Source: Eledone cirrhosa (lineage: Eukaryota). From it: 64,000 nt of DNA. Numbering within the stretch: the stretch's first letter is position 1; each line of letters begins with the position of its first letter. The DNA lies in the NCBI GenBank assembly GCA_964016885.1, contig OZ024754.1, positions 13,392,001 through 13,456,000 of the forward strand, given 5' to 3'. The notes under the pieces are model-generated. The model was given only the letters and a program-made list of their open reading frames with translations, searched no databases and was not told the origin of the DNA. Made by a program: the position numbers and the translations under genes. This document shows, one piece after another, positions 1-64,000 of the stretch.

Positions 1-636
1 TGGTATATCTCAGCTGTGGTAGGGAGTGGTAGACTCTACACCCCAGTCTAGGTGGTATATCTCAGCTGTGGTAGGGAGTGACAGACTCTACACCCCAGTC
101 TAGGTGGTATATCTCAGCTGTGGTATGGAGTGGTAGACTCTACACCCCAGTCTAGGTGGTATATCTCAGCTGTGGTAGGGAGTAGTAGACTCTACACCCC
201 AGTCTAGGTGGTATATCTCAGCTGTGGTAGGGAGTGACAGACTCTACACCCCAGTCTAGGTGGTATATCTCAGCTGTGGTAGGGAGTGACAGACTCTACA
301 CCCCAGTCTAGGTGATATATCCCAGCTGTGGTAGGGAGTGACAGACTCTACACCCCAGTCTAGGTGGTATATCTCAGCTGTGGTAGGGAGTGGTAGACTC
401 TACACCCCAGTCTAGGTGGTATATCTCAGCTGTGGTAGGGAGTGATAGACTCTACACTCCAGTCTAGGTGGTATATCTCAGCTGTGGTAGGGAGTGACAG
501 ACTCTACACCCCAGTCCAGGTGGTATATCTCAGCTGTGGTAGGGAGTGACAGACTCTACACCCCAGTCTAGGTGGTATATCTCAGCTGTGGTAGGGAGTG
601 ACAGACTCTACACCCCAGTCTAGGTGGTATATCTCA
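1..636. repeat. 52-bp tandem minisatellite, ~12 copies, runs off the window start
   Basis: Unit tggtatatctcagctgtggtagggagtgRYagactctacaccccagtctagg recurs at 1, 53, 105... with few substitutions and no spacers. Confidence 0.95.
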
Positions 637-679
637 AAAACGATATTGCCGCCATCGCCTCCGCTACAGTCGTCCTTCC

Positions 680-692
680 AACCACCACCACC

Positions 693-724
<32 letters not shown>

Positions 725-942
725 CAACAACATCTTTACCATTATCAACTTCATCATCGTCAACATGACCGCCACCATCATTATACTCATCATCATGATC
801 ATCATCATCACCATCACCATCATAATCATCATCATCTCTCCCAACACAGACGCAATATTGCAGGTGACGTTGCCGCCATAGATGTAGTTACAACCAGCAG
901 CACTACCACCATCATCATCGTCATCGTCATCACCACCATCAC

Positions 943-982
<40 letters not shown>

Positions 983-1069
983 GTCCTCATCCGCATCACC
1001 ATCATCATCATCATCGTCATCGTCATCACCATCACCATCATCATCATCATCATCATCGTCCTCATCGTC

Positions 1070-1114
<45 letters not shown>

Positions 1115-1115
1115 G

Positions 1116-1153
<38 letters not shown>

Positions 1154-1154
1154 G

Positions 1155-1192
<38 letters not shown>

Positions 1193-1590
1193 GTCATCGT
1201 CATCACCATCATCATCATCATCATCATCATCACCACCATCACCATCACCACCACCATCACCATCATGGTCCACAACATCACCATCATCATCGTCGTCATC
1301 ATCACCACCATCATCATCACCACCACCATCACCATCATCACCATCATGGTCCACAACATCATCATCATCATCATCATCGACATCATCATCACCATCGTCA
1401 CCACCATCATCATCACCACCATCGTCACCACCATCATCATCGTCACCATCATCATCATCACCATCACCATCATCATCATCATGGTCCACAACATCATCAT
1501 CATCATCATCATCGACATCATCATCACCATCGTCACCATCATCATCATCACCATCACCATCGTCACCACCATCACCATCATCGTCGTCGT
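680..1590. repeat. Compound trinucleotide microsatellite (ACC/AAC/CAT)n
   Basis: Directly visible; explains the poly-D, poly-M and poly-I ORFs. Confidence 0.95.
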
Positions 1591-1794
1591 AGTCGGTGTC
1601 GTTAACATCGATCCTCATCAATATACATAAAATGTCTTAGAAGTTATATAAGAGCAAGCTGTGTTAATCGTGAAACTGATACAGATGGCAGCGGATGTTG
1701 GCGGGGCGTGTTGTTATACGGGTTGCTTATACCAATATATCTGTCTGTGTGTGTATAAGTACATAATCGGTATAGAATTCATATATATATATAT

Positions 1795-1900
1795 AGGAAA
1801 ATGTTTAACCCCGACGGCAGAGCTCAAGCCGTTTCGACGGCTATTTCCCGACTCTGGTGCGTTATGGTCCATCTGGTTCCTTACCACACTTCTTTCGTTA
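1795..1900. mobile_element. Short PLE-terminal fragment in (TA)n; family shared with 20442-20592, 28780-28980 and 37081-37535
   Basis: Shared sequences ccgacggcagagctcaagccgtttcgac and ctctggtgcgttatggtcca.ctggttccttaccacacttc; flanked by TA repeats. Confidence 0.65.
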
Positions 1901-1905
1901 TATAC

Positions 1906-1936
<31 letters not shown>

Positions 1937-2024
1937 ATTATGTGTGTGTGTGTGTGTGAGTGTGTAAGTATCTTACTGGTATAGGATTCATATACATATA
2001 TATATATACGGGTGTATGTATGTA

Positions 2025-2200
2025 TAACTGGTAACATGTAACCCAGTACAACCTGTGACGTGGTCGGGTCGTCGGCGACTAAACCGGCAACCCCCACCAA
2101 GTTTACTTGGTGAGGAGAGTGATTTTGGAGATCCTGCAGGACAAAAAACAAAACCTGACAAAGGGCGGAAGAACTCATGAGAGTCAACGGCCATTCAAAA
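2025..2200 (+). repeat. Interspersed repeat shared with 27585-28090, possibly derived from an RTE-type LINE 5' UTR
   Basis: ggtaacatgta.cccagtacaacctg...ggcgactaaac.ggcaacccc...cctgcaggac.aaaaacaaaacctg.caaagggc present at both loci; the RTE origin is inference. Confidence 0.55.
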
Positions 2201-2621
2201 GTGTGTACACATGTACATATGTATGTGTATGTATATGTGTATATACATGTATGCATGTGTATGAATAAGCGCGAGACGAGGTGGCTGGTATAAACAAACG
2301 AGACAACAACACACGCACACAGTGGCATTCGAACGATTGTTATTGTGTCTTTAGCGCCCCGACAATCCACCGACCAACAAGCGACCAGGCAGACTACTAC
2401 ACTGCTAGTACCAAAGACTAGTACATATAGGTAGTACAATGTACTGACAGCTAGCGACATCCAACTCCCAAAATAAAAAGGAGCTGCTTCGACCTTTGCT
2501 TGACCGCACCTATTCCGCGCACACGTGCGCTCTACAAAATATCTCAGTTACGCACACACCGCGGACAACAGAGGCCTCGTGCCGTTCCTCTCCGACAGAT
2601 ATCTTTCTTCCCTGGAAAACC

Positions 2622-2655
2622 CCCCAGTTGATGGATGCGAATCCGAAATATAGGG
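2622..2655 (+). ncRNA. Degenerate minimal hammerhead motif in a PLE-end family also present at 31812-32160
   Basis: ccc-CAGTTGA-t-ggat(gcga)atcc-GAAA-TA-TA-ggg; stems I and II are intact with a GNRA loop, but the core has 2 mismatches to CTGATGA. Confidence 0.4.
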
Positions 2656-3060
2656 ACAATTAAATCTCTCCCAAGGTAACTCTATCTCGTGTTATTATTT
2701 TTATTTTTTACGCTCTTTCCTACGTTCCTCTACACACTATACACCTCATCCTACATTTCCTCTTACACCTCTCTCTTCACCACCAGATTCTGTTACCCGG
2801 AGATTTACCCATCTGCATTGTTGAGGCTTCCAAAACGACAAAAAAAAATGTATTATTCCACAATGCTTCAAGCAAACTTCAATACTCTCTTACATATATA
2901 TATATGTGTGTGTGTGTGTGTATGCGTGTGTGTGTATGTGTGTGTGTGTGTAAGTACATAATGGATATAGAATTCATATACATATATGTGCGTGTGTGTG
3001 TGTGTGCGTGTGTGTGCGTGTGTGTATGTGTATTGTGTGTGTGTGTGTGTGTGTGTGTAT

Positions 3061-3650
3061 CTTACTCTTAGGTTTTTCTGTGCCGTTCGGCGCATCGAGC
3101 AGAAAGTATTCGCCAACGGTCACGATCAGCGGCGGGTTTTTCGCGTCTGTGCGAAGTGATATTGGCTGCCATCAGGTAGTTTTGGAACGTTCGTCGCTAA
3201 GTGATCCTGGGGCAACCCCTACCTCCGTTTGGCGCCAGGTGGAGTCCAGTTCATCGATGTTTTCTAGTGTCGTTCGTCGGGCAGGCGCAGAATATGGCCA
3301 GCCAGTCGGCACCGGCGCTCCGCGACCATCTTCTGTAGCGTCCAAGACTCGGCTCTCCGCAGGATTTCTTCGTTTCGCACTCAGTCGCGCCAGGACACAC
3401 GAAGGATCATTCGCAGGCACCGTCTCTCTATCTTTGCTGCGCTCTTCCAGGGTTTGCTCGCGTAAAGCACTGTCGGCAGCACGATGCTCTTGTACAGGCA
3501 CAGCTTGGTCCTGGTGCTGATGCATGAAGATGACCAGACAGGGTGTAACCGCTGGAAAACTGCGGCTCCTTTGACGAACCGACAGTTGATGTCGAGCTAT
3601 GTGTCGTCATTGCTTGCCAAGAAGCTTCCAGGTGTTGCTGCTTGACTCAG
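3061..3650 (-). mobile_element. RTE-clade LINE 3' end, decayed ORF
   Basis: Minus-strand translation across stops and frameshifts gives DINCRFVKGAAVFQRLHPVWSSSCISTRTKLCLYKSIV, RRCRLAGHILRLPDERH*KTSMNWTP and AADRDRWRILSARCAERH, typical of the RTE post-RT C-terminus. Confidence 0.85.
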
Positions 3651-4512
3651 ATCGATGGACCTGTGTTGGACCCGTTGGATCGCTGGACCCGCCAAGAACC
3701 CGGATGTCATTCTTCCTTATTTCTTGAGAAAGAATGCGTCACCCGCTGCTATAGATGATACTATAGTATTCGCAGCAGTCACATTACACCGAGCAGTTGG
3801 CACACAGAACGAAATTCCTATTGATAAAGTGTTTCCGCGTTCGATCTTGATACAGTACAGGCTTGCGTATTTCGCAATTTGATTGTTGATTGAGGTTTCA
3901 CAGAAACCAATCGAAGATATTTTATAATATCTATCGATTAGGCCCAGATTCGAATTAACCTGTTTCTATTTTCGTTGTTGTAGTGGCTGTTGTGGCATTC
4001 TTTACCTAGCCACAGTTTTCAATTTGTCACAACTTTAACGCATGTTTATTACTCTAAGATTTAATCTATCGATTTATCGAGTGCTTATGCAAAGATTGTT
4101 ATATGATCGTGCTATAAGTCTAACCAGTAGCTCGGATTCAAAATTATTTTTATGGTCTTTCATATTTATTCTCGGTGTTTTAGGTATGAAAGGTTCAGTC
4201 CAGTGTTCAATCCCAACTTTTGTGACAATTTATCGTTCAGTTGTTTTTCCTTTTCCGTACAACTTCATTTAGACCGAAATTATGATCCGAATAAGGTGAA
4301 ACAATTGTTCTCGGTAATGGTCAACTAACTGTTGTGGAACTACTTATATATATATATATATGTGTGTGTATATATATATATATATATATTCATTAATTAA
4401 GCAAAACAAGACCACAAATTTCACAAGGAAGACATTATTAAAAGATTGTCAACATAGTTTTAGTTTAATGTAAGGAATGTAGAGAATAATAATAATAATA
4501 CTAATAATGTCC

Positions 4513-4631
4513 GTTTACAATTGTTTCGCTACTCCATATAATGTTTCTGGATCAAATGATTATAGATCATTATTGATCTGGTTCAGTTGAAGATAATCAA
4601 CTTAGGTAAAATTGGAGCAGTTCATCGGAAC
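4513..4631 (-). ncRNA. Type I hammerhead motif, CCGATGA core, long stem II
   Basis: Minus strand: gtt-CCGATGA-actgctcca...tggagtagc-GAAA-CAATTG-TA-aac, within a TA-flanked island at 4392-4641. Confidence 0.65.
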
Positions 4632-4639
4632 TTCATAAG

Positions 4640-4699
<60 letters not shown>

Positions 4700-4702
<3 letters not shown>

Positions 4703-5090
4703 ATAGGAAACGGAGAATCAGTGTTGCGACGAATAAAATGTATTAGATATATTGCAATCGTTTCTCTGGCGACCGGATCGAGGCACGATCGATGTAATGA
4801 TCGAACCTGACTCTGAAATCGCAAGGTCCTCATATACGAAGCAGAGTTTCGTAGAATCGAGACGTATCTGAGGACCTTGTGATTTCAGAGTCAGGTTCGA
4901 TGATTACATCGATCGTGCCTCGATCTGGTCAACAGAGAAACGATTGTAATATGTATAATACATTTTATTCGTCGCAACACTGATTCTTCGTTTCTTATGT
5001 GATATCATACTCTGCTCTGTAAGAGCATCGAGTGCTCAAACGGAATACTGCTTACGGACGCTTTAAGCATCCAAGACCAATTTTATAAAT
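4700..5090 (+). mobile_element. Fold-back PLE-terminal element in (TA)n
   Basis: Inverted arms ~4700-4838 and ~4863-5001, followed by a non-repeated tail (tactctgctctgtaagagcatcgagtgc); TA tracts on both sides. Confidence 0.8.
4862..4954 (+). ncRNA. Type I hammerhead ribozyme
   Basis: acgtat-CTGAGGA-(~60 nt structured stem II)-GAAA-CGATTG-TA-atatgt; 6-bp stem I, GUA triplet. Confidence 0.75.
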
Positions 5091-5099
5091 ATATATATA

Positions 5100-6115
5100 T
5101 GTATATATATAAAATTAAGTATGTGTATGTGTGTCTGTGTGTCTGTGTATTACCTATAGGGGCCTACATCTTACGACCGATTTTCATGAAACTTTACAGA
5201 CTCATAGATTAGTCATCGGGGAGTGTTTTCTATATATAAGCGTATCGTTTTTTTTTATTCCGGGGTCATTCTGCAGATAAAAATCGATAGGGGGTCACCT
5301 TTTTTTAGATATCGAAAAATAAGATTTTTGGCTCTAGCTCCCACATTTTGCCACCGATTTCGTTCAAATTTTAAAGCAAAATAGAATTTATCATTGCACA
5401 TTCTGTTATGGCTCTATATTATGCATTTGTTGTTCAGGGACGGTGTGGCAGCTGCTTAAATATTCAAATGTACCACTTTTAGACTCAAATTTCCACTTTT
5501 TCGGTTCTATCTCCCACATTAATTAACTTACTTTGTTCAAATTTTACACTACGCTAGATCTGATTATTTCACGTCTTAAATTGGCTTTACGTCTTGGATT
5601 TCTTTGTTAAATAACGGCATAGCAGCCGCTTAAATATTCTAAAATATCACCTTTTCGCTCAAATTTCCGCCTTTTCGGCTCTAGCTCCCACATTTTTCAA
5701 CCGATTCCGTTCAAATTCGAAACTTCGGCTCCACCTCACACATAAATCAATTTATTTGGTTCAACTTTTATACTACGATAGAACCTATTATTGCACATCT
5801 TATAGATGGTCAAAAGCAAAACGGTGGCCACTGACGTCGTGTGAGCTTTTAGTTGTGTATTTTAGAATTCATCGGTTTCCAATCAAGTAGCGTGAGGAAA
5901 TTTGGGTTAGTGTTACAGGTCATTACCTCCCTCATCCAACATGCCCCTTCGTCAGTCACCCGCGTTTCTCAGTGATAGAGGTCATCACCACCCTCCCCCG
6001 CATGGCCTGTGTGTGGCCATAGATGAGTCATCGAGAAGCAGTCGCTAAGATCAACACCTTTTCATCAAAGCAGATATTATTTTACCTACCCAGGCAACGC
6101 TGGGTACTGCTGCTA

Positions 6116-6116
<1 letters not shown>
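5100..6116 (+). mobile_element. Non-autonomous Helitron
   Basis: 5' tatatatataaaa followed by GT/GTCT repeats; 3' hairpin acccaggcaacgctgggt then CTAG|T at 6113-6117; internal repeats ggctctagctcccacatt. Confidence 0.75.
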
Positions 6117-6165
<49 letters not shown>

Positions 6166-6385
6166 AACGACACATAGCTAGGTAGGTAACTAAATAAAGT
6201 TGACCAGAACTTCAAAAATAGATACCTTATAATATGATTAATCTTCCCTGTATATATTCCATTAAAGAAATATACTTCACCAATTAATCAGATGGTAAAC
6301 CACGGGTGATATGGTGCATGTCTTTCTGGCATGACACGCATAATTTTGATTTAGATTAAATTCATTTGATTTATCTTAATTTTGG

Positions 6386-7239
<854 letters not shown>

Positions 7240-7719
7240 ATTTACACATACACCAATTAAACAAAGTCACAGGTATATATGTGTTTTTGCAACTTTTCAC
7301 GATGTGGCTCACTGGAGAATTATTAAATTAATCAGAACGAAATACTATAGAGTAAAGCATGTCCAGAACAGAGAATTATTTAAATTTTTACCTAATTATG
7401 TATGGTTGGCCGTGTATTTAATTAATTTCCATGTGCTGTCGAAATGTTGGGTAAATATTCTATAGCGGTTGCACGCGAAGACGCCACGATGGAGTATTTA
7501 TTTACTGTTTCTTCATAGATGCCTTTTATTCTTATAGCTTTTATTCTAATTGATTTTTTCTGTGGTTAATTATGCTGATTGGGAGTAGAGATGATGTATA
7601 TATATTATCAAATAATTCTCTGGACATGCTTTACTCTATAGTATATATATATACAGTAATATATATATGTATACTCACTTTTACTGCCCTATTGAAATGT
7701 GTCCCAATCTATGTGCATA

Positions 7720-11020
<3,301 letters not shown>

Positions 11021-11081
11021 TATACGTTATTCCGGGTTGAATCGGAGGTAACCACAGTAAGTAAGGTACTCAATACATAGC

Positions 11082-11132
11082 AGATTCCTGATGATTTCTA
11101 ATGAATGAAACAGTTCTAGTCCTGTAGAATCT
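11082..11132 (+). ncRNA. Hammerhead ribozyme in a minimal (~125 bp) PLE remnant at 11025-11148
   Basis: agattc-CTGATGA-tttc(taat)gaat-GAAA-CAG(ttctagtc)CTG-TA-gaatct; the same family as the GIY-YIG element at 19.1-20.4 kb. Confidence 0.8.
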
Positions 11133-11147
11133 CATCTATATTAAAAC

Positions 11148-11263
<116 letters not shown>

Positions 11264-11351
11264 TACACACATATATGTATATATATATATATACACACAT
11301 ATATATTTATATATATATGTATATATATGTATGTATATATATATGTATATA

Positions 11352-11436
<85 letters not shown>

Positions 11437-12821
11437 AGCATATGTGTGTGTGTGTACATGTTTGTGCGTTAATGTTTTGGGAGTTTGTGCGCATGTGTGT
11501 GCATATTTGAATCAAATCTGTTTTTTTTCTATTTGTATATGACAAAATATTTACTTTTGTCAGCGTATGTTAAACTCAACAAAGCTTGTTCTTCCGTACA
11601 CATGCATAGACACACGCATGCATTTACACACTCAAACGCAATCAGACACATTCAATACACATATATATATTTATATACATAAACATATACATATATTCTC
11701 GTAACATTTACTCTCATACATATGTAATTTCTCTTGGTTAATTCGTGCTATACAAACATACACTCAAGTACACTCACGAGTTGAATCAGACAGAGCTTCA
11801 GGATTGCTGATAAATTCTTATAGATATCGTTTAAACAATATTTCCCCTTACTCTGTGTATGTAGCTGAGACAGTGAGTATATATACCGAAGATGTCGCTG
11901 GTAGCATAGTTAAACAGTTTCGGAGTTCGCCTCCTAGTCATTAAGTCTCGGCTTTGATCCCTATGTGTGCCTGTAATTTAATTGAACGAACTTCTCAGTT
12001 AATTTGTCATGCTGAATCTTTCTGAGAATTGTGTTAAGTATACACACGTGTGTGTATGTGTGTGTGTGTGTGGGGGGGGGGGGGGTTATATTCAGTCACT
12101 TACACATTTATTTCGGGAGCAGGTTATTCCTTCACAGATTGTGACGTGCTGTATCTTCCTGAGAATTGCCTTAAGGGTACACGTATGTGTGTGGAACATG
12201 CAACCACTTATACATTTATTTCATACGCAGACTATCCCGTTGATAAAAACAACTGGAACAATCATCGTCGAAACTGACGGAGATCCATTCTATTCCAGGT
12301 ATTCCGATACTTAGAAGCCCATATCTCTCCTCAAATTTCAAATATTTCCACCTCTACAGACAAAATTGTTTGTCTACCAAGAGGAAATAATGAATTAATA
12401 GATATTTTCCTAGCTATAAAGAAATTAAACCTTGTAAATATCTACTTATACCAAATCTCAGGAGTCGAATCGAAAGTATTTGATGATTTAAAAAGAAAAC
12501 GAGAATGATTTGCAGCCGACATTAACGTCAAAAAGTAAAAAAATTAACAATAAAAATAATGGGAAAAACTAAAGTTAATACAACATGACCAAAACATTGG
12601 TATGACTATTGTAACGAGAATATCGGGAAGAACAGGACAATAAAGTAGGTTAGCAAAACAAGCAAATAACTGAGTATGCAATACCAACAAAAGGTGGAAA
12701 TATATATATATATATGTATGCATACACACACACACATACACACACAACACACACACGTATATATACGTATATGTATATGTATCTCTCTTTATCTATCTAT
12801 CTATATATATATATATATATA

Positions 12822-13320
12822 TACAAAATGTTAAAACGATCAAATTTTAGTTTAGAACATTTATTTGCTGGCAATTGTTTCTTCCAGTGGGAAGGCTGGA
12901 ATCATCGGAGCATAGGGAATGTCGAAACAAATAGATGTTATGTTTGAGAGAACACAATTACAGGCAGCACTTTCTGCTTATACCTTTTACACTTTCAACA
13001 AGTGCAGCCTGTAATTGTGTTCTCTCAAGCATAACATCTATTTAACTCCTGACTCTCCACATGATGCCTTTGACACTAATAACAATTATGTACCCTAAAT
13101 GTTCTGAATGACTAGGATTTTAGTCACATGTTTCGACATTCCCTATGCTCCGATGATTCCAGCCTTCCCTCTGGAAGAAACAATTGCCAGTAAATAAATG
13201 TTCTAAACTAAAATTTGATCGTTTTAACACTTTGTATCTCGGCTCTGTAAAACACTTGAAAATTTGCATTGAGCCTGTTGTCATACCGGTAACCGGCTAG
13301 TACTTAGTACTACCCTACAT
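12822..13320 (+). mobile_element. Nested fold-back PLE-terminal element; HHR at 13146-13192 (+) and 12866-12912 (-)
   Basis: Outer arms ~12822-12929 and ~13128-13236, inner arms ~12929-12972 and ~12999-13043. tgct-CCGATGA-ttccag...ctggaa-GAAA-CAATTG-CC-agYa has a GCC triplet and is probably inactive. Confidence 0.75.
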
Positions 13321-13333
13321 ATTTATAGCTGTA

Positions 13334-14321
13334 CTAGCAGTAAAGCCCGGCGTTGCTCGGGGTCGCTCAGTAGCTGTGTTAAAGTTACAATGTTAAGTTT
13401 CTTTCTTGGCTTAAAAACTGTAGTGTCTACTGTGCAGACTTGCATGTGGTGTTTTTGATTAATATTCCCTCAACCAACAATATGCCTTATGAAGTTAAGA
13501 AAACATAACGATAACCCGAATGTTATAACAAAAGAGGATGCTGGGGATAGAAACTGCACTGGTTATTTATTAACAAAGATCGAAAATGTAAACACTGCAA
13601 CGCAGAGAAAAACATTAGCGTAACCAAATTATCAGTTATGTCTGTCTGCACGCCTATATCACCTCTCTGCACGACTGTCTGTCTGCACGCCTATATCACC
13701 TCTCTGCACGACTATCTGTCTGCACGCCTATATCACCTCTCTGCACGACTGTCTGTCTGCACGCCTATATCACCTCTCTGCACGACTGTCTGTCTGCACG
13801 CGTATATCACCTCTCTGCACGACTGTCTGTCTGAACGACTGTCTGTCTGCACGCCTAACGACGAAATATTTGCTTGTTTTACGTAGTCTTTAAATAGACT
13901 TGTTTTCAAGTAAAAATATTGTTTTAAAATGCTTTTAAATGGAAATGAAGCAAAACGGAAGCTTAGTGTTCGAACTGATGAATTTTGCAGGTCAATATTT
14001 TCTGGCTCGACAACTGTTCGTTCGTGTATTGTGTTAATGTCATTTTAAACGCTGAGAAAGCCAGCGTAATTTTTTACGTAAGACGCTCAATGTAAACAGA
14101 ACAAAGGGAAATAACTGATAACTTACGCTCAAAAATCGATACATTATATTCGATTTCGTCACATAGGGTGGGTCAATTTGAAATATTTTTTTTCCGATGT
14201 CTTCGCTAGGGCTCAATGTACAAGTATAGCAATTTCGGTGCAATTCCGTCAGAGATTCTAAGAGGAGATGTGTGCCAAAAATCGATAGACAGACAGACAA
14301 CCACAGTTTTATATATATAGA
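13334..14321 (-). mobile_element. Non-autonomous Helitron with an internal 37-bp minisatellite (13640-13855)
   Basis: Minus strand starts A|TCtatatatataaaac and ends with hairpin cccgagcaacgccggg...CTAG|T; near-identical copy at 38443-39523. Confidence 0.85.
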
Positions 14322-14383
14322 TTAAACATATATAAATATAAATATCCTTATTACTATATATATATGTATCTCTCTTTATATAT

Positions 14384-14419
<36 letters not shown>

Positions 14420-14424
<5 letters not shown>

Positions 14425-14712
14425 GAAAAAGAGATGAAATCGAAAATGCAACTGGAGTCTTATTTTTTTTTTAAATATATATATTTATTTGGTTTCTTTA
14501 CCGGTTTCGCAGAACCACAGACCCTCCATCTCAACTCACCTTTTGAAAAGCAGAAGAACTGCGAAACCGGTAAAGGAACCAAATAAATATATATATTTTT
14601 TTTTTAAATAAGACTCCAGTTGCATTTTCGATTTCATCTCTTTTTCTTTATACTTTCACTCGTGTAGGACACCTCGGTTATTTTTCATTTTGTAAAAAAA
14701 ACCTCACTTTCT
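14420..14712 (+). mobile_element. Fold-back PLE-terminal element; near-identical copy at 15161-15452, diverged copy at 32245-32568
   Basis: Inverted arms around 3' half of an HHR (gc-GAAA-CCGG-TA-aagg); tail tactttcactcgtgtaggacacc; TA-flanked. Confidence 0.75.
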
Positions 14713-15126
14713 AATGGCCATTGCCAATATAAGCTTGTCTTTATTGACTTATATCGAGACAGACAAATTGTATTCACTTTAATTAGTTTATTTCATTAAT
14801 AGCTAACTTTGTCTGTTACAATGCAAACACGTTTTGTGTTTATCATATATTTTAATGTATTTAACTGCTCGGAAATGCCCCTTTTCTTGGAGCTGGATTA
14901 TTGTAAACGACTGAGAGTTTATTCTCAAAATATAATATAGTATATATATATATATATTATGAAAATAAACCAAAGAAGCCTTCAATACATCAAAGGTCTT
15001 TATTAGCCAAAAGTCTTTATTTTCATAATTCTTCGGCTCTGTTTAATTACATTGAGCTATACCTTTACTGTCATTTCTATAATGCGAAGAGGGTGCTTAA
15101 CTCCAACACACTCTAGTATTTTAATT

Positions 15127-15165
<39 letters not shown>

Positions 15166-15474
15166 AAAAAGAGATGAAATCGAAAATGCAACTGGAGTCT
15201 TATTTTTTTTTAAATATATATATTTATTTGGTTTCTTTACCGGTTTCGCAGAACCACAGACCCTCCATCTCAACTCACCTTTTGAAAAGCAGAAGAACCG
15301 CGAAACCGGTAAAGGAACCAAATAAATATATATATTTTTAAAAAAAATAAGACTCCAGTTGCATTTTCGATTTCATCTCTTTTTCTTTATACTTTCACTC
15401 GTGTAGGACACCTCGGTTATTTTTCATTTTGTAAAAAAAACCTCACTTTCTAATATATATATATATATATATAT

Positions 15475-15948
15475 GCAAAAGTTTTAATTAAAATTGTTGG
15501 GTTACAACGAGTAAATATTTTATAACTGATATAAAGCACTCAACAAGTATTGGAGTAGATATACGATATTAAACAAATGGAAACTATATTTATAAAACCA
15601 TATTTATTTCATTATACATATTTCAGGGATACCATATTAGAAATATGGCATGCCTTCTTCAGATAAAATACAATATATAAGCAGTTTTATAAATAAATTT
15701 GACGTACCATAAATATTGTTCAACTTCCATTTAAAAAAGTTGGTTTGGTAGTGAGATGTTTGTAAATATTTAGTGTTAAGCACAGTTAAAAAGAAAGACG
15801 GAGAGAAGGAATAAATGTATTTATAAAACTGCTTATATATTGTATTTTATCTGAAGAAGGCATGCCATATTTCTAATATGGTATCCCTGAAATATGTATA
15901 ATGAAATAAATATGGTTTTATAAATATAGTTTCCATTTGTTTAATATC

Positions 15949-15950
<2 letters not shown>
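15475..15950 (-). mobile_element. Fold-back PLE-terminal element; HHR at 15843-15908 (+) and 15605-15670 (-)
   Basis: tattttat-CTGAAGA-agg.atgccatatt(tct)aatatggtat.cct-GAAA-TATGTA-TA-atgaaata; 8-bp stem I. Confidence 0.8.
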
Positions 15951-16002
<52 letters not shown>

Positions 16003-16164
16003 ATAAACCAAAGAAGCCTTCAATACATCAAAGGTCTTTATTAGCCAAAAGTCTTTATTTTCATAATTCTTCGGCTCTGTTTAATTACATTGAGCTATAC
16101 CTTTACTGTCATTTCTATAATACAAAGAGGGTGTTTAACTCCAACACACTCTAGTATTTTAATT

Positions 16165-16258
<94 letters not shown>

Positions 16259-16314
16259 TATATAGATAGGTAAATATACACGGGTGTGTATGATTGTGTA
16301 TAGAAGATTATATT

Positions 16315-16541
16315 AATAAGAGGAATTCCAACTTTGTCTGATTTACTCGTTTTATTTACAATCCTTTAAAATATATATAATGGTATTATAATGAAATAGT
16401 ATGATAGAATATTAAATTCTAAGTGTTCAATTAACACTTAGAATTTAATATTCTATCATACTATTTCATTATAATACCATTATATATATTTTAAAGGATT
16501 GTAAATAAAACGAGTAAATCAGACAAAGTTGGAATTCCTCT

Positions 16542-16545
<4 letters not shown>
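16315..16545. repeat. Near-perfect palindrome, ~113-bp arms, centre ~16430
   Basis: taataagaggaattccaac...ctaagtgtt-caatt-aacacttag...gttggaattcctcttatta. Confidence 0.9.
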
Positions 16546-19076
<2,531 letters not shown>

Positions 19077-19081
19077 TATAT

Positions 19082-19138
<57 letters not shown>

Positions 19139-19142
<4 letters not shown>

Positions 19143-20422
19143 GTTATTCCGGGTTGAATCGGAGGTAACCACAGTAAGTAAGGTACTCAATACATAGCAG
19201 AGTATAACAGTTTTAATATAGATGAGATTCTACAGGACTAGAACTGTTTCATTCATTAGAAATCATCAGGAATATGACCATAGTGGCCGTATTTCAGGTT
19301 GAGGAGGGGTGGGGGTAGGGTGGGGAGGAGGTATAGGGGCCAATAGGGGGAGGTCGTTTTTAGCCATCGGGCTTTAACACTGGCTTAAAGTGTTTGAATG
19401 TTGCAAAGTTCTTGTGCATGCAGTTCGGGCAGTGTTCAGAGAGTTTGTTCAGTAGCGGGCCCTTGGCGAATAAAATTTCGTAGCTCTCTGAAATACAAAG
19501 GTCGCAGCCCTTGTGTCCTCCGTCGTAAGAGCGCGCTTTCTGGAGTATTTTCCAATTAAGCGTGAAGGGGGTGGAGTTCCTTTTGAGGTCCCAAACGTAG
19601 GAGGCGAGTGTTGTTTGGTTTGATTTATCCGGTCTTCTGAAGGAGTGGGTATGGGCATACCAGCGGGTCTTAAAGGTGTTGGAGGTCATGCCGATGTAAG
19701 ATTTTTTGCAATCCTCGGTGCCCGAGATGACATCGCATTTGTATACGATGTCGTTTGTGAGGCATTTGTTTTCTAGTGGGCATGTTTCCTTATTTAGGCA
19801 ATTACATAGAGCCCCAGTCCGGGGATTGGTTTCGGAGGTGGTTGGCTTATTTAGTTTAGAGTTGTGGTTGGCTATATTCCTAGCTAGGTTAGGTGTGGTG
19901 GAGTAAGACAGTCTTATAGTGTTCTTATTAAAGATGGTGTAGTACCTATGTTGTATGGGGAAGTGTAATTTCAGTAAAGTGAAGAAAATCCTAGCTATCG
20001 GAGTAGATACCTCTCTATTGAAGGGAGGGTTGTACCAGCTAATCTGCCTATGTCTATTCCTCCTCTGCAATTTTGCGGTGGTTTCTAGGTAAGTTATCTT
20101 ATCTTTAAATCCGCTACGGGCTAGGGCGTCATTGTAGTAGGAGGCAGATGCATTAAAAATATCTTTGTTGGCGGAGAGGCCAGATATTCTAATAGAGACG
20201 CTTTTTACTGCCCGAACTGCATGCACAAGAACTTTGCAACATTCAAACACTTTAAGCCAGTGTTAAAGCCCGATGGCTAAAAACGACCTCCCCCTATTGG
20301 CCCCTATACCTCCTCCCCACCCTACCCCCACCCCTCCTCAACCTGAAATACGGCCACTATGGTCATATTCCTGATGATTTCTAATGAATGAAACAGTTCT
20401 AGTCCTGTAGAATCTCATCTAT
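19139..20422 (-). mobile_element. 5'-truncated Penelope-like retroelement (Neptune-type) with an inverted pLTR copy, inserted in (TA)n
   Basis: GIY-YIG ORF; 20207-20422 is an inverted copy of ~19216-19432; HHRs at 19227-19273 (-) and 20367-20413 (+); TA tracts on both sides. Confidence 0.92.
19360..20206 (-). CDS. PLE polyprotein C-terminal fragment: RT C-terminus, Cys-rich linker and GIY-YIG endonuclease
   Basis: WYNPPFN, CNCLNKETCPLENKC, IVYKC...SYIGMTSNTFKTRWYAH, WKILQKA, CDLCISE, LNKLSEHCPNCMH. The open frame is cut at the inversion junction; residues upstream of it in the ORF track come from the inverted arm. Confidence 0.92.
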
Positions 20423-20695
20423 ATATATATATATATATATTTAGGAAAAGAGTGAGGACCCCGACGGCTAGATCTGAACGTTTTGTCAAAGTTCGGATGA
20501 TCTAGCTATCGAAACGGCCGGAGCTCAGCCGTCGGAGTGCAGAATCTTTTCAAATTACTCACTCTACTACCTCAAGTATCTGGTGAGTTATCATATATAT
20601 ATATATCCGTAAAAGGTAAACAGAAATAACAACACAATCGGTACAGTATATGGAAGGGATATATTAGGTTAACGCTTGAAATAGTAGGAAGAAGG

Positions 20696-20731
20696 TCTGA
20701 ACGTTTCGGACGCGAGTCCTTCATCAGAACA
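20696..20731 (-). ncRNA. Minimal hammerhead motif; better-paired copy at 27042-27077 (-)
   Basis: At 27042-27077: tctt-CTGATGA-a-ggac(tagc)gtcc-GAAA-CG-TT-aaga. Stem III has no loop (palindrome AACGTT). Host islands are 20627-20830 and 26946-27200. Confidence 0.7.
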
Positions 20732-20827
20732 AAGAATGTGAAATAAGATAGATTGAAGGGACATGCGGGGTGGAATTGGGAAAAATATCTTTAGATAAAA
20801 ATAACAGGTCCATTCATATTAACTTCT

Positions 20828-20879
<52 letters not shown>

Positions 20880-22440
20880 GAACGAAAGACAGTTACTTTA
20901 AACCATCCCAATTTATTTTATTATACGTATTTCGGAGATGCAAGGCTTATGTATAACATAAGCCAAAACATGTTCTCTGCAGACAAAATCGCCTGGGGAT
21001 GTAGAAACCATTTGATATGCTGGCGGTCAGACGAGCTGTTCAGATCCGTATGTTACAAGGATATGAGATATAAAAACCTCAACACAGAAGGTATTATTCG
21101 TGTGAGAAGAAGAATACAGGATGTATTGATGTTTTCAAATGGCGAGAGTATGATGACTTTGGGTTGGTAAAAAGAAAAAATCAAAACAAAAGCAAATATT
21201 GACTGTTAGTCAATTCATTTATAACTTAAGTTAGATTAAATTAGATACTACACTAAATATATATACATATACAGACACACACATATATGCACGGACTGCA
21301 AATTAATAATGTAACTATATAATAAAGAAGAATTTATAAATTATTAATTTCGTAGACAATTTATTGTAGTTTATGTACAAAATTTAATTTAGTAGATATT
21401 ATGAGAGTGGGAAAAAATATTTAACAATTTGCTTTGGCTAGGTTATTATTTTATGGGATTAATAAATCGGTTCAAAAGAAAAGATGTATTTGTTGTAACC
21501 TAACTAGTTAAAAAGAAAAACACCTGTATGATAGTCTAATATGTCACTTTATGTTAAAAATTTATTCGTTTATATACTAATTAAAGTTATAGCTGTCAAA
21601 GTTATGATGAAGAAATATTATAATACTTTTTTATTTGTTTTATTTAGCTTATTAACGATTTATAAATAAAATAGTAGAAAAACTATATATAAAAACCTAT
21701 AAATAGTAAAATATATATATAAAATGAAAAATGTTATATTATTTATTTAATATTCTAATTAAATTTTATTTAAAATTTAACTAAATACCTGATGAAACGT
21801 TTTGGTAAACTTATGAAGACAAGAACTAAAGAATTCAGAGCGTTTATTAATAATTAGATGCCTATTTTGAATGATGTGGAGAATCTCTGTGGTACAGAGG
21901 TCACATCCCTTAGATATAAAAGCATTTTCATAAGGAAAAGCACGAGAAAGTTTCTGTCAAGAAAGGGAATACTTAATATTATTATTTTAAAGCGACCAAA
22001 ACAATTCAACATACTCTCGCATATGTGAACTAATACCTTCTGTGTTGAGGTTTTTATATATCATATGCTTGTAACATACGGATCTGAACAGGTCGTCTGA
22101 CCACCAGTATATCAAATGACTTCTACATCGCCAGTGGATTTTGTCTGAAGAGAACATGTTTTGGCAAATATTAAACATAAGCTTTACATCTTCGAAATAC
22201 GTATAATAAAATAAATTAGGATGCTCTAAAGTAACAGTCTTTCGTTTAAATTTGCCTTTCATCCTTACGGGGTTGATAAAATAAAGTACCAGTAATGCAC
22301 TTGAATAATTGCTGGTCTTGTGCCAAAAGTAGAAACAATTATTATTATAAAACTCCGGTTAAACATATACCGTTGAGTGCTTGACATCTGTTATATATGT
22401 CAGCTGATTCTAAATCAACTGACTATTTTTCATTGAACAA
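20880..22440. mobile_element. Inverted PLE 3' region: GIY-YIG C-terminal remnant (21777-22000, minus) with HHRs at 22139-22211 (+) and ~20917-20989 (-)
   Basis: Minus translation *QKLSRAFPYENAFISKGCDLCTTEILHIIQNRHLIINKRSEFFSSCLHKF; HHR ttttgt-CTGAAGA-gaacatgt...acatcttc-GAAA-TACGTA-TA-ataaaa; SINE fragment inserted at ~22252-22340. Confidence 0.85.
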
Positions 22441-22460
22441 ATATATACAAATATACAGTA

Positions 22461-22517
<57 letters not shown>

Positions 22518-22550
22518 AATATACAGTATATAAATATATACAAATATACA

Positions 22551-22611
<61 letters not shown>

Positions 22612-22619
<8 letters not shown>

Positions 22620-23321
22620 GAATATAAAATGAAAGTGCTTTTTTTAAAAAAAAGGAATTTATTAGGTATTGACATATGTTTCTGTAACAGACGGAATACC
22701 TATGCATCGCTGCTTGCGTAATCATATAATGTTAGCAAGTATTCGATAGCAAATGTATAATCAGTTGTCACTTCTTCAGAGATTTTGGATAAATTGGATA
22801 AAATCAGAAAAATTGAAGTATTTATATTAGTTGTAATAGAGGAAGAAAAGAGGGGATAGTATATGACAGATGGTAATTCAATTTACTGCTAAACAAGTAT
22901 ATAAAGGGTTTCTAATGAGAATACAATGAGTAAATGGTTTATTTTATCTAAATAAGAATTTTTGGGAGTGCCTATTTTAATCTATACTTGACCAATTGAA
23001 CAATGGACAGGGCTGGTCATTTGGTGTAGTAGTATTAATTATAAAATGTCAATTGAGGAAGGGGGAGATTTCGACTTCTACTGAATAACATCAATGCAAT
23101 TATATGATTACGCAAGCAGCGATACATAGGTATTCCGTCTGTTACAGAAACATATGTCAATACCTAATAAATTCCTTTTTTTTAAAAAAAGCACTTTCAT
23201 TTTATATTCATCTTTTCTACATTTTCTCCAGAATATAATTTATACTCGTTGAGCAAACCTACACGTACGCTGTTCATCTCTAACGTAACGATATATTATC
23301 ACTACATTATTGATAACCTGA

Positions 23322-23328
<7 letters not shown>
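22612..23328 (+). mobile_element. Fold-back PLE-terminal element with an HHR-like motif at ~23100-23162
   Basis: Arms ~22612-22730 and ~23098-23216; ATGATTA-cgcaagcag...ctgttaca-GAAA-CATATG-TC, but stem I pairs poorly. Confidence 0.6.
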
Positions 23329-23366
<38 letters not shown>

Positions 23367-23413
23367 AAGGAAAAGCGAAGTAGTTTCAGATGTTCAAGTC
23401 CTTTAATAATAAT

Positions 23414-23487
23414 GCTGTGATATATATTTCAATGGCGACACTGGCCACACTGTTCTGTGTGCGAGTGTCGTGACATCATCAGACAGC
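23414..23487 (-). ncRNA. Type I hammerhead ribozyme in fold-back element 23363-23720
   Basis: gctgt-CTGATGA-tgtcacgacactcgcacac(agaaca)gtgtggccagtgtcgccatt-GAAA-TATATA-TC-acagc. Confidence 0.8.
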
Positions 23488-23729
23488 TTGTTACATAATA
23501 AGGTTATGTTTCCGAGGCAATCCAAATTGAATCGACATGGGAACGGATGAAATGCGTGCTTTTGGGTTTATCACCCGTTCACATATAACAGCATTATTAT
23601 TAAAGGACTTGAACCTCTGAAACTACTTCGCTTTTCCTTATTCGATATTTACTCCGTCACTCCTATGTGGAAAAAGTACGTTGAGTGCTTGAATTGAATT
23701 GCATCAATGTTTACCCTAATATATATATA

Positions 23730-23889
<160 letters not shown>

Positions 23890-23990
23890 GGTTTTGGGCT
23901 GTTATTTCCGGCGTTAATATAAACCCTTCGTGTAGGTTATATTGAGTGGGTTATATTCATATAGTAATTCAACGACAATCTCAGTTGAAC

Positions 23991-24035
23991 GCCAGACGTT
24001 AGTGTTTCAGGCTGTTCTAAGACATCATCAGTGAC
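23991..24035 (-). ncRNA. Hammerhead motif
   Basis: gtca-CTGATGA-tgtct(tagaac)agcct-GAAA-C(actaac)G-TC-tggc; canonical core with weak stems II and III. Confidence 0.6.
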
Positions 24036-24138
24036 ATTTAATCAATCGCTACTGTATAATAAATATATATAACTCTCGCGCTATAAAGTTCTGATGTTGT
24101 GATCAGGCGCCAGATACTAGTCTTTCAGGATATACATA

Positions 24139-24185
<47 letters not shown>

Positions 24186-24379
24186 AAAAATTTAACAGGA
24201 ACAAAACAGAGAGGCAGTACGAAAAAAGTTTTATTAGTTTCACGCTCTTGAGAGTTGGGTGGTGGTGGATATATATATATATATATATTTATATATATTT
24301 ATATATATATATACATATGTCTGGGGGGGTTATATATAAATATACATATATACATATATATATGAGGTGGTATACATAA

Positions 24380-24493
<114 letters not shown>

Positions 24494-24596
24494 ATATATA
24501 TAATTATATATATATATATATAATTATATATATATATATGTGTGTGTGTATATATATATATATACATATATATATACACACACACATATATATATA

Positions 24597-24648
<52 letters not shown>

Positions 24649-24652
24649 TATG

Positions 24653-24788
<136 letters not shown>

Positions 24789-24789
24789 C

Positions 24790-24858
<69 letters not shown>

Positions 24859-26239
24859 TATTCATGTATTCTAGTGTCTATTTCATTAATTCATTTCTAA
24901 TATCAAGTGTCTGTGATGTAAGAGTTTGTTTTACTGTAATTATGTTTTACTGTAATTATTATCAGTGTTTTTACTGATAGTATATATTTTTTGCTTCTTG
25001 TTTTTATGTGATTCTAGCTCTTTAAATTTTCCAGGATTTTGTCACAAATTCTAATAAGCTAACTTGGATTTTTATGAGGGAAATTTTATTAGCAAATCTA
25101 AATATTTCAACGGCTGTTTACACCCGTGTTCTATTAATTGTCTTTCCTTTGTCTGGGAATATGTATACAATATCGGCACTTGAGAAACTTAATATGAAAT
25201 ACGTTAATTCATTCTTTTCTTTGCTGTATATATTTTCATCAGAGACGGTTTCGTATGTATTTTATCAAATATATTTCATTACTGATATGCCTGACGAAGT
25301 GTTGTCGATCATTTAGTTGTATTTTCTTTTTTTAATTATTATTAACACGTTTCGACCTTTAGAATAATGTTAATGAAATTATTTGTTATCTGTCTTATAT
25401 CTAAGGGGCGAAAACGTGATGATCATGAGCAAAATTGACGTATGCAGAATTAAAATTGTACTTCAGTAATTACAATATCAACCAAATATCACGCCATATA
25501 TACCACACATCAAATATTCCACACATTCTCTCTTGCTGCTGAAGAATGTTGCTTTTGTTTTCAAGGCAAATTATCAGTTCACAATTTAGTGTGACCAACT
25601 TTCTGAAAATTATTATCTTTTCCTAGTATTTAAGTCACTGCCACGATCACAAACCCTCACATATTACCGTCGCCATTAACGGAGGCCCAATAAATCAATC
25701 AAACAAACAAACAAATAAACAAATAAACAAAAAGCAGCCGAAAAATGCAGAAAAAGGTTTTGAAAGTAAATAAGTAGATATTAGACGGAACTGAATAAAG
25801 AAACTGATATATAAATAGAGCCAAGCCAGACACTATTTATTCTTATCGTTTTACATTTTCTCTTCCATGCTGCTTATGAATTTATCTGGCAGTACAAAGG
25901 ATTAGAAAAATGCAGATTTATATGTCGGTTAATATTGAAGAAGTATTCAATATGCAACCTGAAGTACACCGGCGATTATATAGACTCCTCGTCTGTATAC
26001 ACACAATATATGGGATTAATTATCTGCCGGTAGGTATTGGCATATTTCTATTTAGGTAACACACCAAGTCCAACATTAATTCAAATATGTATGTCTATAT
26101 TTATCTCTTTCCATATATGTCGACAGTCGATCGACAGGATCCCAGACCTCATTCGCTTAACGATTGGAGTGGAGCTCGTCAAATCGGACCGAGGAAATAA
26201 TGTTTCCATTGGTCTTTCCAGTTGTTGTTCGAAAATCCA

Positions 26240-26355
26240 GGCCGAAGGAGCAACGTGAAATGAAGTGTTTTGCTCAAGGACATCACCCGGTCTAGGAATC
26301 GAAATCACAACTTCACCATTGCGAATCAAATTCTCTACCCACTCAGCCACGCACT
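26240..26355 (-). mobile_element. tRNA-derived SINE (second type); related copies at 40397-40540 (+) and partial ~44865-44960 (+)
   Basis: A-box-like tggctgagtgg / tggcttagtgg, B-box-like gttcaattt / atttcgattcc, then ccttgagcaa.acactt.atttcacgttgctcc. Confidence 0.7.
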
Positions 26356-26365
26356 TTCTGTATAT

Positions 26366-26404
<39 letters not shown>

Positions 26405-26406
<2 letters not shown>

Positions 26407-26555
26407 GGTCGCTATCTTCAATTTGCAAAGCCACCCTTTAAACTGTATGTTATTACTCTAAGGTTTTATACCTTATCGAGTGCTTGGCTGCACTTCTAAA
26501 TGCATTCGTCGGCTTAGCTGCGGCTGAAGCTTCGAATATGCTGCACTTCCATTTG

Positions 26556-26630
<75 letters not shown>

Positions 26631-26840
26631 AGAAGGTAGTACAGCATAATCAAAGCTCTTGTTGCGGGCTAGCTAACGAATGCAGTCGGGAAGTGCAGCC
26701 AAAAGCACTGAATAAGGAATTTTACCTTAGAGTTATAACATTACGTTTATACAGCTATACAAATTGAAGACAGCGACCGAAATGCGAGCCACTGGGAGCA
26801 GAACAACGAAAAAAACCGACTCAGGGAAATCTTTGACAAT
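26405..26840. mobile_element. Two diverged PLE-tail-like copies of one family, tail-to-tail around a (TA)n tract
   Basis: 26405-26558 (+) and ~26630-26780 (-) are diverged inverted homologues; both carry actctaagg...gtgc.tggctgcacttc. Confidence 0.6.
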
Positions 26841-26858
26841 ATATATATATATATATAT

Positions 26859-26903
<45 letters not shown>

Positions 26904-26906
26904 TAG

Positions 26907-26952
<46 letters not shown>

Positions 26953-27534
26953 GGTAAACAGAAATAACAACACAATCGGTACAGTATATGGAAGGTATAT
27001 ATTAATATATTAGGTTAACGCTTGAAATAGCAGGAAGAGGGTCTTAACGTTTCGGACGCTAGTCCTTCATCAGAAGAAACAATGAGAAATACAATAGATT
27101 AAGGGGACGGGTGGGATAGTATTGGAAAAAATGTATTTAGATAAAAATAATAGGTCCATTCATGTTGACATCTCTTGCAAAACTGTTGGTGCTGGCGTTT
27201 TGCATATATATAAATATATATATACATTCACATGACCTCTACCGACCAATCAAAATTGTTTTGACCACAAGAATTTTTGCAAAACCAAGTAGCACTGGAG
27301 CCACTTTTTTGACATAAAAACAGGTAGAATTCCCAAAACTAATCAAATCAGAGCAAACAAGACGGACGCTCTATCTCAAAGTTATTTTTGAAAAGCATGT
27401 AGAAATGCGCAACCGGTAAAAACTTAAAAACTTAAAACCACAACTGAATACTAACCCATACAATTAATAATACTCTTTTATTCCTAATTAAACTATTTTT
27501 CAACTGTGAACAATTTGTCAGCATTTTCTATTCC

Positions 27535-27585
<51 letters not shown>

Positions 27586-28274
27586 AGGTCACCAGTTGGT
27601 GCTACTGGTAACATGTATCCCAGTACAACCTGTCTCATCATCGGGTCGTTGGCGACTAAACTGGCAACCCCACCAAGGTTTCTTGGTTGAGGAGGGTGAC
27701 TTTGGACATCCTGCAGGACTAAAAACAAAACCTGTCAAAGGGCAAAGGAGCTCTTAAGAGTCAATGGCCATCCAAAATCACTGGGAGAGATGACCCCTTA
27801 GCCTTTGTCAAGGCAGAATTCTAGGAGAAGGAAAACTCTGATATAACACCTGAAACTCTGATGGTATCCAATGATGTTGACTTGTATCTGGAGATCTCTC
27901 TGCACTTGTCGTCACATGGTACCATCGGCTCAGCACTATGTGACAATAATTGTCACAAGTGTAGTGTTTGTACCAGAGTTTTCAAGTCGCTGGCTGGATT
28001 AAAAAGTCACACTCGTTCAGCGCATCGGTAGGGGTTCTCCTACATGGATATAAAGTAGTGGCCATACTCGAAAACGCGTTGGCAGCCACCATATATATAT
28101 ATATACTTAATACATTAACAGAGAAAGCTTTAAGCAATACTCCGACCGACATCCATCTCACTCAACAAACATTAAGATAACCCTAATTATATGTTTGGGG
28201 TGCTAACTATATTGTATTTTGCAGATAGCCGGCTGTATTATTTTATATGAGACATAATTAAATACATCTCTCCT

Positions 28275-28396
28275 TCCAAACGATCGTTTCGTTATAAGTT
28301 TTCTACAAGTTAGTGAAATAATGTCCAGGTTATGTAGAAACCTACACATAGTCCATAGGTAAATATGCAGCTGGGCACTTATAACTCATCAGTGGA
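28275..28396 (-). ncRNA. Type I hammerhead ribozyme with ~80-nt insert in stem II
   Basis: tcca-CTGATGA-gttataag...cttataac-GAAA-CGATCG-TT-tgga; perfect 8-bp stem II base and canonical core. Confidence 0.85.
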
Positions 28397-28697
28397 TGCC
28401 CAGTAATATCAATATAAAAAAACCATACTGATATTAATATTCAGCGATGGTACCCGTCCGTGCTAGAGTGACCGCCAAATTTGAAATTCCAGCAGTCTCT
28501 CAAAAAGAAATTTCACACTGGCTCCAAATGGAAAGGGGAGGTCATCGTAAAACATAAAATAATATATACGCAGGTCAATTAATTCTGTCATGAATTTTAA
28601 CCACGCGTGAAGAACTCAAATGGATATTAAAAAAATAAATATATGTATGTATTATTTATACACACATAGATGTATTTTCTCAGGCAAAAACGGACAC

Positions 28698-28779
<82 letters not shown>

Positions 28780-28796
28780 AGGTAGAGAGTCAGGAT

Positions 28797-28888
28797 CCCG
28801 ACAGCTGAGCTCTGGCCGTTTCGACAGTTAGATCCGACATAACCCAGTAGTATTAGAACGGCGGGAATCTAGCTGAACTTATCAAGGG
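28797..28888 (-). ncRNA. Hammerhead motif with U3-A8 core variant
   Basis: ccc-TTGATAA-gttcagctagattcc...ggatctaactgtc-GAAA-CGGC(cagagctca)GCTG-TC-ggg. Confidence 0.6.
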
Positions 28889-28976
28889 TTCTTGACTCTT
28901 TTCCCACTCTACTACCCTAAGTATCGAGTACTCTGGTGCGTTATGGTCCACCTGGTTCCTTACCACACTTCCTTTG

Positions 28977-29426
<450 letters not shown>

Positions 29427-29550
29427 AAATACCAGTGATGGTTGGAAAATCACTGACGAAGGACTATTTTTATCATATGTAACCCATGTGCAAACCACGC
29501 AGTATTCTTCATTCTTCTCATGTTTTATATATATATATAGAGAGAGAGAG

Positions 29551-31197
29551 AGATAATTTAATATATCTACTAACATAAGCGCACAGATGTACGCTAATGC
29601 CAGCAAATACACAGGTTATGTCATAGTACCTAGGTGGTTCGATGCAAGAGGATGCAGAACAATAATATAAAAGACGTAAAATAAGAAAATTTTTTAAAAA
29701 AGTTTTTTAAAAAAATGTTAACTTACTTACTTAAATTTTCACTCCAACTAATTAGTTTCTGCAATGGGATAAAAACAGTTACGTAATCCAACTGTCGAGA
29801 ATTCATTGCGTCATCAGGGAGTCTATTCTCAGCGAAGTCTCCAGGCAATGCGCGGACACCGGGGACTCATATAAAAATAATAATAATTCGGTAGATGGAA
29901 CAGCTAGCGGGGCTGAATTCCATGCACTGAAATCCTCGCTGCCTCTGGTCAAATGGCCGATTCTAAAGAATCAATCACGTGACACAGAGGCTAGTCAGTA
30001 GGAATGGGATGGTAAGATGACAGACGCCTACTAACACCCCCCAAAAAATTTAGAAGTGGTTTTGGCAGGTTTGCTCGACAAATCAGTGATTTGGAGATAA
30101 ATATAGATAATTTAATATATCTACTAACATAAGCGCACAGATGTACGCTAATGCCAGCAAATACACAGGTTATGTCATAGTACCTAGGTGGTTCGATGCA
30201 GGAGGATGCAGAACAATAATATAAAAGACGTAAAATAAGAAAATTTTTAAAAAAAGTTTAAAAAAAAAATTTTAACTTACTTACTTAAATTTTCACTCCA
30301 ACTAATTAGTTTCTGCAATGGGATAAAGACAGTTACGTAATCCAACTGTCGGGAGAATCGGCCATTTGACCAGAGGCAGCGAGGATTTCAGTGCATGGAA
30401 TTCAGCCCCCGCTAGCTGTTCCATCTACCGAATTATTATTATTTTTATATGAGTCCCCGGTGTCCGCGCATTGCATGGAGACTTAGCTGAGAATAGACTC
30501 CCTGATGACGCAATGAATTCTCGACAGTTGGATTACGTAAGTGTCTTTATCCCATTGCAGAAACTAATTAGTTGGAGTGAAAATTTAAGTAAGTAAGTTA
30601 AAAAATTTTTTTTAAATTTTTTTTTAAATTTTCTTATTTTACGTCTTTTATATTATTGTTCTGCATCCTCCTGCATCGAACCACCTAGGTACTATGACAT
30701 AACCTGTGTATTTGCTGGCATTAGCGTACATCTGTGCGCTTATGTTAGTAGATATATTAAATTATCTATATTTATCTCCAAATCACTGATTTGTCGAGCA
30801 AACCTGCCAAAACCACTTCTAAATTTTTTGGGGGGTGTTAGTAGGCGTCTGTCATCTTACCATCCCATTCCTACTGACTAGCCTCTGTGTCACGTGATTG
30901 ATTCTTTAGAATCGGCCATTTGACCAGAGGCAGCGAGGATTTCAGTGCATGGAATTCAGCCCCGCTAGCTGTTCCATCTACCGAATTATTATTATTTTTA
31001 CATGAGTCCCCGGTGTCCGCGCATTGCCTGGAGACTTAGCTGAGAATAGACTCCCTGATGACGCAATGAATTCTCGACAGTTGGATTACGTAACTGTCTT
31101 TATCCCATTGCAGAAACTAATTAGTTGGAGTAAAAATTTAAGTAAGTAAGTTAAACATTTTTTTAAAAACTTTTTTTTTAAATGTTCTTATTTTACG

Positions 31198-31205
<8 letters not shown>
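29551..31205. mobile_element. Retrozyme-like / tandem pLTR array: ~553-nt HHR unit, ~1.5 copies on each strand
   Basis: Period 554 (29551 to 30105) on the left, inversion at ~30352, period 553 on the right. HHR actcc-CTGATGA-cgcaatg...cattgca-GAAA-CTAATTAG-TT-ggagt at 29741-29822 (-), 30497-30578 (+) and 31050-31131 (+). No ORF. Confidence 0.85.
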
Positions 31206-31281
<76 letters not shown>

Positions 31282-31546
31282 TATGTATGCATGTGCGTGT
31301 GTGCATGCGTGGTTCTATGTGTCTGTGTGTATGTATGTGTGTGTATTTCTGTAATCTAACTGAGAATCAACGTGTACCACTAGTTGTTGTTGCCTTGGTC
31401 TTCAAGTCTGTTCGTACTATATTAATAATTTGACAGCCACTGCGCCTGCGTGAATAATATCAGAGTTTCTATAGTGAAGAGTTCGTTAACATCCTTATTT
31501 GTCATGTCATTATTCATTCACTAACTGATATTGTTGTAACCATTGC

Positions 31547-31603
<57 letters not shown>

Positions 31604-31704
31604 AAAAGTGATATATGCTGTAGTTACGAAGAATTGAAGTATATATACATATAAATATAAAGATATATATTATAAATATAAAGATATATATTATAAATAT
31701 AAAG

Positions 31705-31815
<111 letters not shown>

Positions 31816-32154
31816 AAGAGGGTGTTAAAGTTTGCTTGAAGCATTGTGAAATATGTAAAATATGTAGTTTAGAAAGCCACAACAATGCAGATGGGAAATC
31901 TCGAGGTAGGAAGTGAGTGAGAAATAGGAGAAAAGTGGAAAATGAGACAAAAAGGAAAACAAAACAAAGGTAGAAGGGTTACCGTAGTGGAGATTTAATC
32001 CCAATATTTTGTGAGCCCGAAATATTGGGATTAAATCTCCCACTACCTTTGTTTTGTTTTCCTTTTTGTCTCATTTTCCACTTTTCTCCTATTTCTCACT
32101 CACTTCCTACCTCGAGATTTCCCATCTGCATTGTTGTGGCTTTCTAAACTACAT

Positions 32155-32239
<85 letters not shown>

Positions 32240-32845
32240 AGATTTGAATATATATAAAAGATGAAATCGAAAATGCAACTGGAATCTTTTATTTTTTTTA
32301 AATATATATTTAATTGGTTCCTTTACCGGTTTCGCAGTTCTTCTGCTTTTCAAAAGTACAGTTGAGATGGAGGGTCTGTGGTTTTTCTCACATGTGAGAA
32401 AAACCACAGAAGAACTGCGAAACCGGTAAAGGAACCAAATAAATATATATATATTTTTAAAAAAAAGACTCCAGCTGCATTTTCGATTTCATCTTTTTTT
32501 CTTTATACTTTCACTCATGTAGGACACCTCGGTTATTTTTTATTTTGTAAAAAAAATCTCACTTTCTAATATATATATATATTTCAATCATATCTCATTT
32601 TGTTTGACCCGTTTAGCTTGTTCGCTTTTTTGGCTATGGTGGTTAATGGCTTCTTAACCATCGTCTCAGCGTGTATGACCATTTTAAATTATGTTTATAG
32701 CTCTGGTATCTTCTTCATATCCATCCAGCGCTTGTCTGCACAATATGGAAGTTGCGTTTCGCTAATTTCTACCCGCCGAAATGCGATTTTCGCTAAATTT
32801 ATATTTATATATATATATATATATATACAAACACATATATATACA

Positions 32846-32946
<101 letters not shown>

Positions 32947-33027
32947 TTATTCTGGGTTGAATCGGGGGTAACTACAGTAAGTAAGGTACTCAATACATAG
33001 CAGAGTATAAATGTTTTAATATAGAAA

Positions 33028-33078
33028 AGCTTCTACAGAACTAGAACTGTTTCATTCGTGAGAAATCATCAGGAAGCT
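33028..33078 (-). ncRNA. Hammerhead ribozyme in a diverged copy (32945-33350) of the 19-kb PLE 3' end
   Basis: agcttc-CTGATGA-tttc(tcac)gaat-GAAA-CAG(ttctagtt)CTG-TA-gaagct; compensatory stem I change relative to attc/gaat. Confidence 0.85.
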
Positions 33079-33369
33079 GGCTGCCCAAGTAAATGTGGTG
33101 GGATTTATATCTTTTCTTTTCTGGTGATAGGGTGGGGGTTGGGATGGGTGGAGGTCATTGGTTGTGATGGATTTTAAAAAAAGGGAGTTCATTAAAAGTT
33201 AATTCATTAAAGTTCATCAAAAGCTAGTTCATTTAAAGCTATAATATTATCAAAGGCAGAAAGAATACTGTAGACAAATTCAAATCGGAATACCAATCCT
33301 TGTTTATCTCTTAAACTAACCTGTAAGTCAGGTGCCTGTAAGTCAGGTGTCTACAGGATGGGTGGGGTT

Positions 33370-34228
33370 CATTAGTTTAAATGTGCAGCATATCAGTCTC
33401 TGTGTGCGGTACAAGATCGCAATCATCTGCATACAAGAGGTTTCTTATGATTGATGTAAATACTTTTGTTTTGCAACAAAGCGCCTGATGTTAAATATGC
33501 TGTCTGAAGTTCGATACCGGATGTAAACACCATGCTCGCAATTCCTGAATGCAATACAGGAAACCATTGCAAAGTATGTAGCAATCAGGGTCGATCCGCC
33601 TGTTTCACTCCATTTTTTATTGAGATATGCTCCGACATGTTACCTCCGACATTAACCCAAGCCTTCATGTCGTCATGGAAAGACCTAACTAAAGCAAGGA
33701 ACTTATCAGGGCAACAAAGTTTCTTGAGAACCTTCCATAATGCATTTATGTTAACAGTATCGAAAGCTTTTGTCAGATCGACAAAAACCTGATACAGATC
33801 CAAACCTTGTTCCGTGCACTTCTCCTGGAGCTGTCTAGTTGAGATCATATTAGTAGTGCCGCGTCCAGCACGAAAACCAGATTGACTTTCAGGAAAAACA
33901 CAATCTGCAATGTGTGTCAGCAGACGGTCCAAAAGCACCCTACATAAAACTTTCCCTACGACAGAAAGCAATGATATACCTCTGTTGTTCCCACAATCAT
34001 TCCTGTTACCCTTTCCCTTGTACAAGACCACCATTACTGCATCTCTCCAGTCCTCAGATACGGATTCATTAGCCCATATCCCGCCAAACAAAGAGTGAAG
34101 ATGTTGCAGGAGTCGCTCACCACCATATTGTAGGAGCTCTGCATGTATGCCATCCATACCTGGAGACCTTCCACTGTTCAGCTTCGAGATAGCCACTGCA
34201 ACGGCCTTTAGAATGTTCTTAGTGTACA
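33370..34228 (-). mobile_element. RTE/BovB-type LINE reverse transcriptase fragment, frameshifted
   Basis: [67 protein letters not shown]; LYADDCDL in another frame near 33415-33440. Confidence 0.92.
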
Positions 34229-34236
34229 ATACACAC

Positions 34237-34296
<60 letters not shown>

Positions 34297-35296
34297 CTAC
34301 ACACACACATACACCCACACACATACACACACGCACAGATACACACACGCACACACATACACACACATATATACACACACATACACACATGCACACACAC
34401 ACATATATATGCACACACAAACGCAAACACACACACACACATACACAAACACACACACATATATACACATACACACACATATATATATACAAACATATAT
34501 ATATATACACACACATATATATACACACACACACATATATATATATACACACACATATATATATTCACACACACACACATATATATATATACACACACAT
34601 GTACGTTATAAGTGCGTGAATGTTTGTGTGTGTATGTCTGTATGTGTGTGTGTGTCTGTGTGTGTGTGTTTGAGTGTGTGTCTGTGTGTGTGTGTGCGTG
34701 TGGGTGTTTGAGTGTGTGTATGTGTCTGTGTGTGTGTGTCTCTGTGTGTGTGTGTCTGTGTGTGTGTCTGTGTGTGTGTCTGTGTGTGTGAGTGTTTGAG
34801 TGTGTTTGTCGCAGTTCGTCTGTGTCTACGTGTCTATCACGAAAATATTTTTTTCCAATATGTTTTATTAAAACCGTGACGATACATGAGTTTAATGTTT
34901 AATTAAAGATTTTTTCGTATTTCATCGATAATATATGGTTTTTATTTTTGAACAATAAATTTGTAACGTCTGTCAGTATTTTCAGATTTTGCTGATCTTA
35001 TCGCTAGGAAGAGAAGGCTTATTAGTGTCTTAGTAGCGTTTGTTGTTACTTCCAATGGTAGCTAAGAAATATATGATTACTGCTGAACAGCAGGTGACAA
35101 ATCAAACAACAGACGAAACACAGGGAGTACAAAAAATTCAAACAGAAGAATGGGATGTGTCAAACATTGATAATTGTTTCTACTTTTGGCCCAAGGCCAG
35201 CAGTTAACCAGTACATTACTGGTACTTTATTTTATCGACCCCGTAAGGATGAAAGACAAAGTTAACCTCGGCGGAATTTGAACCCAGATCATAAAG

Positions 35297-36065
35297 GGCT
35301 AGGTTATTATTTTATGGGATTAATAAATCGGTTCAAAAGAAAAGATGTATTTGTTGTAACCTTAGTTAAAAAGAAAAACACCTGTATGATAGTCTAATAT
35401 GCCACTTTATGTTAAAAATGTATTCGTTTATATACTAATTAAAGTTATAGATGTCAAAGTTATGATGAAGAAATATTATAATACTTATTTATTTGTTTTA
35501 TTTAGCTTATTAACGATTTATAAATAAAATAGTAGAAAAACTATATATAAAAAGCTATAAATAGAAAAAAATATATATATAAAATGAAAAATGTTATATT
35601 ATTTATTTAATATTCTAATTAAATTTTATTTAAAATTTAACTAAATACCTGATGAAACGTTTTGGTAAACTTATGAAGACAAGAACTAAAGAATTCAGAG
35701 CGTTTATTAATAATTAAATGCCTATTTTGAATGATGTGGAGAATCTCTGTGGTACAGAGGTCACATCCCTTAGATATAAAAGCATTTTCATAAGGCAAAG
35801 CACGAGAAAGTTTCTGTCAAGAAAGGGAATACTTAATATTATTATTTTAATGCGACCAAAACAATTCAACATACTCTCGCATATGTGAACTAATACCGTC
35901 TGTGTTGAGGTTTTTATATCTCATATGCTTGTAACATACGGATCTGAACAGGTCGTCTGACCACCAGTATATCAAATGACTTCTACATCGCCAGTGGATT
36001 TTGTCTGAAGAGAACATGTTTTGGCATATATTATACATAAGCCTTACATCTTCGAAATACGTATA
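35297..36065. mobile_element. Copy of 21436-22205 (PLE GIY-YIG remnant, inversion junction and HHR) inserted in a SINE
   Basis: Highly similar sequence including the junction; flanked by parts of a minus-strand SINE (35175-35298 and 36179-36230) plus an inverted SINE head. Confidence 0.85.
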
Positions 36066-36329
36066 TACGGTGGATTGGCAGTATCGGTAGAGTGTCGGAC
36101 GCCATGCTTTGATACATAGAGTAACGGCCCTTTACGCTCTGAGTTCAAATCCCGCCGAGGTTAACTTTGCCTTTCATCTATGCATCAAAGCATGGCGTCC
36201 GACACTCTACCGATACTGCCAATCCACCGCATTGATAATGCAGACGAGAATTATAATTCTAATGTTGAAAAACAAAAAAAAAAACTGAAGAAACTATATC
36301 TGATAGACGGAATGCTAATTTAGAACGAT

Positions 36330-36620
36330 TGCAACACCAATTACAACACCAACAACAACACCAACTACAACACCAACAACAACACCAACTACAACACCAA
36401 CAACAACTGCAACTACAACACCAAATACAACACCAACTACAACAGCAACAACAACACCAACTTCAACACCAACAACAACACCAACAACAACAACAACAAC
36501 AACACCAACTACAACAGCAACAACAACAACACCAACAACAACACCAACTACAAGACCAACAACAACACCAACTACAACAGCAACAACAACAACAACTACA
36601 ACAGCAACTACAACAGCAAT
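36330..36620. repeat. Degenerate (CAA)n / 12-nt acaacaccaact repeat
   Basis: Directly visible. Confidence 0.85.
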
Positions 36621-37028
36621 ATCAGAAACCAATCCTTATCTTTGAACCTGGGGTGGTTTCAGTTACTTTAACAAACGTAGCCTGGATCACCGTCCATAGG
36701 TTGTAGTGATTCCTTCAAGGGTAATATAGAGTTCTATGTTGCTTTATACTGATCTTTTGTTTTAATTTACCTTGGTTCCGCCATTACCATTAATTAGTTC
36801 AGTCATCTTCAATTCAAGCTCTCCTAAAATTCCGTATGATGGAAACCATTACAGGATATAATTATGAGTAAATAGTTATAGGCCTTAGTCGCTTCAATCA
36901 TTTCTTCTATATATAGAAATCAAGGTCATTGTTACTCTGGAGTCTGATTAGCTTTCTCATAGTATATATGTGTATATATGATACTCCATACATATATATA
37001 TGAGTGTGTGTGTGTGTGTGTGCATATA

Positions 37029-37080
<52 letters not shown>

Positions 37081-37084
<4 letters not shown>

Positions 37085-37268
37085 AACCAGTAAGACCCCG
37101 ACAGCTGAGCTCAAGCCGTTTCGACGGCTAATTCTCGAATTAGCCGTCGAAACGGCTTGAGCTCAGCTGTCGGGGGTCTTACTGGTTCATATTACCCACT
37201 CTACTACCCCAAGTATTGAGTACTTTGGTGCGTTATGGTCCACCTGGTTCCTTACCACATTTCCTTCG

Positions 37269-37317
<49 letters not shown>

Positions 37318-37535
37318 TTTATTTATTTATAAGTATATATATATTTATTGTATAACGAAGGAAGTGTGGTAAGGAACCAGATGGACCATAACGCACTAGA
37401 GTACTCAATACTTGGGGTAGTAGAGTGGGTAACAGGAAAATGTTTAAGCCCGAGGGCAGAGCTCAGGCCGTTTCGACGGATTAATAGCCGTCGAAACGGC
37501 CTGAGCTCTGCCGTCGGGCTTAAACATTTTCCTAT
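37081..37535. mobile_element. Two fold-back PLE-terminal elements of one family facing each other across (TA)n
   Basis: 37081-37270 (palindrome centre ~37136, tail on +) and 37350-37535 (centre ~37483, tail on -); each has the HHR 3' half GAAA-CGGC...GCYG-TC. Confidence 0.75.
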
Positions 37536-37580
37536 TTATTGTATAGATAGATAGGTAAATAAAGATTATATAGGTGAGTA

Positions 37581-37670
<90 letters not shown>

Positions 37671-37702
37671 ATAGATAGGTAAATATAGATTATATAGGTA
37701 AG

Positions 37703-37742
<40 letters not shown>

Positions 37743-37760
37743 TCTTTCTCTCTCTCACTT

Positions 37761-37840
<80 letters not shown>

Positions 37841-38172
37841 TATACACAAACAAACACACACATATATAGATATATATTGTGTATGTGTTTGTGAGTGTAT
37901 AAATAATTTATTCTTTATTAATGAAATATGTTCTGTTTTATCGGTTCTTTAATGAAATCTTTTTTTAAATGTTCTAATTTTAAGAGATTATTTTTTCTAT
38001 TTTAAAAAATTCTTATTTAATTCAAATAAAGAAATTGATCATTTAAAACGTTCTAATGTCTTCGAAAGTAGCCATGTTGGAAAAATTCTGATAAAGATTC
38101 ACGTGAAAGAAGAAAGCAATTTTCTTAAAATAAAAGACAATTTAAACATTAATATATTTAATAGTAATAATA

Positions 38173-38360
38173 GGCGGTGGATTGGCAGTATCGGTGGAGG
38201 GGTCGGACGCCATGCTTTCCAGCATGCTTACGTCCCTTTACGATCTGAGTTCAAATCCCGCCGAGGTTGACTTTGCCCTTCATCCTTACGGGGTCGATAA
38301 AATAAAGTACCAGTAATGAACTGGGTTATTGCTGGCCTTGTGCCTAAAGTAAAAACAAAT
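38173..38360 (+). mobile_element. tRNA-derived SINE (octopus OR/OK-like); other copies at 46420-46632 (+), 48810-48960 (-), 51055-51235 (+), 56390-56460 (+)
   Basis: ggcggtggattggcagtatcggt (A box), gagttcaaatccc (B box), core ttcatccttacggggtcgataaaataaagtaccag, 3' gctggccttgtgcc. The family name is from recall. Confidence 0.85.
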
Positions 38361-38442
38361 ATATTTAATAGTAAAACCACCTGAAAACGCCCAGGCTTCT
38401 ACAATACTAATAAGTTTATATTAAAGTGTGTTTATATTTATA

Positions 38443-39523
38443 CTAGCAGTAAAGCCCGGCGTTGCTCGGGGTCGCTCAGTAGCTGTGTTAAAGTTACAAT
38501 GTTAAGTTTCTTTTTTGGCTTAAAAACTGTAGTGTCTACTGTGCAGACTTGCATGTGGTGTTTTTGATTAATATTCCCTCAACCAACAATATGCCTTATG
38601 AAGTTAAGAAAACATAACGATAACCCGAATGTTATAACAAAAGAGGATGCTGGGGATAGAAACTGCACTGGTTATTTATTAACAAAGATCGAAAATGTAA
38701 ACACTGCAACGCAGAGAAAAACATTAGCGTAACCAAATTATCAGTTATGTCTGTCTGCACGCCTATATCACCTCTCTGCACGACTGTCTGTCTGCACGCC
38801 TATATCACCTCTCTGCACGACTATCTGTCTGCACGCGTATATCACCTCTCTGCACGACTATCTGTCTGCACGCGTATATCACCTCTCTGCACGACTATCT
38901 GTCTGCACGACTGTCTGTCTGCACGCCTAACGAAATTTACAGATACAGCCCGGCGTTGCTCGGGGTCGCTCAGTAGCTGTGTTAAAGTTACAATGTTAAG
39001 TTTCTTTTTTGGCTTAAAGTCTGTCTGCACGCCTAACGAAATTTACAGATACATATATTTTAAATAAACTTATATAATTTTTGCTTTTTTTTACGAAATA
39101 TTTGCTTGTTTTACGTAGTCTTTAAATAGACTTGTTTTCAAGTAAAAATATTGTTTTAAAAGGCTTTTAAATGGAAATGAAGCAAAACGGAATCTTAGTG
39201 TTCGAACTGATGAATTTTGCAGTGTGTTAATGTCATTTTAAACGCTGAGAAAGCCAGCGTAATTTTTTTAATTTTTGCACGCAGACGCTCAATGTAAACA
39301 GAACAAAGGGAAATAACTGATCACTTACGCTCAAAAATCGATACATTATATTCGATTTCGTCAGATAGGGCGGGTCAATTTGAAATATTTTTTTTCCGAT
39401 GTCTTCGCTAGGGCTCAATGTACAAGTATAGCAATTTCGGTGCAATTCCGTGAGAGATTCTAAGAGGAGATGTGTGCCAAAAATCGATAGACAGACAGAC
39501 AACCACAGTTTTATATATATAGA
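38443..39523 (-). mobile_element. Non-autonomous Helitron, copy of 13334-14321 with an internal duplication of its 3' hairpin region (38948-39018)
   Basis: TC...CTAG termini, A|T target site, 37-bp minisatellite. Confidence 0.85.
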
Positions 39524-39594
39524 TAAACATATTTCATCATAATTTTATGTAAGAATCTTTACTAAATTTTATTAATGCTCAAGTTAAATAATGA

Positions 39595-40295
39595 TTTCTA
39601 CTTTAGGCACAAGGCCAGCAATTTGAAGGGGAGGAGAAAGTCGATTAAATCGACCCCAGTGCATTACTGGTAGTTTATTTTATCGCCCACGTAAGGATGA
39701 AAAGCCAGGTTAAACTCGGCGGGATTTGAGCTCAGATCGTAAATGGTCGCAACTCTATGCTGCAACGCATGGTGTCCGATACTGTACCGATACTGCCAAA
39801 CCACCGCTCTGCTCAAGTTTAATAATGGTTTCTTATACAGGCACAAGGCCAGCATATTTTGGGGGGAGGGGGAAGTCGATTAAATCAACCCCAGTGCGTG
39901 ACTGGTACTTTATTTTTACGACCGCGTAAGGATGAAAGGCAAAGTTAACCTCGGCGGGATTTGAACTCAGATCATAAAGGGGCGCAACTCTATGCCGCAA
40001 AGCATGGCGTCCGATGCTCTACTGATACTGGCAATCCACCGCCCTGCTCAAGTTTACTAATGATTCCTTATATAGGCACAAGGCCAGCATATTTTGGAGG
40101 AGGGGGAAGTCGATTAAATCGACCCCAGTGTGTGACTGGTGCTTTACGTCATCGACCCCGTAAGGATGAAAGGCAAAGCTAATCTCGGCAGGATTTGAAC
40201 TCAGATAATAAAGGGACGCAACTCTATGCCGCAAAGCATGGCGTCCGAGGCTCTTCGGATACTGGCAATCCACCGCCCTGCTCAAGTTTAATAAT
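39595..40295 (-). mobile_element. Head-to-tail trimer of the tRNA-derived SINE, ~235-bp period
   Basis: gcacaaggccagca at 39607, 39842 and 40076. Confidence 0.85.
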
Positions 40296-40656
40296 GAGAA
40301 AGCTACTTTACTAAATCGTTCGAAATTCTTGATTATTTTCAAAAGTATTTCAAAATAATAGTCAATGTCTTTCATTAGAGATGGAGTGATGGGGTGAAGG
40401 TACATGGCTTAGTGGTTAGAGTATTGGGCTTGCAATCGAAAGGTTGTGAGTTCAATTTTCGGACCGGGTGATGTGTTGTTTCCTTGAGCAAGACACTTTA
40501 TTTCACGTTGCTCCAGTTTACTCAGCTGTAGAAATGAGATGATAGGGACTGGGGTCCCTATCATTAAATCACCCAAGACACCTCCAACGAGATATACCTT
40601 GGAGGAGGCCAGCTGAAACTGCATAGGTGTGAGCTGTCACACACACACACACACAT

Positions 40657-41710
40657 TAGAGATGGGGTAACAACAGAGTTAAATAGGAATGTATTTCATT
40701 AGAAATGGGGTAACAGGGTTAAATAGGCAATGTCTTTCATTAGAAATGGGGTAACAGCAGGGTTAAATAGGCAACGTCTTTCATTGGAAATGGGGAAACA
40801 ACAGAGTTAAATAGGCAATGTATTTCATTAGAAATGGGGTAACAACAGAGTTAAATAGGAATGTATTTCATAAAAATGGTGTAACAACTTGGTTAAATAG
40901 GCAATGTCTTTCATTAGAAATGGGGTAACAGGGTTAAATAGGCAATGTCTTTCATTAGAAATGGGGTAACAACTGGGTTAAATAGGCAATGCCTTTCATT
41001 AGAAATGGTGTAACAACTTGGTTAAATAGGCAATGTATTTCATTAGAAATGGGGAAACAACAGAGTTAAATAGGCAATGTATTTCATTAGAAATGGGGTA
41101 ACAACAGGGTTAAATAGGCAATGTCTTTCATTAGAAATGGGGTAACAACTGGGTTAAATAGGCAATGTATTTCATTAGAAATGGTGTAACAACTTGGTTA
41201 AATAGGCAATGTCTTTCATTAGAAATGGGGTAACAGTCTAAATAGGCAATGTCTTTCATTAGAAATGGGGTAACAGGGTTAAATAGGCAATGTCTTTCAT
41301 TAGAAATGGGGTAACAGGGTTAAATAGGCAATGTCTTTCATTAGAAATGGTGTAACAACAGGGTTAAAAAGGCAACGTCTTTCATTAGAAATCGTGTAAG
41401 AACTGGGTTAAATAGGCAATGTCTTTCATTAGAAATGGGGTAACAGGGTTAAATAGGCAATGTATTTCATTAGAAATGGGGTAACAACAGAGTTAAATAG
41501 GAATGTATTTAATAAAAAGGGGGTAACAACTGGGATAAATAGGCAATGTCTTTCATTAGAAATGGGGTAACGACTGGGTTAAATAGGCAATGTCTTTCAT
41601 TAGAAATGGGGTAACGGGTTTAAATAGGCAATGTCTTTCATTAGAAATGGGGTAACGACAGGGTTAAATAGGCAACGTCTTTCATTAGAAAGGGGGTAAC
41701 AACAGGGTTA
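40657..41710. repeat. ~40-44-bp minisatellite, ~24 copies
   Basis: Unit ttcattagaaatggggtaac(aac)agggttaaataggcaatgtct. Confidence 0.95.
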
Positions 41711-41867
41711 GATATTCAATGTATAATTCAATGTATATTAAATATACCTGACATGGATATGACAATAATTAAGAAAGAATTCGATGCCCAGAAAGCTAGA
41801 GATAATAAAGAGGGCGTTCAAAACGTCATTTGTTGTTGGTTAGAAGAATTTTCCAACAGCCCCAAAC

Positions 41868-42920
41868 AACCACCATCACCACTACCACCACCACCATCTA
41901 CTACCACCACCATCCCACCACTACCACCACCACCATCTACTACCACCACCATCCCACCACTGCCACCACCACCATCTTCTACCACCACCATCACCACAAT
42001 CACCACCACCACCTCCATCACTGCAATCACCACTAACACCACCCACCACCACCATCACCACCATCACTACAAAAGCCACCACCACTCCACCACAACCACC
42101 ACCACCACCACCACAACCACCATCACCACCACCACAACCACAACCACCACCACCACCACAACCACCACCACCACAACCATCACTACCAACAACACCACCA
42201 CCACAACCACAACCACCACCACCACAACCACCACCACCGCAACCATCACTACCAACAACACCACCACCACAACCACAACCACCACCACCACCACCACCAC
42301 AACCATCACTACCAACAACACCACCACCACAACCACAATCACCACCACAACCACCACCACAACCACCACCACCACCACAACCATCACTACCAACAACACC
42401 ACCACCACAACCACAACCACCACCACCACCACAACCACCACCACAACAACCACAACCACCACCACCACAACCACCAGCACAACCACCACCACCACCACAA
42501 CCACCACCACAACCACCACCACCACAACCATCACTACCAACAACACCACCACCACAACCACAACCACCACCACCACCACAACCACCACCACCACAACAAC
42601 CACAACCACCACCACCACCACAACCACCAGCACAACCACCACCACCACCACCACCACCAGCACAACCACCACCACCACAACCACCACCACAACAACCACA
42701 ACCACCACCACCACCACAACCACCAGCACCACCACCACCACAACCACCACCACCACCACCACCACACCCACCACCACCACCACCACAACCACCACCACAA
42801 CAACCACAACAACCACAACCACCACCACCACAACCACCACCACCACAACCACAACCACAACCACCACCACCACAACCACCACAACCACCACCACCACCAC
42901 CACCACCACCACCACCAGCT
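41868..42920. repeat. (ACC/ACA)n trinucleotide expansion
   Basis: Directly visible; gives poly-T, poly-V and poly-G ORFs. Confidence 0.9.
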
Positions 42921-43174
42921 CCATAGATACCACTACAGCTATTACAGCCCTCAACACCTTCCATTAACATTATCACACCAATCTCTATGGTCACCAATAA
43001 CACTATAATTACCACTGCCACTTCTAACACTACCACCATTACTACTGCAATTAGTTTCATTTATAATCTATAATTTACGGTCTAATTGTGCTTCCATATT
43101 CGCTATTGCTCTCACTGAATCCATTAGTGTTCACACCTACAAATCTAATATCTACACATCGCATATCAACACAT

Positions 43175-43215
<41 letters not shown>

Positions 43216-43245
43216 TATACACACATATATATATATATATGTATA

Positions 43246-43293
<48 letters not shown>

Positions 43294-43319
43294 TATATAT
43301 ACACACACATATATATATA

Positions 43320-44482
<1,163 letters not shown>

Positions 44483-44956
44483 TCAACTTATGCATATGTG
44501 TGTGTTTGCGTGTGTTTCCCTTGCTCCTAATTTCAAGTATATTTTGACCTCTCTCCTGCTCCGTGGGAAGATTGTGAAGACATTTATCTTTCCGCTATCC
44601 TTAATACAACACAGTTTTTCATTTTTAAAGTATTTCATCTTTTTATACTTCTATATAACGTGTGCATTCATAGCTTATGGATCAAGCTGCGTTTTTCTCC
44701 CAAACTACGAGTTCATACTTTCGTCCAATAGTAATTAGACATTAAATTGAACGTGTATTTTGGAGATTGAATAATGAAACATTTTATCAATGTCCATAGA
44801 TTTTATCAATGGTCCTTCTGTATTTTGTTTACCGTATTGGTGTCGATTGCTGAACAGGGTGCGGCGCTGTGTTCTTGAGCAAGATGCTTTATTTCTCGTT
44901 GTTCCAGTACACTCAGCTGGGAGTGAGTATCAGCAGTAGCTGCGGAGTTAATATTG

Positions 44957-45400
44957 CGACAGACTGGCATCCTGTCCACGAAGAGTCTTGTTTATTCAGT
45001 CGCTTCCCTCCAAGGAAACCGAAATCCTGCGACAGACCGGCATCCTGTCCACGAAGAATCTTGTTTTCTCAGTCGCTTGGCTCCAACGAGACTGGGATCC
45101 TGAGACAGACCGGCATCCTGTCTAGGAAGAGTCTTGTTTTCTCAGTCGCTTCCCTCCAAGGAAACCGAAATCCTGCGACAGACCGGCATCCTGTCCACGA
45201 AGAATCTTGTTTTCTCAGTCGCTTGGCTCCAACGAGACTGGGATCCTGAGACAGACCGGCATCCTGTCTAGGAAGAGTCTTGTTTTCTCAGTCGCTTTGC
45301 TCCAAGGAAACCGGGATTCTGCGATAGACGACCGGCGTCCTATCTTATGAGAGTCTTGCAATTTTAGTCGCTTAGTGCCAAGAGAACCGAGGATAGGTAC
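44957..45400. repeat. 73-bp tandem repeat with A/B alternation (146-bp higher-order unit), downstream of a SINE fragment
   Basis: gacagaccggcatcctgtc at 45031, 45104, 45177 and 45250, alternating cacgaagaatc and taggaagagtc. Confidence 0.9.
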
Positions 45401-45800
45401 CGACCTGATGAGACTTAGAACAGTCTTTAACTAACATCGATGTTAAGTGGGCATCTGACTTCCAAAACAGAAAAGTTTTGGTTCTGTGGGACCAAACAAC
45501 AATATTGTATCAGTTGTATTTCTGGTGGCAACTTTTTCCCTCGGGTTCAACCAACATTCCTTTAAGCCATCAGTCTCAATATATTCATTTCTATTATTTT
45601 GTCTTACTCAGTGGATTCTAGATATCTCTGTCTTACACACGCACTCTCTCATTTCTTCCTCTCTCTCCTTCTCTCTCCAGCACTCTCCCACTTTCTGTTT
45701 CAACTTCTCCTTTCCTCACTCTTTCTCCTTTCGTCACTCTCTCACTCTCTTTCTCCCTCCCTCACTTTCTCACTATCAATTCCTCTCTCTCCTTGCATGC

Positions 45801-45863
<63 letters not shown>

Positions 45864-45875
45864 ACTCTCTCTCTA

Positions 45876-45906
<31 letters not shown>

Positions 45907-46889
45907 TCCAAACACATACACGTGTACACAAATACAAAAATTCAAACACATGTTTATATACACACACACACAGAGACACAGATAACACTCACAAACGCAT
46001 ACACACTCACATACACACGCACACATACGCACACGTACACACATACACACGTACATACACATACACTCACACACACGCACGTACACAGATACTCACACTC
46101 ATACACTCACCCACACACACGTACACACATATACACACACACTTCACACCCACCCCCACACACCCACATCACACCCACACACACACACACACACACACGT
46201 ACACCCCACACACACACATACACACAAACACACACACGTTCGTACACACCCAAAATACGCGGGTGAATTCCTACAGTGAAATCAATACAGTAAGGAGGAG
46301 GCACGTATAGGGAGGAGGGCGGTGGGTTGGCAGTATGGGTAGAGGGTCGGAGTAGGGCGGTGGGTTGGCAATATGGGTAGAGGGTCGGAGTAGGGTTGTG
46401 GGTTGGCAGTATTGGTAGAGGGTCGGCAGTATCGGTAGAGGGTCGGACGCCATGCTTTGCAGCATAGAGTTACGATCCTTTACGTTCTGAATTCAAATCC
46501 CGCCGAGGTTAACTTTGCTGTTCATCCTTACGGGGTCGATAAAATAAAGTACCAGTCACGCACTGGGGTCGATTTAATCGACTCCCCCCCCCCCCAAATT
46601 GCTGGCCTTGTGCCTATATAAGAAGCCATTATCTTTGGCGAATAGACATCTTTGTTTTTCTTCCTTTCAAAGAGAACTATTCAAAGATTCTCTTCTTCCA
46701 TATAGATGTCAACGCCACACTCCACCTACTTCATGTCCGCCCTTTCATCTGTTTTAACAGTCAAATCATCAATCTAACTTCTCTCACAATTCCTACGGCA
46801 CCTCATGATTTTATCTCTTTTTATATTTAGACTTCAATAAAGTTCATTTTACTGAGTCTTCCTATTCTTTTACTTCACTCTGTTTGTTT

Positions 46890-47137
46890 GTTAGTTGTTG
46901 TTGTTGTTAGTGCTATTGTTGTTGCTATTGTTGCTGTTGCTGTTGCTATTGTTGCTATTGTTATTGTTGCTGTTGGTGCTGTTGTTGTTGCTATTGTTGC
47001 TGTTGCTGTTGTTATTGTTGCTGTTGTTGTTGATGTTGTTGTTGCTGTTGTTGTTGTTTTTGTTGTTGCTGTTATTGCTGTTGCTGTTGTTGTTGTTGTT
47101 GTTGGTGGTGGTGGTTGTGGTGGTGTTGGTGTCGTTG

Positions 47138-47169
<32 letters not shown>

Positions 47170-47396
47170 GGTGGTGGTGTCGTTGTTGTTGTTCTTGTTG
47201 ATGTTTCTGTTGTTGCTGTTGTTGCTGTTGTTGCTGTTGTTGTTGTTGTTGTTGTTGTTACTGTTGTGGTCGTCATCACTGTTGTTGTTATTGGCATTGT
47301 TGGCGTCGTTGTTGTCATTGTTGTTGTTATTGTTGCTGTTGTGGTTGTCGTACTGTTGTTATTGGCGTTGTTGTCGTCGTTGTCGCTGTTGTTGTT

Positions 47397-47434
<38 letters not shown>

Positions 47435-47545
47435 CGTCGTCCTCATCGTTGTTGTTGCTGTTGTTGTGGTTGTGGTCGTCGTTGTTGTTGTTATTGGCGT
47501 TGTTGTCGTCGTTGTCGCTATTGTAGTTATTGTTGTTGTGGTTGT
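46890..47545. repeat. (GTT/GCT/GGT)n trinucleotide block
   Basis: Directly visible. Confidence 0.9.
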
Positions 47546-48586
47546 TTAGCCGAAGGTCCAGAATACTTTTCATCAAGTGGATTCCTTTGTTTTTACATAT
47601 GTGTCTATGATTACTTTATCAAATAAGGTAGTTTCTTCTGAGGAGAAGTGAGAGAAATTTGGGCTGCTATGTCTTATAGGTCGAGCAACCAGGTAAAGTT
47701 TTCCCCTCTTTCATTTATTGTACTTCAGTCTGCCTTCATGTCACATATTTGGTCAGATTAGAATATAATATATACTATAGGCGACTAATTTATCGAGGTC
47801 GATAAAATAAATTACTAGTCAAGTACTGGGCTCTTCCCCTATATCTGTTTATTACTTTCATTCTCTCACTTCCTCTCCTTCTCTGGAAGAAATTCTCTGG
47901 AAGGGAAGGTGGAGAGGGAGTGACATACAGTTCAGACTGGGGTGTAGAGTCTCTCTCAGCTGTGTACTGCTGTCAAAATGGCGAATACACTGCCACGGAG
48001 AACGGCCACTCCGAGGCTCCTTCCTACGCGTCCGGCCATTTTACTGAATTTGCGAAAGAAAATGGCAGTTCAGGTATTTAGAACACTTGAAGGTTCAACG
48101 GCAACCGGCTTCAAAAGGAAGTGGTTTGTCAAAACCTGGATGAAACCAATAAAGAGCGCTGCAGTATGCAATATTACATCATTATTAAATTGTTGCTGAC
48201 GTGTGGAAATTCTTGAAAATATTTTGATTATTGAATTTGCAATTCAAACAAATATTTCATCAGTGTGTTTTTTATGCCTGGCTCTTGAAATCCTCTCTTG
48301 TTTCTTAACTAAAGAAAATATTACTAGAAAATCAATAAATGCTACCATTAATTAATAACGCTAATTAATGCCGAAGTGATCGATATTCAGGAATTAACAA
48401 GATAAAAACCCAGTTCCGACACCCTCAATACTTTACCTTTTGTATCAAGACACTATTCAAGAAATACACCGTCCATCAGAATGATCCATTATTGGGGAAA
48501 CCCATGAGTGAAAAGGGCATTAGAAATACTTAAAATATGTGAAACCAGAACCCATTAAACATTACTATCGTAAACTCCTGTCTCAC

Positions 48587-48697
48587 CTGAACCACAAGTT
48601 ATTGTGCATCTGGCACCACCTATAGGCCAATTCGTTTTCACTTTGAAGTTGATCATCGCTGTTTTCATATCAAAGGGTGGCATAACATCAACAACCA
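48587..48697 (-). other. Candidate 111-nt internal exon of an unidentified host gene or pseudogene
   Basis: Acceptor ttgttcgttacAG, open frame VVDVMPPFDMKTAMINFKVKTNWPIGGARCTITCGS, donor CAG|gtgaga, phase 1-1; no family recognised. Confidence 0.3.
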
Positions 48698-49997
48698 CTG
48701 TAACGAACAACAACGACACTATATACTACCAGCTCTGAACATTTTAATGATTTCTAGTTTACACACAGGTCCAACTGTTTGTGGTGAAGAAAATTTGATT
48801 GCATCAACCACAGTATATGACTGGTATTTTATTATCGAGCCCGGAATGATAAAATGCATAGTTAACCTCCGTGGGATTTGAACTCAGAACATAAAGAGCC
48901 GTAATTAAATGTTGCAAATATTTTATCCGACACTCTAACGATTCTGCTAATCGACTGCCCTTTTGAAAGATATAATGATGGAAGAATGCCACACAAGATC
49001 CTATAATTAATGGGATATGTGGTGCATCAGTCATCATATTGCTTCAAACTGACAGAAGAAGAAAATAAGCTCTCTCCTGAAAAAAGGAAAAAAGAAAATA
49101 AAGATTGATAGATAATAGATAGAAGGAGAGAGAGAGAGAGAAAATTCTGCATATCTCACCTTTTATGCAGGATGTCTCTAGGAAGTAGGCGGCCTTTACA
49201 AGTGAGAAATCCTGTTCAATTTGATGAAATCAATATTCTTCAGCATTCTCCAACAACCCGGTAATTTTGTTCCTGACAGCTTGGTTAATTCACGGCTTCA
49301 ATAGACTTTAAGATGTGGAGAAGGATATAACAGCAATACCAAGTTAGGAAAAAATATTAACTGTTAACAAGGATTGTGAGAAAGATAATGCGTGTGACTT
49401 GGTGATTAGATGTGTTGCGTTCTTGAATAACGTACTTTATTTTACGTTGTTCCTTCTTCCAGGAGTTGTCACCGACAGATAGTATCAGCAGTGGAAAGAC
49501 CAATGGAAACATTGTTTCCTTGGTCTCGTCTGATGATCAACTCCTTTTCTTTCGTGAGAAAGGTGATAGATGAGAGAGTTTAATTTGTATGTGTAGTGAC
49601 ATATAATAACATAAAATAGCCGTCCATATATTTGGTTAAATTTGTATATTGTAGAAGCAAGATGAAGTATCTAGCAACTTCGTCTGGCAGTTATCTTCTC
49701 GCCCCTTGTGACCTACAAAGCAACAAGCCACCGCCAGCACGATCGATCTACCGCTGTTCTCCCCACATCTTTCAAACCAATTCTTGTGCATCTGAGTCTC
49801 CCCTGGAATTGTTGGTGCCTGTTATAACCCGGACCACTCCACGCCCAACACCCACCCCCACTGCTTTCCCTTCTCCAGCATCCACGATACGGCAGTCCTC
49901 ACATGCCAAGAGGCTGGTAGATGGAAAATGTGACCCACCAAGAGAAACCGACGCAGTGGCTGAATTTCTTTATTTGCGACATTTTCTACATAGGTAA

Positions 49998-50953
49998 CTA
50001 GCTGAATTACCCGGCGTTGCCTGGGTTACTGCTATTCTTATTCAGATTAGTAAACAATAAACATGGAGATATGTTGTTTTTTTCTCATAATTATTTGAAA
50101 ATATCAATATTTCTTTTTTTTTAAATCAAAATTGTAATGATAATCGAATTTAGAAATGAAAATCTGTCAATCTTGAAGCACCTTAGAGTAAACAATATTC
50201 ACTGTGTAATTTTTTGTTGGTGTCCAAATGAATAAATTATTGCTACACACTTACACACACACACTCTCACATACATATACTAAGACATACACACACAGGC
50301 ATACATTCACGCAGACGCACGCATAGCTTTTCACCTCATTTTTTTGACAGACGCTACACCAAATGAAAATAAAAATTATCACACATACACTCACAAACAC
50401 ACTCACACACACATACACTCACACACATACACACACTCTCACATACACTCACTTACATATACTGAGACAGACACACACAGACTTACATTCACGTACACCT
50501 GTCTGTCATCACATATGTATCTGCATGTGTAGATGTGTGTGTGTACGTTTAATTGTCTGTGTGTGAAGATAATATGTATGCAACTTACTAAGGCTATATG
50601 TATGTGTAGATGTGTGTGTGTGTTTAATTCTCTGAGGCCTAATGTACGTAACAAACTCGCAAACACACACACACACACACTTACAAACACATGCACACTC
50701 ATATACAAAATGTGCCGGTCATCTTCGTAGTCGTAGTCGTGGTGGTTTACTATAGTTAACTATAGAAATATTACTTTAGATAAAATCTTATATTGTTTTA
50801 ATCCAAATGAAAATAAAAATTACATGTTGATACTCCGGAAGTCTAATACTATTACCTAGTAACATTTGATTTGCTTTGGTCCAGCCGTTTGAGAATGCAT
50901 AGGAACAGACAGATTGACAAATAGACAAACAAAGAATTTTATATAGAGAGAGA
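49998..50953 (-). mobile_element. Non-autonomous Helitron
   Basis: Minus-strand 3' hairpin acccaggcaacgccgggt...CTAG|T; 5' TC...tatataaaattc followed by GTCT-like repeats. Confidence 0.75.
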
Positions 50954-51232
50954 TCTTGAGGCAAAGTTGGTGGAAATTATCCTCTTTAGCCACATTGGTT
51001 GTTATTTTACACAAAATAGAATCATGAAGTTTACTGTATTTTTTAGCCAAGGCAATGGCGCTGGATTAGCAGATCGTTACTGCATCGGAAAAAATGCTTC
51101 ACAACATTTGTCCCGGCTCTTTACATTCTGAGGTCAAAATTGCCTGTCAAATTCTCCGAGGTCAGTAAAATAAAGTACCACTGAAGCACTGGTATCAATA
51201 TAATTGATGTTCTCCTTCCTTCAAATTCCTGG

Positions 51233-51483
51233 TCAATGTACCAATGTGCCAATGTGTCAATGTGTCAATGTGTCAATGTGCCAATGTGCCAATGTACCAA
51301 TGTGCCAATGAGTCAATGTGCCAATGTACCAATGTGCCATTGTATTAATGTACCAATGTACCAATGTACCAATGTACCAATGTGTCAATGTGTCAATGTG
51401 TCAATGTGTCAATGTGCCAATGTGTCAATGTGCCAATGTGCCAATGTGCCAATGTGTCAATGTGCCAATGTGTCAATGTGTCA
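51233..51483. repeat. 8-bp satellite (YCAATGTR)n at a SINE 3' end
   Basis: ccaatgtg / tcaatgtg / ccaatgta repeated. Confidence 0.9.
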
Positions 51484-51729
51484 GTGGTAGAAAGAAGTGT
51501 TTTTTTACGACTTTCTAACTTTGCCTTTCAACCTCGTGAGGTCGGTAAAATACAGTAGCAGTCATATACTAGGGTTAATATAATCGACTTCCCACTCACC
51601 CCCCACCTCACCCCACCCCGGTTGTGCCAGAATTAGAAAACATTATTTTATCCGAGGCAGGTTCAGTAGTCTCTGTTTTTACATTTACATGCTTCTTGGT
51701 TGGATGATTTCGTAAATATTTTACCTTCA

Positions 51730-51732
51730 CAC

Positions 51733-51790
<58 letters not shown>

Positions 51791-52121
51791 GCCCACACAC
51801 ACACGCCCACACACACTTACACACGCCCACACACACAAACACACACCCACAGCCACACACACACACACGCACACACACACACACACACACACTTACACAC
51901 GCCCACACACACAAACACACACACACACACACGCACCCCCCCACACACACACACACACAGCCACACACACACACACACACACACACAGCCACACACACAC
52001 ACACACACACGCGCGCACACACGCACACACACACACACACACACAAATACGCACACCCACACACACACTTACACACACACACACTTACACACGCCCCCAC
52101 ACACAAACACACACCCACAGC

Positions 52122-52152
<31 letters not shown>

Positions 52153-52531
52153 ACACACACACACACACACACAAATACACACACCCACACACACACACGC
52201 CCACACACACACACTTACACACGCCCACACACACAAACACACACCCACAGCCACACACACACACACACACGCACACACACACCCACACACACACACTTAC
52301 ACACGCCCACACACACGCACACACACACCCACACACCCACACACACACACCTACACACGCCCACACACACAAACACACACCCACAGCCACACACACACAC
52401 ACACACACACACACAGCCACACACACACACACACGCGCACACACGCGCACACACACACACACACACACACAAATACACACACCCACACACACACTTACAC
52501 ACGCCCCCACACACAAACACACACCCACAGC

Positions 52532-52562
<31 letters not shown>

Positions 52563-52825
52563 ACACACACACACACACACAAATACACACACCCACACAC
52601 ACACACGCCCACACACACACACTTACACACGCCCACACACACAAACACACACACACACACACACGCACACACACACCCACACACACACACTTACACACGC
52701 CCACACACACGCACACACACACCCACACACACACACTTACACACGCCCACACACACAAACACACACCCACAGCCACACACACACACACACGCACACGCAC
52801 ACACACACACACACACCCACACATA
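51730..52825. repeat. Complex (CA)n block with higher-order periodicity
   Basis: Recurring acttacacacgccc...aaacacacacccacagcc. Confidence 0.9.
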
Positions 52826-52844
52826 CCTCTCCATATATATATAT

Positions 52845-52879
<35 letters not shown>

Positions 52880-53082
52880 GGAAATGGAAAAGAATGGAAC
52901 GAAATTTCATTTCTCACTCTTGGTACGGCTGATACTTAAATGTAAGTATGTATGTATACGTACATACATATATGTATACAGACGTACAGTAGTATGTGTA
53001 TATATACATACATTCACACACATATATATATATGTACGTATGGGTTTACCGAACATTTATTATAATGTTCGGTTTGTTTGTT

Positions 53083-55270
53083 ATTTGCATGTGCCTCAGT
53101 GGACATGTGAACACACTTTTGTACTGTTCGTTCAGTATTTCACATATCTCTTGGGGATTCTCGGTTAATGAACCGTCTGTATGGAAGAGTGGCCCAATCT
53201 TGCTGTGTACCGAGGCAGTTTCTTTTGCAAATTTAAAGAAGGCCTTGGGGTTTGTTTTAATGTTTTCTATGGCCTTGCTCTCTTTCTTTGCCCTCTCATT
53301 TTCATGGGAAAGTTTGAGTGCAATCTCGGTATCAAGTAGTGCACGTTTCAAATAGGATTCCTTCTTGTTTTTGTTTTCCTGTTGTGCATTCAACTGGTTT
53401 GAGAGCTTGGTTCTATGTCTCATAAGGATTTTCCTATCTCTGGGAATAAGATTTTTGTGTGTGTTTGCCTTTTTCTCCGGGACAAACTTTTTGCATATAG
53501 TGTGTATCGTTGTCATGAAGTTTTGAAATTGTGTGTTAGTGTCTTGTGTGGCCGTGTTTTCATTCCATGTTTGCTTCCGGATTTCTCTCTTAATCTTTTT
53601 CCAGTTAGCCTTGTAGAAATTAAGGCTGGATAACGTCCCGGAGCTTCTTGTGTCTCTGTTGGTTCTCTCGGACCATATATCATTTGTTCTACTAAGTTAT
53701 GATCCGAGAGAATTGTTGGTGTCACCTTTACATTGTGGACGAGCACTTCGTTGCTTGTAAAACAGAGGTCCAGGACATTTTCGCTTCTTGTTGGGAGGAG
53801 TATTGCTTGTTCCATGAACATCCTGTGTGTGAGGGCCAGCAGGGATTCCGTCTGTCTCTGTTCTATTGACGTCATTCCAGGGAGGAGGTGGCCCTCAGGC
53901 CATTTGACCTTTGATAGGTTGAAGTCTCCCAGCAGTAGAATGTTGAGACCCTGGCCCAGTTTGTCAAGGATCTCTTCTATCCTACTGAGGCTATCCTCAA
54001 ATTTACCCTCATCACTGGGGGCATCGGGCGGCCGATATGTGACACATATTACTGTCTGTAGTTGCTTCATATGTACTATCAGTGTGACACAGACTGGGTT
54101 TGAATGTGTCAACAGTACAATTGGTGTGACATCTTCACGGATATACAGAGCAACCCCACCATGAGTTCGCTCCTTCCTGTCCGAACGAAATACAGTATAT
54201 TTCGGTATATGTATTTCTGCATCTGTTATACTGCTTGTCAGGTGCGTTTCGGTTAGTGCCATGCATAATGCTTGATTGCTTATGGCTAAGTCTCCCAAGT
54301 AGGACATTTTACTCATGTTACTGAGTTTCACCAGGCCTCTGACATTCAGCAGCAGCACTGGTGTGACTTTTGGGGTGCCAGTAATGGCTGTCAGGATGAC
54401 ACCTGGTCTGGTGTCAGCGGCGACCACTCTGGGTCCCTTAGCTGTGGTGGTCTCGAATGCTGGTGTGGGTCACCCTGGCTCTGAAAACGATGCAGCTAGG
54501 TCAGCTGTCCCACAATCTTCTCTGCCATCACTAAAAACATTTTCTGCTCTGCTGCTGCCATCTGTATCTCGTCGGCATGTGCGTGCCTTCTCCTTGTTGT
54601 TGCGGCACGCGTGACATCAGCATACTTCTGGAGCGGCTTATTTCGGCTTTGGCTGGGGCATGTTGCGCGAGTAGGATAGGCATGGTTCGTTTGGGACGTG
54701 GGGTGGGCGAATCTGTATCCCATCCCTGTCTCCCCATGCCAGCAGGTCCCGTTCCTGAAAAACTTGCACATTACTTGGGTTTTCTTGCTCCCAGTGTCTC
54801 GGTGCTTTCTCTTCTTCCTTTGAACAGTTGTCCACTGGTCCCTCTGCGCTTGGTTCTCTTTCGGAAGGTGATTTCGCTTTTCACCTTTACCTTTTGTTTG
54901 TTGGTTGCCCGGCCTGCCCTCCCTGACTGTGGCGGTGGGTATCTCATTTTCTTTCAGATCCGTGTTTGTGCTCTCCTCCGCTTCTTTTTCCTCTCCTTTC
55001 TCTTCGGTTTTCTCCTCCTTGAGGACATGGCTTAGCATCGCCATATGTGGCGCTATGAGGACATAGGCCTTCTCAATTTCTTTTCTCTTTCTCTCTATCT
55101 GTGCCAGGGTCCTCAGAAACCCATGGCTTTTCAGGATCTCCGGTATCTTTTTGCTTGGTGGTTACCCATCAGCCATGGTCGACCCCTTGATCAAAACCGC
55201 TAGTTCCATCTTTGACCTGTTTCGCTGACTCATAATTTCACCTTTTTCCTGTATGCAGTCCATTTCGCTG
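53083..55270 (-). mobile_element. CR1-type LINE, 5' half (ORF1 plus APE endonuclease), 3'-truncated and frameshifted
   Basis: ORF1 54496-55044 with CCCH-like CKFFRNGTCWHG...YRFAHP; ORF2 LLNVRGL, LTETHL, RSDRKERTHGGVALYI, YRPP, GDFNL, PTRSENVLDL, SDHNL, then IKTNPKAFFKFAK...LNEQYKSVFT. Confidence 0.88.
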
Positions 55271-55599
55271 TGGGGGGGGGGGGAAGATAGTGGGAAGGGT
55301 AGGGTAGAGGTTAGAGAGGGACAGAGGGAGATATAAATCCAGTGAGAAATTTTAGGATCGATTTAGAAGGAAAGAGAGAGAGAACTTGTGCGATCTAGAG
55401 AGAGAGAAAAAGAAAAAGAAACAGAAGAAAAGAAAGGGGAGAGAGACAGAAGAGAGGAGCGAGAGAGATAGCGGGAAGAGTGGGGGGAACGGTTAGAGAG
55501 AGAGAGAAAGAGATAGATAAGTCCGGTGAGAAATTCAAGGTGCGATTTAGAGAGAGAGAGAGAGCTCGTGTGCTCTAGAGAGAGAGAGCTCGTGTGCTC

Positions 55600-55639
<40 letters not shown>

Positions 55640-56608
55640 CAGCGTGAGAAATAGCAATTCAGAAAGAGAGAGAGAGAGCTGTCAAAGAAAACCATAAATA
55701 TTAGTAATAAATATCGTTCAAAGAATATTTCACGAAAACAAAGTGAACATCAAATGATATCCACATGACATATAAAAGGAGACAATAAATTAAGATAACA
55801 TAAAATAAAAGAAGATAAATCTAAAATAAATTAAATGAATGAAATCCAAAAAGTTAAAGATATAGAAACACGATGTAAGTTGTATATAAGTTGATTTCAA
55901 ATGGTTGTTTACAAATATAAATAACGGGAACCGTATAGAGTGACCGTAGTTATTGTAATATCAATATATCAACAACAAACACACATGCTCACCAAGTCAA
56001 AAATAAAAATAAAATTATATTAGATTAGATTATGCTACTCAGAATAAAACAACATAATACAAAATTTACTTAAATTAAATTAAATTACGTACTAGCCTTC
56101 TATACTCTGTATGGTAGTCAAAGAAAGAAAGAAAGATAGAAAGCACGTGTGTGTGGTGTTTTTAGGAGAATATCACACAGTTAAAATAAACATGTTTAAA
56201 ACGCTTATATAAGTAAAATATACGTAAAATAATCGCGTCAAAGCACAAAAACTTATCTTTTTGTATGTTTTCCTTGTCTTCTGAAAAATTACAGCCGTAC
56301 ATAAAACTGATTACTGTCGATTTAAAATTTTTAATCTCGACGTTCAGCAATTCATGTCCGTATCAACAAACTGCCAATATGTATATATACGGGGTCGATA
56401 AAATAAAGTACCAGTAATGAACAGGGTAATTGCTGGCCTTGTGCCTAAAGTAGAAACAAATATGTATATATATATGTACGTATGGGTTTACCGAAACATT
56501 TATTATAATGTTCGGTTTGTTTGTTTGTAAACAAACAAACAGCCCGAATTACGCCGTACAGTGTTCAGGCAACCATTGTCGCCCTTTTGTTCAACACTGA
56601 CACAGGAA

Positions 56609-56648
56609 CGATGTACTAGTTTCAAGCTTATTAGCTATCGTCAGATCG
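56609..56648 (-). ncRNA. Hammerhead motif of the family spanning 52880-53082 and 56460-56800; homologue at 63663-63703 (-)
   Basis: cgat-CTGACGA-t-agct(aata)agct-t-GAAA-CTAG-TA-catcg; the 63.7-kb copy reads cgttg-CTGACGA...GAAA-CTAG-CA-cagcg. Confidence 0.7.
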
Positions 56649-56797
56649 TATACCTTCCTGCCAGATGATTGAAAAATGTTCGGTAAATCCATACGTACAT
56701 ATATATATATATGTGTGCATGCATGTATATATATATATATACATACTACTGTACGTCTGTATACATATATGTATGTACGTATACATACATACTTATA

Positions 56798-56866
<69 letters not shown>

Positions 56867-57212
56867 AGATCAAAAGATGGTTAAAGGAGTTCAATATATT
56901 TTATTATGCGCATTTCAAAAACAAACATCATCAAACAATAATATTTGTGTTTTCATCAGATAAAACAGGAGAACATGATATGAAGGCTAAAAAAACACTT
57001 GTTGATAGTGCAGTTTTAAATCAACATATGATGAAAACACAAATATTATTGTTTGATGATGTTTGTTTTTGAAATGCGCATAATAAAATATATTGAACTC
57101 CTTTAACCATCTTTTGATCTTATATTATGCATACTCCAGTCCCACAAACTGTAGAGTGCTTCTTATCCGATATCTGCATTGCTTTATTGTACTACAATAA
57201 AACTCACCTCCT
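56867..57212 (+). mobile_element. Fold-back PLE-terminal element with degenerate HHR at 57049-57086 (+) and 56901-56938 (-)
   Basis: Arms ~56862-56958 and ~57029-57125; ttgt-TTGATGA-...-GAAA-TGCGCA-TA-ataa with unpaired stem II; tail tactcc...gagtgc. Confidence 0.7.
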
Positions 57213-57214
57213 AC

Positions 57215-57246
<32 letters not shown>

Positions 57247-57304
57247 GTACGTATACATACATACTTATTTATATGTGTGTATATATATACAGACATACAC
57301 ACAC

Positions 57305-57363
<59 letters not shown>

Positions 57364-57395
57364 CTGTATATATATATATATATATATATATACAG

Positions 57396-57479
<84 letters not shown>

Positions 57480-57837
57480 TGTTGCTTAAACCATTTTGTT
57501 TGTTTACCCTAGCGTCCCCTTTATTTACGTGTCCCAACGACTTTTTTTAGCCGTTGCTCGCACCAACCTGAGGTATATGGTCTTTAAAGCGATGAAATGC
57601 CTAGGACGGTTGGAAGACCACTGATGAAGGACAAACTTTTTCATATGTAACCCATTTGCAACGCCGCAGCTCCATTACTATCATATTTACATATATATAT
57701 ATATATATATATATATCTGATGATGACGTACTGTTGAAGATAGCTCAGTACCTTTAAAATATGTATAATAAAATATACTTGATCACACGAATGTCTATTT
57801 TTGTTAATATTTTGAATTAATATTATATATATATATG

Positions 57838-57951
<114 letters not shown>

Positions 57952-58265
57952 CATACACCATATACATACATAAACCATACACACATACACCTTATACATA
58001 CATACACCATATATATACACACACAGACCATATACACACATATACACCATATATATATACACACATATACACACATATACACACATATACACACATATAT
58101 ACACATACATAGGTACACAATATAAGTAAAGGTAAAATCCGGAATCCCGACAGAAATAACAAACACATCCTGTCTTCCAGTATAATAAAGCGAATTATAT
58201 ATATATAAATATTTATATATATATATAAATATTTATATATATATATAAATATATATATATACATG

Positions 58266-58318
<53 letters not shown>

Positions 58319-58479
58319 ATATATATATTTATATATATATATAAATATTTATATATATATATAAATATTTATATATATATAATTCGCTTTATTATACTGG
58401 AAGACAGGATGTGTTTGTTATTTCTGTCGGGATTCCGGATTTTACCTTTACTTATATTGTGTACCTATGTATGTGTATA

Positions 58480-60280
58480 TATGTGTGTATATGTGTGTAT
58501 ATGTGTGTATATGTGTGTATATATATATGGTGTATATGTGTGTATATGGTCTGTGTGTGTATATATATGGTGTATGTATAAGGTGTATGTATGTATATGG
58601 TATATGTATGTATATGGTGTAAATATGTATATGGTGTATGTATGTATATGGTGTATGTATGTATATGGTGTATATATGTATATGGTGTATGTATGTATAT
58701 GGTGTATGTATGTGTATGGTGTACGTGTGTATATGGTGTATATATGGTGTATGTATATGGTGTATGTATATGGTGTATATATGTATATGGTGTATGTATG
58801 TATATGGTGTATGTATGGATATGGTGTATGTATGGATATGGTGTATGTGTATGTATATGGTGTGTGTGTATATGGTGTATGTATGTATATGGTGTATGTG
58901 TATATGGTGTATGTGTATATGGTGTATGTATGTATATGGTGTATGTATGTATATTGTGTACGTGTGTATATGATGTATATATGGTGTATGTATATGGTGT
59001 ATGTATATGGTGTATGTATATGGTGTATGTATGTATATGGTGTATGTATGTATATGGTGTATGTATGTGTATGGTGTATGTATGTATATGGTGTATGTAT
59101 GTATATGGTGTATGTATATGGTGTATGTATATGGTGTATGTATGTTTATGGTGTACGTGTCTATATGGTGTATGTATGTGTATGGTGTATGTATGTATAT
59201 GGTGTATGTATGTATATGGTGTACGTGTGTATATGGTGTATATGTGGTGTATGTATATGGTGTATGTATATGGTGTATGTATATGGTGTATGTATATGGT
59301 GTATGTATGTGTATGGTGTATGTATGTATATGGTGTATGTATATGGTGTATGTATATGGTGTATGTATGTATATGGTTTACGTGTGTATATGGTGTATGT
59401 ATTGTGTATGTATGGTGTATGTATGTATATGGTGTATGTATAAGGTGTATGTATGTATATGGTGTATGTATGTATATGGTGTATATATGTGTATGGTGTA
59501 TGTATGTATATGGTGTATGTATGTATATGGTGTACGTATGGTATGTATATGGTGTGTGTGTATATGGTGTATGTATGTATATGGTGTATGTGTATATGGT
59601 GTATGCATGTATATGGTGTATGTGTATATGGTGTACGTGTGTATATGGTGTATATGTGGTGTATGTATGGTGTGTGTGTATATGGTGTATGTATGTATAA
59701 GGTGTATGTATGTATATGGTGTACGTGTGTATATGGTGTATATGTGGTGTATGTATATGGTGTATGTATATGGTGTATGTATATGGTGTATGTATGTATA
59801 TGGTGTATATATATGGTGTATGTATATGGTGTATGTATGTATATGATGTATGTATGTATATGGTGTATGTATGTATATGGTGTATGTATATATGGTGTAT
59901 GTATGTATATGGTGTATGTATGTATATGGTGTGTGTGTAAATGGTGTACGTATGTATATGGTGTATGTATGTATATGGTGTACGTGTGTATATGGTGTAT
60001 GTATGTGTATGGTGTATGTATCTATATGGTGTATGTATGTATATGGTGTATCTATGTATATGGTGTATGTATGTATATGGTGTATGTATGTGGTGTATGT
60101 ATGTGGTGTATGTATATGGTGTATGTATGTATATGGTGTATGTATGTATATGGTGTATATATGTATATGGTGTATGTATGTATATGGTGTATATATGTAT
60201 ATGGTCTACGTGTGTATATGGTGTATGTATGTGTATGGTGTATGTATGTATATGGTGTATGTATGTATGTATGGTGTTCG
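58480..60280. repeat. (ATGGTGTATGT[ATGT]AT)n satellite with 13/17-nt units
   Basis: Directly visible; source of the 300-600 aa spurious ORFs. Confidence 0.95.
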
Positions 60281-60397
60281 TGTGTTTATACATGTGTGGG
60301 TAGGGAGTGTTGTTTACAGAGGACAACATGGTATATAGTGTTGTTTACATTCTGTATCATTGTTTATAGACGAATGAGCGGAAGAAGGAACGAGTGA

Positions 60398-60463
<66 letters not shown>

Positions 60464-60504
60464 GAGAGAGAAAAAGAAAGAAAGAATGGAAGAAAGAAAA
60501 ACAA

Positions 60505-60536
<32 letters not shown>

Positions 60537-60549
60537 GTAGATAGATAGA

Positions 60550-62636
60550 TAAATTTCTTTATTAGCCACAGGGGCACAAAAGAGGGGACAAATATAAATG
60601 GTGAGTTTACATACAGGTGTATGAAAATAAAACTATTAATAAAATAACAAATAACAATTGAAATCCCCAATAGGGGGGGAGGGGGAGGCGTTACACAGGG
60701 GTTGTACACACCCCGAAAAAATGTACGAGCGTGTCGTCGCACCACTTGCTGCGGACCAACCCTCTATAGAATGTCGAAGTGGAGCACCAAGAGCACCAAG
60801 AGTGAGTACTCTTTTCCTCTCTTCCTCTTTTTCCTCAACCTACAGGCTTATATAGAGAGAAGGCCCAACCACTCGGGCCATCTTTGCCACATTCACCCAC
60901 CTTTTATAAAATTTGCTGGGGTACAGCACCTCTCTCTCTATCCTGATTCTTCTTCCAAAATGATATTTGAAAAAACGAATCAGCTCCTCGCCGGAGAGAA
61001 AGGTTTCTGACCTCAGCCCTTTTAACCTCGTCCACCATATAACCTCTTTCACCATAGCCATAACACAGGAAAACCGCCTCGTTTTTGAAGGAGGGGGCAA
61101 TTTGATCATGACAATGGGCTCGGTGGTCAACCGGATTGGACCCACCCGCGACAATAGTCGTTCTACATAGCCCCACAGGTCGGTAACGCCCGGGAAGTGT
61201 ACGAATGCGTGTGCGACGGTTTCCTCGTCGCGCACGCATCTCGGACAGATCTTTTTCGAAGGGTCCTTACCCTGGCACCCGTGTCTGTAGAGATTGTCTC
61301 GAACTGGTAGAGCTCCTCGGTAGCACTGCCAGGCCAGGGACTTTTGGAAGTTGTCCATTGGTCCCGGGCGGAAGTTCCTACCGAACAGACTAGCCAGTTC
61401 GTCCTCCTCTACGCCCAGAGTTTCTCCGAGCGTGTCGTCGCACCACTTGCTGCGGACCAACCCTCTATAGAATGTCGAAGTGGAGTCTCCACTGATCGCC
61501 AGGTCCGTTTGCCAGAGGACTGTGAGCGCCTGAGCACATTCGATGTGCCAGTCGCCCATTTTCCTCTGTCTTTGCTTGACGCAGGACTGCAGCTCAGTCA
61601 GCGAGACGAGTCGTGGGAGGGCTCGCCTCACGAACGGGGCCCACACCGGTTGTCCGGTGAAGAATACGTGGAGGGAGGTGCCGCAGCCCGAGCGCGTGTT
61701 TGCACATCGTCAGCCACGACATCCCCAGTCCTTCGTTTGAAGGGTGTTGGCAGCAGATGGATCTTCTCACCAAAGGAGCCCGTTTCTTCCAAAGGAATTG
61801 GAAGAGCGCGCGCTCCATTTTGGTGAGCGTTTTACCTGGACAAGGCACGACGGTCAAGCGGTAGTAGATGACGGACGCTATAAAAGTGTTCGCCACCTCC
61901 GCTCGACCTTTCAAGGATAGTTTGCACTCGGCCCACTTCTGGGTGAGCGCAAACACCTTGGCCATCACCTCGTTCCAGTTCTTCTCCACCTGGAGGACCG
62001 GACCAAACCAGACCCCGAGCAGCTTTACCGGTCCTTCCGTCCAGCGTCCGACGACGCCATCAGAAGGCATCGGTTTGCCTCTCCACGTTCCGAGTTGCAA
62101 ACCAACGGATTTGTCCCGGTTCAGCTTCGCTCCTGTGAACCTTTCGTATTCCTTCAGTAAGGTGCCGACCTCCCCGATTTGCGAGGTGCTCGACTCCATT
62201 ACTGTCACGTCGGCGTAGGCCGACGCCGCTTTTCGCAGTCCCGGTTCCAAAGGAATGGCCTGCAATAGCTCCAACTTCAGCAGTAGTGGCTCGAGAGTCA
62301 GTACGTACAGAAGGGAGGAGAGAGGGCATCTCTGTCGGATGGATCGCGTGATATGGAACGGCTCCGAGAGGTAGCCGTTCGCCTTGACCCTTGAGCAGAT
62401 GTTGCTGTTGTGCATTGCAGCAATCCTGCCCCTGAACACGGGTCCGAAGCCTGCCGCCTCGAGTACCGCATCCAGGTAACGATGGTCAACCCTATCGAAA
62501 GCCTTAGACTGATCCAAGTTGATCAGGGCCCTACCGAAACCGAGTTTACACCCCTACCCTGTCTATAATGTATCGCATAAGGTGGAGGTTGTCGTGTATG
62601 GACCTGGTCGGATTGCGCATGTCTGCGCTTCTCCCA
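60550..62636 (-). mobile_element. Tx1-clade LINE, 5'-truncated, in (GATA)n
   Basis: DQSKAFDRVDH, SIRQRCPLSSLLY, AYAD-V, GAKLNRDKS, LSLKGRAEVAN, WQCYRGALPV, CPRC...ETVAHAF; 3' end cctgtggctaataaagaaat followed by (ctat)n. Confidence 0.9.
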
Positions 62637-62666
62637 GATAGATAGATAGATAGATAGGTAGATAGT

Positions 62667-62709
<43 letters not shown>

Positions 62710-62711
<2 letters not shown>

Positions 62712-62769
62712 TTCTTTATTAGCCACAGGGGCACAAAAGAAGGGGACAAATACAAAGGGGGAAGTTTAG

Positions 62770-62846
<77 letters not shown>

Positions 62847-63335
62847 AATAGATAGATTTCTTTATTAGCCACAAGGGCGCACAAGAAAAGGGGACAAAAC
62901 AAAGAATGCCGAGGATTTTACATACCATCGTGTAAAAATATGAAACAAACAATTATAACAATCTAAATCCCCAATAGGGGGGAGGCGCCACAAATGTGTT
63001 GTTTAATACTCCGTCGATAGAACAACCCTCAACTTCAGAAGCGTATTGTGCAAGTGCTCCTTTCTTCTTTTTGCTCTCTTCTTCAACCTACAGGTTTATA
63101 TACAGATAAGGCCCAATCACTCGGGCCATTTTTGCCACATTCACCCACCTTTCAGTAAATTTACTGGAGTGTAGTGCCTCTCTTTTCACTCTTATTCTCC
63201 TTCTAAAGTGGTATCTAAAGAAGGAAATGAGTTGTTGTCCGGAGAGAAAGGCATCTGTCCTCAGTCCTCTCATTCTCGTCCACCATATAACTTCTTTCAC
63301 CATAGCCACTATACAGAGGAAAACCGCCTCTCTTT
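62710..63335 (-). mobile_element. Two further Tx1 3'-end copies (62710-62767 and 62855-63335)
   Basis: Same terminus gtggctaataaagaaatctatc; ORF 63088-63309 is homologous to the C-terminus of 60840-61646. Confidence 0.85.
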
Positions 63336-63455
63336 TTTTTTAGAAAGAAGTTAGATAGATAGACAGATAGTTAGATAGAGATGGGGAGAGAAATAGAGAG
63401 AGCGTAGAAGACAGAAGAGAAAGAGCGGTTTTGAAGGAAAGATATATATATATAT

Positions 63456-64000
63456 AAGTATGTACACGTACATACATATATGTATACAGACGTACAGTAG
63501 TATGTATATTTGTATACATACATGCACACATATATATATATGTACGTATGGATTCACCGAACATTTATTATAATGCTCGGTGTGTTTGTAAACAAACATC
63601 CCGTATTAAGCCGTAGTGTCCAGCAACCATCGTTGCTCGTTTGTTCAACACTGACAAAGGAACGCTGTGCTAGTTTCAAGCTCATTAGCTATCGTCAGCA
63701 ACGTATACCTTCCTGCCAGATTGCTGAACGTATATACTTACCTTGTGCATATTAACGGCTGAGTAGTCCAATTTGCATATCGAGTGGGTTAATCGGCCGG
63801 GTGCACCGAAAACGATAAATGGAAAAATTGAAACGAAATTTCAATTCCCACTCTTAGTACGGCTGTTACTTAAATATAAGTATGTACACGTACATAGATA
63901 TATGTATACAGACGTACAGTAGTATGTATATATATATACATACATGCGCACATATATATATGTACGTATGGATTCACCGAACATTTATTATAATGCTCGG
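63456..64000 (-). mobile_element. Tandem ~422-nt HHR-containing repeat (pLTR or retrozyme-like), runs off the window end
   Basis: aagtatgtacacgtaca at 63456 and 63878; HHR at 63663-63703 (-). Confidence 0.7.

Follow-up and report, generated by a model that had tools for sequence, protein, structure and literature searches.

What kind of element is the inverted array of hammerhead motifs carried by this stretch of DNA, and how was it copied into its present site? The window, that is the whole 64,000-nucleotide stretch analysed (G000:C14:13392001-13456000 of a 3.0-Gb genome), contains two head-to-head arms of ~1.5 units each, which were delimited by self-BLAST and meet at 30354. The original prediction had described a tandem ~553-nt hammerhead array on both strands, made of near-identical copies and flanked by microsatellite, and this description was borne out: the arms are 95-98% identical and TA runs are present at both ends. 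Monomer positions are counted from the first base past the predicted cleavage site (position 1, window 30574; position 553, window 31126), and the locus comprises:

29525-29539: left TA run, remnant of the target
29540-30354, minus strand: minus arm, 815 nt or 1.47 units (monomer 499-553, 1-553 and 1-205), from self-BLAST
30340-30358: head-to-head junction of the two 5'-truncated arms, with 2 extra bases and a possible AGAAT microhomology
30354-31207, plus strand: plus arm, 854 nt or 1.54 units (monomer 335-553, 1-553 and 1-80), from self-BLAST
30574-31126, plus strand: 553-nt monomer between two cleavage sites, the predicted unit RNA, 38% GC
30654-30775, plus strand: 'tail' between both end sites (monomer 81-202), a short hairpin followed by a long one
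31203-31278: right (TA)38 run, target

The plus arm terminates in 3' at a proximal site (80) followed by (TA)n, and the minus arm at a distal site (~202), so that the minus arm includes the 122-nt tail. Because both flanks are TA runs, any target-site duplication is unreadable. The unit had been said to lack an open reading frame, and its longest stop-to-stop frame indeed spans 94 codons without Met; this frame was considered as a gene and rejected, as it has no Pfam match and is absent from subfamilies B and D. The surroundings are rich in other insertions. More short inverted-repeat insertions, likely 3' ends of other PLE families, lie within TA runs at 29154-29355 and 31851-32165, and a repeated T-rich 3'-end fragment with CUGACGA is found directly to the left of the locus (29433-29530), a relative of which also adjoins a subfamily-B copy in locus L066. 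Retroelement ORF fragments were recognised by eye on the minus strand: LINE-like RT at 33585-34898 and 61597-62553, and a PLE-like C-terminal part without Pfam match at 19363-20262.

Two intact hammerheads 553 nt apart had been expected on the plus strand, and one full and one partial motif on the minus strand. These were all found (CUGAUGA at +30502, +31055 and -29817), the fourth motif having no CUGAUGA:

30497-30578, plus strand: type I hammerhead motif 1, CUGAUGA at 30502-30508, GAAA at 30560-30563, predicted cleavage after 30573
31050-31131, plus strand: type I hammerhead motif 2, CUGAUGA from 31055, predicted cleavage after 31126
29741-29822, minus strand: type I hammerhead motif 3, CUGAUGA at 29817, predicted cleavage between 29746 and 29745
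30295-30354, minus strand: partial hammerhead, truncated to its 3' half by the inversion junction, without CUGAUGA

The core reads CUGAUGA-C-[GCAAUG...CAUUGC]-A-GAAA-CUAAUUAG-UU/GGAGU. Each full motif combines a stem I of 5 bp (ACUCC/GGAGU) and a self-complementary stem III, the palindrome CUAAUUAG, both as originally described, with a 6-bp stem II (GCAAUG/CAUUGC) plus an extension and a GUU triplet. The core had also been called canonical, which is correct for CUGAUGA and GAAA but not for the C.A mismatch at the base of stem II nor for the triplet, which is GUU; GUU is expected to be a weaker triplet than GUC. Stem II was surveyed in 174 distinct contexts, large-array stretches being excluded and the counts referring to sequences rather than independent events. 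Each of the six pairs was kept in 169-172 of these contexts and the C.A mismatch below them in 167. At positions 2 and 5 the type of pair differs from one subfamily to another (C-G 104, U-A 47 and A-U 17 at one position, U-A 109 and G-C 62 at the other), and this covariation suggests that the ribozyme is under selection. The monomer folds with z = -6.9 relative to shuffles; when one motif is folded by itself, an alternative pairing has the lowest energy (z -1.3 to -2.7), and Rfam returned no match in the window at gathering thresholds. Covariation in stem II and the fold of the monomer together make the motif more than a chance occurrence. Three characters of this unit, namely the additional base that follows A9, the length of stem II and the palindrome in stem III, are given as traits of PLE-type hammerheads in the available part of PMC4209133, which also reports for them dimeric action and weak cleavage. 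In Xenopus, 8 of 9 predicted retrozyme dimers failed to cleave in vitro, according to the accessible portion of bioRxiv 10.64898/2026.07.22.740005.

The unit belongs to a large family. The hammerhead 22-mer has 9,169 exact matches across the genome, all subfamilies included, and the junction 27-mer of subfamily A has 1,413; a DNA search for the unit returned 1,925 candidates, of which 38 were scored. Subfamilies range from 525 to 553 nt (B, 525 nt; D, 526 nt), B and D having ~74% identity with A and 83% between themselves. Copies are dispersed over many contigs, ORF-less, tandem and circularly permuted, the last point being one on which the proposal of a retrozyme had been made to depend. With a type I hammerhead in each tandem unit, no coding capacity, a low GC content (38%) and no LTR architecture, this dispersed unit conforms to the sequence definition of the non-LTR retrozymes, an already known class to which this family likely belongs. 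Mis-assembly, which had been named as a way in which the prediction could fail, is excluded because thousands of independent copies have an identical architecture. Contigs of two public samples also contain the unit and its head-to-tail join, both samples coming from one study of unspecified run type that is possibly the assembly's own source. One array stands apart by its size:

G000:C2:312577955-312666754: 89-kb array of the unit, 153 near-full units (L110, L059, L058, L055-L051, L031, L032)

Its right end is of the normal 202 type, an inversion lies close to the left end, and one internal deletion (335-448) recurs inside duplicated blocks. Such repeated variant blocks point to a later expansion at the DNA level, and the array is apparently a retrozyme insertion turned satellite. 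Its markers are also present in dispersed loci L011 and L026; an origin of the dispersed copies from this giant array was considered, and unit-specific variants among the dispersed loci gave it no support. Other hammerhead tandems were encountered. A second ORF-less family (L119:6530-7420, L248-L259; unit ~459-468 nt, 2,368 candidates) has a long stem II, a U.U mismatch and end sites at 89 and 194, and matches the 553-nt unit over 19 nt only, at the first end site. A third tandem unit, at L128:7700-9000, measures 511 nt; its hammerhead motif has a short stem II, and a TA run lies inside the unit.

The most informative feature of the locus is the combination of inverted arms with two fixed end sites, a Penelope signature that the original prediction had overlooked. 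Ends were surveyed in 58 C1 loci, taken in order of position from the first 100 listed junction places without using every place; having been picked from a junction listing, each of them crosses at least one junction. In these loci 42 arm 3' ends fall at ~80 and 40 at ~202, together 82 of 87, whereas 5' ends are scattered across the unit. Both end sites are TATAT-like and lead into TA tracts. Among 26 inverted junctions, 23 join an 80-end with a 202-end, none joins like with like and 3 are off-site; all 23 intact pairs thus have one arm per site (p ~1e-7 under independent choice). The same two-site rule holds in top-match samples of subfamilies B (17/19) and D (10/12) and of the distant family F (2/3). 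It is obeyed, too, by an ORF-linked RT + GIY-YIG element at its 3' end, where all 8 pairs (7 distinct) conform and three of them lie in the window. Short inverted 3'-end remnants of this element, following the rule, were noted at 32237-32590 and near 14420 and 15159; they carry a hammerhead-like motif in which UUGAAAA replaces CUGAUGA, presumably a natural U3-A8 variant. From the cysteine motif preceding GIY-YIG, the element appears to be of Neptune type (PMC8557442, in the part available); its RT and GIY-YIG domains were recognised by Pfam on its relative L118.

The relation between the two arms of a pair constrains their origin. Neither arm fits within the other in 9 of 24 pairs, this locus included, which argues that an arm is not a fold-back copy of its partner; fold-back self-copying as a general source of inverted arms was accordingly discarded for these 9, and 4 near-symmetric junctions could be of that type. 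The arms overlap on the monomer in 21 of 24 pairs, so that copying requires either a template longer than one unit or strand displacement. In the accessible parts of the PLE literature, a PLE protein, predicted to be a dimer, makes a cut in each strand of AT-rich DNA and extends both, starting at two internal RNA sites between which the tail lies (PMC11167929); copies that are inverted and 5'-truncated, a tail at only one of the ends and insertion into (TA)n count among the traits of PLEs (PMC8557442, PMC3846280). Here an inverted 5'-truncated arm, two internal ends enclosing a tail and an AT-rich target are all found. As two fixed internal ends with inverted arms are the signature of the PLE tail, the 553-nt unit was very probably mobilised by a PLE-type machinery.

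PLEs are abundant in this genome, with 10,596 GIY-YIG candidates, of which 150 were scored. The unit was not found as a pLTR in 40 GIY-YIG loci from these 150, nor among 95 distinct free 5' flanks, nor in 20 copies of one further PLE family. Among 54 distinct non-TA 5' flanks no common upstream sequence was seen, save leftover unit sequence and one duplicated region, this duplication being the reason why the flanks of L269 and L270 are alike. Relatives of the unit in L107 and L126 are separate insertions in TA runs past the PLE's own 3' end. In L156 (G000:C5:133893657-133896874) a subfamily-D 5' end meets a young PLE ORF, close to the C-terminus of the latter, over a short stretch common to both; this is a one-off join, since 19 other copies of that PLE run into an unrelated 3' UTR. 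It had been foreseen that the unit might always be the pLTR of an autonomous PLE; the 95 flanks, none of which ties the unit to a PLE as its pLTR, speak against this, and the sampled loci hold no RT + GIY-YIG ORF linked to the repeat of the kind that an autonomous EN+ PLE would have. From the insertion signature, we infer that a PLE would act in trans.

The template was approached through haplotypes. The set comprised 270 segments from 102 loci (top matches, position-ordered loci and cleavage-site loci), without L244 and L049, which hold two adjacent insertions each; monomer 381-390 and homopolymer columns were masked, CpG columns excluded and segment ends trimmed. Marker discordance was 1.16% within an arm and 1.45% between arms, compared to 31.7% between loci. 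Lineage variants were fixed in all covering units in 503 of 534 cases (31 not fixed), 63 marker haplotypes were counted among 75 loci, and only 1 cross-locus segment pair had two or more unit-specific variants in common. With L244 and L049 included and less masking and trimming, between-arm discordance rose to 6.2%, and fixed lineage variants numbered 545 out of 646. One haplotype across units and arms means that each insertion is the repeat of one monomer from which both arms derive, which implies a monomer bottleneck per insertion. As an observation apart, L041 switches marker haplotype inside a unit, near 403-433, and is a two-haplotype mosaic produced by template switch or conversion. Uniformity of haplotype is predicted alike by a circle, by self-jumps on a linear monomer and by transcripts of a freshly homogeneous array. 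Copies longer than one unit had been ascribed to reverse transcription of a circular template: the single haplotype agrees with the copying of a monomer, but a circle and linear self-jumps leave indistinguishable DNA. We consider a circular template for the 553-nt unit moderately likely.

A trace of hammerhead cleavage was sought in 5' ends, using patterns that require foreign bases immediately upstream of the site. The cleavage site gave 17 ends in 1,430 pattern matches (1,413 read-throughs) and the control position 510 gave 3 in 1,728 (1,725 read-throughs), a ~6-fold enrichment over this one control site (Fisher p 4e-4). Reading of 15 of the 17 showed that one is a 7-nt deletion and two are the same locus; with the deletion and the duplicate removed, 15 ends are left (p 1.3e-3). 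Taken by itself, the enrichment did not reach significance in the position-ordered loci (2/87, p 0.08), and ~99% of the copies that reach the site read through it. Two loci (L168 and L171) consist of exactly monomer 1-80 flanked by TA runs, which is what would be expected from a cleaved linear RNA. The accumulation of 5' ends at the cleavage site suggests that hammerhead cleavage likely occurs in vivo, an alternative being that RNA structure could stall the enzyme there. It also suggests that linear RNA is sometimes the template: in L164 the 5' end lies at the cleavage site after two crossings, for which a linear multimer or template jumping is a better fit than a circle.

Taken together, the data are probably best explained by a dispersed ORF-less non-LTR retrozyme whose monomer RNA is circularised and reverse-transcribed round the circle by a PLE in trans. 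A multi-unit copy would be transcribed and its hammerheads would excise the 553-nt monomer, probably as dimers through the palindromic stem III, as the pile-up of 5' ends suggests. By analogy with known retrozymes, the monomer would then be ligated to a circle. The PLE protein would nick both (TA)n strands and prime cDNAs at monomer 80 and ~202 on the same RNA species; the end positions and the shared haplotype are observed, and the priming is deduced from them. Each cDNA would pass the ligated junction over a variable distance (1-4 crossings are seen), and the two 5' ends would be joined head-to-head or a single arm would survive, both outcomes being represented among the loci. More rarely an arm would later be amplified at the DNA level into a satellite, as in the one 89-kb case. 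We tentatively go further and propose, with some doubt, that the insertions record a double-primed rolling-circle reverse transcription, in which a PLE dimer would begin synthesis on both strands of a cut (TA)n tract from two fixed sites of one circular RNA, with strand displacement. If true, the PLE tail, the partial tandem and the inverted arm would all follow from a single mechanism, and there would be direct evidence of retrozyme circles as transposition intermediates.

The same family could have been copied by the same PLE driver from a linear template, either a largely uncleaved multimer transcribed from a homogeneous array or a cleaved monomer into which the reverse transcriptase jumps back exactly end to end, so that a circle would be unnecessary. 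This explanation, which we judge rather unlikely, accounts for the 5' ends piled up at the cleavage site, some of them after a junction crossing; a homogeneous 89-kb array exists, the L041 mosaic shows that template switching or conversion happens, and, in the available part of the anole PLE study, hammerhead cleavage is dispensable in vitro and uncleaved RNA is the main substrate (PMC11167929). However, 63 haplotypes in 75 loci, fixed across units and arms with almost no inherited unit-specific variants, are hard to obtain from a linear multimer, and haplotypes would become mixed at junctions if the jumps were from one monomer to another, which would not happen with self-jumps on the same monomer.

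The other explanations differ as to what the unit is. Arms that continue from 553 into 1 and keep circling, for as many as 153 near-full units, are difficult to reconcile with the unit being the pLTR of an autonomous PLE and its copies truncated or tandem pLTR products. The 54 distinct non-TA 5' flanks, with nothing in common save leftover unit and one duplicated region, also speak against this reading, the sole ORF-adjacent case (L156) being a one-off. It is very improbable in our opinion, even though the unit has the pLTR anatomy (hammerhead, ~80 nt, two end sites) of the ORF-linked elements found here, its hammerhead has PLE-type traits (PMC4209133, as far as available) and 40 loci were read out of 150 scored among 10,596 GIY-YIG candidates. 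Finally, ordinary satellite spread at the DNA level might be suspected from the block duplications of the C2 array, and an assembly artefact from the trouble that inverted repeats can give to assemblers. The 3' ends are fixed and the 5' ends variable, polarity goes with the strand of the ribozyme, and copies occur on many contigs and follow the two-site rule, all of which contradicts both readings; contigs of the two public samples (one study, possibly the assembly's source) also contain the unit and its join. We give both readings practically no credit.

No account of this family or of a two-site rule in retrozymes was found in the literature, whose supplements may list related families. In the available parts of the publications, animal non-LTR retrozymes (Cervera & de la Pena 2020, PMC7229834; Li, Clavereau & Pollet 2026) resemble the present family in being tandem ORF-less type I hammerhead units with GC <50%, without LTR, in thousands of copies from monomers to long arrays, in genomes where PLEs co-occur. 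The mismatch at the base of stem II (C.A here) recalls that of the axolotl HHR_Amex2 (U.U). The length of 553 nt had been thought unusual; it lies within the published range of retrozyme consensus lengths, 51-972 bp (bioRxiv 10.64898/2026.07.22.740005). Circles have been shown in coral, mussel and axolotl (PMC7229834; bioRxiv 10.64898/2026.07.22.740005), and the northern-verified ones (170-400 nt) are shorter than the RNA predicted for this unit. The same two sources propose mobilisation of retrozymes by PLEs, the mechanism not being demonstrated in the parts available. In Xenopus 24 of 57 retrozyme families matched a known element, nearly all PLEs, whereas no homologous pLTR was found here among the 60 PLE loci read. 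(TA)n targeting, two fixed internal ends and inverted pairs with one arm at each are not described for animal non-LTR retrozymes in these excerpts. Plant LTR retrozymes differ by a type III hammerhead located in the LTRs and a 4-bp duplication, as opposed to the type I topology and tandem units seen here.

Likeness to EN+ PLEs comprises several features, judging from the accessible parts of PMC11167929, PMC8557442 and PMC3846280: 5' truncation, a head-to-head inverted copy, a tail borne by a single end, targets that are AT-rich or (TA)n, and a hammerhead upstream of two internal initiation sites. Unlike them, the 553-nt unit has no ORF and its tail is ~122 nt long instead of 30-40; its end sites, which are TATAT-like, correspond to the target, in contrast to initiation in the anole PLE, where there is no target homology. 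Another parallel is MRC1 of Chlamys (PMC8557442), a non-autonomous PLE dependant with multicopy head-to-tail insertions, although Chlamys elements such as MRC1 have their 3' sequence in common with an autonomous family and N-terminal EN+ PLEs are without canonical hammerheads. The movement of animal retrozymes by PLEs via circular RNA has so far rested on co-occurrence, ribozyme type and pLTR similarity. A young and abundant family adds an insertion anatomy that can be counted, namely one arm per site, a single haplotype in each insertion, arms that overlap, and 5' ends located at the cleavage site, and it supplies a small defined RNA with exact predicted start sites for in vitro work with a PLE protein. 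Results of such work would also bear on the origin of the tandem and inverted structures of the PLEs themselves.
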